Positions 1 to 64,000 of a stretch of 64,000 nt of DNA are shown piece by piece. A program made the position numbers and the translations under genes. The DNA comes from Candidatus Heimdallarchaeota archaeon. GTDB lineage: Archaea > Asgardarchaeota > Heimdallarchaeia > JABLTI01. Every line of letters begins with the position of its first letter. Position 1 is the first letter of the stretch. Under the pieces are notes generated by a model. It had not been told where the DNA came from. It saw only the letters and a list, made by a program, of their open reading frames with translations, and searched no databases. Location of the stretch: NCBI GenBank assembly GCA_019056785.1, contig DXJV01000084.1, positions 32,001 to 96,000 of the forward strand. Direction: 5' to 3'.

Positions 1-170
1 CCTTGAAAGATTGTGAACGTGCCCAAGCTGCGAATATTTTATTCATTGGAAAAATCGGTTTGTTTACAAAGGAAGATTTCGATAGAATTTCCCAATCTAA
101 ATTAGTGATTACCAAACTTAGCGAGTTAACGGAACTCCTAAAAACCTTTAGAGAGAAAGAGAACAAGTGA
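1..170 (+). CDS. 3' end of a CDS truncated by the window edge, possibly a HAD-family hydrolase
   Basis: Open frame from position 3 (LKDCERAQAANILFIG...KLSELTELLK...) ends at TGA 168-170, overlapping the GTG of the next gene. It resembles HAD C-termini (D..xA..A...FIG). Confidence 0.45.
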   Translation, partial: LKDCERAQAANILFIGKIGLFTKEDFDRISQSKLVITKLSELTELLKTFREKENK

Positions 171-1171
171 TAGAAAAATTGAAGATACGAGCATCAATAG
201 GGACAGCAGCCGTTCTTGGGCTAGAAAAAATCCTCATAACTGTCCCTCCCACAACAGCATATTTTATGTTGTATACTGAGGGTCATTGTCTCAGCAATTG
301 CAGTTTTTGTCCTCAAGCATATAGCAGCCTGAGCAAAAGCAACAGCCTATCGCGAGTGCTATGGCCAGTTTATGATCTGGAACAAATAATCACAGGTCTA
401 AAAAAAACAGCCAGAAAGAGCCTTAAACGAATTTGTATACAAACCATCAATTTTCCAGGTGCGAGAGAACAAATCTTATCTTTGTTAACTGAATTTCGAA
501 AAAGTAAAATTTCACTACCAATTAGTATTTGCAGTTTTCCCGTTGACCGGGCTTTTTTGTCACAGATGAAAGAACATGGAGTTACCCGAATAGGGATCGC
601 CTTTGACTGTGCAACACCAACGATTTTCAATTTAGTTAAGGGGATTAGCCGCGGGCCCACCCTCTCGTGGGCTCTTTTAGAGGAAGCGCTTGAAGATGCT
701 ATCGATATTTTTGGCAATCATTTTGTGAGTACACATCTGATAATTGGTCTGGGAGAAACTGAAAAGGAGGCAGTAGAATTCATTCAGAAATTCCATGATA
801 AAGGAATAACCATAGGGTTGTTTGCTTTTACACCGGTCCGAGGGACAGCTTTGGAGCATCATCCCAAACCTTCGCTAGTTTCTTATAGGAGGGTACAACT
901 CGCCAGATTTTTGATAACGAAAAACCTTTCTTCTATTCAAAACATGTCTTTTAATGCTGAAGAAAAGATTCAAACATTTGGCGTCGAAAAAAAGCAACTT
1001 AATGAGGTAATTGCTTCAGGGAAACCTTTTCTGACAAGTGGTTGCCCTCATTGTAACAGACCATTTTATAATGAATCTCCCGGCAAGCCGCTATACAATT
1101 TTCCGAGAAGGCCAACAGAATCTGAACTTGAGGAAATTAGATTAATGCTATACACAGACTTAAAACGATAA
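167..1171 (+). CDS. lipS2: Radical SAM protein, LipS2-type lipoyl synthase subunit
   Basis: CxxxCxxC (CLSNCSFC) plus C-terminal TSGCPHCNRP, matching the TxGCPxC(N/D)RP motif of LipS2. A lipoate ligase lies two genes downstream. Confidence 0.8.
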   Translation: MIEKLKIRASIGTAAVLGLEKILITVPPTTAYFMLYTEGHCLSNCSFCPQAYSSLSKSNSLSRVLWPVYDLEQIITGLKKTARKSLKRICIQTINFPGAREQILSLLTEFRKSKISLPISICSFPVDRAFLSQMKEHGVTRIGIAFDCATPTIFNLVKGISRGPTLSWALLEEALEDAIDIFGNHFVSTHLIIGLGETEKEAVEFIQKFHDKGITIGLFAFTPVRGTALEHHPKPSLVSYRRVQLARFLITKNLSSIQNMSFNAEEKIQTFGVEKKQLNEVIASGKPFLTSGCPHCNRPFYNESPGKPLYNFPRRPTESELEEIRLMLYTDLKR

Positions 1172-1271
1172 GCAGATTTTTTAAGAAGATGTAAAAATAA
1201 TAAGTAAAGCAATTATACACTCTCTGTGAGAAATTTTAGAAAGTTGAAAAGAGCTTTGGAGAAATACAGTC

Positions 1272-1766
1272 TTGTCCGAAGAAGAATCAAAATTTATGAT
1301 CTGCCCAAATTGTGGGGCAATTTTAGAAAAAGGAGTTCAATTTTGTGGTTATTGTGGCGTAAATGTTGAAGAGGCAAAAGCAAAAGAGCAAGAGACTATT
1401 AGGGGGCAACAATTTTATCAGACAACACAAGCACAACCACAAACATATGGTAGCAGCTACCGATCCACTTATGGCACAACAACTCTAGGCGCTGCTGGGG
1501 ACCTTAGAAAACAAGCAATGGCCGAATCAAAAATAAACCTTGCGTATCTCCTCTCGTGGCTCGCTTTTTGTTTTATGGGGGCAATTGGACTTGTCATTGC
1601 AATTGTTTCGCTTGTTTTTGTAGGGCAAGCTAAAAAACTCGTGGGAAATGACCCGCGTTTAACGCAAGCATTTGTTTTAGCCATTATTGCAATAATTGGA
1701 AGTTTAATCTCAATTGGAATTATGATCTTCTTATTTACGTCTGGGAATATGTTCCCCTATTTTTAG
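1272..1766 (+). CDS. Zinc-ribbon membrane protein (DUF4190-like C-terminal TM hairpin)
   Basis: CPNC...CGYC at the N-terminus, a Q/T/Y-rich linker and hydrophobic C-terminal helices. Confidence 0.7.
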   Translation: MSEEESKFMICPNCGAILEKGVQFCGYCGVNVEEAKAKEQETIRGQQFYQTTQAQPQTYGSSYRSTYGTTTLGAAGDLRKQAMAESKINLAYLLSWLAFCFMGAIGLVIAIVSLVFVGQAKKLVGNDPRLTQAFVLAIIAIIGSLISIGIMIFLFTSGNMFPYF

Positions 1767-1774
1767 AAACAGAA

Positions 1775-2584
1775 ATGAAAAGAACTATAGAAGGCTTGCA
1801 AATGGCTCGAGAAGAATGGCGGCTTATTTGGGAAGAAAAAGCAAACAACTGCTATTATAATATGGGCTTGGATAGAGCAATTTTAAATGCAGTCTCTAAG
1901 AAGAAAGCGCAAAACACCATTCGATTTTATCGTTGGCAACCCTCTGCAGTATCAATTGGTTATTTTCAATCCATGAAAAAGGTTGTTGATATTGACAAAT
2001 GCAAAGAACTGGGAGTTGACTATGTCCGAAGAATTACTGGTGGAGGAGCAGTTTACCATGATTTTGAGGGCGAATTAACTTATTCCGTTAATTGCCTCGA
2101 GGAGAATAAGAAACTACCACAAGAAATAATGAAAATCTATGAGAAAATCTGTGCAGGGATAATTGTTGGGATGCAAAAACTAGGCATCCAAGCCGAGTTC
2201 AAGCCGATTAACGACATTGTCTTAAAAAGCTCGCAAAAGAAGATTTCGGGGAATGCATTAACAAGAAGAGAAGGAGTGGTATTACAACATGGGACTATCC
2301 TTCGAAAAGTAAATCTCGAAAAAATGTTCTTCGTGTTAAAAATTCCTGATGAAAAATACAAAACGAAAATGATTTCTTCGGCAAAAGAACGTGTCTCGAG
2401 CCTCGAGTTGGAACTTGGAACAGCCCCCTCTTTTAGAGAAATTAGGGAAGCGTTAAAAGCAGGTTTTGAAGAAACATTCGAGATAGATTTAGTACAAGAG
2501 AAAATTACTCCCGAAGAGTTAAAAGAAGCCGAAGAAATAGCAAATAATGTTTTTCAAAATGAGGAATGGCTCTTTAAACGATAG
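1775..2584 (+). CDS. lplA: Lipoate-protein ligase A family, catalytic domain only
   Basis: NMGLD, RRITGGGAVYHD, NDI, KKISGNA and LQHGTIL motifs. Start may be the ATG at 1802. Confidence 0.9.
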   Translation: MKRTIEGLQMAREEWRLIWEEKANNCYYNMGLDRAILNAVSKKKAQNTIRFYRWQPSAVSIGYFQSMKKVVDIDKCKELGVDYVRRITGGGAVYHDFEGELTYSVNCLEENKKLPQEIMKIYEKICAGIIVGMQKLGIQAEFKPINDIVLKSSQKKISGNALTRREGVVLQHGTILRKVNLEKMFFVLKIPDEKYKTKMISSAKERVSSLELELGTAPSFREIREALKAGFEETFEIDLVQEKITPEELKEAEEIANNVFQNEEWLFKR

Positions 2585-2712
2585 GAAAAGCAATAAAGAA
2601 ATGAAAGCTACTTATAAATAAAGAAAGGTTAGTCTTTTTGAGTGCAAATAAGAAAAAATTGTACAAGGCTATTGAAGAACGTAGTGATTGAGATATCTGG
2701 AGCGAAAAACGG

Positions 2713-3432
2713 TTGAGCCATAAACGAGTTAGAGATCCAAGATTTTACATTGAATACGAATATGATGCAGAAACGAAAGATAAAATCGAAGATTTATTAA
2801 CTTTATATTCTACACTTGAAGAGATTCTAACAAAAGCAATTGCATTATTGCATGAACAGCATTTTGGTTCAATCACAAAACGAACTTTGCCACCGGCCTT
2901 TTCACGAACCTTTTCCGCAACCGATGCGATTGCGGACAAGAAATTAGATGAACTTTACCGATTTATCCAAGAAATGAAAGAACAGTTCCCAAAAGTTGTC
3001 CAAGCAAGTAACCAGAAAGAAGTTGACGCTTCAGAGCAAAAGCAGCTAATCCAATTCTCAGAAGAAGCGAATAAGAGGATCATGAAAAAAATCGACGAGT
3101 TAGGAATGCGTTTTAGTAAGATCATCTCAGAGGCAGACCAATCAACAGGAAAGAAAGCAGTCACGGCTGAAATGAGCAAAGAAGAAGTGTTACAATTAAT
3201 AAAACGAATTGACAAATTAGAATCAAAACTAACAAAAGCTATTTCTCAGTCTAGAGTAGCAGGACCAATAAGAGGGACTAGCAGAGGACCTTTACGAGAT
3301 CTGGGCGAACCACCAAAAATCGCCGAAATTAAAAAGATTGAAGGACGACCACCAGAGCCGGAGGAACGACCACTTTTAGATGATGTCCTTGATACGGTAA
3401 TAGTTTCTGTTGAAAGTAATAAGACTAATTAA
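2713..3432 (+). CDS. Hypothetical coiled-coil protein with Pro-rich C-terminus
   Basis: 239-aa ORF, helical and charged, with no recognisable motif. Confidence 0.65.
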   Translation: MSHKRVRDPRFYIEYEYDAETKDKIEDLLTLYSTLEEILTKAIALLHEQHFGSITKRTLPPAFSRTFSATDAIADKKLDELYRFIQEMKEQFPKVVQASNQKEVDASEQKQLIQFSEEANKRIMKKIDELGMRFSKIISEADQSTGKKAVTAEMSKEEVLQLIKRIDKLESKLTKAISQSRVAGPIRGTSRGPLRDLGEPPKIAEIKKIEGRPPEPEERPLLDDVLDTVIVSVESNKTN

Positions 3433-4304
3433 AAGAGCGACTCGAGTTCAGGCCAGTAAGAAGCATAGGCTTTATCATTTAACAAACTCTTTTTCAATGA
3501 TTCTGCTATTTTGTGATCAACATCATAAAGAATACGACAAATAGCAATGCATGCTTCAATATGATTTTCTTTTTTCAGCTTTCGAAAAGCATCACGTAAA
3601 ACATTTCCGGCAGTTTTTTTGTTTAAAATTTTTGACAAAGCCCAGGCAGCATCCTTTGTTTCATCAGGCTTTAGGAGGGCCTTCTTCAAGAGCGGAGCTG
3701 CTGATGCTGCTTGTAAGCAACCCAAGGCATAGGCAGCATTTTTTCGAACCGCTAAATGAGGATCTGTTAGAGCTTCTTGTAGAGGAGCAATAGCTCTCTT
3801 ATCATGGATCTCACCTAATGCCCAAGCGGCCATTTCTCGAGTATTGTAGTTTTCGTCACGCAAAAGAGCATCGATGAGTGGTCGAACAGCTTTCCTTCGC
3901 CGGCTTTTTCCGAGGGCGAATGCAGCATTTTGCCGCACGAGATAATGATCGTCTGCTAATGCCTCAATTAAAGGGAGTATATCGAAATTGAATTTTGTAA
4001 GAAAAGCCAAAGCATAGGCAGCTTCTGCACGAACTTCAGGGCTAGGGTCTTTCCTTAATACTTTCAAAAGTGGGGGAATACTCCTGCGATTTTTAATCTC
4101 TTTTAAAGCACCGGCAGCAGCACGACGCAAATTTTCATCCTTTGAAGATAAAACATTAATTAAAGGGGTCACAGCCCGGTCGTTTCCCCATTCACCAAGA
4201 ATAGTAGCTGCTTGAATGCGGATTTTGGGGTCCTCAGATTGAAGATCACGGATATACTCTGACAAACTTTTTTCAAATTGAGTCATAAAACCCCACCTGA
4301 CCAT
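3429..4304 (-). CDS. HEAT-repeat (PBS lyase-like) protein
   Basis: About 6-7 repeats of L..D.D..VR..AA.ALG. Confidence 0.9.
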   Translation of the reverse strand: MVRWGFMTQFEKSLSEYIRDLQSEDPKIRIQAATILGEWGNDRAVTPLINVLSSKDENLRRAAAGALKEIKNRRSIPPLLKVLRKDPSPEVRAEAAYALAFLTKFNFDILPLIEALADDHYLVRQNAAFALGKSRRRKAVRPLIDALLRDENYNTREMAAWALGEIHDKRAIAPLQEALTDPHLAVRKNAAYALGCLQAASAAPLLKKALLKPDETKDAAWALSKILNKKTAGNVLRDAFRKLKKENHIEACIAICRILYDVDHKIAESLKKSLLNDKAYASYWPELESLF

Positions 4305-4391
4305 GTTAATAAATTAGTAACTACTTAACTTGAGAAATATAAAGCTATAAGAGTTTTCCTAATATGGAAAACTCATGAACCATCAATCATA

Positions 4392-6689
4392 TTAACGCTT
4401 TGCTTGAAATCGAATGCGAACTATTAAAATTACACTCAAGAGCATAAAAACAACAAGGATTACAACATAAGCAACCCAGTGTCTTTCAATCGGAAAGCTG
4501 TTTGGATCTAGAGGATCAGTGTGATTTAATATCTCCTCGCCATCCGAGTAGCCATCTCCATCTGTATCTGGATTTAAAGGATCCGTTCCCATCTTAATTT
4601 CCTGATAATCAGACAGAGTATCATAATCACTATCAGGATTATTGGGGTCAGTGTGATAGTAGATTTCTTCTCCATCTTCAAGTAAATCATTATCGGTATC
4701 TGCTAACAAAATGCTTGTGAAATAGACTGTTAACTCTTCAATATCATTTAAGTTATCTAAGTCATTATCTAAACCGGAAATGCTTAAGTCAAAATAACCC
4801 TCGTTATAAACAACTGCAAGTGAATAGTTGATTATACAAACAGCTGTTAAAGAACTGTGAGTATCATAGTCGGCAATAAAATGAATACTACCATCCGATT
4901 TTATTTGGTGAATTTCTATCTCAGACATGTGGATAACAATGAAATAATTTAGATTAAGAACTGTAAGCAGTACAGGAAAAAGGTAATAGACTGTGTGTAT
5001 AATACTAGGAGATGCTGGGACACTGAAATCAAAATAATAAATGGTTGTGTCACTTAGTGCAAAGCCGCTTGTTCCGATGGTTTCAATTTGCTTAATTTCG
5101 AATCTCTGTATAGTCGACACAAGTTCGCCAAACTGCCATTCAATGCTATCTGGATTAATATTAATAAGAACAATTCCCATAGTTGGTGAAGCAACAAAAG
5201 CAAATTCTTCGCTAAGAGAGACCGTCGTTACCCTTGGTATCGACTTTGATGTGTTAAGAAGCTCAAAAGGAGCACTTTTATTAGAAACATCAAGGATTTC
5301 AAGACTATCATTACCATCTGCAACAAAAGCAAGCTCATCACGGACACAGACATCTAAGGCTTCTCCCCCGTCATAAAATGTTCCTACTAGTGATGCTTTT
5401 GCCAAATTTGAGACATCATAAATCTTAATGCCTTGAGTGGAACAGGCCAGATACAAATAATTTTCAGCTACACAAAAGCTGCTTATGTTGGCATCAAATA
5501 TTGAAGCAATCTTTTGAAAAGAGTTGGTTTTTGTATCAAATCCCAATATTACAATCCTTTGGTTAGCCTCTCGTAAGAAAATTAAGCCATTCTTATATTG
5601 AATTTGCTCGAAATCCTTTGGCCCTATAGAATTAAAGAGAAACGGTGAAAACTTATTTGAATTGTCAATTAACCACAAACCATTTTCAGCCAAGACATAA
5701 CTGAAATTATTGAAAACGGTCAAGTCCACTAAGAAATCGTCCAGGACTAAAAAACTCTCACGAGTAAGATTATAACCTTGGATATTATAAATTTCATATT
5801 CATCTGTGCTATTAATATTATACAAATAGTTCTGCTGGATGAAAATTTCATTAAAATTAATATTAGTTATATTTGCTTCTAAAACGGGTTTTGTTTTATC
5901 ACTAACATTAAAGATGAATAAACTACCAAGAGAATCAACAACAAAAGCTGTTTCATTTTCCACTGTAATTTTTGTAAAATAATGCCCATTACTATAACAA
6001 GTCCCCACCAGCTGAGGATTAGTAGGGGTTGAGATGTTATAGATTTCCAAACCATCTTTGCTACTCGCAAGGAACAGATAATTATCTCGAATAAAACAAC
6101 CATAGGAGCCGCTATTATTCGTACGTAAACTTGTGACAAGCACCGGCGAATCTTTTTCACTTATATCATAAACAGACAAGTCATAATAACTCCCGGTGGT
6201 ATAAAGATAGTTATTGTAAACGACAAGGTCTCGAGCTGCAATTATCGCATGATTATCAAATATAGGGACGGGATTGTAAGGATTCGAAACATCAATTATC
6301 TCAATATATGAAAGCCCATACGCAACGACAACAGTTTGCTCATCAATTACGGCAATTGCATAAACCGTTGAGGGGTCGCCATAAACACTTAGGACCTCGA
6401 GTCGTGTAGGGTCAGACAAATTAACTATAGCTAAAAGACAATTGCCACCACCAACATATGCAAGAGAACCTGTAACAAGTACTTTATCAGCTTCACGGAA
6501 ATTCTCCCGCCATAAAGTTTGATTCAAAAAATAAGGAAATGTTGATACACTTGCAGAACTAGTTGAATCACTTTGTTCCGAGGTAAAAGTAGGCGCGTCT
6601 TTCCAAGTGGCATTCAAAAGAATAACACCAATTATCATGAGAGTAAAGAAACCCACTTTTGCGTAACACTTAGGCTTGAATTGTCCCAT
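4392..6689 (-). CDS. Membrane-anchored LVIVD-repeat (beta-propeller) protein with Ca-binding DxDxDG repeats
   Basis: N-terminal hydrophobic helix, many L.I.DVS.P..P repeats, DTDNDLLED/DSDYDTLSD/DTDGDGYSD repeats and a C-terminal TM helix with a basic tail. Confidence 0.85.
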   Translation of the reverse strand: MGQFKPKCYAKVGFFTLMIIGVILLNATWKDAPTFTSEQSDSTSSASVSTFPYFLNQTLWRENFREADKVLVTGSLAYVGGGNCLLAIVNLSDPTRLEVLSVYGDPSTVYAIAVIDEQTVVVAYGLSYIEIIDVSNPYNPVPIFDNHAIIAARDLVVYNNYLYTTGSYYDLSVYDISEKDSPVLVTSLRTNNSGSYGCFIRDNYLFLASSKDGLEIYNISTPTNPQLVGTCYSNGHYFTKITVENETAFVVDSLGSLFIFNVSDKTKPVLEANITNINFNEIFIQQNYLYNINSTDEYEIYNIQGYNLTRESFLVLDDFLVDLTVFNNFSYVLAENGLWLIDNSNKFSPFLFNSIGPKDFEQIQYKNGLIFLREANQRIVILGFDTKTNSFQKIASIFDANISSFCVAENYLYLACSTQGIKIYDVSNLAKASLVGTFYDGGEALDVCVRDELAFVADGNDSLEILDVSNKSAPFELLNTSKSIPRVTTVSLSEEFAFVASPTMGIVLININPDSIEWQFGELVSTIQRFEIKQIETIGTSGFALSDTTIYYFDFSVPASPSIIHTVYYLFPVLLTVLNLNYFIVIHMSEIEIHQIKSDGSIHFIADYDTHSSLTAVCIINYSLAVVYNEGYFDLSISGLDNDLDNLNDIEELTVYFTSILLADTDNDLLEDGEEIYYHTDPNNPDSDYDTLSDYQEIKMGTDPLNPDTDGDGYSDGEEILNHTDPLDPNSFPIERHWVAYVVILVVFMLLSVILIVRIRFQAKR

Positions 6690-6829
6690 TATTAACCCAT
6701 TAAAAAAAAGCTCAATCGCCTTTAAAACATTTCCAAATCAAAAAAAAGAAACTGTAGTTATGGCACTGACGCTTCCCCATTCGCCGAGAATGACTAATAT
6801 ATAGAAAAAATAGAAAAAAGAAAGCTTAT

Positions 6830-7537
6830 TCAAGCTTTCAATATTTCATCAATATCTTTCTGACTTAGAATCTGAACTTTGCCATCCTTTGTTTCCACGA
6901 TGGCCATTTCAACAGTAATGGAATTTTGATCCTCTTCAAGTGAGGATTTCAAGGCGTCAATAGCTAATTTCATCGCGGCTTTCTTCGCAAGTGATTTCTT
7001 GTATCCTTTCTTTAAGACTTCCTTTGCTGCGCCTTCATTAGCACCTATGGCCGTCGCCAAACAGCTGAAAATCGCCCCTCCTGGATCGATGAAATAGAGA
7101 GAGGTTTCTTTTTCATAGACACTTCCAAACAGAACAGCGATACCAAAAGGTCGCACTCCACCATATTGCGTGAACGATTGTAAATAGTCGCCAATTTTTT
7201 CCGAAAGCACTTCTGGATCAATTACTTCTCCGTAAGTAATCCGTTCGATTTGTGCTTCTATACGTGCTCGTTGTAGAAGTGCCCGCCCATCAGCAGAATA
7301 GCCCGAAAAGGTAGAAGCAATGTGGTCATCGATTTTGAAGACTTTATCAGCAGATTCTATTAACTCAAAGGAACGTTTTTGCCCTGCTAAGATAACACAT
7401 GTTTCAGTTTTAAGACCGACAGCGGTGCTACCCATTTTTACGGCTTCTCGCGCATATTCGACTTGAATGATTCGTCCATCAGGCGAGAAAATAACAGTCG
7501 CTTTATCATATCCAAATTGACTTGGTTGTGAAAACAT
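6830..7537 (-). CDS. psmA: 20S proteasome alpha subunit
   Basis: GYDKATVIFSPDGRIIQVEYA, G.TAVG, TQYGGVRPFG and DP.G motifs. Confidence 0.93.
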   Translation of the reverse strand: MFSQPSQFGYDKATVIFSPDGRIIQVEYAREAVKMGSTAVGLKTETCVILAGQKRSFELIESADKVFKIDDHIASTFSGYSADGRALLQRARIEAQIERITYGEVIDPEVLSEKIGDYLQSFTQYGGVRPFGIAVLFGSVYEKETSLYFIDPGGAIFSCLATAIGANEGAAKEVLKKGYKKSLAKKAAMKLAIDALKSSLEEDQNSITVEMAIVETKDGKVQILSQKDIDEILKA

Positions 7538-7538
7538 C

Positions 7539-8186
7539 TTATAATGCGCCTCCAGCTTCGATGATTTGTTCTTTTGTTAATTCCCGGAACCCTTTCTTGT
7601 CGATAACGACTGCACGAATTCCGTCACCTGTTGCAGTATCACGTTTAATTGCAGCTTTCAAAGCTTGCAAGGCTAATCTCAGCCCTTCTTTTTCGCTCAT
7701 GTCTTTTTCATACATTGCTTCCAGAACGCCAAAAGCCACCGGGGAGCCAGAGCCAGTTGCAAACCAGTCATCCTCTGACAAGGAACCTGCCATGTCGAAG
7801 GAGAAGATGTGTGGTCCGTTTTGGTCATATCCTCCTACTATTAATTGAACATAATAGGGGAAATATGCACGATACTGGCCATAAAGCATGTTCTTTACTA
7901 AATTCGCAATCATAGAGATCTTTGGTCGTCGTTTACGGTCAAGCTCAAACAAACGAATTTGAGCTTGCATAATATCAATAATATATTGAGCGTCTGAAAC
8001 CAGACCAGCAATTGTTATCGCAGAGAAATCATTTAGTTGGTGAACCTTTTTAGCGTGGTCGGAAGCAACCAAAGTACCCATACTAGCACGCATGTCTGCA
8101 ACTAGAATCGCACAATCTTTGCATTTCACAGCTACAGTTGTGGTGCCTTTTGTTAATTGACTTTCGATATTATTCATTGGTTGCAT
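7539..8186 (-). CDS. psmB: 20S proteasome beta subunit with 14-aa propeptide
   Basis: KG|TTTVA autoprocessing site, DMRAS (Asp17), KKV (Lys33), ATGSGS and RDTATG. Confidence 0.95.
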   Translation of the reverse strand: MQPMNNIESQLTKGTTTVAVKCKDCAILVADMRASMGTLVASDHAKKVHQLNDFSAITIAGLVSDAQYIIDIMQAQIRLFELDRKRRPKISMIANLVKNMLYGQYRAYFPYYVQLIVGGYDQNGPHIFSFDMAGSLSEDDWFATGSGSPVAFGVLEAMYEKDMSEKEGLRLALQALKAAIKRDTATGDGIRAVVIDKKGFRELTKEQIIEAGGAL

Positions 8187-8320
8187 TCTTTCAACCTCGA
8201 TTCATTTTCTAATACAACAGTTCCCCCTTAATATATAAAATGACTAACTTTCTCTTTCTGAGGTCGTTTCAAGAAGAAGAAAAACAACCAGAGGTGAGGA
8301 AGTTCTCGAAGAACTGCCAA

Positions 8321-9094
8321 CTAGTTTTCTGAAAGAAAACTTTTTGCTGAATTCAACCACGAAAGTAATTTTTGTTGATATTCAATTTTAGAGACGGAAC
8401 TTTTTCTCCATCCCTGGTATTCCGTCGTTGGGGTGACTCCTAACGATTTCAGAAAAGTAGTGATATATTGCGAAAGAGAGTCTAGGGCTTGCTCATACGG
8501 CAATTTTTGTTTGTCATTTTTCTCCGGAATGATCGTCAAGATCAATTCATTTTTGTAGATTTCTAAGGAAGCAATTGAACGGCTGTCCACTAGCTGCCAA
8601 CGAATGATGAAATTTTTCCCCTCAGTATGAGATAAGTAACGAAAAGCGCCAAACCATTTTCCCACTAAAAAGGATGAAAAGTCATCGAGAGGAATGTTAG
8701 AATCGAAAACAACGATTTGCTGTAAAAATTCCGTTGAACTTTGGTGAAGGTCAATAGCATTTTGAACCTTTACTATTTCTGAGAGAATCGCCAACCCTTT
8801 TTGCGAAAGAGAATAATGATTATTGTTTTTATATAGCAATTCTTTTGTTAACAATCGATTAACGGCTTTAGTTATTTTTTGCTGATGCTTACCAAGTTGT
8901 CGTTTAATCCCTGAAAAAGAAAATAAAGTAAGGCCTTCTGCTAACATCTCAGTAGTTGCTAAGAGGAACAATACTTCCAGCTCATCGCGTGTTAGGTAGG
9001 AGTATTCTTCAGTATATAATAAACTGGGGCGAATGTTGATTTCTACTGCCGGAAAGGCACTTCCATTTCGATAAGCATCAGTATAGATGTCCAT
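8321..9094 (-). CDS. Hypothetical protein with winged-helix domain
   Basis: FSGIKRQLGKHQQKITKAVNRL...Y.LS.KG is a MarR-like wHTH pattern. Confidence 0.6.
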   Translation of the reverse strand: MDIYTDAYRNGSAFPAVEINIRPSLLYTEEYSYLTRDELEVLFLLATTEMLAEGLTLFSFSGIKRQLGKHQQKITKAVNRLLTKELLYKNNNHYSLSQKGLAILSEIVKVQNAIDLHQSSTEFLQQIVVFDSNIPLDDFSSFLVGKWFGAFRYLSHTEGKNFIIRWQLVDSRSIASLEIYKNELILTIIPEKNDKQKLPYEQALDSLSQYITTFLKSLGVTPTTEYQGWRKSSVSKIEYQQKLLSWLNSAKSFLSEN

Positions 9095-9326
9095 AGACTC
9101 GTCCCTTATATATGATAATAAGCGTTTATCAATTATTTAATGACTTGCTTTTAGTTTGTAAATTGTTAAGCACTTTTTCTTTAATATTATGGATAAATTT
9201 TACGATAAGCTTAATTATTGAGCCAAAGAGAGGTTTTAGCAAGTAAATTTACCTCTGGAAAGCAGGGATAACCAATAGTAAAAATAATTGAATGATGAAT
9301 AATATCATTGATATGGTGATAATTGA

Positions 9327-10274
9327 ATGAACAAACAAAAAGAGGCGGCACTAAAAAAACTTTATACTCAAAAATTAAAAGCCGCGGGGTATAAGACTGT
9401 CCCTGAATTAGTGAAAATTCTTCCACCAACAATTCAGAGCATTACAGGGGCAAGCCTTGCTACAGCTGAAAAAATCTTTGTCGCCGCATTAAAAAGTCAG
9501 ATGCGAAATGTTCAGCTTAAATTCAATGGTGAACCATCGGAAGGAATTTCTGACATACTAACAAATATGGGATTTCGAACCATACAAGAAATAGCGGATG
9601 CCAATCCTGCGATCCTCGCTAAAACATTAAACATAAGCCTTGCAAGTGCAGGGGATATTGTATTATTTGCCATGGAATTATTGGTGCGAAAGGAGAAAGC
9701 GAAAGTTTCAGTGGGGGATGACTTTCTCGAGGAAATTGATAGAGAAATCTCTCATTATTTGGGAAAATTATCTCGCGTAGAAAAAGAGAGTGAGTTACAA
9801 TCGATCATCGGTGAAACTGTGGAGAAAATTCAAGAAACAATTAAACTTCCAGCAGAAGAACCAATAATAGACAAAAGCCAAAAAGAACGCATTAGAGAAG
9901 TTTTAACAGAATTTACGACCGTTTTCCCGGGATGCGTTGGTTTTGCATTATTTAATCGCAAAGGGCTGGGTGTTTTTAGCTTTTACAAAGATAACGACGC
10001 AAAAACAAACCTAGCAAAAATAAATGAAACGTTCAGTGAAACATTTTGGAAAATTAGTTTACTCTTAGAAAACAAGAATGAATATGGCTGGATTACTGCT
10101 TCTCCCCATCTTATTTGGCTTGAGGCCATCCGGGACAAGGTTCAGAAAAGACTGTTGGCATTTGTTGGGCTATTCCTTTTTGAGGAGAATGCTGACGGAG
10201 TTGGAGCTGCAACTCCCACAATCAAGGGAATAATGAAAGAAATAGAAAGGATAATTTTTTCACCCGAAAGTTAA
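9327..10274 (+). CDS. Tandem helix-hairpin-helix (RadA-N-like) protein with C-terminal roadblock-like domain
   Basis: LKAAGYKTVPEL...ITGASLATAEKI and LTNMGFRTIQEIADA...LNISLASAGDI. The C-terminus has VLTEF...PGCVGFALFNRKG. Confidence 0.55.
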   Translation: MNKQKEAALKKLYTQKLKAAGYKTVPELVKILPPTIQSITGASLATAEKIFVAALKSQMRNVQLKFNGEPSEGISDILTNMGFRTIQEIADANPAILAKTLNISLASAGDIVLFAMELLVRKEKAKVSVGDDFLEEIDREISHYLGKLSRVEKESELQSIIGETVEKIQETIKLPAEEPIIDKSQKERIREVLTEFTTVFPGCVGFALFNRKGLGVFSFYKDNDAKTNLAKINETFSETFWKISLLLENKNEYGWITASPHLIWLEAIRDKVQKRLLAFVGLFLFEENADGVGAATPTIKGIMKEIERIIFSPES

Positions 10275-10291
10275 GGTGACCCCCGCCTTTT

Positions 10292-10690
10292 TTATTTTGA
10301 TCCTTTTTTCAAGGTGTCATCTAGATCGGTTTCCTCTCGTCCACGACGTTTCACTTTTATAACCGGTTCCTTGCCTGTTAATTCCCGTTCTATTCGCATC
10401 AAGTCAATTTTAGTTAACTTGCGCTCGATCATATTCTTATACATGAGCATAATAATCGTATCTTTAATTGTTTGAGCAATTGCAGGATTGTTTTTTGAAA
10501 GCCAATTCATATAGACTATTGCATCTGGTTCTAACACACTATTAACAATACGAGTAGCACGTATTTGTCGCTCTTTTGCTTTCGCTAGCTCCTCCTCTCG
10601 TTTTTTTTGCGCCAGATCTTTCTTGAGAGATTGGGCTAAGAGCTCTCGTCGACGTTTTTCACGCAAACTATCTAATTCTGGATCGCCCAT
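10292..10690 (-). CDS. PDCD5-like (dsDNA-binding) protein
   Basis: D.EL..LR.KR..EL at the N-terminus, L.PDA, and C-terminal I.VKRR. Confidence 0.75.
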   Translation of the reverse strand: MGDPELDSLREKRRRELLAQSLKKDLAQKKREEELAKAKERQIRATRIVNSVLEPDAIVYMNWLSKNNPAIAQTIKDTIIMLMYKNMIERKLTKIDLMRIERELTGKEPVIKVKRRGREETDLDDTLKKGSK

Positions 10691-10754
10691 TTCATACCAC
10701 CATCAATCTTCATACTTTTGGTAGTTATTCATAAGTATTTGTGTAGTGCCCACT

Positions 10755-11999
10755 TTATTCAATATTGGCATGTCGGCCCTTCATTTCAGTTTCTGTTATT
10801 CCTTTATGAATTGCAAGTTGAGCAATAATGCTTTCAATAACTATCGCAACAGCAAATTCAAATTGCGTTTCGATAAAGGGTTTGTCCTCTGAGAGACGGT
10901 TGTACCAACTTTCAGGGTCAAGTCGCCCCGGGACTTTAATTAAGACATCAATTTTTGAAGCAAACTCGGACTTGACATTCGAAGTAAAACCAATAGTAAA
11001 AATCCTCTTCTTTTTCGCTTCGGAAACAAAACCATTGGTAAACGGCGTACTACCACTCCCACTTATGGCAACTAAAATATCGTTTCTTTTACGAAAACGC
11101 CAATCATCTTGTAAATGGATGTTAAAACCTAAATGCTGAAACCGCATTGCATGCATCGAAGCTATAATGCCACTTAAACCTGCACCAACCCAAAAAACTT
11201 TCTTAGTTGATAACGGACTTAAATTCACAAATACCTCGAGAACCTTAATGATGTTTTCCTGGGTTTTTTTGTTTTTTACTATTTCTTGAACTGCTTTTTC
11301 AGCATTACTAATAACAGTATCTAATGTACTTTGGAATGAACGAACCGGCTCCTTTTCTCCACGAAGCATCCCAATTAAACTAATAGAGATTAGCAATGCA
11401 GATAATTCAAAAAGGGTGCCCATTGGAGAGAGAGAGCTACGCATTTCTTCAGGGATCTGACTTAAGGCCAAAACATATTCTTTGTCTGTTTCTATAGCAA
11501 CAGGCTCTTCTATTAATTTCTTTGATTTTGGTACTAACAAACAAATGTCTGCAAGACGTCCTAATCGAGATTTTTCATTCTGGGTGAGAGCGACAATTGT
11601 TGCTCCGCCATCAACACAAACGCCCACATTAGCAATGGTAGTGGATGTTTTGCCTGAACCAGAAAAAGCGACAACCACATCATCTACTGTTACCGGTAAA
11701 GCAAGTGTCCGGCCGATAATGGAAACATGAAAACCAAGATCTTTTAACATCTCAGCAAAAAATTCAACTGCACGCCCACTTCGGCCCATTCCGGTTACAT
11801 GAACAACTTTGTGTTTTTTCTTTGTTTCAAGCATCAAATTATAAAAAGCAATTAATTTATCCGCTTGATTTAACATTACCTTTCTAGTTCGGTTTGCTTG
11901 CGTCAAGAAAATATTACTCGCGCGAATTAGACCAGTTAAATCATGTAAGTTTAAAGCTTGAGTTTGTTGTTTTTTTTCTTGTTTCACCATAAAAATCAC
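10755..11999 (-). CDS. Tandem double-SIS protein, 6-phospho-3-hexuloisomerase-like
   Basis: Two SIS units (GMGRSG/SGSGKT/PMGTLFE and GAGLSG/SGSGST/TQFE) and a PHI-type C-terminus RHANIE. Confidence 0.8.
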   Translation of the reverse strand: MIFMVKQEKKQQTQALNLHDLTGLIRASNIFLTQANRTRKVMLNQADKLIAFYNLMLETKKKHKVVHVTGMGRSGRAVEFFAEMLKDLGFHVSIIGRTLALPVTVDDVVVAFSGSGKTSTTIANVGVCVDGGATIVALTQNEKSRLGRLADICLLVPKSKKLIEEPVAIETDKEYVLALSQIPEEMRSSLSPMGTLFELSALLISISLIGMLRGEKEPVRSFQSTLDTVISNAEKAVQEIVKNKKTQENIIKVLEVFVNLSPLSTKKVFWVGAGLSGIIASMHAMRFQHLGFNIHLQDDWRFRKRNDILVAISGSGSTPFTNGFVSEAKKKRIFTIGFTSNVKSEFASKIDVLIKVPGRLDPESWYNRLSEDKPFIETQFEFAVAIVIESIIAQLAIHKGITETEMKGRHANIE

Positions 12000-12230
12000 T
12001 TCAGGACTTTTCCCGCAGCTATTTCTAAGGGAATTAAACTTTCAGAGGAAAGTGTTAATAGTTCAATGTTGATTCTTTATGTACCCATTACCTTCAAGGG
12101 AATTAAAAGGTATTTCGATTGGAAAAGGATAAAAGGATTTTTAGGTGTAACTGTCATTTTTAAAATCTAAAAGCAAGATTAAAGAAGGGCGGGCTAGTTT
12201 TTAGTTACACTTAATGAATGAGGCTTTTAA

Positions 12231-13136
12231 ATGGACGAACCTTTTCTCGGAACGTTCGCAGTGTCAGAAATTGAAAGCGCTGTAGACGTAGATGCCATTC
12301 TTTTTGGAGTGCCATTCGAAGACAACATTCCTTTTTACCCCACTGGTTGCAGCTCTGCTCCCCAACAAATACGGACAGTTTCAAATTTATTTTCTGGCCA
12401 AGGGTTAAGGCAAGAAAACATTCACACTAGAAATTTTCTCGATTTCGGTGATATTGATACGAAAGATAAAACATATGAGCAGATTGTTGAAAGTGTGAAA
12501 AACCGTGTCAAACAAATCCTCGATAAAAAAGCCATCCCTCTTATTCTGGGTGGAGACCACTCTATTGCTTTAGGTACGGCACAAGGGTTTTTAGAAAAAC
12601 ATCCAGATAAAAAGAAAATTGTTTGGATAGATGCCCACCTTGATTTAATGGATAAATATCCACCTGGGCAAAAAAAGACACGCGCAACAGTCTTAAGACG
12701 CATTTTAGAACTTGAACACATCAGGCCTGAAGATGTCTATTTTATTGGCAGCAGGGGGTACAACCTTGGAATAGAAGAAGTTGAGTTTTTGAAAAAACAT
12801 ACTATGCACCTACTTCAATCACAAGATTTTGAAAACAAAAAGACTGTTAATGATTTTCTAAAAAAAATGTTAGCAGAAAAGGTTCCCCTCTATGTTTCAT
12901 TAGATTTGGATGTTCTTGACCCTAGTTATGCACCTGGTGTAAGTGTCCCTGAACCAGCGGGATTAACACCAAGAGAGTTATCTTTCATCCTTCAAAAACT
13001 TGCAAATAGCATCAGCTGTTTTGAAATCGTAGAGCTAAATCCCCTCCGAGATTATAATGACTTCACTGCGATGGTCGTTTGTAGGACGATCTTTTCCTTA
13101 GCCGAGAACCTCGAAAAAAAAGAAAATAAGGTATAG
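12231..13136 (+). CDS. speB: Agmatinase / ureohydrolase family
   Basis: GGDHS, DAHLD and SLDLDVLDP..APGV..PEP.G motifs. Confidence 0.8.
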   Translation: MDEPFLGTFAVSEIESAVDVDAILFGVPFEDNIPFYPTGCSSAPQQIRTVSNLFSGQGLRQENIHTRNFLDFGDIDTKDKTYEQIVESVKNRVKQILDKKAIPLILGGDHSIALGTAQGFLEKHPDKKKIVWIDAHLDLMDKYPPGQKKTRATVLRRILELEHIRPEDVYFIGSRGYNLGIEEVEFLKKHTMHLLQSQDFENKKTVNDFLKKMLAEKVPLYVSLDLDVLDPSYAPGVSVPEPAGLTPRELSFILQKLANSISCFEIVELNPLRDYNDFTAMVVCRTIFSLAENLEKKENKV

Positions 13137-13228
13137 AAAAGTCTTAAAATAATTGTTTTAGTAAAATGATAGGAATTTGAATCAATTTATTTAAAATACA
13201 CAAAGAATAATTAAAGTGGGTAAAAAAA

Positions 13229-14269
13229 ATGAAGCCGTTATTACCTGTTGAAACACTTCAGAAACGATTGAAGACATATCTTTTAGAAACAGGTAAATTA
13301 TGGCTATTAATCCCAAAAAATAGCAAACTCCTCCAAATTAAAACGCCAGAACGAATTCAATCAGGCATGTCAAATAAAGTCTACTTTCTGGATTTGATGT
13401 TTGACCTTGATGGAAACGAGATTAGAAAGAGTGTTGTCTTGCGCATTTATCCTGAAAAACACGACCCCTTAAAACCTCAACGTGAATTTAGAAAGCTTGG
13501 AAGATTGCAGGGAGCACCAATCCCTGTACCAAAACCGTATGTTCTCGAAATGAACCCTCAGATTCTCGGCTATCCCTTTTCTATCATTGAACGGATCCCA
13601 GGCGACACTTTGGAAAAGGCAATTAAAAAGTATTCCAAACTCGATTTTGAGAAATTCATTTCGGGTTTTGCACAGTACCTTGTTAATTTACATAATTTTC
13701 GATTCAAAAATTTTGGTGTTGAAACCCCCAAGGGGATTATTAAAGAAGAAATTCCATATGATAAATATATTCTGAATGACATTACAAGATCGTTAGAGTT
13801 TCTTAGAAAAGCAGGTTATTATGTTGAACCTCTTGGGAAATGGTTTTTCTCGTTCAAAAAGCAATTGAAACTTGATCGTTTTTCGCTCTTACATGGAGAC
13901 CCCCAACCACGGAACATCATGGTACAAGGACCAAAGATAACCGGCTTGATAGATTGGGAATATTCACGATTGGGCGACCCCGCTTTAGATGCGGGATGGG
14001 CACTATTCTTTTTTTCACTTTATCCTGAATTAGACCACCAAAGACATAATTTCTATAATCAATACATTACTAAAGTAAAATTACCAGAAATTGGCAACCG
14101 GATTTTCTTCTATGAAGTGTATACCGCAACCAGAATGATGGCCTTTGCTGTTAGTGCGCGAGACTATTCAACAGAAAAGTTCAAAGAAAGTGGCGTCTTT
14201 CTCAGTAGAATTCAGGAAGCATTTTTCAATTATGAAGAGAAAATTAGGAATATCATTTCAACCCGTTAG
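13229..14269 (+). CDS. Aminoglycoside phosphotransferase (APH)-family kinase
   Basis: GMSN, VLR, HGDPQPRNIM and LIDWE...GDP..D motifs. Confidence 0.85.
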   Translation: MKPLLPVETLQKRLKTYLLETGKLWLLIPKNSKLLQIKTPERIQSGMSNKVYFLDLMFDLDGNEIRKSVVLRIYPEKHDPLKPQREFRKLGRLQGAPIPVPKPYVLEMNPQILGYPFSIIERIPGDTLEKAIKKYSKLDFEKFISGFAQYLVNLHNFRFKNFGVETPKGIIKEEIPYDKYILNDITRSLEFLRKAGYYVEPLGKWFFSFKKQLKLDRFSLLHGDPQPRNIMVQGPKITGLIDWEYSRLGDPALDAGWALFFFSLYPELDHQRHNFYNQYITKVKLPEIGNRIFFYEVYTATRMMAFAVSARDYSTEKFKESGVFLSRIQEAFFNYEEKIRNIISTR

Positions 14270-14349
14270 AGCTAGCTGCTAATGATATTGAAATAATACA
14301 AAAGTATTTTTTGACTTGTAAGACGTTCTTTGCTAGAAGGTAAGCAGGA

Positions 14350-15267
14350 ATGTTACTAAATGAATGGATCCCTTTTAGCATGTCAACAAATGGTCCCTTT
14401 GATTTAAAACGGACAATTGAATCTGGTCAAAGCTCTTTTCCAACGCCACAAAGCGACAAACTCGGAAGGTATTATTTGGTCCTCGATTTAGAGTCAAAAG
14501 GAAAAAAAGTCATCACAAGATTTTATCAAAAAGGAGCGAAATTGCACGGCGAAATGGTTTCTCCTATGGAAGAGCTGACAGAAGCCCAGATAAAAGAAGC
14601 AAAGAAGAAAATCAGACTAACATTGGGCTTGCAGTTCAATTTACGAGAATTTTATGCAACCTTTAAAGATGACCCCATCGCGCCGGCTTTCCAGTTTTGC
14701 ACAGGCTTGAAATTAACTCGAGCATATGACTTATTTGAAAGTTTAATTTCCTCTATTTTAACACAAAACAGTTCTGTTTGGAAATGGGTAGGACAAGTAA
14801 GAAAGTTAAAGGAGTTAGCCGGCGAAAAATTCCCTATGGAACATTTTATGGTTTATTCTTTTCCATCACCACAAAACCTCTTTCGATTGAAATATCGTAT
14901 TAAAGAAGCAAAATTGGGGTATCGAGAGGAATATGTGCTTAAAGCAATCGAAGAAATTGCCACATATCAAATTAGACTTGATAAATTGCGCACTTTGTCA
15001 ACAGATAAAGCCAGGAAGATTCTCCTTAAAATAAAAGGTATTGGTCCAAAAGTTGCAGATATGTTTCTTTTATATGGCTTGGGAAAAATCGATGCCCCTC
15101 CAATAGACATCTGGATCCAGCGAGGGGTTTCTGCCATTTTCTTCAAAGGAAAAGAAGTTTCTTTGGATGTTTGTCGAACGAAATTGGTCGAGCACTATGG
15201 GAAATGGGCAGGACTGGCACAATTGTATATTTATGATTGGATCAGGCAGAAAAAGTCCATTAGCTAA
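14350..15267 (+). CDS. OGG1/AlkA-like HhH-GPD DNA glycosylase
   Basis: FDL..T..SGQ N-domain, LGYR..Y, LLKIKGIGPKVAD, PIDIWI and G.WAG.AQ.Y motifs. Confidence 0.85.
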   Translation: MLLNEWIPFSMSTNGPFDLKRTIESGQSSFPTPQSDKLGRYYLVLDLESKGKKVITRFYQKGAKLHGEMVSPMEELTEAQIKEAKKKIRLTLGLQFNLREFYATFKDDPIAPAFQFCTGLKLTRAYDLFESLISSILTQNSSVWKWVGQVRKLKELAGEKFPMEHFMVYSFPSPQNLFRLKYRIKEAKLGYREEYVLKAIEEIATYQIRLDKLRTLSTDKARKILLKIKGIGPKVADMFLLYGLGKIDAPPIDIWIQRGVSAIFFKGKEVSLDVCRTKLVEHYGKWAGLAQLYIYDWIRQKKSIS

Positions 15268-16121
15268 TTTGACATTATAGTAATGTCACAAAAAGCTTCT
15301 TCTTCGATTGTATAAGACCTGACATCTAACCTGTAGAGCATTTTTGTCTCGGCAGTTTCTAGGACAATCTCTGAATAACTGATAGCCATGGGGTCTTGTT
15401 CTGGTGATAGGAGATTTTCATACATTAGTCCGGATAAACTTACAAGACTTTTAGCTATTTTATAGAGAGTTATCTTCTCCTCTTTGCTCATCAACAGCTG
15501 GTTAAAGGATTCAATAGCTCTCTCACCCAAATCATAAAATAGCTCCTCAATTCGAATCTTACCATTATAAAGTACATTTGTAAACTCAAATTTCGAACCA
15601 AAATCGTTTGAGGCTTGAGTTAACGACCAACTGGCAACTAACGACTGGAATTTCGTGTCAACTTCTTCTAACATCGTAGCTACATCTTTGATCAGCGAAA
15701 AGTTCTGAAGATAGGGAATGTCTGAAATATCCCGGCCACTAGCTTGTAATCGATTGTAAATATTTTCGACAATAGAATCCAGGAAAGCTTTTTCAAACTC
15801 ACTCATTTGATTCGTAATCATATGAGAATAAAAGACACTTTGTAAGCTTAAACCGCGATAAGATGAACAATGAATGACATAATCAGGAACATTTTCAACC
15901 GGTTCTTCGGAAGTTATGGGAGGATGAAAATTTATTCTAACGATAGACAATTTCTCATTGTTAAATTTGATATGCTCTTGATCAAAGAACGTAGAAATAG
16001 CATATAAACTACTGGTAAGAAGCATAATGGTATCTTCGTTTAAAATACCCCCTACTTCAGGTACTTGAAAGAGGTAAACGCCTTCACTTGAGAGCCATCT
16101 TGTTGCTTGGTAAATCATCAT
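15264..16121 (-). CDS. Hypothetical protein, possible longin-like N-terminal domain
   Basis: Strand-S.EG..L then helix LLTSSLYAISTFF, a pattern typical of Asgard longin/roadblock-like domains. Confidence 0.45.
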   Translation of the reverse strand: MMIYQATRWLSSEGVYLFQVPEVGGILNEDTIMLLTSSLYAISTFFDQEHIKFNNEKLSIVRINFHPPITSEEPVENVPDYVIHCSSYRGLSLQSVFYSHMITNQMSEFEKAFLDSIVENIYNRLQASGRDISDIPYLQNFSLIKDVATMLEEVDTKFQSLVASWSLTQASNDFGSKFEFTNVLYNGKIRIEELFYDLGERAIESFNQLLMSKEEKITLYKIAKSLVSLSGLMYENLLSPEQDPMAISYSEIVLETAETKMLYRLDVRSYTIEEEAFCDITIMSN

Positions 16122-16236
16122 TCTTTGTTCCTTTTTTGAATTCTTCTTTGTGTATTTCCTAGAAGGCTTTTTTTAAATCCTTCTTTATTGAAATGAAATA
16201 CTATTATAAGATTAATTATTACGGAAAATGGAAGAA

Positions 16237-17211
16237 TCAATCATGGCTTTCTGCAGATGCTTCAGCCTTAATAATTTCTGCAAACTTTTCCTTCCAGCCG
16301 TTATTTATTGATAATGTGATTATTGATACAAGCATTATCACAATTCCGATGGATTGTAAAATGATATCTAATATTGAATAACCACTTGTTGGTGCCCATT
16401 CTTGGAAGATAATAATACCAGCTAGAACGGGGATAATAACTTGTATTGCGGCCCAAATTGGTAAAATAATTACTCCTTGTCCTTTTTGATAGGAAATGTT
16501 CAATAAGATAATCCCAATGACACTTACAAAGAAATAAAGAAGGACAAATGTCCAAGTAAAAAGCCACCTTTCACCAAAAAAAGCTTCAATAAATCCCACA
16601 TCGCGAATCGCCGTTGCCACTGCTTTTGTGAAGAGATTTTGGGTTGCAGTCCATATGGCTGATGAAATTACCAAAAAAACCAAAGAAATCGTTTTTTTCG
16701 TTTTTTCGCTGACAAGGTAACTAAGAAGGGCAATTGAGAGGAAAACGGAGAAAAAGATAATGCCATTTCGACTTGTAAATAAGGTAATTAAAGTAAGATA
16801 ACTTATTTGCTCCAAAGGTTTTGCAGTAATACCAATAACAACTATTCCGACTATGCCAAAAAAAACACCGACAATATCCAATCGATTAATTTTCTCTTTA
16901 AGATAAAAATGAATGAAAATAACAAGAACAATGAGACCAAAACCATACAAAGGTTGTAATACTGTAATTGAGGCGAGGGCAAAAGCCCCGGCGGCGAATA
17001 AGGTGCTGGAACTATTAAGAAGAAAACCAAAGATCCATGCTTTATTTGTTATCATGTTTTTTAAGGAAGCCAAAATGCCTGCTTCTTTTACGATTAAAGG
17101 AAGTTCTGTAGCGGCTTTTTTTTGGATGGTCATGCCTATGAAATTAACCGAAGCGGCAATCAATTGCAACACAATTGCCAGGACAAGAATCGAGATTGAC
17201 GCCAAAGCCAT
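16237..17211 (-). CDS. DMT-superfamily transporter (NIPA-like Mg2+ transporter)
   Basis: About 9 TM helices with G...QKK, W..G, A.IT.LQPL and L.EKI motifs. Confidence 0.7.
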   Translation of the reverse strand: MALASISILVLAIVLQLIAASVNFIGMTIQKKAATELPLIVKEAGILASLKNMITNKAWIFGFLLNSSSTLFAAGAFALASITVLQPLYGFGLIVLVIFIHFYLKEKINRLDIVGVFFGIVGIVVIGITAKPLEQISYLTLITLFTSRNGIIFFSVFLSIALLSYLVSEKTKKTISLVFLVISSAIWTATQNLFTKAVATAIRDVGFIEAFFGERWLFTWTFVLLYFFVSVIGIILLNISYQKGQGVIILPIWAAIQVIIPVLAGIIIFQEWAPTSGYSILDIILQSIGIVIMLVSIITLSINNGWKEKFAEIIKAEASAESHD

Positions 17212-17318
17212 AATGACTCTATTTTAATTTTGAACTCAAAAAGGTTTAGGGAAGTAAGAAAATAGCACTAGAGAAATTCCTATTAACCTAAAAGAAAACA
17301 AGAAGGATAGATGGGAAA

Positions 17319-17885
17319 ATGGTCGAAATTAGGCTCTTATCTAAAACCGATTGGCAAGGGCTTTACGACATTATAAGTGAAGTAGATAAAGAGCTTGTTG
17401 GAATGTTCAGTGAAACTGAGGAATTGGTGGAAGATTGGATTAATTCAATTGAGCTTGGGGTTTGGGAAGTGTATGTAGCCACGCTTCCTCAACATGAAAT
17501 TGAAAGAGAATTAAACCGCTTAAAATGGAAGTTACGGTTTTGGCACCGGTATAAAAGAAACCAGAATAATATTGTTGGGTTGGTTACATTATATGGTGAT
17601 TGGGAGGAAGACGAAGAGATACAAAAGGGCGAATTTGATATTGGAATAACTGTGGCAAAACCCTTTCAAAAGAAAGGTATTGGAAAAGAATTATTACACT
17701 TTGTTTGTAATAGAGGAGAAAAACTCGGCTATTTACGTGCTACGCTCTGGACTAGGATTGATAACCTCCCAATGATTAAACTTGCAAAGAAAGTCGGCTT
17801 TAAGGAAGGAAAAACAAGAACAAGATTTGGTTATCAGTGGATCCAATTTACAAAAGAATTGAGAAAAAAAGAGGAAAAAGAATAA
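17319..17885 (+). CDS. GNAT acetyltransferase
   Basis: V...FQKKGIGKELL and N.P.I.L..K.GF motifs. Confidence 0.85.
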   Translation: MVEIRLLSKTDWQGLYDIISEVDKELVGMFSETEELVEDWINSIELGVWEVYVATLPQHEIERELNRLKWKLRFWHRYKRNQNNIVGLVTLYGDWEEDEEIQKGEFDIGITVAKPFQKKGIGKELLHFVCNRGEKLGYLRATLWTRIDNLPMIKLAKKVGFKEGKTRTRFGYQWIQFTKELRKKEEKE

Positions 17886-17900
17886 AAGCCATTATGGCAG

Positions 17901-18509
17901 TTATTCTGATACCCCAATAATTTCATAAGCTTTTTTGCGATTGCTTTCAACTTTCTGAGAAACTTCTTTGAAAAGATTGTTCCCATGAGTATCAATAGCA
18001 ACCGTCAATGGACCAAATTCTTCAACTTCAAATATCCAGAGAGCTTCAGGGGTTCCTAAGTCTAACCATTCAACACCTTTAACTTTCTTAACGGCTTTTG
18101 CTGCAAGAACAGCTGCACCTCCGGTGAAAGCACCATAGACTGCACCAACCTTTTTCATTGCTGCGGTAGTTCGTTCAAACATTCCGCCTTTACCAATGAC
18201 CACCCGAACTTTGAATTGTTCAATATATTTATCTTCGAAAATTTCCATTCGTGAAGATGTTGTTGGTCCTGCTGCAACTACATGCCATTCGCCCTTTTCA
18301 TCTTGTTTAACTATGGGGCCACAATGGAACAATGCCAACCCCTCAAAATCCAATGGTAGCTTTTTACCTTCCTTTGCATATTCCAAAGCTCGAAGGTGGG
18401 CTTCGTCTCGTGAGAGATAGACGGTTCCGGAGATATAGATAATATCACCGACTTTCACTTTACGAACATCTTCTTCTGAAATAGGGGTTTGTAATTTTAC
18501 TATAGCCAT
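17901..18509 (-). CDS. Class I fumarate hydratase / L-tartrate dehydratase, beta subunit
   Basis: RDEAH, HCGP, GPTTSSRME, IGKGG and D.HGN motifs. Confidence 0.92.
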   Translation of the reverse strand: MAIVKLQTPISEEDVRKVKVGDIIYISGTVYLSRDEAHLRALEYAKEGKKLPLDFEGLALFHCGPIVKQDEKGEWHVVAAGPTTSSRMEIFEDKYIEQFKVRVVIGKGGMFERTTAAMKKVGAVYGAFTGGAAVLAAKAVKKVKGVEWLDLGTPEALWIFEVEEFGPLTVAIDTHGNNLFKEVSQKVESNRKKAYEIIGVSE

Positions 18510-18518
18510 TTTCCTTCC

Positions 18519-19406
18519 TTACTCCTTAATATTGTGATGTAAATAAGTAACTTTGCCATCAGGCGCAATCTCTGCTCCTGATTGTCGTGCAGCCCAGCAT
18601 TGGACTGCAATTCCCAACGGAAGAGAGGCAGGATGTCTATAAGCATAATCCATATGGACTGCCAAACAAGTGGTATTTCCTCCCAAACCCATTGGCCCAA
18701 TCCCGGTGGTATTTATCGCTTCCTTTAATTTTCTCTCGATTTCAGCAATATTTTTATCAGGATGGGGTTGACCAACAGGGCGCATCAACTGCTTTTTAGC
18801 TAATTTTATTGCGATGTCTGCCCCACCACCAATTGCAACACCTACAACAGTTGGTGGGCAAGGTTGGCCAGCTGCATGGATCATCCAATCGAGGACTTCT
18901 TTCATCACTCCTTTGATGCCCACGCCAGGTTTGAGCATTTTCACAGTGCTCATGTTCTCACTTCCTCCACCTTTTGGGAAAGCAACAATTTTCAATTTAT
19001 CCCCAGGCACTACTTCCCAATTGATCCAAGGGATAAACCGGCCCGTGTTGTCGCCGGAGTTGCTCCCAAAGGGGTCGACAGCATTTGGTCGCATTGGAAC
19101 TTCTTTGGTGGCACGTCGAGAAGCATTAATAAGTGCGTCTTTGATTTTCCCAAGGTCATCAATCGGGCAATCGGCGCCAACTTCGACATAATAAATATGT
19201 ATCCCGGTATCTTGACACATTGGAATGCAAAACTTTGCGCCGGTTTCGAAGTTCTTAATGATGGCTTCTAATTGACTCTTCGCCACGGAATTTGACTCGT
19301 ACTTGTACGCGTCTTTCAACGCCTTAACGGCGCTATCAGGCAAAACAGTTGCTGCATATTTCATTAAATTAAAAGCAACCTTTTCAACAATTGGTGCGTA
19401 TTCCAT
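18519..19406 (-). CDS. Class I fumarate hydratase / L-tartrate dehydratase, alpha (Fe-S) subunit
   Basis: PMCQDTG, KGGGSEN, PCPP, GIGPMGLGG, HPASLP and QCWAAR motifs. Confidence 0.92.
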   Translation of the reverse strand: MEYAPIVEKVAFNLMKYAATVLPDSAVKALKDAYKYESNSVAKSQLEAIIKNFETGAKFCIPMCQDTGIHIYYVEVGADCPIDDLGKIKDALINASRRATKEVPMRPNAVDPFGSNSGDNTGRFIPWINWEVVPGDKLKIVAFPKGGGSENMSTVKMLKPGVGIKGVMKEVLDWMIHAAGQPCPPTVVGVAIGGGADIAIKLAKKQLMRPVGQPHPDKNIAEIERKLKEAINTTGIGPMGLGGNTTCLAVHMDYAYRHPASLPLGIAVQCWAARQSGAEIAPDGKVTYLHHNIKE

Positions 19407-19645
19407 TGTTTTATTGTCCCTTCATTAAATAATTACTATTATTTGTAAATGCAGTAAAGTTATCTATTTTAAAAGCTTGTTTTTAAACGAAAAAAAAACA
19501 GCTAAAAGATTCTCGAGAATTAAATAAATAAAAAAAGTTCAAAAATAGAAAGCAAATATATAAAAAAGGACTGAGAAGTCAAATTTCCAACTATAAAATA
19601 TACCATCAATTGAAAATATTACAGCTATTCGGAGAAAGATAAAAA

Positions 19646-20461
19646 ATGCAGAATTCCGCTTACGAGCATGAGCCTTTAAAAGGTATTGAAAGTAAGGTTA
19701 TACTGGCAACGGGTTTAGGGGGTGCAGGACGCTCCTATCCAGATTATGAAGCAAAATTCGGGAAAGAAAATTGCATCATTGTTATTTGGGATAAATCCTG
19801 CACAGATTTAGACGCACATATAAATTATTTGAAAAGCAAATTGCCAAAAGAACCATTTGTTGGTATTGGACATAGCTTGGGTGGTTCCATTTGGCTGGAA
19901 ATTTGTAGCCGAGAAAATATACCAAATATGAAGGGATTAGTATTAGTCGGAAGTGCAAGAAAGGTACGAAGTGATAGGGGGATGGAATTTCTGATGGGTG
20001 GTCATTGGTTCCGTTTATGGTGGATTGCTATTTTGATCACATTGGCCTTTCCAATTATGCTCTTTGTGTGGGGGAGAAAAACTTTTGATACTTATCGAGA
20101 GATGTGGGGATTTCTCGCAAAAGATGGAGCACAAAAAATTCATGCCCAATATAATAAAACTTTGAAAAAATTAGGAACAGTTACTTCCGTAAAAAATCCT
20201 GATTTGCCTTTAGTGATTGTTCGTTTACGAAAAGATACTTTAATAGACCCAGATGATCTTGAATTTACAAAATCCATGTTTAATAATGTTCATGAACAAA
20301 TTATTGAAAGCGAAGCGCTTCATTTAACTGAAAAATTAGACCATGCAACTGTTGAAAAAATTGCTGCAGAAGCGGAGTTCTTAGGATTAGTGAAGAGAAG
20401 AGAAATTGAGAAATTTCAAATTACAAAAAGAAAGGAACAAATTATTGAAGCCACCAAATAA
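19646..20461 (+). CDS. Alpha/beta hydrolase
   Basis: GHSLGG nucleophile elbow, a hydrophobic lid segment and a late Asp/His pair. Confidence 0.7.
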   Translation: MQNSAYEHEPLKGIESKVILATGLGGAGRSYPDYEAKFGKENCIIVIWDKSCTDLDAHINYLKSKLPKEPFVGIGHSLGGSIWLEICSRENIPNMKGLVLVGSARKVRSDRGMEFLMGGHWFRLWWIAILITLAFPIMLFVWGRKTFDTYREMWGFLAKDGAQKIHAQYNKTLKKLGTVTSVKNPDLPLVIVRLRKDTLIDPDDLEFTKSMFNNVHEQIIESEALHLTEKLDHATVEKIAAEAEFLGLVKRREIEKFQITKRKEQIIEATK

Positions 20462-20482
20462 GTTTTCCTCTTTTTTTTCTCT

Positions 20483-21346
20483 CTATTTAATGATGTCTAA
20501 GGAAAGATCAATGGACTTGAAGGAATGGGTCAATGCTCCAGAGGAAATAATGTCTGCGCCGAGATTTGCATATTCCCTGAGATTTTCTCGAGTAATACCA
20601 CCACTTAGTTCTATGAGAACATTTTTTCGGAGTCCCTCTTTTTCTAAGGCTTTTAATGCAGCTATCACTTCTTTTGGTTTCATATTATCTAGCATTATTA
20701 TGTCAGCCCCAGCTTTTGCAGCTTCTATTGCACTTGGTATATCCTCCACTTCGACCTCAATTTTCTTCGAAAAACTCAAATTTTCTTTGAGAACTTTAAT
20801 GGCTTCGCTAATAGATTTGAATAACACTCGATGATTATCTTTAATTAGAACCATATCATCTAAACGCAATCGATGGGTATCTCCGCCTCCACAAGCCACA
20901 GCATATTTTTCTAAAAGTCGTAGTCCGGGGGTTGTTTTCCTTGTGGCAGCAATAACGGTATGTGAATCCTCCGGGACCATTTGAACAAACGACCAAGTTT
21001 TGGTAGCAATTCCAGACATACGGGAAAGGAGGTTTAGAGCCACTCGTTCTCGCAGGAGTATTTTCTTCATTGGTCCATAAATAATGGCAATATCTTGATT
21101 CTTTTTTAATTGCTCACCATCTTTTGCTTTGAGAGTTACATTACACCCCCCGGGCTCAAAAATTTCTGGCAGAAGCACCGCACCCGAAAGAATGCATGCT
21201 TCTCGTGTGAAAATCCTAGCTTCAGCCTGTTTCTCTTCTGGGAACAGAATTTCTGACGTGATGTCACCGTAACCTTCATCTTCAATCATAAAATTAAACA
21301 ACATCTCTCGAACAAGCACTTGTGGCAAGGGCAAAATTTTCCTCAT
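20483..21346 (-). CDS. nadC: Nicotinate-nucleotide pyrophosphorylase (quinolinate phosphoribosyltransferase)
   Basis: TRKTTPGLR, HR..L.D..LIKDNH, IEVEV, MLDN and E.SGGI motifs. Confidence 0.96.
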   Translation of the reverse strand: MRKILPLPQVLVREMLFNFMIEDEGYGDITSEILFPEEKQAEARIFTREACILSGAVLLPEIFEPGGCNVTLKAKDGEQLKKNQDIAIIYGPMKKILLRERVALNLLSRMSGIATKTWSFVQMVPEDSHTVIAATRKTTPGLRLLEKYAVACGGGDTHRLRLDDMVLIKDNHRVLFKSISEAIKVLKENLSFSKKIEVEVEDIPSAIEAAKAGADIIMLDNMKPKEVIAALKALEKEGLRKNVLIELSGGITRENLREYANLGADIISSGALTHSFKSIDLSLDIIK

Positions 21347-22293
21347 GATAACTCCAACATCCTTAGAATGGCCTTTTTTGCATTAATCTGAACTGCCTCT
21401 GGTATAGTAACTTCATATTGCTCATATAATAATGCATCTCTCAAATTCTCTAGTGTTATTCGTTTCATGTTTCGACAAATAGCGGTGTTTTTTGCCAAAT
21501 AGAACTGTTTGTCAGAGTATAACTCACTTAGCCGATCAACCAACCCTTTTTCCGTTGCAACAATAATTTCTTTTTCTGTGGCTTCTTCTGCAAAGCGTAA
21601 CATTTTCGCTGTTGAACCAACAAAATCTGCATGTTCTTGAATATCCGGATTACATTCAGGATGCGCGATGAGAATTGCTCCCGGGTGTTCCTTTTTTATC
21701 GCGAGGATTGTTTCTAAATCAAAACGTTTGTGAACATAACAATGACCATTTGGAGGGACAAAATGCAATTTAACTTCAGGTAGCTGTTTTTGAACATAAA
21801 AACCTAAATTCCTATCTGGGCCAAAAATGACTTCAGGAACGTCCAATCGCTCAACAATTTTGGCAGCATTACTGCTTGTACATGTAAGGTCTGCATGTGC
21901 TTTTGTTTCAGCAGTAGTATTAACATAAACAACCACAGGAGCATCTGGATATTTTTCTCTGGCAGAATCTATTAGCTCTGGATTACACTGATCTGCAAGT
22001 GGACAACTGGCTTTTACATTTGGGATCAATACTTTTGTTTCTGGATTTAAAAGTTTAGCAGTTTCAGCCATAAAATAAACGCCAGCAAAGACAATAAGAT
22101 CAGCCTTTTTAATCTCCTTTGCTGCTTTTGCCAACCCAAGTGAATCACCGACTCTATCAGCTATGCCTTGAATTGGCATTATTTGATAATAATGTGCTAG
22201 AAGAACAGCATTCTTTTCTTCTTTTAAAGCCAGAATTTCATCAGATAATGCTTTAATTTCTTCAAGCGTTAGTTTTGGTTTTTTAACAGTCAT
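21343..22293 (-). CDS. nadA: Quinolinate synthase
   Basis: LAHYYQ, GDS, GV.FMAE, YVNT, CTSSNA, C.VH, HPEC and C..MK motifs. Confidence 0.96.
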   Translation of the reverse strand: MTVKKPKLTLEEIKALSDEILALKEEKNAVLLAHYYQIMPIQGIADRVGDSLGLAKAAKEIKKADLIVFAGVYFMAETAKLLNPETKVLIPNVKASCPLADQCNPELIDSAREKYPDAPVVVYVNTTAETKAHADLTCTSSNAAKIVERLDVPEVIFGPDRNLGFYVQKQLPEVKLHFVPPNGHCYVHKRFDLETILAIKKEHPGAILIAHPECNPDIQEHADFVGSTAKMLRFAEEATEKEIIVATEKGLVDRLSELYSDKQFYLAKNTAICRNMKRITLENLRDALLYEQYEVTIPEAVQINAKKAILRMLELS

Positions 22294-22401
22294 AAGACAG
22301 GCGACTTTCCTTCAGCAAGTTTAGTAACCAAAAAGGAGGAATTGAAAATAAAGTCTTTGCTATAACATTTTAATTTTTTTTAAAAAAAAAGAAAAAAGGT
22401 A

Positions 22402-23226
22402 TTAAACCTTCGACATTCTTGCGATGATTTCATCAACTGCAGCAATTAAACCATCAATATTTCGCGACTCGAGTTCTTTTATTTTTGCACGATATTCTTT
22501 CTCAGTGAATTCACCAACAGAATATCTTGCAAAGTATTCTTCTTTTTGTGAGGAGATCTCTTCTTTTTGATCAATCAAGTTACGGCGATATTGTTTTAGC
22601 CGAGCTTCTTCATCATCAACTTTTGCTTTTGTCGCTCGTTCTTTTTCTTTGTATTCTTTCTTTAAGCGGTCATAAGTGGATTCTTGGATACGTCCTTCTT
22701 TGAAGATTTCCTCGAGCTTTTCTTGGCGTTCGCGCATTTCCACTACTTCCTGCACTAGATTTAAGAGCTCAAGAGACGACATTACTTTTCGTTTCTCATT
22801 AATATCTTTCTCGAGATCTGCGATGGAGTTATTTATTCTTTTAAGCTCACTATTATATTCTTTTTCCGAAATGGCTTCCTCAACCCGGAATCTTATTTCC
22901 AGGTTGTCTTTTTCTTTCTTTAATTCCTCAATTTTCTTTTGGAGAGGGATAATTTCAGCCAATTTCAACAACGAATCTTCTTCTTCTTTTGTTAGTTCTA
23001 CTTTCACGGGCGCTAGTTCTGGAGCATATTCTTCTACTGCTTCATAATCACGAACCCTTTCAGCATCATGTTTTGTACTAGTCTGGCTGTCTTTTATTAA
23101 CTTGAACCCGCAAGACCGACAAAATTTTGCACCTGGCAATGCACGTGCACCACATCTTGGACAATATTTTACCATTTTTGTTACCATCCTTTCAATTTTC
23201 AGTATATCAATAAGAATAACAAACAC
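22402..23226 (-). CDS. Zinc-ribbon plus CdvA-like coiled-coil protein
   Basis: CPRC...CRSC and three L....G.I.E..Y helical-hairpin repeats. True start is probably MVKYC. Confidence 0.65.
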   Translation of the reverse strand: MFVILIDILKIERMVTKMVKYCPRCGARALPGAKFCRSCGFKLIKDSQTSTKHDAERVRDYEAVEEYAPELAPVKVELTKEEEDSLLKLAEIIPLQKKIEELKKEKDNLEIRFRVEEAISEKEYNSELKRINNSIADLEKDINEKRKVMSSLELLNLVQEVVEMRERQEKLEEIFKEGRIQESTYDRLKKEYKEKERATKAKVDDEEARLKQYRRNLIDQKEEISSQKEEYFARYSVGEFTEKEYRAKIKELESRNIDGLIAAVDEIIARMSKV

Positions 23227-23466
23227 TTATTTATTATTATTTTAACGTTCTTTTTTAGAAAGAACAAATAAAAAGTGAATACATAAAGCAAAAAATTTAG
23301 GAAACCAAAAGTTAAAAAATAAAACAATTAATTAATAAATAAGCTTTAAAGCTAAACGAAAGGCTAATACTACCACAACATAATGCTAATAAATCAAATG
23401 TTAAAACTAAAGCTTACAAAAAGGATAGAGTTGAACAATCCAAACGGTTAAATAGAGAAATGTGGA

Positions 23467-25266
23467 ATGGCTGAAAAGAAGGTAACTGAAAAGTCATCTG
23501 CTTCCTTGAATGGAGAGTCGGATTTAGAAGGCAAGATGATAATAGATTCGACAGGCGCTACGGTGGGGAAGTGTAAGGCTGTTGAAATTGACGAAAAGGG
23601 GCAAATCGGGCTGGTTTTTGAAGTTGAGATTAATGGCAAAACAGTTGTCCCGGTAAAAACAATTCCCTATAGTGCTATTGGAAAAATCACAGACGTTATC
23701 GAATTACGAACACCCCTAAATATCAAAATTGCTCATTCCGCTGCGGAATTGAAAGGTGAAACAACAATTAAGGCAGACAAGAAAGAACAGTCTAAACCGA
23801 AGGAAGAGATAGTCATTAAAAGTGCCACAGAAGAAGTAGAGAAAGAAAAGATAAAAGAACTGGAAATTAAAGACTCGAGTGAAGATCACCCATTAGAAGT
23901 ATCGGTCAATGAAACAGAAACAAAAGTAGAAACGCCACAAGCTGACCCAACAGAACAATTGTCAAAAGCATTAGAAGGGCTCCATGAGACAGAGGAAGAA
24001 ACCGAGGAAACAAAGGAACTAGAAGTAACCACACAACCAAAGGAGGAAGAGAAAGGCGAAAAATTCACCTTACCATTGGTAAACCAGCTGATGGAAGGAT
24101 TAGAAGAATCAATTAAAAAATTGGACAAACTTTTCAACTTGCTATCAAATGGCACACCAGAAGAGAAAATCGAGACGATAAAAGCACTAACAAGTTTAGC
24201 AGAACTATCTCCAGAATTGGGGCTAAGCTTATTACCAAAAATGATGCAGCTTAGTGATGAACAGCACCAAGAAGTTCGGTTAGCAGTCGCACAAGAATTG
24301 CAAGTGTTGGCTGAAAAACAGCCACAATTATTTAGTGGTTATTTTCTCGAGATATTTGAAAACATCTATGATGAACCCATCGAAGCTATTCGAGAACATC
24401 TAATCAAGATTTTATATAATATTGCAATGAAAAAGCCAGAAATTGCATCTGAAGGACTAGAGCAATTTTTTGAAGAAGTAATGGTCGGAAAAAGAGTCCC
24501 AGAAGTCCCAGCAAAAGTCATTCATGACGCCACCTTAAAAGTGGTCTCCGGAAACTTCCAACTGGCACGAATCGCCATTAAGGTCAGGTTAAAATTCATT
24601 GCTAAAGGAGGGAAACTTGCAAGCCGGTGTGCAGAAGAACTCGAAGATTATAACGCCACGCTTATTGGACTTGCAATTATTGAATCGTTCACTTTTGAAG
24701 AAGCTGAAAAACTCGTAAATAGTTCTATATTTAAAAAACTCGGACCGATTTTCGTTGAAGTAATTCAGAAGATGATCAGTGCCTACAAAGAAGGGTCATT
24801 AAAACAGTTAATTGAAGTTGTGGATACAAAAATTGAAATCCCAACAACAGTTATAGAACGCTTCTATGAGATAAAGATCAATAAAGCACTGGAAGGGATT
24901 AAGAATATCCCAATCGACATTTTATTAAATAATAAAATTATTACATCTGAAGAAGCTGAACAAATAATTTACCGCTTAATAGTGCAGAAGAAAATCAATG
25001 CAGCCATTACCATGAACAATGGAAAAACATTCATCACTTCTTTAGATGAGGTAATAAATGGAACTAAGAAAGAACAGCAAAAAAGTACGGCGACAAAAGA
25101 GAAGGCAAAAAGCACCAAGAAAACAACGACACGAAAAAGTACAACTAAAAAAACGTCACCTTCAACCAGTAAAACAAAGACCCAAAAAAGCACAACTGAG
25201 AAAAAAACAACAGAAACAAAAAAACAAAAAGAACAAGAAAGTAAAAGAACAAAAACATCTGAATAG
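23467..25266 (+). CDS. PRC-barrel / acidic linker / HEAT-repeat / PCI-like winged helix / K,T-rich tail protein
   Basis: LEGKMIIDSTGATVGK...IPYSAI (PRC barrel), D....VR.AVA (HEAT), EEAEQIIYRLIVQKKINAAI (PCI-like) and a basic low-complexity tail. Confidence 0.6.
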   Translation: MAEKKVTEKSSASLNGESDLEGKMIIDSTGATVGKCKAVEIDEKGQIGLVFEVEINGKTVVPVKTIPYSAIGKITDVIELRTPLNIKIAHSAAELKGETTIKADKKEQSKPKEEIVIKSATEEVEKEKIKELEIKDSSEDHPLEVSVNETETKVETPQADPTEQLSKALEGLHETEEETEETKELEVTTQPKEEEKGEKFTLPLVNQLMEGLEESIKKLDKLFNLLSNGTPEEKIETIKALTSLAELSPELGLSLLPKMMQLSDEQHQEVRLAVAQELQVLAEKQPQLFSGYFLEIFENIYDEPIEAIREHLIKILYNIAMKKPEIASEGLEQFFEEVMVGKRVPEVPAKVIHDATLKVVSGNFQLARIAIKVRLKFIAKGGKLASRCAEELEDYNATLIGLAIIESFTFEEAEKLVNSSIFKKLGPIFVEVIQKMISAYKEGSLKQLIEVVDTKIEIPTTVIERFYEIKINKALEGIKNIPIDILLNNKIITSEEAEQIIYRLIVQKKINAAITMNNGKTFITSLDEVINGTKKEQQKSTATKEKAKSTKKTTTRKSTTKKTSPSTSKTKTQKSTTEKKTTETKKQKEQESKRTKTSE

Positions 25267-25382
25267 TGCACGACCCTCTAACAAAAAACACAAGCATACT
25301 TTTAAAAATCATTTCTAGCGAAAAACACTTAAATACAAAAGAAATGTCTTGAAACCCATTCTAAAAATTGGAGAAAACAGAA

Positions 25383-25544
25383 ATGCCCATTGCTGACCCT
25401 GAGAAACGAGAAATTGCTCGAAGAAAACTACTTGATGTCCAAATTTGTAGAAAATGTTATGCACGAAATGCCTTACGAGCAAAGAAATGTAGAAAATGTG
25501 GTTCCACGAGATTACGCTTAAAGAATCGTGAAAGTAAAGGATGA
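25383..25544 (+). CDS. rpl40e: 50S ribosomal protein L40e (absent from the ORF track)
   Basis: Hand translation MPIADPEKREIARRKLLDVQICRKCYARNALRAKKCRKCGSTRLRLKNRESKG*, with the ICRKCYARN...CRKC signature and GGAG upstream. Confidence 0.96.
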   Translation: MPIADPEKREIARRKLLDVQICRKCYARNALRAKKCRKCGSTRLRLKNRESKG

Positions 25545-25660
25545 ATTTATTACATAGCATCCAAATTGCTTTTCAATCCTTTTCTCGCTTTTTATTCTTC
25601 TTTTCACGAGAAATTATTTCATAAACAACCTTTAATCAATGAGAGATACTAAAAAGACTT

Positions 25661-25767
25661 TGGTGGGCGGAGCCGGATTCGAACCGGCGATTTGCGGTTG
25701 CTGAATACTTTTCAAGCAAGATCCGCGACGTGAACGCAGCATCATAACCAGGCTAGATCATCCGCCC
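25661..25767 (-). tRNA. tRNA-Val(CAC) with a 29-nt non-canonical intron (25692-25720, position 45/46); CCA encoded
   Basis: Acceptor GGGCGGA/TCCGCCC-A-CCA, Val-type D arm, anticodon arm CTGCG-TTCACGT-CGCGG and T arm GCCGG-TTCGAAT-CCGGC. The insert forms a bulge-helix-bulge. Confidence 0.88.
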
Positions 25768-25876
25768 AGCAACAAGAAAATGTTTTTGTGCAACTTTTAA
25801 GAATATTTTCATTAATGTACTAAATGACTGAAAAATGCAACTGGTTTGTTTTCTAGTGACCGCCTTTTAACCAAGG

Positions 25877-27559
25877 TTATGATAATTCGTCAGATTTATC
25901 TTCCTTCTTTACAACAAAATCCGGTTGACTTACTTTTGAGCTCTCAACTGTGCCATCATCAAGGATAGTCCACCCAGCGGATGTTTTGAGACTTTTGACA
26001 GATTCGAGGAATTGTCCTACAAGTTTGGCATATTTTTCTTGTTCTGCTGTTTGATGATAGATAATTGTAATGTCTTCTTTTAGGTTGGTTCTAGTACTTC
26101 GAATGCGTCCCATTGCTTGCTCTCGTGCTTCAATTGAAAGCGTAGTGCCAAAATGAATACAGCGGTCAGCCTCAGGTAAATCTGTCCCTTTTCTAATAAG
26201 GCGCTCGCTGGCTAACAAAACTTTCACTTCCCCACTCTTAAAGCGTTTTAATTGCATGTTCTGAGATTCACCACTCATTCTCCCATGAACGAAAATATTT
26301 GGAATGCCTTCTCGTTCTAACAGGCGGGAAAGATGTTTGGTCATCTCAACAAACCGTAAAAAGACAATTACTGAGCTGTTCTCCTCATTCACAAGCCTTT
26401 TCACTATTTGAATCAACCGCAAATCTTTTGGTGAGATTTTGCTTTCTTTGCCTTCTCGTGAAGCCATTTCGACAAGTTCTCGGATTTCTTGCCATTCAGG
26501 AGAATTTAATAGTAGAGAATTTTTAACCTCACGAACGAAATTAGCAAACTTAGCAAAAGTATGCTCAAAAAGGAATTGCCGAGCAACGATAAGGTCAAGA
26601 TATGCGCCAGCATTTATTATAAGGTTTTTGAAAAATGCTTCACTCCCCCTTTCGAAATTCGTGTCTTGATAGGAGCGATTCATCACTTCGTTGGCAAAAA
26701 GGAGAGTTCTATTTGGAGCCAGCTGTTGTCCACCTGAAATTCTTCGATAGCCATTCATCAATACCTTTTCAGTTTGGGAGCGTAGACCCATTAATAACTC
26801 ATCCATTTCTTTCCGCATGTCATCAAAGACATAATAGCGTTTCAATTTAATAGCCGGTGCATGATCTTGAAAATCTTCGCCCTTAGGATAAATAAATTCC
26901 ACATTGTCCGACCCCCCGAACATTCGCTCTATGAAAGATAATTTTCCTTTTTGAAGGATAGAGGCAGTTAATCCTAAAAATTTAATCTCATTCTTAGCAA
27001 GTAAACGATCGATCAAAGGAGCAAAACGCTTATCCATGCGAAAGCCACCACCTTTTACTGTTTGAGCTGTGACATCCAAAATCTCATCTATAACAACAAA
27101 TACAACTTTATTTAGATCCTCAGGCTGAACACGACGTTGTGACGGTGTACGAGCAAAAAGAGAATTCATTAAAAGAGCAGGGGTGGCAAAAATAAAGCGA
27201 GAAAGTGCAAAATGCTTTTGGATGATCGAAGGTGGCAAACTTGTCCCTTCTGGGAGGAGAAAAGAACTACCATAGGGGGAGAAGTCAGATTGACAGACAT
27301 CATGAAGTTGATGCTTTAATTTCCGGTCCGGCGAAAGGAAGAGAACTTTTCCTTCTTCAGAGAGCAACCCCTTCTTGAAAAGTTCTACCACAACCATTAA
27401 AGCGACATTTGTTTTCCCCATCCCTGTAGGGAGCAAAAGAACAGATGCGCGTTTATTTTTTTCAAACAAACTTTGCAGGATCTTCTCTGCAGCATTAATC
27501 TGGTATTTTCTGGGGGAAAAAGACAGTTCCTCGATGCATTCCAAAGTCAAGCTAAACAC
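25877..27559 (-). CDS. SF2 DEAD/DEAH-box helicase, Hef/FANCM-like helicase domain (divergent)
   Basis: PR.YQ, LPTGMGKT, VIDEI, GLTAS, HGRMS...Q, G.DLP and Q.MGR motifs. No nuclease domain. Confidence 0.75.
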   Translation of the reverse strand: MFSLTLECIEELSFSPRKYQINAAEKILQSLFEKNKRASVLLLPTGMGKTNVALMVVVELFKKGLLSEEGKVLFLSPDRKLKHQLHDVCQSDFSPYGSSFLLPEGTSLPPSIIQKHFALSRFIFATPALLMNSLFARTPSQRRVQPEDLNKVVFVVIDEILDVTAQTVKGGGFRMDKRFAPLIDRLLAKNEIKFLGLTASILQKGKLSFIERMFGGSDNVEFIYPKGEDFQDHAPAIKLKRYYVFDDMRKEMDELLMGLRSQTEKVLMNGYRRISGGQQLAPNRTLLFANEVMNRSYQDTNFERGSEAFFKNLIINAGAYLDLIVARQFLFEHTFAKFANFVREVKNSLLLNSPEWQEIRELVEMASREGKESKISPKDLRLIQIVKRLVNEENSSVIVFLRFVEMTKHLSRLLEREGIPNIFVHGRMSGESQNMQLKRFKSGEVKVLLASERLIRKGTDLPEADRCIHFGTTLSIEAREQAMGRIRSTRTNLKEDITIIYHQTAEQEKYAKLVGQFLESVKSLKTSAGWTILDDGTVESSKVSQPDFVVKKEDKSDELS

Positions 27560-27734
27560 ACTCTTTTGCTTTTGTATTTTTTTAAATCATAATAGAAGTA
27601 TAAAAGACTTGAGGTGATAATAATTTAGAAGCAAAAAGGCTTTCAAAAATGAAAAATTATTGACAAGTCTGAAAAATGAACCGCTAGAACTGTTTTTTTA
27701 CTATAGTAATTAGAACAGAACAAGAAAACAAAGG

Positions 27735-27821
27735 TGGTGCCGGGGACGGGATTTGAACCCGCGAGTGCATACACACAACGGATTAGCAATCCGTCTCCCT
27801 GCCAGGCTAGGACACCCCGGC
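27735..27821 (-). tRNA. tRNA-Ser(GCT), long variable arm, CCA encoded
   Basis: GCCGGGG/CCCCGGC acceptor, ACGGA-TTGCTAA-TCCGT anticodon arm, GTGT-GTAT-GCAC variable arm and GGTTCAAATCC T loop. Confidence 0.93.
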
Positions 27822-27960
27822 AAATAGCAAGTAAATTACAACTTGAGCTTTAATAACACTTTAAAAAAATTTGTGGTTGAGTTGTGATTAGTGAAATTAG
27901 CACAAAGAACTCTTCGCTAAAAGAAAACATCTATTTACTAATTGGCTTTAGATAGTAAAT

Positions 27961-28662
27961 ATGAATGACTGGACTAAGCGCATTCCTGAAAAATATAAAG
28001 ACCATTTACTGAAGGTACGAGAACAGCAGCTACAAATAGCCAAGAAACTTGAATTGCAAAAAGGGATTTCTTTAGAAGAAGTACAGCTTGTAGCAGGATT
28101 TGATACAGCATTCGATGATGAAAATAACATTGCTTGTAGCGCTGCTGTAACAGTAGATATTGAAACATTAGAAACTGTTGAAAAACAATTCACTTATTTT
28201 AAACCAAAAATACCATATGTCCCAACGTTTCTTTATGAGCGAGAAGGGCCAGGCTATAAGAAACTCTTTCAACAAATCAAGGAAGAGCCAGATGTTTTGC
28301 TTTTTGATGGGAATGGTATTTTACATCCTTTTGGTTGTGGGTTAGCAAGCCAAATAGGTTATGAGTTAAAAAAGCCAACTATTGGCGTAGCAAAAAAATT
28401 ACTGCTAGGTACTTTTGAAGGCCCTTTGAAAGAAGGAGGTTATTCGGAAATTATACATCACGAGCAAGTTCTTGGCGTAGCCTTTCAATCGCTTCCATCA
28501 CCAGCCAAACCAATTTTTATTTCCCAAGGAAACTACATTAACCTTAAAACGGCTGTAAATGTTGTTCGTTTTTTTACGCAAACACAACAATTTCAGAAGA
28601 AACTTCCTTTACCTTTATTTTTAGCACATTTATTTGCAAAAGAGAAATTAGGCAAAGAATAG
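27961..28662 (+). CDS. nfi: Endonuclease V
   Basis: VAGFD, PYVPTFL..RE, DGNGILHP..GLAS and PTIGVAK motifs. Confidence 0.93.
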   Translation: MNDWTKRIPEKYKDHLLKVREQQLQIAKKLELQKGISLEEVQLVAGFDTAFDDENNIACSAAVTVDIETLETVEKQFTYFKPKIPYVPTFLYEREGPGYKKLFQQIKEEPDVLLFDGNGILHPFGCGLASQIGYELKKPTIGVAKKLLLGTFEGPLKEGGYSEIIHHEQVLGVAFQSLPSPAKPIFISQGNYINLKTAVNVVRFFTQTQQFQKKLPLPLFLAHLFAKEKLGKE

Positions 28663-28749
28663 AAAAGCGTTGTTTGCTCGAAGCAAGCTTTTGTCAAGAA
28701 AATCTTTCTCCTAGAAAATAGTGGAAATTTCTCAAACCAAAATTTAATA

Positions 28750-31700
28750 TTGGTAATCGAGGAGAATATCTCAGAGTTAGCGAATACTAAGAGGAGCACG
28801 AATGTGGCAAAAAGAGAACCCTTTTTTGCACGCTTAGGGAAATTTGTAGCAAAACAATACAAGAAAATACTCCTTGTTTGGCTGGTAATTGTTAGTGGAG
28901 CGATCTATCCTGCCATTCGACTAAACGATGTTTTAAATTATAATGAGATGGATTTTCTCCCAAAAGACCTCGAGTTTCACGAAGGAAAAGCTATCTTTGA
29001 CGAATATTTCCCTTCAAATGCAACGGGGAATACGATAATCGTTATGCAAGCGATTAGTGGTTTAATCACTTCCGAAGAAAACTTAGAGTACATCAAAAGT
29101 TTAACTGAAAGAATTTACCAAGAATTTAATGAAAGCATTTACACCGTTCAAAGTATTTTAACAGTCTTCGATAAATACAACAACTCATATTGGGAGAAAG
29201 TCAACGAAGTATTAAACGCGTATCATAACTTGCTAGCAAAAAACATCTCCGTATTAAATCAAGAAATGTACCGAAAATTTGATGAAAAAATCAACGCAAC
29301 AGAACAAATCGCAAATCTTTTCACTAAATATTGGTTCAACTTCTCTCGAACAGTCTACTATGGAAAGTATAATACAACCCTCTTCTCAACAGGACCAAAT
29401 GCTACCATTTATCAAATTATTAATGATTTTACAAACTTTACAGAAGGATTTGCTATTACCCCCAATTATATTGATGAAGTTTTTTCAATTGTAAATGAAA
29501 CACTACCGGGAATTGAAACAGTAAATGACACTCTCGTCCATGAGATTGCTCTTCGAGAAACAAATTCGACCCTATTCAACCTCTTAAATTATACAGAAGG
29601 GATCACACCAGAGGAATATATGCAAATCCATTACCCACTTTTAGAGTATTATGCTTCAACATGGACGGATGTTTTTACGGAATTACTTACTACAAATGGA
29701 ACAATAATTGTAGATGGAGGAACTATTACAAATAATCTCTATGAGAATAGCAATTACTCGAGTGCCTTCACAAGTCAAGCAAATGTTTGGAGACGATTAA
29801 CACTAGTAAACAAGTCGGTTTTTACAAGCCTTAATTTAGACCCCTTTGTCTTGAATGAAACATTAGCTCTCCTCGATTTAACAGCTATTTATGAAAAGGC
29901 AGCTGAATTTCTAGGGGTGCCCGAGTTAGAAATAGAAGAAGCATTTCAACCATTCATTCCCACAATAATTGAGAGTGTTTTTAACATGGGCAGAAATCCA
30001 ACAAATGAAACAGTTCGAGCTGTAACTGATTTTATCGTTGAAATTGTCCTCTCAATTGTAACAGCAATTTTACCGCCACCAATGTCCATTGATGATTTAC
30101 CCTCTTTACTTACACAATGGTTTGTTAGCCCAGACGAACGGGTTACCTTTGTGTTAATTAACTATAATTCATTCAACAAAACAAGTGAAGAAATTGATGA
30201 AGTGATTAATAGAGTAGATGCTGCTATTGGAAAACTGGCCCATGATCTGGCGACAGAATTACAGCTTACACAAACAGCCATTTATCATACGGGCGACGAC
30301 TTTGTTATGGAAACATGGGTTGAGCAAGCTGAACATGATGCTCGGCGTATTGATATTTTTACCATTGTTTTTGTATTAATTATTTTAATTATTATTTTCG
30401 CCAGCTTTCTTGCATCGATAATACCATTAATTGCAATTGGTTCTTCTATAGCAATTTCGATGGCGATTTTATGGTTCATCTCTTTTGGCTTGGAAATTCA
30501 TTTTTTGGCAAGCCTCTTTCTTACAGTTACTTCTTTGGGAGCAGGTGTAGATTATTGCATCTTCATTTTCTCACGATATGAAGAAGAGCGAAAGAATGGA
30601 AAACAAAAAGAAGAAGCCATAGAAATTGCTATCAAATATGCCGGAGAATCAGTGTTTCATTCAGGTTTAACAGTAATGATTGGTTTTGGTGCATTGATAA
30701 TCCCTGATTTTCCTTTATTGCGTATTTTAGGGATAGCGATGTGTATTGGAATTTCCATTTCAATTCTTTCGGCACTTCTTATTGTACCCTCAATTATCCT
30801 GCTTTTTGGGGAATATCTTTGGTGGCCAAAGTTTCTTCAAAAAGCATTAAGACCAAAGAGATGGTTTGAAAAAAAACAACCCAAAAAGTCGAATGATGAG
30901 CAGAATGAGCTACCGGAGGGGGCACCGCGAATAATTAGAAAGAAGAAGCAAGAAACAGCAACAACAACGGCAAAAGAAAAATGGCTCATTCGTTTTGGAC
31001 GCAAAGTAACCAAAAATGGTTTAACAATAACGATTTTTGCAATTATTCTTACAACACCGTTTCTCTATTTTGCTTTTACAATGAATACAAGTACAGATAT
31101 GTTAGGGATGCTTCCTAAAGATTTCGAGGGAACAATAGGGAGAGATATTTTATCAGAAAGGCTGGCAATTGGCGACCCAACACCAGTTCAAGTGATTTTT
31201 CATAACCTCAAAGACAATCCTTTAAACACAAGTGTCCTTGCTGACACAGGTTTCTTGTGTTTCGAAATTACACTCCGGAGTAATCTTGATGATAAGACAG
31301 CAGGTGTTAGATTAATTAAAACAACCGCTCAACCCTTAGGATTATTAATTCCATATCAAGATCCCTATTATTTGGAATTATATGCTGATTTCATAGAGCC
31401 TTATGTTAGTAAGAAAAGCAACACATTTTATCTCGAGATTTTTCTTGATAAAAACCCCTATGATGATCTTTCAGAAAGATTTGTCCAAGAACTACCAGAA
31501 TTAATTCAGCAAATTATCAATGAGAAACATCTGGATACGTTGCAGGGTGCTGAAATCTATTTTCTCGGGCTTGCGCGGGGATTGTATGAAATCAAGAAAG
31601 TAACGGATGATGCCTTCCCCATTGTGCTACCGATTGTGATTTTTGGTGTTTATATTGTTCTTTTTATTCTTTTTGGTTCTTATTTTACTCCGATTCGTCT

Positions 31701-32220
31701 AATAATAACTATTAGTTTGAGTATTGGTTTTACGCTTGGGGTAATGGTGCTACTCTTCTCATTTGGTTTTCAAGTTCCGATCTTTTGGCTGTTACCATTA
31801 ATGTTATTCTCGATTTTGATGGGCTTAGGTTTGGACTATGACATTTTCCTCGTTACGCGAATCAAAGAATATTATGACAAAGGATTGAGCAATAGAGAAG
31901 CCATAATTCAGGCATTAGACCATACAGCAGTAATTATTACCTCTTGTGGTATCTTAATGGCAACAGCTTATGCAACCTTAATGTTATCAAAATTATGGCA
32001 TCTTCGAGAGCTGGGATTTGCTTTTGCATTGGCAATTATTTTAGACACCACAGTTATAAGATTAATTCTAGTGCCGGCCATAATGATGTTGATGGAAAAA
32101 CTCAACTGGGTTGGCCCAAAGAGGTTGATGCGCGCACGTCACCACGATGCAGAATTTCTGCAAAAAGTGAAAGAAAAGTCTTCACTAAAACCTGAGGAGA
32201 AAAAAGAGAAGGAAAAATGA
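28750..32220 (+). CDS. MMPL/RND-family transporter with a large extracellular domain
   Basis: Two TM bundles with G.G.DY motifs (GAGVDYCIF..SRY.EE and GLGLDYDIFLV.RI.E). Start may be the GTG near 28804. Confidence 0.9.
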   Translation: MVIEENISELANTKRSTNVAKREPFFARLGKFVAKQYKKILLVWLVIVSGAIYPAIRLNDVLNYNEMDFLPKDLEFHEGKAIFDEYFPSNATGNTIIVMQAISGLITSEENLEYIKSLTERIYQEFNESIYTVQSILTVFDKYNNSYWEKVNEVLNAYHNLLAKNISVLNQEMYRKFDEKINATEQIANLFTKYWFNFSRTVYYGKYNTTLFSTGPNATIYQIINDFTNFTEGFAITPNYIDEVFSIVNETLPGIETVNDTLVHEIALRETNSTLFNLLNYTEGITPEEYMQIHYPLLEYYASTWTDVFTELLTTNGTIIVDGGTITNNLYENSNYSSAFTSQANVWRRLTLVNKSVFTSLNLDPFVLNETLALLDLTAIYEKAAEFLGVPELEIEEAFQPFIPTIIESVFNMGRNPTNETVRAVTDFIVEIVLSIVTAILPPPMSIDDLPSLLTQWFVSPDERVTFVLINYNSFNKTSEEIDEVINRVDAAIGKLAHDLATELQLTQTAIYHTGDDFVMETWVEQAEHDARRIDIFTIVFVLIILIIIFASFLASIIPLIAIGSSIAISMAILWFISFGLEIHFLASLFLTVTSLGAGVDYCIFIFSRYEEERKNGKQKEEAIEIAIKYAGESVFHSGLTVMIGFGALIIPDFPLLRILGIAMCIGISISILSALLIVPSIILLFGEYLWWPKFLQKALRPKRWFEKKQPKKSNDEQNELPEGAPRIIRKKKQETATTTAKEKWLIRFGRKVTKNGLTITIFAIILTTPFLYFAFTMNTSTDMLGMLPKDFEGTIGRDILSERLAIGDPTPVQVIFHNLKDNPLNTSVLADTGFLCFEITLRSNLDDKTAGVRLIKTTAQPLGLLIPYQDPYYLELYADFIEPYVSKKSNTFYLEIFLDKNPYDDLSERFVQELPELIQQIINEKHLDTLQGAEIYFLGLARGLYEIKKVTDDAFPIVLPIVIFGVYIVLFILFGSYFTPIRLIITISLSIGFTLGVMVLLFSFGFQVPIFWLLPLMLFSILMGLGLDYDIFLVTRIKEYYDKGLSNREAIIQALDHTAVIITSCGILMATAYATLMLSKLWHLRELGFAFALAIILDTTVIRLILVPAIMMLMEKLNWVGPKRLMRARHHDAEFLQKVKEKSSLKPEEKKEKEK

Positions 32221-32235
32221 TTGCCTTTATGTGAA

Positions 32236-33306
32236 TCATTTTTTCGATCCGAGTTGTGACAGAGCGATTTTTTCAAATCCACGAGCATTCGCTAACACAG
32301 GGTCTTCTGGGACAATAACCTCATCTGGTGATTTAACAATATTCTGCTCAGTCAAAATGGATTTCATGTTCTCTCCAAAGACTTCTGCCCCTCCGCCGGT
32401 GAGAATAACTTTTTCAATCCACGCATCTGGTGGAAGGGTTCCCAAGAGGGTTGACAGCTCATCTACAATTATATTGGAAATGGTTTTCACATAATAACTC
32501 AATGTCTCTGAAATGTCAAACTGTTCACCAGCAATCATCACGTTTGTTCGGCCCATTTCGATTGACTTTATCAACTCAAATGGCCGCATGATCTTACCCG
32601 TTTGTTGATTAAGATTGCTAGCAATTCGTTCTGCTAGGGTAGTTATAGATTCCTGTACACTACCGCTTGCAGTTCGCATTAAGCGCCCTTCATAAACAGT
32701 GAGAATATTCGTTGCACCAGCACCTATATCAATCACTACGGCATCAACTGCCCTGTTTTCACCAGAGGTTTTCAAGATTTCGTAATATGAACCATAACAT
32801 ACTGGCATAACCAAACATTTGTCGATTTTCAAATGAATTTGTTTTTCTTCGCCGGTAGCGTCATTTGCAACATTGATAGTCATCGCACCTTTGAGTCCCG
32901 AACTAAGATTGGTCATTTCTTCTTGAGAGCTTGCAACCGGCACTCCTGTTGCAATAACCAAATTTGCATAATCACTTTCAACAAAATTGGAGAGAGCGGC
33001 CTTTATAGCAATAATTGCATCTTTTAGGCTTTTCATTTTACCTTTTTCAGCAAGTGGGCGTTTAATTTCACTCTGTAATCGCGCCAGTTCTCCCACAAAA
33101 AATTTCCGGCCTTCATCCGTATGAAGAACAAGATTGTTGATCCAACTTTTGTCTGTCCCCAATCCTTTCCAGCCGGGATTTGGATCGCCAATTAAACTTG
33201 GGATTTTCACTATTTTTTGACCATTTTTTCCCACGAGCTTGGTAAGACTCGTCCCGAGATCGATACCAATGGCCAATGTATCAGTTTTTGATGTCTTTTT
33301 AGACAA
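32236..33306 (-). CDS. Actin-fold ATPase, ParM/StbA/Ta0583-like
   Basis: Phosphate 1 GIDLGTSLTK, FFVGELA, TGVP, phosphate 2 VIDIGAGATN, adenosine ILTGGGA and connect 2 P.LANARGF. Confidence 0.85.
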   Translation of the reverse strand: MSKKTSKTDTLAIGIDLGTSLTKLVGKNGQKIVKIPSLIGDPNPGWKGLGTDKSWINNLVLHTDEGRKFFVGELARLQSEIKRPLAEKGKMKSLKDAIIAIKAALSNFVESDYANLVIATGVPVASSQEEMTNLSSGLKGAMTINVANDATGEEKQIHLKIDKCLVMPVCYGSYYEILKTSGENRAVDAVVIDIGAGATNILTVYEGRLMRTASGSVQESITTLAERIASNLNQQTGKIMRPFELIKSIEMGRTNVMIAGEQFDISETLSYYVKTISNIIVDELSTLLGTLPPDAWIEKVILTGGGAEVFGENMKSILTEQNIVKSPDEVIVPEDPVLANARGFEKIALSQLGSKK

Positions 33307-33395
33307 TGCATTTTACCCCTATTATAGTTGTATATTTTAACCTTAAAAACAATTGATTATAATACTTTAACGATTGGGGATTTTCAGTAAAAAAA

Positions 33396-34766
33396 TTACG
33401 ACGAGCGACTTTTTGATGGCTTCTTTTTCAATTGCAACTGTTTTTCAGTTTTCACAGAGGTGGTGCTAACAGGACGAATGATTAGCCCTTCTTGATAACG
33501 AGCCAAACGTATTGCCAGTCGTTTTTGGATATAATGAACTAACAATCCTACTAATAAGAATAAAAGTGCAAGTGGTATGAGGATAAGCAGAATCATTTCT
33601 GGTTGTTGGGCTTCTATACTGTCAACAATAGAGGCTGGCATATGAAGCACGCGTAAAACCGGCAGGGGATTCAAGGCAAGCCAAGAAAAAATCGCTAAGG
33701 CAGCTAAGCGAAAGATTGTTCCTGTGGTAATAATAAGAATTAATCTGGTAATGGAAGGGGTGTAAGCTGAAGCAGATAAAGATACAGCTATAAAAGGATC
33801 GTTTTTCTCCAGATGCATATAATATGTTTTTAGGCGGTTATTCAATTTGTCCCAATCCTCCCCCGTATTTATCCTAAAGAGTTTTCGACCAACCAAGCCA
33901 CGTATCTTTGAAAAAGCAGCCACTATTGCCGGGCGGGAAGGAGTTTCCTCTTTCCCTTTTACCAAAACGTCTGAATGTTGAATGGAGGAAGTTGGTTCTT
34001 TTAACTTCTGAGGAGTAACGGTAGTCAATTTGAATTCTTTTATGCGTTTAATATTGCTTGAAATTCTTCTGTGACGATGTATATTTGGGCTTATGACGCT
34101 ATAGATATAATTTGCTTGAAAACTTAACTCGAGGAATAAATAAAGGAGAAAAGCAGTGATAACTAATTTCGAAAAAATCATTTGAATGATATTTCCACTG
34201 TTAAAATTGGTGTCAATTAATAATTTACCATTTAATGAAGCCAAACCCAAAACAATGTTCAAGGCAAAAAAGGAAATGGCAGAAAGACCAGGATTGCATT
34301 CACGGATAAAGCCCATACCTGCAATGAAAGCAAAAACAATAGAGGTGATAATACTAAAAGCATAGATTGAGTTAACGATATTTTCTTGTGCAGGAATTTG
34401 CATGGGATTAATGATAAGATCCTCAATATTCAACCCTAAAATAGTCCCATTCCCTCCAAAGATTGCATTGTGAATACTCATCATTAAAGCAACGGCATCT
34501 GGGTCAGAATAACCAAACATCAATGCAATGCCATACCCTGCAAGAAGAAAAATGAGCTCAAATAGAAAGATGATGAATTTTAATCCCCACCAGAAGAGCT
34601 TGAAATTCCAAACACTTGAATCGATTAAACTAATTACTAAACCGAAACCACTGAGGAAAATGAGAATGGCGAAAAGCCTATTGAGATTTAAGAGAAGTTG
34701 CATTCGTTTTACTCTTTGTTCTTCTACTCTTGTGGGATCAATTGCTCTCTTAGACAAGACCAACAC
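33396..34766 (-). CDS. Hypothetical polytopic membrane protein
   Basis: About 7 hydrophobic helices with a large basic cytoplasmic loop. Overlaps the upstream gene by 17 nt. Confidence 0.7.
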   Translation of the reverse strand: MLVLSKRAIDPTRVEEQRVKRMQLLLNLNRLFAILIFLSGFGLVISLIDSSVWNFKLFWWGLKFIIFLFELIFLLAGYGIALMFGYSDPDAVALMMSIHNAIFGGNGTILGLNIEDLIINPMQIPAQENIVNSIYAFSIITSIVFAFIAGMGFIRECNPGLSAISFFALNIVLGLASLNGKLLIDTNFNSGNIIQMIFSKLVITAFLLYLFLELSFQANYIYSVISPNIHRHRRISSNIKRIKEFKLTTVTPQKLKEPTSSIQHSDVLVKGKEETPSRPAIVAAFSKIRGLVGRKLFRINTGEDWDKLNNRLKTYYMHLEKNDPFIAVSLSASAYTPSITRLILIITTGTIFRLAALAIFSWLALNPLPVLRVLHMPASIVDSIEAQQPEMILLILIPLALLFLLVGLLVHYIQKRLAIRLARYQEGLIIRPVSTTSVKTEKQLQLKKKPSKSRSS

Positions 34767-36147
34767 CTCTTCTTTTGGCTTCTATATATTCATTTATCAC
34801 CGAGACCAGGAAATCATCTGGACCAACGGAGATGATACCCGCACGATATCGTTGAATGTCTTTGCTCAAGCGATTCCTAATCTCAAAATACTCCTCAGCA
34901 ATAGCTTCACCGAGGGCTTTTTCTGTGGGACCCAAAAGCTTGTTTTGAATTTCGAAGAAAGGTCCAAAGGGAGAGATAATGACGACATCAAAACCTGCAG
35001 CTGATGCTTTTCGCACGCCATCTAGGATATCTTTCCGTTTTCCTTCTAAGTCTGAAATGATAAATAGCAACCCGCGATTACGAGTGCGCATAATTAAATC
35101 TTCAACTGCTTTTGAAAGAGAAGAAGGCCCTTGAGGCATAGCATAAGCAAGATCCTCAAGGATTTTGTTGAAATGAGAGGCGCCTTGCCCTGATTTTACA
35201 TAGGTCTTTATCCGGTTGGTATAAGTGGCTAAACCGAGAAGGTCCTTTCTCTCCTGGGCCATATGCGCAAGTAAAACCACCGCACGGATACTGAATTCTA
35301 ATTTAGTGTTTCTAATTAATCCTTGCCCCATGCTTTGGGAAGTGTCCAACAAGATCATTACTCGGACATTTTTCTCCGTTTCAAATTCACGAATTTTCAA
35401 CTTGAGTGTTCTACTATAAGCTTTCCAATCAATATAACGGAAGGCATCTTCGGGGTAATAATCCCGGATGCCCCAAAATTCCATGCCTGTGCCTTTTAAT
35501 TTTGTTTTATGAATACCAAACATGCGGCCCAATTGACGCTTTGCGCCCAACACTTTTAACTTCTTAATGTCTTCATAGGAGGGGTAGATCAAAATTTCAT
35601 CAAAGTTGTGTTTAATCTTCTCTTCTTCATAAAATCCCAGCCGGTCATGGATTATGACCTTGGTTGGACCAATTTTATAGAGACCTCTTACGGGTGTTCG
35701 GAGAATATAAGAAAACTCTGCTTTTCCGCGAGCACTGATTCTCGTATAGAGATAATTCTCACCCAACACTAAGTCCATCGTTTCGGGGTATGCATCATAA
35801 ATCTCGAGATGGTCTATTGCGCTGGGGCCACGATTATGAATAATAATCCGCACGTGGATATACTCTCCGGCAAAACATTTCCGTTTATCAAGAACACGTT
35901 CGATTTGAATACCTTCAGTATTTGCCTGAATACGAAAGATTGGATAACCAAAGGTTGTTCCTATCACCATGAGGATACCGATTAAGAGAAAATAGAGAAC
36001 AATGATGTCAGAAATATTATAGAGCGAGGGCTGTTGGGTGATAAGGTAAACAATATCAAAAATAGGTTTTAACCCTTCTAGGGCTAAGCCTATTGAGAGC
36101 ATAAACAACCCTCCGAAAAGGATAAAGGAACCTCTTTTTGATATCAT
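34750..36147 (-). CDS. DUF58 (vWA-like) protein with N-terminal TM helices
   Basis: G.EFWGIRDY.P.D..R.IDWKA, REFE.E, LDTSQSM (MIDAS-like) and IISDL motifs. Confidence 0.9.
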   Translation of the reverse strand: MISKRGSFILFGGLFMLSIGLALEGLKPIFDIVYLITQQPSLYNISDIIVLYFLLIGILMVIGTTFGYPIFRIQANTEGIQIERVLDKRKCFAGEYIHVRIIIHNRGPSAIDHLEIYDAYPETMDLVLGENYLYTRISARGKAEFSYILRTPVRGLYKIGPTKVIIHDRLGFYEEEKIKHNFDEILIYPSYEDIKKLKVLGAKRQLGRMFGIHKTKLKGTGMEFWGIRDYYPEDAFRYIDWKAYSRTLKLKIREFETEKNVRVMILLDTSQSMGQGLIRNTKLEFSIRAVVLLAHMAQERKDLLGLATYTNRIKTYVKSGQGASHFNKILEDLAYAMPQGPSSLSKAVEDLIMRTRNRGLLFIISDLEGKRKDILDGVRKASAAGFDVVIISPFGPFFEIQNKLLGPTEKALGEAIAEEYFEIRNRLSKDIQRYRAGIISVGPDDFLVSVINEYIEAKRRGVGLV

Positions 36148-36182
36148 TTCTCTGCCAGCTCATTCGGTAATTTTCGTTTAAT

Positions 36183-37190
36183 TTATCTGGTTTCCCTAAT
36201 GGAAACGTTTTGGATTATTTCTTTCAAGATTGTTTGTGCTGTAATGCCCTCCAAGTCTGCTTCTGGTTTTACTATTAACCGATGATAGACGGCATCAATA
36301 GCAACACGCTTAACATCATCAGGAACAACGTAGTCCCGACCATTAATTGCGGCATGAGCTTTTGAAGCGCTTAACATAGCAATGCTCGCTCGTGGACTGC
36401 CACCCAAGAGTAAGCGGGGGTCAGTTCGAGTGCGAATTGTTATATCACGGATAAATTCAATGATTGCTTGATCAACAAAAACCTCATTGTGAACAAATTG
36501 CTGAAGACGGATGATGGTTTCAGGCGTGGTGATTTCGTTTATCTGGTTATCAATAGGTTTATGCTTCAGTTTTATGATCATTTCTTCTTCCGCGGGATTA
36601 GGCAAACCGACAACTGATTTCATTAAGAAGCGGTCAAGCTGGGCCTCTGGAAGTGGATAGGTTCCTTCTTGTTCAATGGGATTTTGTGTTGCAATAACAA
36701 TAAAGGGTGAACTAAGCGGATAAGTATTGCCTTCAATAGACACCTGCCGCTCTGCCATTGCCTCGAGAAGAGCACTTTGAGTTTTCGGAGGGGCCCGGTT
36801 AATTTCATCAGCAAGCAAAATGTTGGTAAAGATCGGCCCCCGACGAAGTTTAAAGGTCCCTGAACGTTGGTCAAAGACATTTGTCCCGAGAACATCAGAG
36901 GGTAAAAGGTCAGGAGTAAATTGTACCCTTTTATATTTACAACCCAGAGTTGCTGCAAACATTTTCGCCAAGGTCGTTTTCGCAATTCCGGGAACGCCTT
37001 CTAATAAAATATGCCCATCACATAAGAGCGTTATAAGCAAATTTTGGACGATCTTTTTCATCCCGATGATATGCTTTGCAAGCTCATCACTGATGCTCTT
37101 AGCAATGCGTTCAACGTCTGAGACGCTTACGAGAGAGCTTCTTTTCGAGACTTTTTTCTCCGGTGGTGGAGGAGGAATAAATTCTGCCAT
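36183..37190 (-). CDS. moxR: MoxR-family AAA+ ATPase
   Basis: LEGVPGIAKT, R.QFTPDLLPSD, LADEINRAPPKTQSALLEAM and ATQNPIEQEGTYPLPEAQLDRF motifs. Confidence 0.96.
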   Translation of the reverse strand: MAEFIPPPPPEKKVSKRSSLVSVSDVERIAKSISDELAKHIIGMKKIVQNLLITLLCDGHILLEGVPGIAKTTLAKMFAATLGCKYKRVQFTPDLLPSDVLGTNVFDQRSGTFKLRRGPIFTNILLADEINRAPPKTQSALLEAMAERQVSIEGNTYPLSSPFIVIATQNPIEQEGTYPLPEAQLDRFLMKSVVGLPNPAEEEMIIKLKHKPIDNQINEITTPETIIRLQQFVHNEVFVDQAIIEFIRDITIRTRTDPRLLLGGSPRASIAMLSASKAHAAINGRDYVVPDDVKRVAIDAVYHRLIVKPEADLEGITAQTILKEIIQNVSIRETR

Positions 37191-37270
37191 TTCTTCATAC
37201 CCCGATTATTTTTTTTATTTTCTTTTGTTATTTTTTTTCATCATATTCGATGATCGTGACAATTTAATTT

Positions 37271-38788
37271 TCAAATAGTGGTTTTTGTTGCTGTATCTTC
37301 TATATCTTTTAATTCAATAACCAATTGGGTGAATTCTTCTTCGGAAATCTTCTTAGCTTTCCGAATTATGAGCTCAACTCTGTTGAGCGTTTCTTGAACC
37401 TTTTTAAAGTTAAAGTCGTAGGGAAAGTGTGTTTGCAATAAGCCGATAATTGTCTCGGCATTTAACTCGTCATCCAGGCCAAATTTCTTTTTAAAACGCC
37501 TGTGCAGTCTATTGTAAATGAGATTTAACGCATTGGCAAATTGTTGGTAATTCATATACCAAGCCATCTTTGCTGCAAAAAAGGAGCGCGAGCGTTGTTG
37601 TTTTATTTTTGTCATCAACAACGGGGACGGTCCTTTGGACTTTGGATACCGCCGGCGCAAGAAGAGAAAAGTGATAAGTGGAAACAAAGGTGCGAGAAGT
37701 GGAAACATTGTAAAGGAGTCTACATAGCGTAAATATAAACTAACATAACTAAACGGATCGATAATACTGAGAAACACCCTTCCACCCGAAGAACTGAGAT
37801 GAGACTCATCATAATAGATCCTTCCAGTATTATTCCAATCTAACCACTCAAAAATGCGGTTAGTAAGTTCGGCATTATCATAATTGGGCATTTCCATTAA
37901 TTCATTAATGAAAATACTTGGGTCCGAACAGATAAGAATATTGCCTACCCCAATAGCACTTAATGGTAAAGGAACCATCACAGAGAAAGGAACGCCACGC
38001 CACTCATACTCATCTGGATAATAAACGCCTTTTTTAGCGGAAGCAATATCAGTCTCTAACCAGCTATTACTAGAACTAACGGCAATTCCTGATGGAATGG
38101 GTACCCCCTGATAGGAAAAAGTGGGGACCCACCGTGTTTCACCGGTTTCATTATTAAAGCCAAGAAATGAAATGGAAGAGGGATAGCTGGTAATGACTCG
38201 GCTAACTCCACTAAGAGAAGGCCCGCCGGGAAAGTCTATGAAATTCCTAAGGATAGGCATAACGGGGCTTCGATAATAGGATTGAGCATCCATTAGCAAC
38301 GAGCCGTTTATTTTTATCCCCGCAAGAGGAAGGGTAGAGAGGCCCAATCCAGATGTATTAATACTACTAACGAACGGGCGCAAAATGGTATTGACAATAC
38401 CGAGAATGTCATTCGCACGTCCAAAGTCATCTGCAATAATCACACTGCCACCACGCATAATAAAGTAAGCAAGGGCGGCAGTCTCTGTTGGATCAAAAAA
38501 GATTGTTGGACCAATAATAGTTAAAACGCCCATTTCATCCAAGCGCGTCAAGGCATTTAAGGTAGAAACTACCGGGTGAAATTCAAAACCTTGTTGCTCT
38601 AATTGCACTCGAAGGTCGCTGGTACCATCCCAACCTGTATTATAAATAGAAAATTGTCGAGAACCCTCTTGTCCAATTCGAGTGAATGATAAAAATAATG
38701 GCAAACAAAAAATGATAAAAATTATCGAAAGGAGAAATGCATCTTTATCGATTCGTGAAAAGACAGTCTTTTTTTCCTTTTTTGCCAT
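37271..38788 (-). CDS. DUF4350-domain membrane protein
   Basis: N-terminal TM, S.YN.GW.G.S, GG.VIIADDFG, SDPSIFIN, YDESH, then a second TM and a helical tail. Confidence 0.85.
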   Translation of the reverse strand: MAKKEKKTVFSRIDKDAFLLSIIFIIFCLPLFLSFTRIGQEGSRQFSIYNTGWDGTSDLRVQLEQQGFEFHPVVSTLNALTRLDEMGVLTIIGPTIFFDPTETAALAYFIMRGGSVIIADDFGRANDILGIVNTILRPFVSSINTSGLGLSTLPLAGIKINGSLLMDAQSYYRSPVMPILRNFIDFPGGPSLSGVSRVITSYPSSISFLGFNNETGETRWVPTFSYQGVPIPSGIAVSSSNSWLETDIASAKKGVYYPDEYEWRGVPFSVMVPLPLSAIGVGNILICSDPSIFINELMEMPNYDNAELTNRIFEWLDWNNTGRIYYDESHLSSSGGRVFLSIIDPFSYVSLYLRYVDSFTMFPLLAPLFPLITFLFLRRRYPKSKGPSPLLMTKIKQQRSRSFFAAKMAWYMNYQQFANALNLIYNRLHRRFKKKFGLDDELNAETIIGLLQTHFPYDFNFKKVQETLNRVELIIRKAKKISEEEFTQLVIELKDIEDTATKTTI

Positions 38789-38822
38789 GATTTTTATCCT
38801 CTAGTTATTATTTCTTCTTAAT

Positions 38823-41300
38823 TTAATTATCCTTCTTTTTCAAAGCTAATTGAACGTTTTCCAAAGCCTGTTTGCACAAGTGAAAATTATTTTTCGTTAT
38901 CTTATGATCACTAAAACGCGCTTCCTCATAACGCATTACTAGCATTGTGATGTCCCGGACAGGAACACGATTTGTAGAATTGACAATTCGAGCTAATTCT
39001 CTCGGAGAGAGCTTAGTAGCCTCAGAGATAAATAAATCCTGTATACAGAGTAATTCGAATGCACGATAGCACAAGATTACGGCACGACGATAGTCCTTAG
39101 CTTTAGCAGCTTCATCAAGCATTTTCATGACTGTCGAAAGATCGAGCCCTTCTCCCAATTCGCCTACAGCAAGAGTCTTTTTCGCTTTCCGGAAGCGCCC
39201 GAAAGCATAGATAACTGAAATTAGCACAATTAATGATACAGTTGATACAAGTATTCCAATTGCAAGTTTATCTGACAAATTCAAACCTCCATTTGGTTGT
39301 GTTGATGACGGTGGGGTTGTGGATGATGGTGGAGTAGCAGCAGGAGCACTAACCTCCATTTGGAAGGTGAAAATGCTGCTGGGGTCATCATTGAATGTGA
39401 TAGTAATAGTGTAGTTATTAGCTGGAAACCTGAGGAATCCAGCTGAGGGCAAAGTGAGATTTCCCGCACTATTTAATGTTTCATTATATGTTATGAATCC
39501 TCCGATTTGGATAACTATTGCACGACCGCCAACTCCCCTACCAAAATTGTCTGTTATAGCAGTGTGGAAAGTAAAATTCGTATAATTGTAAATAATGTTC
39601 CCGGCAAGGGTGCTAACTCTTGAGCCATCAATTATTTCAGTTCGATTAAGCCAAACTCTAATCTGGACAGATGTAAAGACATTAACCAAGAAACTGGTAT
39701 TGGAGGCAGTATAATATCTTGTAGTGCCTGTTGTTAAATAAACAGTGCCATTTTTCAAGGCAGGGTTTACTGTTTCAGGAATTTGTAAAAGTAGATTGTA
39801 ACTCCCAGAACTAGATGTTATTGCACTAACTGGTATCCCAAAGTCCTCCCATTGAGCTGACACTGAAATATTCTCTATGCCAACATTACTAAATGAATCC
39901 CGAATTGTGCCGGTGATTGAGATGTTCTCTCCAGGCATTGCCAAAACAGTGCTTGAAGTTACAAGTGAGCCATTAACAAGGGGTGTTGCGACGGTGGAAT
40001 TCCCGTAAATGGTAATATTATGATATTCCACACTTGCAGTTATGCCTTGACCGGGGGCAACATCTACAGATAATGGATGATCACCAACGGTTAAAGAATT
40101 GTTTAAAATAAAGGTGGTACTAAAATTGCCGTCAGCAGCAGAAGCAAAACTATGAACAGTTGTAGAACTATCGGCTAAAACATTCAGATTGACCGGAAAA
40201 CCAAACGGATTGCCGTTAGTATCGGTAATTTGACCTGAGAGAGAAATGCTAGTAATCCCCCGAAGAACGCTGGGGTAGAGGAAAGGCGCGGGAGGTAAGG
40301 GGTTATCAATGGAAAAAGTAATTCCTGCCCCAGAAAACACTTCAATGCTTTGTGAAGTGTTACACCAGTCGGCCGCAGGAGAAGACAATTGGGAGGCAGA
40401 GGTAATCGTTCCAACAACATACGGAAGACCCAATGTTGTGAGGTTATAAGAAGCAATAAGAATATGAGAACCTAAAGAGGTTGTACCTGGAACAATAAAA
40501 GTTGTATGAGCAATTAACCCACTAATTGAGACTTCAGTCACATTCCCAAGCCAGCTAAAAGTTATGTTTGTACCTTCAGCAGCTGTGATTGGTTGGGGGT
40601 TAGAAAGCGTACTATTATCAAAGAATAAAGCAGCATCAGCAGTAAAGCCATTGTTTCGACGAACAATTGTTTGATTTACTTGCATTAACATTATACCGTA
40701 AGCATAACATTCAATTGTATCAGTCGTAAATTGACGATTATCCTCGATGGGCCCAAGTAGGGGATCGCCAGGAAAAACGGAATAAACTGTTTGCTGCCCT
40801 GCAGATTTGGAATGATCATTATCAACACAAGTAATGGTAAAATCGCCATTACTATTCGTTGTACCTTGGCCAATAAGATAATTATTTTCTAAATTAGTCC
40901 TATCTGTCTCGTATTCTGCCCAAGTAAAATGCTCCCAGAAAATCTTAATTGGTTCTCCGGGAATGCCTTCGCCAGTAGAGTTATCTACAAGCCGGCCCGT
41001 AACAACAAATGCTTCCCCCCGAACAATGGTCGTTGGGTTTAAGGACTCAAGATGATGAGAATTTTGATTCGGAGTCGATTGGGCAGACATTATTGTGTTA
41101 GCAGCATCAGCAGGCAAAATAGTTGCTGTAAGAACAGTCGAAGAAGACGCTTCCCCTGGTGGTAGGTTATTAACTGAAGAGGAAGGAACCGAAGTTGGAG
41201 GAAATAGGATGGAAGAAAAGGCCAGTAGAATGAGGAAAACACAAAAACCCAGTACAATAAAGACCGAGTACTTATAGGGAGAAGTTTTTCTTACCGCCAA
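38823..41300 (-). CDS. Large Ig-like-repeat surface protein with TM helix and cytoplasmic DUF4129 domain
   Basis: Signal anchor, repeated beta-rich G.L.D..G units, a P/S/T linker, a TM helix, then DYRRAVI..Y...SPRELA...YEEARFS.H. Confidence 0.82.
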   Translation of the reverse strand: MAVRKTSPYKYSVFIVLGFCVFLILLAFSSILFPPTSVPSSSVNNLPPGEASSSTVLTATILPADAANTIMSAQSTPNQNSHHLESLNPTTIVRGEAFVVTGRLVDNSTGEGIPGEPIKIFWEHFTWAEYETDRTNLENNYLIGQGTTNSNGDFTITCVDNDHSKSAGQQTVYSVFPGDPLLGPIEDNRQFTTDTIECYAYGIMLMQVNQTIVRRNNGFTADAALFFDNSTLSNPQPITAAEGTNITFSWLGNVTEVSISGLIAHTTFIVPGTTSLGSHILIASYNLTTLGLPYVVGTITSASQLSSPAADWCNTSQSIEVFSGAGITFSIDNPLPPAPFLYPSVLRGITSISLSGQITDTNGNPFGFPVNLNVLADSSTTVHSFASAADGNFSTTFILNNSLTVGDHPLSVDVAPGQGITASVEYHNITIYGNSTVATPLVNGSLVTSSTVLAMPGENISITGTIRDSFSNVGIENISVSAQWEDFGIPVSAITSSSGSYNLLLQIPETVNPALKNGTVYLTTGTTRYYTASNTSFLVNVFTSVQIRVWLNRTEIIDGSRVSTLAGNIIYNYTNFTFHTAITDNFGRGVGGRAIVIQIGGFITYNETLNSAGNLTLPSAGFLRFPANNYTITITFNDDPSSIFTFQMEVSAPAATPPSSTTPPSSTQPNGGLNLSDKLAIGILVSTVSLIVLISVIYAFGRFRKAKKTLAVGELGEGLDLSTVMKMLDEAAKAKDYRRAVILCYRAFELLCIQDLFISEATKLSPRELARIVNSTNRVPVRDITMLVMRYEEARFSDHKITKNNFHLCKQALENVQLALKKKDN

Positions 41301-41409
41301 CAGGATTCATACCACCAGATCAAATTGTCTTACATGGTTCAATTACTCTTTTATTATTATTATTCTAAAATGTAAACCACTTATTTATAGATTCTTAATT
41401 GTGCACTTT

Positions 41410-41756
41410 AAAAAAAGCGGATCGAAGAAGGTGGAAAGGATAAAGACCTTCAAAAATTTACTAAACCAGGTCGATGGTCGGGCTTAGCACCAGTAAACTG
41501 GGCTTAGGGGCCGACCATCTGTTTGAATAACACTTCAACGGTTTGGCATTCTAGGACTCATCAAATTGTGTTATTCCAATCTGGCTCTTACAATTTCACC
41601 ACTTTTGGAACACCATTCTTCTATCGGGCAGTAAGAAGATTCCCCAAACTCTTGTGGCTCAGAGTCTATTCAATACAAGGAATAGCTCTCCTGTTTGAGG
41701 GCGTCCTATGATGAAATGATAAGCGCGATTACTTTTCCTTAGATCCTCAAACACAT
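41410..41756 (-). ncRNA. Putative ~345-nt structured non-coding RNA of unknown class
   Basis: At least seven contiguous or nested stems with perfect 5-9-bp cores. A TATA-like element lies ~25 nt upstream of the first stem and a T7 tract follows the last. No convincing ORF. Confidence 0.6.
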
Positions 41757-41867
41757 TCTATCTATTATACACTTACCAATAAAAAAGTTACCTTTCAACC
41801 TTTTCCTTTTTTGTTCAACTCTTTCTTCTCACCGGCTAATTGTCTATGTTATTTTTTACAGGAGCGC

Positions 41868-41942
41868 AATTACAGTTTATTGTAATAGAATTACATAGAT
41901 TTAAATACTCATTTATGTAAGTTAAGTATAGGAAAATGTAAT
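41868..41942 (+). promoter_or_regulatory. Promoter (TTTAAATA 41900-41907) embedded in repeated TGTAAT/ATTACA inverted half-sites; likely operator
   Basis: ATTACA 41869, TGTAAT 41881, ATTACA 41890, TATGTAA 41914 and TGTAAT 41937, all upstream of an ArsR-like regulator. Confidence 0.5.
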
Positions 41943-41956
41943 TAAGGAGAAGAAAA

Positions 41957-42055
41957 ATGATGCGTTGGAAAAAACGAAAAGTCAAAGAACAAATCAGGAA
42001 AGAATTAGAAAAAATAAGACTAAAAATGGGATTAGTTGTAGAGATGAGAAACTAA
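41957..42055 (+). CDS. Small basic protein, 32 aa (absent from the ORF track)
   Basis: MMRWKKRKVKEQIRKELEKIRLKMGLVVEMRN*, preceded by AAGGAGAAGAAAA, the same RBS sequence that precedes the next gene. Confidence 0.5.
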   Translation: MMRWKKRKVKEQIRKELEKIRLKMGLVVEMRN

Positions 42056-42071
42056 AAGGAGAAGAAAAAAG

Positions 42072-43124
42072 ATGTCAAATAAAAGAGAAAAAAAGAGAAT
42101 AGAACTTGAAAGAGAAATTCAAGAATTACAACGAAAATTACAAAGACTCTATGCTAAGGAAGGAGAAGAAGACGAGGAAGTGGATTTTGTCCGTCCATTA
42201 CCACCATTACCACCAACACCACCGAGGGCAGGAAAAAGAAAAACAATCTATAGTACAACTTTAAAGGAAGGCGAACCAAGCGAAAAAGCCAGGAAAATCG
42301 AGAAAGAACGAATGCGACTGCAACGAGAGAAACGCCGGGAAGAATTAAATAAATTACGGCAAGAATTAAATGTACGCGAAAAAGAGTATCAGAAACGCAA
42401 ACGAGAATTTGAGCGACTTCGGCGGGAGATTCGTGAAAAGGAGCGACTCGTTCGTGAAAAAGAGCGAGAACTGAGAAAAAGGAGTTATGGAAGTTACTCT
42501 TTTGATATGGACCTTGATGAGGATATTGAAGGCATGACTTCAGAACTCGAAACACGCCTTGGTGAGTATACTCGGTCCATCCTGGCATCAGTCGCTGAAA
42601 GCTTGAAATCCTCAATGGGGATTGTTATAGGCTCTACCAGCGAAGTCGGCAAGGATCTGAAGACTGTTGGGAATGAGCTTGGTAAGATTGGAAAAGAGAT
42701 CACTCAAAAAATCACCAAAGATTTGTATGGCACTGTTGGGCCGAGAATTCCCACTGATAAATTAGAAGAATTCTATGAGATTGGCGCAAGTATAGTTTCA
42801 GCAATTGGCGATCCAAATAGACTCCGAATTTTGAAGGAATTGGAAAAAGGCCCCATGTATCAAAAGGAATTGAGTGAAATTACCAATCTCCGGGGCGGGA
42901 CATTTAAACACCATATGGACAAACTCCTTGATGAGAAGGTGAAGTTTGTCACCCAAGAAGTCGTGCGTGGGCGCTATATCTTAACTACACGCGGCCGTGA
43001 AGCTTTGAAATTAGCTGAAATACAATATATACGCTATCTCGAGGAGAAGGAGAAAACAAAACGCCGGGAAAAAGCATCGGCATCAAAGGATTCCGATGAG
43101 GAATTTGATGTGAAAATTCAATAA
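42072..43124 (+). CDS. ArsR-family wHTH regulator with long N-terminal charged coiled coil
   Basis: AIGDPNRLRILKEL.KGP....EL...GG...HH..KL...Y.LT.RG. The N-terminus is E/R/K-rich with a poly-Pro stretch. Confidence 0.8.
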   Translation: MSNKREKKRIELEREIQELQRKLQRLYAKEGEEDEEVDFVRPLPPLPPTPPRAGKRKTIYSTTLKEGEPSEKARKIEKERMRLQREKRREELNKLRQELNVREKEYQKRKREFERLRREIREKERLVREKERELRKRSYGSYSFDMDLDEDIEGMTSELETRLGEYTRSILASVAESLKSSMGIVIGSTSEVGKDLKTVGNELGKIGKEITQKITKDLYGTVGPRIPTDKLEEFYEIGASIVSAIGDPNRLRILKELEKGPMYQKELSEITNLRGGTFKHHMDKLLDEKVKFVTQEVVRGRYILTTRGREALKLAEIQYIRYLEEKEKTKRREKASASKDSDEEFDVKIQ

Positions 43125-43142
43125 CACAGGAGTTGGTTATAA

Positions 43143-43844
43143 GTGCAACTAGAATTAATAAATGAACCCCTAAAGGTCACTCAGCCAACCATAATTGCTG
43201 ACTTGGAAGATACAATGGTCACAATTGGCAAGCGTTCTCGAATGTTTCCGGTAAAGGACTTTAAAACAAACGAAATAAAAGGCTACTATATTGTTGGAGA
43301 CATCTATCTCGGAGCAGATACAATTGTGATTACTGAACAAGGCGCAGTTGGTGACCCCATTGAGAAACTTGCAAGAGAAGCTTTTGTTAGTAATCAAAAC
43401 ATAGATTTATCGAATGCTAAACCGGATAATGTCTCCGAGAAGGACTTTCGGAAAATCGAACTTGATGCCTACCGAAATTTCCAAAAAATGGAGAAATTCG
43501 GATTGGAGCACAAAAAAATCGTCATCGAGGGCATCAAATTTCATCTATCTAAAAAAATTGCCGGGAAATACTTTTTTGTCTATCTCTTTAACCCCAAGGA
43601 GTTCATTCTTGTAAAAGAGCGTGAATTACTTATTGCCCTCTCGGATGAAGACCGTGCAATTATCATCTGTAATAAGGCGAAGAACTCTTATGTTGAGGTG
43701 TCTAAAAGTCAAGGGGTAAAGATTTCTAATCAAAAAGGTGAAACGATTAATGCAAATTCAACGAATGGTTTGGTCATTAATGGTCGCGGATTAGATGAAA
43801 TTATCTTTACTGTGTTTGACAACTTGAAAAATGTTTTCCAATGA
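43143..43844 (+). CDS. Hypothetical beta-rich protein
   Basis: 233-aa ORF with a GGAG RBS, 18 nt after the regulator. Confidence 0.65.
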   Translation: MQLELINEPLKVTQPTIIADLEDTMVTIGKRSRMFPVKDFKTNEIKGYYIVGDIYLGADTIVITEQGAVGDPIEKLAREAFVSNQNIDLSNAKPDNVSEKDFRKIELDAYRNFQKMEKFGLEHKKIVIEGIKFHLSKKIAGKYFFVYLFNPKEFILVKERELLIALSDEDRAIIICNKAKNSYVEVSKSQGVKISNQKGETINANSTNGLVINGRGLDEIIFTVFDNLKNVFQ

Positions 43845-43944
43845 AATATTGAAAAAATGAGAAGAAAGGAGGCTATTTTAGCCCTTTTTCCTTTTTTTAA
43901 GGCACAAACGGAACGTTTTTATCCAACAACACTAAGTAATTTCC

Positions 43945-44643
43945 CTATTCTTGAGCGGGTGGTTTTTTCAGAGCTTTTATTTCTTTTTTGAGTGTTTTTA
44001 CCTGCCGTTTTAAGCTTTTGATTTCTTTTGCGTTTTTGTTTAGTAATTCCTGCATTGATTGAATGTCATTTGTTAATGTAGTAAATTTTTCTTCAATTTG
44101 CTGATAGGTGCTTGGTGTTGGTTTCAATACTGGCGCGGCTTCACTAGTACCTATATCCTCACTAGCTTGTCTTTGTGGCAACGGTCTCGGCTCACGAAGA
44201 TGTATTTTTCCAATATCATCTGCGCTCGCATCGACCTTTGGTTTGCTTGCCGGTGTGTATTCGCTCATTGTCACCTTCTCTGCGCGAGTATTTGCTTGTT
44301 TGATTATTTCTTGTACACTTACTTCACTGTTGATATATTTTTTGGGTATCGTTTCTTTTACAAATACTTGCCCCTCTTTTGGAATTTGATCAATGATTTC
44401 ATTTACCACTCGGTCTACAACGACAGGCGACAAGTAAATTTCTTCTGTATCTAACAACCACTTTAAGCTCTTTTCGATCTCTTCCGGTAGGTCTCGTAAA
44501 GTCGTTCCCTTTAGAATGTTCATTGGTTTTGATTTAAATGGGGTCGACCCACGGCAAAGAAATAGTGCATAATATTTCCCTTCTAAACCAAATTTAATTG
44601 AAAAAGTCGTTCCGGGGATTCGAGTTAAAGATTCCTCACTCAC
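43945..44643 (-). CDS. Hypothetical protein with C-terminal coiled coil
   Basis: Globular N-terminus, Pro-rich linker and a heptad-repeat C-terminus. Confidence 0.65.
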   Translation of the reverse strand: MSEESLTRIPGTTFSIKFGLEGKYYALFLCRGSTPFKSKPMNILKGTTLRDLPEEIEKSLKWLLDTEEIYLSPVVVDRVVNEIIDQIPKEGQVFVKETIPKKYINSEVSVQEIIKQANTRAEKVTMSEYTPASKPKVDASADDIGKIHLREPRPLPQRQASEDIGTSEAAPVLKPTPSTYQQIEEKFTTLTNDIQSMQELLNKNAKEIKSLKRQVKTLKKEIKALKKPPAQE

Positions 44644-44738
44644 AGTAATCCTTCCTGATTATTTGATTATAACCACAATAGAAAGAACTGATATAAATTA
44701 ATTGTCTTTACGGAGAAAAGCCGAGAAGAAGGTTTTAA

Positions 44739-45575
44739 ATGGGGCAAACAATTAGGTTAAATGATAGAAGTACAGTTGTTGAGAGCAAAATGACCAATGA
44801 AAATCTTTTCCATATTATAAATAACCGTCGTTCGATTAGGAAATTTTTGGACAAAGAGATCCCTAAGGAACTTATTGAGAAAATCTTAGCCGCAGGGTTC
44901 CGAGCGCCATTCGCTTACCAAAGTTGCAGTATTGTTTATACGCAAGATAAAGAAAAAATTAGCAAACTGAAAAAGATGGGTATTTATCCATCCACAAAAC
45001 TATTCATGGTATTCTTTATTGATTTTCACAGATTAGAAAAGCTGCTTCACAAACGGGGGTATAAATATGATTTTGATGACAGCTTATTCCTTTGGCTAGC
45101 TATACAGGATGCAACACTCGTTTGTGAAAATGTTATATTGGCAGCCGAAGCAGTCGGTCTTGGGTCCGTTTTACTTGGAGGAGCACCATTTTTGTATAAC
45201 GAAATCAAAACAGTCTTTAATACCCCACCAAAAGTTTTCCCGGTTGTTGGTTTATGTCTTGGCTGGCCAGATCCCGAACACATAATGACAGTTCGGCCCC
45301 GGTTCCCTTTAAAATATTCAGCCTTCGAAGACACTTACAAACCATTTACAGATGAGATGATTCAAGAATGCATGAAAGCAATGGATGAAGGGTATTTAAC
45401 TCAAGGATATTACATTAAACTTGGGGCAAAAATACCTTTGAAAAACAAAGAAGACAAAATAGGGGTTGATAAATATTCTTGGTCAGAACACATCAGTCGG
45501 AAGATTAGCCAGGGGAGTTGGTATAAGGAAACGCTGCCAACCATTTTACGGAAGGAAGGGTTTAATCTAGAGTAG
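44739..45575 (+). CDS. Nitroreductase (NfsA/Frp-like)
   Basis: RRSIRKF, AP...Q, A.QDA.L..EN..LAAE..GLGSV, GLCLGWP and RPR.P motifs. Start is probably ATG 44790. Confidence 0.88.
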   Translation: MGQTIRLNDRSTVVESKMTNENLFHIINNRRSIRKFLDKEIPKELIEKILAAGFRAPFAYQSCSIVYTQDKEKISKLKKMGIYPSTKLFMVFFIDFHRLEKLLHKRGYKYDFDDSLFLWLAIQDATLVCENVILAAEAVGLGSVLLGGAPFLYNEIKTVFNTPPKVFPVVGLCLGWPDPEHIMTVRPRFPLKYSAFEDTYKPFTDEMIQECMKAMDEGYLTQGYYIKLGAKIPLKNKEDKIGVDKYSWSEHISRKISQGSWYKETLPTILRKEGFNLE

Positions 45576-45581
45576 CGATGT

Positions 45582-46217
45582 TTAACCCTTTTTGCTTTTT
45601 CCAAAAGTACAATCATCTTGTAAAAAACAGTCAGAACAGCGTGGGTTGTTCTTAAAGCAAAAGGTTTTGGCATGCTGAACAAGAAGAGCATGGAATTCAT
45701 TAAATAGTCTGGGATCGGGTTCAAGGGCGTTTTCATAGTACTGTTTCCAAAACCGTTTGGCTTTTGCTTCACCAAAACCCAAACGATTGCTTATCCGCAC
45801 AGTATAGGCATCTACCACAAATTCCGGTTGATTGAAGAGATATAATAATATAGAATCAGCTGTTTCCTCACCTATTCCTTTTACTGAAAGAAGTTCCTCG
45901 CGAGTTGGTTGTGGATTACACTGAAAGAATTTGGAGAGATTTCTTAGGTAAAGCGCTTTTTGATTAAAGAAGCCTGCTGGGGCGATCAATTTTTTCAAGT
46001 TGTCAAGCTTACAATCCAGGATTTTTTGGGGCGAGAGGAGATCATTTTCTCGCAGATTTTCCAGTGCTAATTCCACATTCTGCCAAGAAGTGTTTTGGGT
46101 TAATACTGCCCCCACTGCTATTTCAAAGCCTTCGCCCGGCCACCAATTTTGTGGCCCATAATAAGCTAGGAGCTTTTCAAAAAGAACCTTAGGCGTTAAT
46201 TTCATGGAGGCATCCAC
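45582..46217 (-). CDS. Endonuclease III-like HhH-GPD glycosylase with 4Fe-4S cluster
   Basis: WWP, GAVLTQNTSW.NV, LLSVKGIGEETADSILLY, VDAYT.R and CX6CX2CX5C motifs. Confidence 0.9.
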   Translation of the reverse strand: MDASMKLTPKVLFEKLLAYYGPQNWWPGEGFEIAVGAVLTQNTSWQNVELALENLRENDLLSPQKILDCKLDNLKKLIAPAGFFNQKALYLRNLSKFFQCNPQPTREELLSVKGIGEETADSILLYLFNQPEFVVDAYTVRISNRLGFGEAKAKRFWKQYYENALEPDPRLFNEFHALLVQHAKTFCFKNNPRCSDCFLQDDCTFGKSKKG

Positions 46218-46350
46218 GTCATCATTAAATGCTTCCCTTATTTTTAGAGTTTTCTTTTTTGAAAGTGATTAATTCTAAAGAACATTAATTAGGGAATAAT
46301 GGGCAAATAATATTGAAGAACACCTTACAAGTCAGTAAGGAGGAATTGCC

Positions 46351-46758
46351 GTGGAATTATCTGAAATTGTGAGAATTAGTGAAAAAGGAGAACTTGTTAT
46401 CCCCCAGCATATTATGGATAGCGTAGGGATAGTTGAAAAGATGCATGTGATTATTCGAGCAGATGTTAATAATAGAGAAATCAAAATTATCCCGTTTACT
46501 ACCTCTGAGGGAAATCTCGTGGAATTTAAAATTACACTAGCGGATATGCCCGGTGCATTGGCAAAATGTGCGGCTTTTTTGAGTGAGCATGGACTTAACC
46601 TTGTTGCAAGTGAATCACGCACAATTCAACATGGAGAAATTGCTCACTGGTATGTCATTGCGGACATTTCAAATTGTAAAGAAAACATTCGAGACTTATG
46701 CAAGAAACTTAAAAACAAGGGGTTGGCTACCGAGGTGGTTTGTAGTAGCATCCATTAA
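46351..46758 (+). CDS. AbrB/SpoVT-type DNA-binding domain plus ACT domain regulator
   Basis: RISEKGELVIP...SVGI followed by D.PGALAK...L...GLNL. Confidence 0.82.
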   Translation: MELSEIVRISEKGELVIPQHIMDSVGIVEKMHVIIRADVNNREIKIIPFTTSEGNLVEFKITLADMPGALAKCAAFLSEHGLNLVASESRTIQHGEIAHWYVIADISNCKENIRDLCKKLKNKGLATEVVCSSIH

Positions 46759-47162
46759 AACTCTGTTTCCTCATTTACCAGAACATCTGAAACGTCATCA
46801 ATAGGCTCGAGAACATAAGCAGGTTCTCCACGAAGGGTTCGTCTGGCCTGAACTATTAGAAGCGCACCGGTTACAGATGCCAAAATGAATAGGGCAAAGC
46901 CAATTATTTGTTCAATAAGAAGAAGGGTTTTATCAGGTTGACCTGGATGAACAAAAAAGGAGATTATTACCAAAATTAGAACGGTGATGCTTAGGGCCAG
47001 AATAACAATGCCTAATAATTGATTAAGAGAGCTGGACAATTGCTTTGATTTAGTCTGATAATCATTTTCTTCTTGTAAAGAATCATCCTCGAGATTATTA
47101 TCCTCCGGAGGAAATGGGTCAGTTTTTTTTGGCTGAGGAGCAGCAGGCGCCATTTCAATCAA
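46755..47162 (-). CDS. Hypothetical 2-TM membrane protein
   Basis: Acidic N-terminus and two hydrophobic helices. Confidence 0.6.
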   Translation of the reverse strand: MIEMAPAAPQPKKTDPFPPEDNNLEDDSLQEENDYQTKSKQLSSSLNQLLGIVILALSITVLILVIISFFVHPGQPDKTLLLIEQIIGFALFILASVTGALLIVQARRTLRGEPAYVLEPIDDVSDVLVNEETEF

Positions 47163-47283
47163 TCCAATCTTTGAAAAGTAACAGTTAGTTTATACTTTAT
47201 AATGTTATCAGTATTTTGAAGATGCTTGAGAAAATTTTATTGCTCAAATCACACAATGTTATGTACTATTCAAGGTAATTAAA

Positions 47284-48738
47284 ATGACAGAAAAAATTCT
47301 AACGCATCTACAGCCGGAGCGGGTCTGGTCAATTTTCGAAGAGATAACAAAGATCCCACGCCCGTCAAAAAAAGAGCAAAAGATTCGCCAATGGATTAAG
47401 GAATGGGCGAAACAACACAAGATTCCCATTGTGAAAGAGGATGATGTGGGGAATCTGTTACTCGCAGCTGATGCGCACGTTGGTTGTGAAGATTTTGCCA
47501 CCATTGTATTACAAGCACATATGGACATGGTTTGCCAAAAAAGTCCAGGTGTAGAAATTGACTTCGAAAATGATCCTTTAAAGATAAGAATTGATGGCGA
47601 CAAAGTTCGAGCTATTGGCACCTCATTAGGCGCAGACAATGGCATTGGCTTAGCATATTGTTTAGCCGCCTTAAGCGACCATGACTTAAAAAGAGGACCT
47701 CTAGAAGTCTTATTAACAGTCGATGAAGAAACTGGCTTAACGGGAGCGTTTAATATCAAGAAGGGCTTTTTCACAGGGAAATACCTCTTAAATGTAGATA
47801 GTGAAGAAACTGGAAAAATAACCATTAGCAGTGCGGGTGGCGGGGGGACAGAGATCATCTTCCCCATTTCACTTGAAGAACAGAAAGGCACATCGGCACT
47901 TTCCGTGAAAATTTCTGGACTGCTCGGAGGGCATTCCGGTGTAGATATTGATAAACCTCGTTTAAATGCCATTAAAGTTGGAATTGATTCTTTACAAGAG
48001 CTTGAAGATAAGATTCGTCTCGTGAAATTGGAAGGAGGATCGGCTCATAATGCCATTCCTCGCGACTTTGAATTTGAGATTGTTTTCGCCAAAACAGATG
48101 AGACCACAGTGATAAAGCACATTGAACAATGGCGGAAAAATACTTTGAAAGTGGCAACGAAAAATGAGCCAACTATGAAGATAGAGCTAACAAAAAGTAA
48201 AGCAACAAGAGCTTTTTCAAAAGAGCAAACGATGGCAATTCTTGCTACCTTGCAGGAGATAAAGCATGGACCAATAGCATTCAGCAAAGAGATTAGAGGA
48301 TTGGTACAAACCTCGAGCAATCTTGCATTGGTAAAAACGTCAGAAAAAGAGGTAAGTATTTTCGTTAGTACAAGAAGCTCAGATAATAAGGAACTTGAGG
48401 AAGTACGAGAAGAAATAAAAAAGATCGGTGAAAGGCATCATGCCCAAGTACGGTTTGATAAAGCCTATCCAGGATGGAAGCCCGAGCCCGACGCAGCGTT
48501 TGTGCAAATGGTTAAAAAAGCATATGAATCAGTCATTAAGAAGCCTGTAACTTTGGAAGCAATACACGCAGGATTAGAGTGTGGATTGTTTGCCACTTTA
48601 GACCCAGAAATACAAATAGCCTCAATTGGTCCGAATATCGCAAATGCTCATAGTCCGGATGAATACGTGGAAATTGAAAGCGTAGAAATCCTATGGAATG
48701 TAATAAAAGAAATTCTTGCAAGAATGAATATCGTATAA
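47284..48738 (+). CDS. pepD: Aminoacyl-histidine (beta-Ala-His) dipeptidase, M20 family
   Basis: LQAHMDMV, LGADNGIG, TVDEETGL, GGHSG, IHAGLECG and AHSPDE motifs. Confidence 0.95.
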   Translation: MTEKILTHLQPERVWSIFEEITKIPRPSKKEQKIRQWIKEWAKQHKIPIVKEDDVGNLLLAADAHVGCEDFATIVLQAHMDMVCQKSPGVEIDFENDPLKIRIDGDKVRAIGTSLGADNGIGLAYCLAALSDHDLKRGPLEVLLTVDEETGLTGAFNIKKGFFTGKYLLNVDSEETGKITISSAGGGGTEIIFPISLEEQKGTSALSVKISGLLGGHSGVDIDKPRLNAIKVGIDSLQELEDKIRLVKLEGGSAHNAIPRDFEFEIVFAKTDETTVIKHIEQWRKNTLKVATKNEPTMKIELTKSKATRAFSKEQTMAILATLQEIKHGPIAFSKEIRGLVQTSSNLALVKTSEKEVSIFVSTRSSDNKELEEVREEIKKIGERHHAQVRFDKAYPGWKPEPDAAFVQMVKKAYESVIKKPVTLEAIHAGLECGLFATLDPEIQIASIGPNIANAHSPDEYVEIESVEILWNVIKEILARMNIV

Positions 48739-48820
48739 GAAAAGAAACCCTCAGTGGAGCTTTTCATCTTTTTTCTCTTTTTTCTCCTAAAAAGATATAA
48801 TTGAGAAGGAGATTATAGAG

Positions 48821-49786
48821 ATGACTGCAAAGAATTTACCAAAAAAACACCCTTCGTTAAAGGTGGAGGTGTTAATCATTCGAAAATTCGCGGGGATTTT
48901 TGTTTCCATTCTTACCCCTTTTAATGAAAAAAATGAAATCGATTATGAAACAATTAAATCACAAATCGAGTTTCTGATAGGTAAAGGAGTACATGGAATT
49001 GTCACTTGTGGTGTGAACGGCGAATTTTCCAGTCTAACATTAAACGAACGAAAGAAAGTCATAAAAACGACCGTCAATGCTGTTAAAGGGCGAGTGCCTG
49101 TAATAGCAGGAGCCTATTCTAACAGCTATAAAGAAGCAATTGATTTAGTGAATTATGCTGAACAATGTGGTGCAACGGCAGCTTTAATAATGCGACCCTT
49201 TTTCTTTCGGAAACCAACAGATGAAGGTGTATTTAATTATTTCTACAACATTTTAGAGCAAGTAAACAAATTCCCGATTTTCCTTTGTAATCTGCCCATC
49301 TATAAGCCATTAGAATTAAAACCAGAAATAATTGAGAACTTGCTACAGAAATACAACAATATTGTGGGGATTAAAGATCTAAGCAACCAAACAGAGATCA
49401 TACTAAAATATGCAGGAATGTTTGAAGAATTAAGCGTTTTTGTCGGAAGTGACAGGGCAATTTACAATGGACTAAACGCCGGTACGGATGGAGCGATAAG
49501 TGCACTTGGGAACATTCTTCCAGAATTTCCTTTACGCATCTATAACACATACCAAGCTGGTAACACCGACAAAGCATGGATTGAACAAGAATCATTAATT
49601 GGCATACGAGCTGTTCTACAAAAATTCCCACTTCGAGCAGCACAGAAATTCCTTCTCTCGAAGATAACAGGACGAGAATCATTTGTTCGCCCACCGCTTA
49701 GAAACTTGACGACAGAAGAACGGGAAAACCTTTTAATTATATTAAATGAATTTGGATTGCAATTTCAAGAAGAAATAACCGTTTGA
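48821..49786 (+). CDS. DapA/NanA-family class I aldolase (divergent)
   Basis: TPF, G..GEF..L...ER, GRVPVIAG, GIKD (Schiff-base Lys), GSD and R.PL motifs. Confidence 0.82.
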   Translation: MTAKNLPKKHPSLKVEVLIIRKFAGIFVSILTPFNEKNEIDYETIKSQIEFLIGKGVHGIVTCGVNGEFSSLTLNERKKVIKTTVNAVKGRVPVIAGAYSNSYKEAIDLVNYAEQCGATAALIMRPFFFRKPTDEGVFNYFYNILEQVNKFPIFLCNLPIYKPLELKPEIIENLLQKYNNIVGIKDLSNQTEIILKYAGMFEELSVFVGSDRAIYNGLNAGTDGAISALGNILPEFPLRIYNTYQAGNTDKAWIEQESLIGIRAVLQKFPLRAAQKFLLSKITGRESFVRPPLRNLTTEERENLLIILNEFGLQFQEEITV

Positions 49787-49821
49787 TATGATAAAAACAA
49801 GCCTAGAAACAACTATCCAAG

Positions 49822-50697
49822 TTGATTATAATGAAACGAAATAACGATCTCTGTTCTGATTTTGAGAAGCTTGCCTCGGAACACTATTTCGAAATGTCTG
49901 ATGGTGTTAAAGTACGAATATTGAAATTTGACTTAGCAGAAAAGCCGAATGAAACGATACTATTCTTCATCCCAGGATTTGTAACAGTCTTTCAAAGTTG
50001 GGAAAAAGTGTTGAAACCACTCTCTAAAGAATTTCAAATCCTTTATTTCGAATCGCGAGAAAAAACCTCAAGTATTATGCCAAACCGAAAGACAGAGCGA
50101 CAATTAACTCTGCAGAAAATGGCTCATGATATTAAGGAGGTTATTGAACAACTTGAGTTAGATAAAAAGAGCTACGTTACGGTTTGCTCTTCCACTGGAG
50201 GGACAATCGAAGTTGAAGCTCTCAGTAAAAAATGGCTGAACCCGAAAGGAGCCGTAATGGTTGGACCAACGATGGAATACAATATGAAATTTATTGCAAC
50301 ATTTATGGTTAGTGTTGTCCCAGAGTTTGTCAAACGGCTCTTCTTCCCCTTTTTCAAATGGTTTATGGGAGCTGTCTATGTCAATAAAAAAGAGCACCCA
50401 GAACAATATGCGAAATATATTCGTGCTGGAAAGGAAGCAAAAATGCGCAAAATTAGACGTGTTTTGTGGCAAATGCGGCATTACCAATGTTGGGAAATGG
50501 TTCCAAAAATAGACACCTATTGTTTATTAGTTGGGGCTTCTGAGGATAAAATGCATCGAACCGAGGCAACAAAAAGGGTGTATGAGCTTCTGCCAAATGC
50601 AAAATTTATTGATCTCGGAACAAATGAAGCGGCACATGACATGCCATTAGTGGAGGAAATCAAGAAATTTGTCCAGGAAATAAATAAAAAAAGTTAG
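49822..50697 (+). CDS. Alpha/beta hydrolase fold protein
   Basis: SDG..., FIPGF, CSSTGG (atypical elbow), D.MH and a C-terminal His. Confidence 0.72.
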   Translation: MIIMKRNNDLCSDFEKLASEHYFEMSDGVKVRILKFDLAEKPNETILFFIPGFVTVFQSWEKVLKPLSKEFQILYFESREKTSSIMPNRKTERQLTLQKMAHDIKEVIEQLELDKKSYVTVCSSTGGTIEVEALSKKWLNPKGAVMVGPTMEYNMKFIATFMVSVVPEFVKRLFFPFFKWFMGAVYVNKKEHPEQYAKYIRAGKEAKMRKIRRVLWQMRHYQCWEMVPKIDTYCLLVGASEDKMHRTEATKRVYELLPNAKFIDLGTNEAAHDMPLVEEIKKFVQEINKKS

Positions 50698-50730
50698 TTG
50701 TTTTTTATCCAACTAACTTTTAAGTCAAAG

Positions 50731-51240
50731 CTAGAAATCGTCTTCAATTGAAGCGGGTTTTTTACAGCCTGTTGCAAGGGATGAAAATTCAGTTATTTTC
50801 CATTGGCCACTCTTATTTTTGGCTAAACTAACTGGCGATGGATAATCTTTCCCGCCACTGCGAACGATTACTTTCAAGTGTTTGTCGTCTTCCGGCACAA
50901 TGCCTTCAGAATGCATTATCAATTTCTTTTCATCGAACTTGTAATCGTCCTGATAATTTGCCCCAAGATAGGATCTTGCGATATTTGGGTCCTCACGCAT
51001 GTGCTCGAAGAGGTATTTATTCGTCTTTCCGAATTTCAAACCAGAGGGAGAATCAACGGCTTTTACATTATGTTTTTTCGAAAGAATAAGGGTTGCCATT
51101 GCTTCTCCAAGATCCTTATCTACTGAAGAATAGACATGCGCGGCCATTAAAAAGTAAAACAAAGAATCAATTGGATCACTTGCGTGCTTTTCCCTAGTCA
51201 CTTTAAATTTCTTAAAATCGGTGATTAGTTCTCCTTTCAC
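50731..51240 (-). CDS. Hypothetical protein (DUF6935-like)
   Basis: IARSYLGA...Y, SGG.D.P.PV.L.KN..G.WK..E.SSL pattern. Confidence 0.6.
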   Translation of the reverse strand: MKGELITDFKKFKVTREKHASDPIDSLFYFLMAAHVYSSVDKDLGEAMATLILSKKHNVKAVDSPSGLKFGKTNKYLFEHMREDPNIARSYLGANYQDDYKFDEKKLIMHSEGIVPEDDKHLKVIVRSGGKDYPSPVSLAKNKSGQWKITEFSSLATGCKKPASIEDDF

Positions 51241-51425
51241 TTTTTTTTATCTTTCTTGATTTGCCCTTGAAAACTATGATCGATGCCTTGGTCGATGTCG
51301 CTCTGAATTTCGCTTCGGGCCTTACTGATTTGTCTTTTAGCTTGCCGTTCGGCTTCATCTTCAACAGCATCACCAACAGCTCTTTTCACTGCTCGGGACG
51401 CTTTTCTGCGTATTTTGTCAAACAT
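51237..51425 (-). CDS. Small hypothetical helical protein
   Basis: 62 aa, GGAG RBS, 4-nt overlap with the downstream gene. Confidence 0.6.
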   Translation of the reverse strand: MFDKIRRKASRAVKRAVGDAVEDEAERQAKRQISKARSEIQSDIDQGIDHSFQGQIKKDKKK

Positions 51426-51529
51426 TCATAAAAACTCCAAGGCATAAGCCAAAGTCAGCTTATGCAAACTGATAATTAACTAATTTGGGAAACTGTATTA
51501 ATACTTTTTTACTCAGCAATTTAACACGA

Positions 51530-53089
51530 TTACTTTAAAGTTGCAAGTTTATCATAGAGCTGTTTACTGTATAAAGCTTGATAGAGTTCTTTATAGACAG
51601 TGAAATATTTCTCATATTGCTCATTATTTTCTTTCACCGGCAGTCTCTTATCAGCAATTTGTACCATATGCTCTATTGCCTCAGGGATGCCTTTAAAAAC
51701 GCCCGCACCCACACCAGCCAAAATTGCTGCGCCTAAAGCAGTTGCTTCTTCAACACGCCCTTTAATGACGGGAAGGTTACAAACGTCAGCTTCAATCTGA
51801 TTCCAGAGAGCATTTCTTGAGGCCCCGCCAGTGATGCGCAACTCTTGTAGGTCAACCCCCAACTCTTGCATGACTAATAAATTGGTTTTAATCTCATAGC
51901 AGGTTGCTTCCATGATTGCCCGGATCAAGTGTTGTCTGGTGTGCCCTAACCCCAAACCAAAAATCACTCCTCGAGCATTTGGGTTCCAATATGGCGCTCC
52001 TGCACCAACAAAATGAGGGAGGATTATAATGCCTTCAGAACCCGCAGGAACTTGCTCGGCTTGCATACAAATGAGCTCATAGCTATCAAGGTTGATATTT
52101 TGGGCCAAACTCTTTTCTGCAAACGAAAAGTTATCTCGAAACCAACGCAAAATCGACCCAGTTGTAAAAATGCTTGCTTCATAAACATATTTCCCAGGAA
52201 TAGCATGACAGCTACAAAGCAACCGGCGCTTTGGGTCGCGTGCGCTTTTTTCGAGGAAAGCCAAGAGGAAAGTACCAGTTCCGGTTGTTGCCTTTATTCT
52301 ACCTAGTTGTGACACTCCAACACCAAGTGCAGCACATTGTTGATCTCCACCTCCTGCAACAACAGGCAGCCCTTCTGCTAAGCCTAAATCTTGAGCAGCA
52401 TTTTTGGAAAGGCTGGCAATTTTAGTGCCGGGGGGCAAAGGTTGTGGTAACTTTTCAATTGGTATTCCCAATTTCTTTAAAATGAAATCGGACCAAGTTA
52501 ATTTATTAATATCAAACAGCATTGTTCGTGAGGCATTACTAAAATCAGTTACAAATTCCCCTGTTAACTTCATTTGGATGTAATCATGAACTAATAGGAA
52601 CTTATGTGTCTGTTCAAATACCGTTGGCAAATTCTTCTTAATCCAAATAATTTTCGGCGCAGAGAAATAGGGGTCAATTGTCAGGCCGGTTATTGCATAA
52701 ATTTTTTCGGCACCAATTTTCTCTCGTATCTCCTGGCACTCTTGTGTCGTTCGTCGGTCTTGCCAAACAATTGCTCGAGACAAGGGTTCACCCGAGAGGT
52801 TTACTGGGACTATTGTTTCTCTTTGATTAGTTACACTCATCCCTGCTATGTTTGAAGGATTAATGCCAGCTTCTTTTATAGCAAGGGGAACTGTCTTTTT
52901 TGTTGCATCCCACCACGTAAAGGCATCTTGTTCCACAGTCGTAGGCGTGGGATAAAAGCAAGGATACTCCTCATAGGCACTCCCCACAATAGCTCCTTTA
53001 GTGTTAAAAATAATCGCCCGCCCACCGGTTGTTCCAATATCAACACTTAAGAGAAATTGATCCTTCTTAGTAGCAGTCATTTTTAACAT
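51530..53089 (-). CDS. FGGY-family carbohydrate kinase (xylulokinase/glycerol kinase-like)
   Basis: DIGTT, TNQRET, WQDRRT, SNASRT.L.D, GGGDQ, TGT, GAPYW and ITGG motifs. Confidence 0.9.
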   Translation of the reverse strand: MLKMTATKKDQFLLSVDIGTTGGRAIIFNTKGAIVGSAYEEYPCFYPTPTTVEQDAFTWWDATKKTVPLAIKEAGINPSNIAGMSVTNQRETIVPVNLSGEPLSRAIVWQDRRTTQECQEIREKIGAEKIYAITGLTIDPYFSAPKIIWIKKNLPTVFEQTHKFLLVHDYIQMKLTGEFVTDFSNASRTMLFDINKLTWSDFILKKLGIPIEKLPQPLPPGTKIASLSKNAAQDLGLAEGLPVVAGGGDQQCAALGVGVSQLGRIKATTGTGTFLLAFLEKSARDPKRRLLCSCHAIPGKYVYEASIFTTGSILRWFRDNFSFAEKSLAQNINLDSYELICMQAEQVPAGSEGIIILPHFVGAGAPYWNPNARGVIFGLGLGHTRQHLIRAIMEATCYEIKTNLLVMQELGVDLQELRITGGASRNALWNQIEADVCNLPVIKGRVEEATALGAAILAGVGAGVFKGIPEAIEHMVQIADKRLPVKENNEQYEKYFTVYKELYQALYSKQLYDKLATLK

Positions 53090-53315
53090 TCCATAATTAG
53101 TGACTTGTCAATTAGTCTGCTATTTTTTTTATTAATAAGAGTTATTACTATTGTATGAGCCGAATTACTAACCCTTAAATCAAACCGTCTAATTAAAAGA
53201 ACCCATATGGTTTTTTAGGCAAAAATTTTCGAAGGTTTACTCTTGCCTTGAAGGTCAAATGGCAGATTTACACTGATCAAGAGGATTTAAAATTGATAGT
53301 TCAAACTACTTAACA

Positions 53316-54440
53316 ATGGATAGCCAATGGCGTATCCGTAATATTCAAAAAAAGGAAGCATACCTTATTAAACTGAGAATAAAAAACTTTGTGGATGGAC
53401 AATTTAAATTGAAAATTTTCTTCGATGAAACACAAAAAGAACGCGGGAAAATCAACACAAATTATTCCATGCTTCGTGATTCCTTACGAAGTGAGGGATT
53501 TGAAGTTGAAGCTTATAATGACTATCCCATCACTGAGAAGGCATTACGTTGTGATGTTTTCGTTCTCGCCTGTCCTGATGGCTCCAAACTTGCTAAGACG
53601 GAAATCGATGCCATTATTAATTTCGTTGAACGTGGTGGGGGTTTATTAGCAATTAGTAACGCCGGTGGCGACCGAGGGCTGAGAACTAATTTAAGTGAAG
53701 TCCTAAATAAGATGGGCATAGATATTCTTTCAGATCAGGTAAAGGATGACTCCAACAATGAATTCAACATGCCAACGCATCCTGTCATCAAAGACATGAA
53801 AGAGCACCCCATCACACGTGGCGTCTCTGAAATTGTGATTGTTGCAGGGTGTTCTGTTCGAGGGTCAATAAACATGAAAGGGATTGCTTACACTTCGCCG
53901 GTGGCAGACCCGCCAAATGCACCTGTGGTTGTTGCAGGAGAATATAAGAAAGGACGTGTCGTTGCAATTGGCTCTTACCGGTTGTTTTCAAACTATGGAG
54001 CGGGGCTTAATTTAAGAAATAATAAAACCTTTGCTTTGAATATCTTCAAATGGCTGTCACGCCAAGACACAACAAAAGCAAGTGCACAAGCAGCTCCGGC
54101 CAGAACGGTGAGCAGTAGCACTCCTGCGAGTAGAGTTAGCTCCTACGTCCCACCGAAATCCTCTCCAACTCCAGCTCAAAAAGAAACGAAGACAGTCATC
54201 CTACCGACACCACAACCCATTGCTCAAAAAACAGTTGCAAAAGCTACAGGCCAAACATCTGCAAAGGCGGGAGCAATTACAGACCAAGCGGTTCTGCAGG
54301 AAGTTGAGAGATTAAGAGCAGATATTGCAGAGATGCGAGAAATAATTGCAAGATTATACTCCGACACGCTTGGTTATCTCCAAGAAATGAAAGAAGAAGT
54401 AAGAATGATGTTAGATTACATTCGAACAAAAGAGGGCTAA
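53316..54440 (+). CDS. GIFT (GldG/IFT52-like, DUF4350-related) domain plus P/T/S linker and C-terminal coiled coil
   Basis: IFFDE...E, EIDAI..FV..GGGLL.....GG....TNL..L...GI and G.GRV..IG motifs. True start is probably TTG 53409. Confidence 0.7.
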   Translation: MDSQWRIRNIQKKEAYLIKLRIKNFVDGQFKLKIFFDETQKERGKINTNYSMLRDSLRSEGFEVEAYNDYPITEKALRCDVFVLACPDGSKLAKTEIDAIINFVERGGGLLAISNAGGDRGLRTNLSEVLNKMGIDILSDQVKDDSNNEFNMPTHPVIKDMKEHPITRGVSEIVIVAGCSVRGSINMKGIAYTSPVADPPNAPVVVAGEYKKGRVVAIGSYRLFSNYGAGLNLRNNKTFALNIFKWLSRQDTTKASAQAAPARTVSSSTPASRVSSYVPPKSSPTPAQKETKTVILPTPQPIAQKTVAKATGQTSAKAGAITDQAVLQEVERLRADIAEMREIIARLYSDTLGYLQEMKEEVRMMLDYIRTKEG

Positions 54441-54550
54441 AACCTCTTATTTATCTCTTTTTTCACTAAGACAGAATATTAATTATTTTTACGTTCAATA
54501 GAATTTTATAGCATCAAATGCCAAGATACCATGCAGAAGGTGATTGACCT

Positions 54551-56347
54551 TTGAGATATGCTATATTAGCTGAAATATACCGGAAACTGGATGCCACACA
54601 AAAGAGACTTGAGATGATCGACATCCTCATTGAGCTTTTCGATAAAACCGAGCTTGAGAACATTCGTATTGTAATTTATCTCACCTCCGGTAAGATTGGC
54701 GCGGATTTTGAAGATCTGGACATTGGCATTGCTGAAAAGATGGTCATAAAGGCAATCGCCAAAGCTGTTGGGAAAAGCGAAGAGATTGTGACAGCCCTCT
54801 TTGCAAAGAAAGGCGATCTTGGTGAAGTTGTTGAAGCCTTTAAAGCAAAATCGACACAACAAGGTTTAGAAGCCTTTTTGACAGACGGAAAGACAGCAGC
54901 CGAAGAAAGCCTTACGGTTCGAGAGGTTTGGGAGACTTTGAATAAAATCGCAAACCTAGAAGGAAAGGGTTCTGCCGCGAAAAAGATAAACACCCTTGTC
55001 GGGCTTTATGCAAAGGCAACACCCTTAGAAGCAAAATACATCACTCGGACAGTCCTGAGCCAGCTCCGCTTAGGTGTTAGAGACCTTACCATTATTGAAG
55101 CGCTTGCACGAAAGTATTGTACTGAAAAGGATGCACGAAAAGTGATTGAACATGCTTACAACGTGACGAGTGACATTGGTTTTGTAGGGGAAATATTAGC
55201 TAGAAAAGGCTTGGAGGCTGTTAGACAGATTAAAATTCAAGTGGGACGCCCCATTCGGATGATGGCTGCACAACGACTTCCATCCACCGAAGAAATTCTG
55301 GAGAAATTGGGAGGGAAGTGTGCATTGGAATTCAAATATGATGGGGAACGGGTTCAAGCACATAAGAATGGAGACAAAATAACTCTTTTTTCGAGAAATT
55401 TAAATGACATCTCGACTATGTATCCCGATGTCAGAGATGCCTTAAAGGCCAGCATTACGGCTTCTAAGGCAATCGTTGAAGGAGAGATTGTTGCTTGGGA
55501 CCCTCAAGCAGAACGATTGCGACCATTCCAAATTTTGATGTCCCGTAAGAGAAAATATGATATTAGTGAGATGAAAGAGAAAATCCCTGTGAAAGTCTTT
55601 CTCTTCGACCTTCTTTTTGTTGATGGCGATAATTATCTGTTAAAAGCATATCCTCAAAGACGAACCAAATTGGAAGAGATAATTAAGGAAGAAGAGATCA
55701 TTACCCTTGCTTCTCAAGAAATTGTTACAAACGCAAGTGAATTTGAGGCATTCTTTGAGACTGCAATTGAAAGCGGGTGTGAAGGGGTTATGGCAAAAGA
55801 TATTCGGGAAACTGCCATCTATCAAGCAGGCAATCGAGGGTTCCTCTGGATAAAACACAAATTCGATTATAGTTCGGCCTTTGCTGACAGTTATGATTTC
55901 GTCGTTGTGGGAGGTTTCTATGGAAAAGGGCGGCGCAAAGGAATGTTAGGTACTTTATTGATGGCAGCCTATAATCCAGAAAAGGAAATCTTTGAAACGG
56001 TATGTAAACTTGGAAGCGGTTTTTCCGATGAAGATTTAGCGAAGATAACAAAAGAACTGATGGCATTACGAACACCAGAGAAACCAAAAGAAGTGGCTTC
56101 CAAACTCGAGGCGGATGTTTGGTTCTACCCCACAAAAGTCTTTGAAATCAGGGGGGCAGACCTCTCTACAAGCCCCGTGCATACATGTGCTCTTAACGAA
56201 ATTAAAGAAGATATGGGGATTGCCATTCGCTTCCCCCGTTTTATTAGATTTCGAGAGGATAAAAAACCCGAATTTGCCACTACAACAAAGGAAATTATTG
56301 ACGCATATAAAGAGCAAAGGCTCTTGAAAAAGGAGAAAAAGAATTAA
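54551..56347 (+). CDS. lig: ATP-dependent DNA ligase
   Basis: EFKYDGERVQAH, EGE, FDLL, EGVMAK, WIK, G.G.R.G and RFPRF.R.R.DK motifs. Confidence 0.97.
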   Translation: MRYAILAEIYRKLDATQKRLEMIDILIELFDKTELENIRIVIYLTSGKIGADFEDLDIGIAEKMVIKAIAKAVGKSEEIVTALFAKKGDLGEVVEAFKAKSTQQGLEAFLTDGKTAAEESLTVREVWETLNKIANLEGKGSAAKKINTLVGLYAKATPLEAKYITRTVLSQLRLGVRDLTIIEALARKYCTEKDARKVIEHAYNVTSDIGFVGEILARKGLEAVRQIKIQVGRPIRMMAAQRLPSTEEILEKLGGKCALEFKYDGERVQAHKNGDKITLFSRNLNDISTMYPDVRDALKASITASKAIVEGEIVAWDPQAERLRPFQILMSRKRKYDISEMKEKIPVKVFLFDLLFVDGDNYLLKAYPQRRTKLEEIIKEEEIITLASQEIVTNASEFEAFFETAIESGCEGVMAKDIRETAIYQAGNRGFLWIKHKFDYSSAFADSYDFVVVGGFYGKGRRKGMLGTLLMAAYNPEKEIFETVCKLGSGFSDEDLAKITKELMALRTPEKPKEVASKLEADVWFYPTKVFEIRGADLSTSPVHTCALNEIKEDMGIAIRFPRFIRFREDKKPEFATTTKEIIDAYKEQRLLKKEKKN

Positions 56348-56426
56348 TTTTCGCTAAACGAAACTAATAATAAAGAGCAGAAATAATCTAATATAGTAAA
56401 TTGTAATTTGATATGAGGAAAACATC

Positions 56427-57044
56427 ATGGCAAATGCTGAACATGAAGATGCAGTAGAGGAAGCAGAAGAAAAAGAAACAGTACAGCCACGAATCGAAGT
56501 TGGAGGAGAAATTAAGACTTTTGAAGAAGTAACACCAAAGAAAGCTCTGAAAGTCCTCCGAGAAACAATAGCAGATTATGAAGATTATCAATCCGTCCCT
56601 AGTCGAAGGAAAACTGACGAGGCCTTTCGAAAGTATGTCAAGGAAACATTAACTCAAGCAAATGATCATATAAAAGAAATTCATGCGGCATTAATCGAAG
56701 CACAACAGATGTCAACCTGGGCAATAGCTGACCAGGTTATTAATGAATTAGGGGCTTTTATCAAAGATGTGAATAAAAGCGATTACGGTTTTACAACCTT
56801 TTTTGAGAACCCGAGACTCCTTGAAATGGATATTTCCCAACTTTACATTATTGATTATGACTTCATTAAAAGCATTCGTGTATTAAATGAACGCATCTCT
56901 GCTTTCATGGAGATTGTTCAACAACATTACTTCGAAGATACCGACCTATGGTTCGAAACTTTGAACCGGATTCTTGGAAGATTGATCAGTTTAAATGATG
57001 ACCGCGTAAAACTGATTGGTTCTTATGAACGGATTTCTTATTAA
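56427..57044 (+). CDS. Conserved-type hypothetical helical protein
   Basis: Y..Y....RR.TD..FR and YGF..FF...L..LY..D patterns, with a GAGG RBS. Confidence 0.65.
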   Translation: MANAEHEDAVEEAEEKETVQPRIEVGGEIKTFEEVTPKKALKVLRETIADYEDYQSVPSRRKTDEAFRKYVKETLTQANDHIKEIHAALIEAQQMSTWAIADQVINELGAFIKDVNKSDYGFTTFFENPRLLEMDISQLYIIDYDFIKSIRVLNERISAFMEIVQQHYFEDTDLWFETLNRILGRLISLNDDRVKLIGSYERISY

Positions 57045-57072
57045 ATCCTTAACACTTTTTCCCTCAGGAGTA

Positions 57073-57387
57073 CTAGTTAGCTTGTTGATATGGTAAGAAC
57101 CTTTCTAATATCTGTTCTTTAGAGAGGCTTGTTACTAAAAAGATCTTGTTTCGAGAAGTGTGCCCACTCCGAAGTGTTATTGCACCAGTAGTTATATCAA
57201 GTGTTTTGGCGAGAAGTTTAAGCACCTCTTTATTTGCTTTTCCCTTGTTCGGGGGAGCTCGGATATGGATAGTTAGAAAGGCGTCAGTAGAAGAAAAAAA
57301 GAGTGTTTGTTTCTTTTGATTGGGTTTGACAAAAACTTTGATTAGAACGCCAGAGTCTGTTTGTTCTAAAAAATTAAAGAGAGACAT
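57073..57387 (-). CDS. DUF167 / YggU (UPF0235) family protein
   Basis: VKPN, APP.KGKAN.E..K.LA and G.TSR.K motifs. Confidence 0.88.
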   Translation of the reverse strand: MSLFNFLEQTDSGVLIKVFVKPNQKKQTLFFSSTDAFLTIHIRAPPNKGKANKEVLKLLAKTLDITTGAITLRSGHTSRNKIFLVTSLSKEQILERFLPYQQAN

Positions 57388-57417
57388 GGTGTAATCATCC
57401 GGGTTATTCCAAATAGG

Positions 57418-58431
57418 TCAAGCAAAATCCTGCATCATTTTATATGCTCTTTTAAAGATTTTTACCGCGTCCCGTGGAGATGTATGATTCGGGTTTTCAA
57501 CCTTTGGTGATTTTGAAAGGACAAATAAATGCAAGTTTTCTTCTTCAAGCATGTGTTGAATTTTCACAATCCGATCAGCATAGGCTATGTCCTTCTTCAA
57601 AGGCTTCCAATCATTTGGTTTTCTTATACGCAGAAAACAAACAAAAGAGGGGAATTTATTGCCCATGTATTCATTTAGAATGATTTGTATAGATAAAGAA
57701 TCGAAGGAGTCTGGTGGATTGTAAAAGTCAATCATGAAACGAACATTTAGAGGGAGCATGATTTCTTCTTCCTTCTTCGGGGTTTTCACCCGTTGTAATT
57801 GTACTGCGGGTGTTGCTAAGAATTCCAGCTCATCCAAGTCTTCTTGCTGCGTAAATTGATAATAGAAGAGAATTTTCCGTAAAATTTCTGGCTCCCAATA
57901 GTCAATACGGATAATAAACCACAGCGGGAGGAAGAAGAGGTAGAGATCAATTAAGAACAATCCTGTAGAGAAAAAGAGTTTCTTTGTCAAACCCAAAATA
58001 AGAATGTAAAGGAAAGCCACTCCAAAGAGCACGGTAACAAATATCCATCTTCCCTTCGGCTTTGAAAGGTCGAAATAAGCCGTGCGTTTTTTCTGCCTTT
58101 TTTCACGATTGTTAATGTGGTTAAAAAGTTCTGAAAGCTGCTTCATAGTATATTCTGTCCAAATGGGTTTTTCATCAGCCAAGAGAGGTTCTTCTGAAAT
58201 CTTTAATCGCTCCGGGAAGAGCAAGAAAAGAGCGATTACAAGAAATACCAAACCAATAATAAAAGAATAAGAAGGCGTTTTTGTTTCCTCGTATGGAAAA
58301 ATGCCATTTATTGGTAAGAAGATCTGAATGAATACTCCAAAGAGAGCAAAAGCTATTCCAATAATCATTCTCGGAAGAGCAGGGAACTTCTTTAGGAATT
58401 TAAAATCGTCATTTGTTATTGTAAGAGCCAT
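57418..58431 (-). CDS. Hypothetical 4-TM membrane protein
   Basis: Two TM hairpins and a soluble C-terminal domain. Confidence 0.65.
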   Translation of the reverse strand: MALTITNDDFKFLKKFPALPRMIIGIAFALFGVFIQIFLPINGIFPYEETKTPSYSFIIGLVFLVIALFLLFPERLKISEEPLLADEKPIWTEYTMKQLSELFNHINNREKRQKKRTAYFDLSKPKGRWIFVTVLFGVAFLYILILGLTKKLFFSTGLFLIDLYLFFLPLWFIIRIDYWEPEILRKILFYYQFTQQEDLDELEFLATPAVQLQRVKTPKKEEEIMLPLNVRFMIDFYNPPDSFDSLSIQIILNEYMGNKFPSFVCFLRIRKPNDWKPLKKDIAYADRIVKIQHMLEEENLHLFVLSKSPKVENPNHTSPRDAVKIFKRAYKMMQDFA

Positions 58432-58489
58432 CAGCTTTCACACCACATTTGCTGAAAGTAAGCTAGAATTTCAGTTAATATTTATTAGG

Positions 58490-58906
58490 TTAAGTTTTAT
58501 TTAACGGTTTTAAATCCTGTTCTGAGGATTTTTTAGGGAAGAGAAAAATTCTCGAGATAAAGCTAATTATCCAAATTAAGAGTGACAACCCCCCGACCGG
58601 CAAACCAAACCAAATTGGTATCCCTTCAAAGTAATAGAGCAAAAGAGCCAGAAGAGAAGCTGAAAGAACGACGGTTAATATCTCCAAAGTCCGAGTTTTG
58701 ATAATAAATGTGCTCCCCCAACCAAAGATGAACCAGATGAAAAAAATGCCGAAAAATGCATAGAAATGGATCAAAGTTAGCAAATAAGCGATCAAACCAC
58801 TAAGAGCACCCTCGAGAAGGCCAATGGCTAGACTCCGTAAAAAAAGTCGGAACTTTTCGAACGATTTTTTTTGTTTCGAGCTAGTCGTGGAATCGTCATC
58901 ATTCAT
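58490..58906 (-). CDS. Hypothetical 4-TM membrane protein
   Basis: Highly hydrophobic 138-aa ORF. Confidence 0.65.
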   Translation of the reverse strand: MNDDDSTTSSKQKKSFEKFRLFLRSLAIGLLEGALSGLIAYLLTLIHFYAFFGIFFIWFIFGWGSTFIIKTRTLEILTVVLSASLLALLLYYFEGIPIWFGLPVGGLSLLIWIISFISRIFLFPKKSSEQDLKPLNKT

Positions 58907-59103
58907 GATTAAAATGATATCTTCCCGGCTTTTAAAAAGTTAGTGAGGGTTTTATGCTAAACACGACACAGGTAGTTTCTTCTTTTGATAGCGGATTTTT
59001 TGTAAAGCAAAAAACTAAAAGGAATGACCGTAACTATTAGAAATAAGATAACAAAACAACCTTTAAGAGACCGATTAATGCAAATAAAACATGGTGGGCC
59101 TTT

Positions 59104-60984
59104 ATGCTACCGATTTTAAAATCCCTGGAATTCGCTAAAATATTACCTTTGAGTGAAAACTCTATTGAAAAGATAGCTTTTAGAGACGGGATTAATAAAT
59201 TCTTGGCGGAAAATGGATCTGGAAAGACAACACTTACAGATTTGATTGAGCATTCTCTGGTAAGAGATGCGCATGCTTTTGCCTGGAACATTTTTTCCAA
59301 AAAACGTGTCGATAAAAATGCGTATGTTAAAGCTGAATGGCTTTTCGGAAACAAGTCAACTATCATCACCCATGAATTTACGGACGCAGGTGCGAGAACG
59401 AGAGTAACTGCAGCCACTTTTTCAAATAAAGCCCATACAAGAGACATGTATTCAGATTTTCTTTTCACTCACACAAATTTGACTCTGGAGCAAATGCAAA
59501 AACTCTTCGAAGGGGTTTTTTATAAAAGAGAGAATGATTTGAACCTTCTTGGAACACCCGGTGAAGAAAGTCTAATGGATTTTTTTGAATTACTTAACAA
59601 GACTATTCGAATGGAAAGTCCCACAACGATTAAACTACGAAATCAGATTGGCGAGATAAAACGACAGATTGAATTACGAAAAAACAGTAAAAGGAAAATA
59701 GAGGCTCAATTAGAGAAGATGGAGATCATTTTTGCCAGTGCTGAAACATCGGCTGATGCATTAGAATCAATCGGGAACCGGAAGGGGGAATTGGAACGTA
59801 GCAATAGAAAATTGCGGGAGGAAATTGAGCAACAGAGAAAGCTTTTACAACAGTTAGAGAAAGAGAACGAACAAACCCTTAATGAACTCGATAATTATCA
59901 AGGGAAATTATTACAAAATCGCCTAAAGCAAGATGAAATTAAAACAAAACAATACACTGTAAAGACCCAACTTGATAAGTTGGAACGAGAACTCGAGGGC
60001 TTTACCAAGCTGGCAAAAGTGAATTATTCTGAAATTAAAGCCCAATGGGAAAAGAAACAAACTTGTGAATTATGTGGAAGTGCCATATTTGATAACTGGT
60101 CTGAAAGAATCAGCAAAGGCTGCCCGGTTTGTGGGACAGAATGGAAACAAATCCCAGCAAGTGTAAAAGAAACTATTAGTAAAAATGAGATTGAAAGTGA
60201 AACCAGGGACATCCAAAAAGAAATTGATTCATTGAAGCTTAAATCGCAGGCCCTAGATGAGGACCTGGCAAAGTTCAAACGTGAAGAAGAGAGATATATC
60301 ACTACTCTGAAGAATCTCCGAGAGAAATTAACTACAAATGGTTCACGGCAACGAGAACTGCAAAAAAGAAACGAAGAAATTAACCTTAAGATTCAGAAGA
60401 TCGGCATGGAACTTGGCAGTCTTTCAGCACAAGAAAAAATGGTCAACCAAGATGAGAGCATTGCTTTATTGCATGTTAATCTTGACAAAATAAATGCTGA
60501 ATTGGAGGACTATTATCTCCGGCTTGAACGTTTAGAAAAGGAATTACCCGAGCAAAAAGAGCTGCAACATATTTTGAATAACTTTGCCAGAATAACAAAA
60601 GAGATCTTTGGCTATAGTATGCTTGCTGATACAGAGACCCGGATAATTACTATTACAAAGGATGACTCGAGTCGTGATTTCGCAGCCCTATCCTGGTCTG
60701 AAAGGTACTTTATTGATGTTGTTTTCAGAATTGCTATATTTAATTTCCTTATTGAAAACAACATCATGAGCCGAGGACTATTAATTTTAGACTCCCCTGA
60801 AGCAGCTCTTGACCCCACTCGCTTAGACTTGCTAGCTGATATTATCAACAAGCACAAAGACAACGCCACATTCATTATAGCAACGCGAGTTAAAAAATTC
60901 TATGACAAACTGGAAGGACATCCCCTCGAGATTCACAAGCAAACCCAAATGAGCCTTTTTGACTTTATTGGATTCACAGCCTGA
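59104..60984 (+). CDS. Short Rad50/SMC-like ABC ATPase with central zinc finger and C-terminal PIP box
   Basis: Walker A AENGSGKT, coiled coils around CELC-x13-CPVC, signature LSWSE, Walker B LILDSP and tail QMSLFDF. Confidence 0.8.
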   Translation: MLPILKSLEFAKILPLSENSIEKIAFRDGINKFLAENGSGKTTLTDLIEHSLVRDAHAFAWNIFSKKRVDKNAYVKAEWLFGNKSTIITHEFTDAGARTRVTAATFSNKAHTRDMYSDFLFTHTNLTLEQMQKLFEGVFYKRENDLNLLGTPGEESLMDFFELLNKTIRMESPTTIKLRNQIGEIKRQIELRKNSKRKIEAQLEKMEIIFASAETSADALESIGNRKGELERSNRKLREEIEQQRKLLQQLEKENEQTLNELDNYQGKLLQNRLKQDEIKTKQYTVKTQLDKLERELEGFTKLAKVNYSEIKAQWEKKQTCELCGSAIFDNWSERISKGCPVCGTEWKQIPASVKETISKNEIESETRDIQKEIDSLKLKSQALDEDLAKFKREEERYITTLKNLREKLTTNGSRQRELQKRNEEINLKIQKIGMELGSLSAQEKMVNQDESIALLHVNLDKINAELEDYYLRLERLEKELPEQKELQHILNNFARITKEIFGYSMLADTETRIITITKDDSSRDFAALSWSERYFIDVVFRIAIFNFLIENNIMSRGLLILDSPEAALDPTRLDLLADIINKHKDNATFIIATRVKKFYDKLEGHPLEIHKQTQMSLFDFIGFTA

Positions 60985-61018
60985 AAATGAAAACAAAAAA
61001 ATAGGAAGAGTGTTATAA

Positions 61019-62368
61019 ATGACTGAATGGCTAAAGACAGAAATCGAGCTCTACAAAAAAAACCATCAACGCTCTCTTGCATTATGGAAAAAAGCCCAAG
61101 AACAATTCCCTGCTGGCGTTTCTCACAATATTCGAGACTTTCATATGACACCCTTTGGTCTTTCGCCGCCATTCATTGTACAAGGAAAAGAAAGCCAATT
61201 ATTTGATGTAGATGGTAACAGCTATATTGATTATTGGGTAACTCATGGTTCAGCAATTCTTGGCCATGCCCACCCAGCCATTATGAGAGCGATTTCAGAC
61301 CAACTCTCGTTTGGGATCCATTTTGGCATGGTAAATGAACATACTTTAAACCTCGCAGAAATGATTATTGATGCCACCCCATGCGTCGAAAAATTACGCT
61401 TTTGCACTACCGGAACGGAAGCAACAATGTACGCATCAAGACTCGCACGGGCCTACACCAAGAAGAAAAAAATTGTGAAAGTACGCGGCGGCTGGCATGG
61501 TGGAAATGATACGCTTTTTTACTTTGTAAAGGAAGTACAAAAAGGCGTAGAATCAGCTGGGCTTAAAAGCCTTGAAGATTCGCAAATTTTAAGCTTTGAT
61601 TACAATGACATTGAAGGATTTAAGAAAGTTCTAAATGAAAATAAAAATGACATCGCAGCTGTTATCCTAGAACCCGTTTTAGGCGCAGGAGGAGCAATTC
61701 CCCCCAAGGAAGGATTTCTCGAAGAAATACAAGAAGAAACCCAAAAGAGAGGGATTATTCTCATCTTTGATGAAATCATTACTGGCTTTCGTTTAAGTTA
61801 TCATTCAGCACAGGGATTTTTCAATGTCATTCCAGACATGGTTACAATGGGAAAAATCGTTGGTGGAGGAACACCTATTGGAGTTATCGGCGGTACTGAC
61901 GAAATTATGGAACAAGCAAATCTCCAGAAAGGTGGCGAAGTTTGGATTGGGGGCGGAACCTTTTCAGGGAACCCCCTAAGCATGGTTGCTGGGAGAGCAA
62001 CTTTAGAAACACTTCGTAGCAACAAAGATGAATTTTACCGAAAATTAAATGAAAATGGTAAAATGATTCGCCAGAGAATCCAAAGCCTTCTAGATGAGTA
62101 TAACTCTCCTGCAGTAGTTACCGGTGTTGGGTCAATGATTTGTATTCACTGGTTCGATAAACCGTTAGCCAAAATTTCATCGAGCTCGGAAATTAAGTTG
62201 AATTTGGCCAAAGAAAAGGTCAACCAATTCCAATTGTTAATGTTTAATAGAGGATTGTTGATTCGCAGCGGTTTTGGGTACCTTTGCATTAAACACACAT
62301 CTAAAGACATCGAAAAAACCCTCAATGCCCTCGAAGATGGGATCAAGATTATTTCACATGGAACTTAG
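61019..62368 (+). CDS. hemL: Class III aminotransferase, glutamate-1-semialdehyde aminomutase-like
   Basis: D.DGN.YID, GTEATM.A.RLARAYT, FDEIITGFR, MGKIVGGG.P and GTFSGNPL motifs. Confidence 0.8.
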   Translation: MTEWLKTEIELYKKNHQRSLALWKKAQEQFPAGVSHNIRDFHMTPFGLSPPFIVQGKESQLFDVDGNSYIDYWVTHGSAILGHAHPAIMRAISDQLSFGIHFGMVNEHTLNLAEMIIDATPCVEKLRFCTTGTEATMYASRLARAYTKKKKIVKVRGGWHGGNDTLFYFVKEVQKGVESAGLKSLEDSQILSFDYNDIEGFKKVLNENKNDIAAVILEPVLGAGGAIPPKEGFLEEIQEETQKRGIILIFDEIITGFRLSYHSAQGFFNVIPDMVTMGKIVGGGTPIGVIGGTDEIMEQANLQKGGEVWIGGGTFSGNPLSMVAGRATLETLRSNKDEFYRKLNENGKMIRQRIQSLLDEYNSPAVVTGVGSMICIHWFDKPLAKISSSSEIKLNLAKEKVNQFQLLMFNRGLLIRSGFGYLCIKHTSKDIEKTLNALEDGIKIISHGT

Positions 62369-62424
62369 AAATAAACTCGTTATTATGCTACAGTTTAAAA
62401 AAGGTTTAATAACCTAAAAAATCA

Positions 62425-63051
62425 TTGAAGAAAAAAGAGCAAAATGCGAAGTGGCTTTTTATGAGCGAAAATAGAGACATCAAAGTAAAGAATCTTCTAA
62501 AAGGGATAAAAGCTATTTTGAAGCGCCGCAAATATAAAATTGTGAATGAAGAGCATTTTGAAAATTATATTGATCTCGAGTGTGAATCTGAACTTGATTC
62601 TACACAAGAAATCTATGCGAGAATTTCATTAGAAGACAAAGTTGGAGTTACCATTTTAAGAGATTATTTTAAGAAGTTAGACGAGAGAAAGGAACTGAAA
62701 GGCGAAGAAAATGTCAAGGGATTATTAGTTGCCTCGAATAGATTCACACACTACGCGCGAAGAGAAGCAAAAGAAAAAAACATTTGGGTTATTACAAGTA
62801 AGGACCCGCGATTTGATATTTTCACCCACAATTTAGTGCCAGAACATGTCATTTGTCCTGAAGAGGAACTGAAAGAGCTGTTCATAAAATATAAGATTAA
62901 ACGGAAACATTTACCAAAAATTTTAGTCAGTGATCCTGCAGTAAAGGCAATAGGTGCAAAACCAGGGCAAGTAGTGAAAATTTATCGGAAAAGTGATATA
63001 GCCGGTGAATCCGTAGCCTACCGTCTAGTGGTTCAAAAATCCAACAATTAG
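62425..63051 (+). CDS. rpo5: RNA polymerase subunit Rpo5/H with N-terminal (RPB5 jaw-like) domain
   Basis: C-terminal H.LVPEH...LPKI..SDP....GA.PG.V.KI.RKS..AG....YR.V plus ~120 extra N-terminal aa. Start is probably ATG 62461. Confidence 0.92.
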   Translation: MKKKEQNAKWLFMSENRDIKVKNLLKGIKAILKRRKYKIVNEEHFENYIDLECESELDSTQEIYARISLEDKVGVTILRDYFKKLDERKELKGEENVKGLLVASNRFTHYARREAKEKNIWVITSKDPRFDIFTHNLVPEHVICPEEELKELFIKYKIKRKHLPKILVSDPAVKAIGAKPGQVVKIYRKSDIAGESVAYRLVVQKSNN

Positions 63052-63145
63052 CCATTTTTTCTTTGATTTCATCAATTTATGAAAAAAAATTTAAAAGAGA
63101 TACAGTGTCAAGTTAGAGCTTGATAATATCTAATTAGGGAACTAT

Positions 63146-63170
63146 TTATATCTCGAGTTTAGAGATATAA
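63146..63170. promoter_or_regulatory. Inverted repeat overlapping a TATA-like box upstream of the ferredoxin; possible operator
   Basis: TTATATCTC-N7-GAGATATAA with perfect 9-bp arms. Confidence 0.35.
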
Positions 63171-63244
63171 TACAGCACCAATTAAGACTGTTTACAAAAA
63201 AAAGTCCCTTGGTTAGATAAAAATTGTCAAAGAGGTCTTAAAAA

Positions 63245-63424
63245 ATGCCAACAAAAATTGACTATGACAAATGTACGAAATGTGGAACTTGTATAGAAGT
63301 TTGCCCAGAAGAAGTTTACGAAGAAAATGAGGATGGCTCCCCAAAGATTGTCGCAGCAGAAAATTGCACTGAATGTGGTATCTGTGTTGAGGAGTGTCCA
63401 GAAGAAGCCATTGAATTAGTGTAA
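63245..63424 (+). CDS. 2[4Fe-4S] ferredoxin, 59 aa (absent from the ORF track)
   Basis: Hand translation MPTKIDYDKCTKCGTCIEVCP...NCTECGICVEECPEEAIELV*, with two CxxCxxCxxxCP motifs and a GAGG RBS. Confidence 0.96.
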   Translation: MPTKIDYDKCTKCGTCIEVCPEEVYEENEDGSPKIVAAENCTECGICVEECPEEAIELV

Positions 63425-63593
63425 ACATAAGTTTGTTTTTTTTGTTTTTTTTACTTATTTTCTTTTTATTTTAACTGTTTTTACTTGAAGGAAAGGATTC
63501 AAGTAACCCCTTTTTACGCCAGCTCTTTTGTGCCCTAACCGAAAGTTTTTGAAAGTACAAAAGTATTTTAGTCATTGGAAGAGTGGCAGTCAG

Positions 63594-64000
63594 ATGAACC
63601 ATTCCATGTCAACGAGCAAAAGTGAAAACATAATTCTCCCCCCAGAGGTCCTAGACAAATTACTTGCACCAATCCCCAAAAAGATTCTAGTTGAAAAAGT
63701 AGGCGAACACCTGGGAGAAAACGAAAGTAAGCCATTTGAAGCTAAGCAATCGAAAAGAGAATATGTCACTCAACATCTCGGGCAAAAATTTTCTCTTGAA
63801 TTTTTACGTGAAATGCGAGCACTCCATGAGCATTATAACATTAAGAATTTCAATTGGCTCTTATTTCGCTGGGATAAAGATATTACAAATTATTTTCCGG
63901 AATTAATGAAAGAGCAATTTGAAAAAGTGATCAAAAAACTTGACTCGTTGATAACGGTTGATTTTTTAGTGGTAGATAAAAAAAACAAAACGGTCTTTCT
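63594..64000 (+). CDS. Hypothetical protein, truncated by the window end
   Basis: Frame from ATG 63594/63606 (MSTSKSENIILPPEVLDKLLAPIPKK...) appears open to the window edge. Confidence 0.6.
   Translation, partial: MNHSMSTSKSENIILPPEVLDKLLAPIPKKILVEKVGEHLGENESKPFEAKQSKREYVTQHLGQKFSLEFLREMRALHEHYNIKNFNWLLFRWDKDITNYFPELMKEQFEKVIKKLDSLITVDFLVVDKKNKTVF

Follow-up and report, generated by a model that had tools for sequence, protein, structure and literature searches.

The 64,000-nucleotide stretch of a Candidatus Heimdallarchaeota genome analysed here, called the window below, contains an intergenic region that is dense in inverted repeats. What does this region encode, from which strand, and what might its product act on? 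The first-pass annotation of the window proposed a stand-alone non-coding RNA of an uncatalogued class, or else a leader of the gene cluster downstream, and left the strand open. At the level of sequence comparison, our results demonstrate a two-domain fold, an invariant loop on helix P6 and a position-specific complementarity between this loop and the leader of a tauE mRNA. We consider it probable that the RNA is a trans-acting antisense sRNA that controls tauE by base pairing.

A folded RNA gene on the minus strand

The inverted repeats, the T/A-rich box and the U7 tract (41410-41416) that had been listed for this region are all present in the sequence. In comparison with shuffled sequences, region 41410-41790 is unusually stable when folded as the minus strand (z = -3.1, 0/100 shuffles), with lower values for the plus strand (z = -2.1, 3/100). 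The corresponding values for the 273-nt core are -5.3 for the minus strand versus -2.5 for the plus strand, and minus-strand z-scores range between -2.8 and -6.6 across all 12 homologues (25 shuffles each). G-U cells outnumber A-C cells by 58 to 15 in the helix columns of the homologue alignment, and thus selection acts on the minus-strand RNA. This bias, together with a TATA box before all 12 homologues, settles the strand as minus and removes the plus-strand option.

The distance from the TATA box to the 5' single-stranded motif of the RNA is 49-64 nt in each homologue. At the other end, a run of at least five U follows the core in 9 of the 12 homologues and is absent from three. The U7 tract and the hairpin before it are a probable terminator in this genome, although the hairpin at 41427-51, which had been counted among the stems of the RNA, is absent from relatives. 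The transcript would be about 330-345 nt long, with both ends placed from these signals. No ORF of 80 aa or more is found in the RNA region. The frames that start at an AUG inside the P6 loop are not conserved in length (8 codons here), and no synonymous change occurs among the 12 homologues; judged from its reading frames and alignment, the RNA appears to be non-coding. The coordinates are collected in Table 1.

Table 1. Features of the RNA gene, its surroundings and the predicted target site (window positions unless a contig is named)
Feature	Position	Strand	Remarks
RNA-gene TATA box	41778..41787	-	A-rich BRE-like stretch upstream; comparable box in 12/12 homologues; putative promoter element
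Predicted transcript, ~345 nt here	41410..41757	-	Ends predicted from TATA spacing (5') and U7 tract (3')
Conserved core, domains I + II	41459..41731	-	Alignments, covariance models
Domain I	41587..41731	-	RNAalifold and pair counts, 10 relatives
5' single-stranded motif	41718-41727	-	Domain I
P1	41708-41717 with 41593-41602	-	Domain I
P2	41700-41706 with 41607-41614	-	Domain I; opens into three-way junction
P3	base 41693-41699 with 41643-41649	-	Conserved bulge 41654-41660; loop 41672-41679
P4	41634-41639 with 41617-41622	-	Loop 41623-41633
L3-L4 kissing loop	41623..41679	-	In 11 relatives; compensatory change in second genus
Domain II	41459..41590	-	Three-way junction of P5, P6 and P7
P5	41581-41589 with 41463-41469	-	Weakest helix, 65% of cells paired
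P6	41568-41576 with 41525-41533	-	
Invariant 23-nt P6 apex	41540..41562	-	3-bp stem + 18-nt loop; identical in 12/12
P7	41511-41519 with 41473-41481, plus inner stem	-	Best supported helix, 98% of cells paired
3' hairpin + U7 tract	41410..41451	-	Hairpin species-specific, missing in relatives
TATA-like box of downstream cluster	41382..41390	-	Distinct from the RNA; counterpart in 12/12 homologues
Downstream neighbour, 825-aa membrane-anchored protein	38823..41300	-	Heads DUF4350-MoxR-DUF58 cluster
Divergent upstream neighbour, coiled-coil + ArsR-type HTH protein	42072..43124	+	
tauE complement in this genome	G000:C7:11648-11667		Outside the window

The RNA is confined to one family in the genomes searched

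A DNA search found the RNA in 9 of the 11 other genomes of the family, and no convincing match outside it. In the two family genomes without a match, the contigs end near the locus. The 12 distinct sequences used throughout come from family genomes and two metagenome contigs. One homologue is located on JABLTI010000007; the family belongs to the Heimdallarchaeia, and we take JABLTI01 to correspond to the Gerdarchaeales. A further record, L038 (DATKZI010000039.1), is titled Bathyarchaeia yet identical in sequence to G009, which is grouped in the Heimdallarchaeia genus studied here, and is likely mislabelled. The same two genes flank the RNA wherever the homologue contigs reach, and the RNA is single-copy with fixed synteny in every genome that carries it, this one included when dispersed copies were looked for.

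Wider searches returned the same family. Covariance models run on 83 genomes of the class, with limited sensitivity, matched members of the family only, and gave no homologue in the 71 other Heimdallarchaeia genomes (35-39 candidates scored per genome, with one match at E 0.04). No such RNA was detected upstream of the orthologues of either neighbour in other families. A motif search of a 300-genome sample of the phylum gave nothing convincing (two matches with three mismatches), and viral contigs and phages contained no match to the RNA.

Both neighbours are class-wide and the RNA is restricted to one Heimdallarchaeia family among the genomes searched, a distribution that an insertion of mobile DNA (a MITE, IS end or intron), surviving as a remnant between the two genes, could produce. 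However, such an origin is hardly credible for a sequence with a single copy per genome, fixed synteny, a strand-specific G-U bias and compensatory changes, and with no counterpart in the viral and phage sequences.

The other reading offered by the first-pass annotation, a leader of the downstream cluster, deserves closer attention. The gene for the 825-aa protein is syntenic with the RNA in all RNA-bearing members of the family, and the RNA always lies upstream of the cluster and co-oriented with it. A cis-acting leader or riboswitch would be consistent with this arrangement, with the combination of a three-way junction and kissing loops, a layout seen in the purine and lysine riboswitch aptamers, and with the missing U-run in 3 of 12 homologues. 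However, the cluster has a TATA-like box of its own in all 12 homologues, located 52-113 nt past the RNA core at variable spacing; other Heimdallarchaeia families, including one with a complete genome, have the cluster without an RNA upstream; and Rfam gives no riboswitch match. We therefore regard a cis-acting role as very unlikely. Since the RNA and the cluster have separate TATA boxes, and the cluster and ArsR-type loci of other families lack the RNA, a stand-alone gene is favoured.

The divergent coiled-coil ArsR-type gene (within window 42072-43844, plus strand) is present in 63 of the 83 Heimdallarchaeia genomes and is usually followed on its 3' side, in the loci inspected, by a 220-240-aa gene without a known family. 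TTACA/TGTAA words are repeated near its promoter (window 41860-41935), in relatives too, and form a candidate autoregulatory operator of this gene.

Covariation supports two three-way-junction domains

The core, which measures 273 nt in this genome and 287-297 nt in relatives, could be divided into two domains, each predicted to be built around a three-way junction. Domain I was recovered by RNAalifold unaided. Together with the kissing loop, 93% of its cells are paired and both sides change in 14 of 50 pairs, against only 39-53% paired in slid controls. A model built without this sequence finds domain I here at E 3e-10, and a model lacking both this sequence and that of the second genus recovers the two (E 8e-12 and 2e-6). 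The kissing loop between L3 and L4 is the best conserved non-nested pairing in the homologues. In this genome, the L3 half of the pairing is lost and P3 is shortened, while the L4 motif is kept, so L4 may have a second role. A 5' hairpin located upstream of domain I folds no better than shuffles in 11 of 12 sequences.

Covariation in domain II is moderate in a plain alignment and better in a model-fitted alignment, which itself leans towards structure. Its outstanding feature is the apex of P6: all 23 nucleotides are identical in the homologues, versus a mean column identity of 70%.

The comparative model retains part of the earlier stem list, namely P5 as the closing stem of the junction, both the P6 and the P7 hairpin, and the distal part of P3; several other stems are particular to this species or give way to another pairing. 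The proposed stem 41692-700/41745-53 is not in the model, in which 41693-99 pairs with 41643-49. The closure of the 3' domain by AAAAGUGG/CCGCUUUU is replaced by the pairing of 41593-602 with 41708-17, and the loop-E-like GUAA/AGUA element is likewise not conserved or replaced. What had been read as a long hairpin at 41603-47 consists of P4 plus strands of P2 and P3.

RNase P, SRP and 5S RNAs map elsewhere in the genome

Rfam gives no match at the locus, and nothing near its cut-offs. The first-pass annotation could find no RNase P or SRP core here, and the true genes lie elsewhere. The locus gives no RNase P RNA match and lacks its P4 pseudoknot with CR-I and CR-V; a stem resembling RNase P RNA is a local hairpin, and the true RNase P RNA is on contig C6 and was also found in five relatives. 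The helix 8 motif, the long helix 5 and the terminal helix 1 of SRP RNA are absent in the alignments; the true, canonical SRP RNA is on contig C14, and five relatives have theirs as well. Likenesses to hammerhead, group I, SAM-I, cobalamin, tmRNA and leader-peptide motifs are unconserved and have no Rfam support.

Because no 5S rRNA gene was found at first and the outline of domain II resembles 5S rRNA, a 5S identity was also tested. The locus has no RF00001 match, and a permuted 5S rRNA is encoded elsewhere in 12/12 genomes of the family. The 5S genes of Heimdallarchaeia are circularly permuted: they start in helix III, cap helix I with a short loop and have a complementary leader and trailer. 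In this genome the gene lies on the minus strand of contig C80 (G000:C80, ~82500-82690), and Rfam passes a 5S in just 4 of the 83 genomes. Two high-scoring matches of ordinary order in the class, L111 and L112, have a bacterial or non-Asgard look and may be bin contamination.

The P6 loop is complementary to the leader of a tauE mRNA

We examined the complementarity of the invariant loop to gene starts of this genome. Among 2,196 gene starts, the best duplex is formed with the leader of a tauE/safE gene on another contig, which encodes a 377-aa TauE/SafE protein (18 bp, -27.1 kcal/mol; next -22.9). The tauE leader also ranks first among 1,205 promoter-anchored leaders, with the runner-up at -19.4, and none of 60 shuffled loops reaches -27.1. 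A substitution-only search of the genome missed this site because of a small bulge.

The prediction was then evaluated on genes held out of the discovery. Nine tauE orthologues gave a mean of -20.2 kcal/mol. Shuffled loops averaged -9.1 +/- 1.6, with 0/2000 reaching the observed mean and the best of them at -16.3, and the opposite strand gave -8.5. Where contigs reach, these orthologues lie in the order sfsA, small ORF, tauE. In a second set of seven further contigs, collected from other samples by protein homology, six sites were strong, among them an uninterrupted duplex of 16 bp, and the seventh was weak; the mean was -20.3, versus -8.1 for shuffled loops (0/2000), and adjacent gene starts averaged -9.0. 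In total, a duplex covers the ribosome-binding site of the orthologous tauE mRNA in 16 of 17 loci, of which 13-14 are strong. Weak sites occur in three orthologues (G003, -14.7; G006, -14.2; L376, -13.7 kcal/mol). The relatives are not fully independent, as L373 is close to G005 and L374 to L377. The site is missing from TauE homologues of families that lack the RNA (-4 to -12 kcal/mol); the value of -17.5 for G042 results from a start placed within the coding sequence. The second-genus genome G011, which is 75% complete, keeps the loop and has TauE matches without a site; its TauE match whose neighbours were checked is not syntenic.

The tauE leader is 20-27 nt long and nearly all of it is complementary to the loop. 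In ten genomes the site starts 27-30 nt past the first T of the tauE TATA box, near the predicted 5' end of the mRNA; it extends over the Shine-Dalgarno AGGA and in most cases stops 1-8 nt short of the AUG. The P6 apex is predicted to be an antisense seed that includes the anti-Shine-Dalgarno UCCU. In the predicted fold the loop is mostly open, and cofolding with the target gains 15 kcal/mol. For the variable bases between the Shine-Dalgarno and the AUG, the first six bases of the loop rank third among 4,096 hexamers and first among 60 permutations, and the loop register used differs between species.

This constant spacing could also reflect a DNA site for a transcription factor or an initiator at the tauE start, present in inverted form in the RNA gene, with no pairing between RNAs. 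The motif lies 27-33 nt past the tauE TATA box in most loci, where a repressor could act, and an ArsR-type regulator gene adjoins the RNA. In contrast, the complementarity extends through the variable bases to the AUG (3/4096), includes G-U pairs and shifts in register, and in the RNA gene the motif caps a covarying hairpin that lies some 200 nt from the promoter, which makes a shared DNA site quite improbable. The register shifts and the fit to the variable bases argue for RNA pairing rather than a DNA motif. Since the loop never changes, no compensatory change between the RNA and the mRNA can be shown.

A single target does not account for the invariance of all 23 bases, and more targets beyond tauE are likely. 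Our searches found no further conserved mRNA target; there are about 90 other motif sites, mostly within coding sequence. The tauE paralogues within the family have a weaker enrichment, in some at the start codon: L246 and L261 (G007, G003) and L263 and L264 (G008, G001) contain partial loop complements, either two 9-mers directly behind the start codon or a single 9-mer some 60 nt upstream, and are possibly secondary targets. Separately, a second-best loop duplex (-24.6) is located at G000:C47, ~20415-20398 on the minus strand, where it overlaps a five-codon mini-ORF preceding a 621-aa gene that looks PIN-domain-like by eye.

We also considered stable RNAs as partners of the loop. A role in guiding or chaperoning rRNA, tRNA or some other stable RNA (C/D-, H/ACA- or U3/snR30-like) might explain why the loop begins with GAUGA, which resembles box C, as well as a 10-bp match to the D-arm of tRNA-Gly(UCC) and an 8-bp match to the loop of SRP Alu helix 3. 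The last of these, an 8-nt loop complement kept in six SRP RNAs, has p ~0.013 before correction and is weak after multiple testing. The tRNA match, however, is broken in G011, where the loop is unchanged; complements to 16S and 23S rRNA are at chance level (59-99% of shuffles equal them); and the alignment has no conserved box D partner or ACA box. A guide function is therefore highly improbable. Among the individual candidates, the matches to 16S helix 44 and the 23S 3' region are unconserved and equalled by shuffled loops, the match to the 23S peptidyl-transferase loop is to the bacterial sequence, from which the 23S of this genome differs, a 7-nt match to the 5S precursor leader is explained by its leader-trailer stem and is changed in G011, and RNase P RNA as a target is at chance level. 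The 23S gene itself (G000:C99) carries an insertion of ~0.8 kb, in which group I intron-like motifs occur together with an ORF that is LAGLIDADG-like by eye, and a smaller insertion near the peptidyl-transferase region.

Discussion

Together, our results indicate that the locus holds a real, previously undescribed RNA gene at the level of the family. The proposal of a stand-alone non-coding RNA of an uncatalogued class stood up well, with a covarying structure, its own TATA box, a single copy per genome and no Rfam match. The first-pass annotation had not noticed the invariant loop or its conserved complement in an mRNA; with these, the unknown class becomes a probable trans-acting antisense RNA. 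The features of the sRNA class that can be read from sequence are all present: the signals of an intergenic unit, a non-coding sequence, and a conserved seed, predicted to be accessible, that is imperfectly complementary to an unlinked mRNA near its ribosome-binding site.

We then propose a mechanistic model. The RNA would be transcribed separately from its own promoter. The exposed 3' half of the loop would pair first with the 5'-most bases of the tauE leader, the 3-bp apex stem would then open, and pairing would spread across the ribosome-binding site of the tauE mRNA. Blocked translation of the transporter appears somewhat more likely as the outcome than a shielding of the mRNA 5' end against nucleases; since the duplex also spans this end, stabilisation of the mRNA may result instead. 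Domain I may serve as a module for stability, protein binding or sensing. It is tempting to speculate that domain I senses a metabolite or protein, perhaps related to sulfur, and thereby gates the silencing of the TauE mRNA by domain II, but we regard this extension as doubtful. The substrate suggested by the name TauE, sulfite or another anion, should be taken as a family label only.

Alternatively, the RNA could be an ornate orphan RNA or an RNP scaffold with its main job elsewhere, such as binding a protein, forming multimers or holding a ligand; the tauE leader would then pair with it secondarily or act on it as a decoy or as a trigger. With its 191 nt, sRNA162 (PMC3510493) is smaller and less folded; the kissing loop of the RNA here is accompanied by invariant junction bases, and its P6 loop is invariant while the target varies. 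However, in 16/17 loci the duplex coincides exactly with the ribosome-binding site of a single orthologous mRNA, and the genome studied here has lost the kissing loop and retained the antisense loop. We consider a scaffold unlikely.

Antisense control by the P6 loop has precedents in Methanosarcina mazei. A hairpin loop of sRNA154 with an anti-RBS sequence masks the ribosome-binding site of trans-encoded mRNAs, and this sRNA both masks ribosome-binding sites and stabilises targets (PMC5867862). Like sRNA154, the RNA described here is intergenic, conserved within an archaeal lineage and equipped with an anti-RBS hairpin loop, in our case predicted from sequence. The two have no Rfam or sequence relationship: the RNA here has two three-way junctions and a kissing loop, a single loop that covers almost the whole of a short leader, an Asgard host and a predicted TauE target. 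sRNA162 pairs via a variable linker and masks the ribosome-binding site in the mRNA of its ArsR neighbour (PMC3510493). It too is intergenic, adjoins an ArsR-family gene, occurs in close relatives only and combines stems with a single-stranded, RBS-masking segment. In our case, by contrast, an invariant loop pairs, the target is unlinked and no ArsR target was seen.

In its architecture, the RNA is reminiscent of OLE, ROOL (~660 nt) and GOLLD (>800 nt), bacterial and phage RNAs that form homo-oligomers (PMC12286853). Like them it stands alone and has a covarying fold of several junctions and a kissing loop, without homology, but it is smaller, has no Rfam match and has a conserved mRNA complement. 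Archaeal SRP RNA (RF01857) is similar in length and, in topology only, in having a kissing-loop junction and, after it, a helix that runs on to two hairpins; the RNA here has no helix-8 motif, terminal helix 1 or long helix 5.

A literature search, with most subscription journals outside its scope, found a description of neither this RNA nor any pair of an Asgard sRNA and its mRNA target. The mechanism class is already known from Methanosarcina and bacteria, the RNA is family-confined in the genomes searched, and the predicted target is a poorly characterised transporter. The prediction can be checked with two short in vitro transcripts despite the uncultured host. The RNA is unusually folded for an sRNA, so it could become a case in which an ornate orphan RNA is linked to a real target. 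If the model is true, it would represent comparatively supported, RNA-guided control of an mRNA in the Heimdallarchaeia, the group nearest to eukaryotes.
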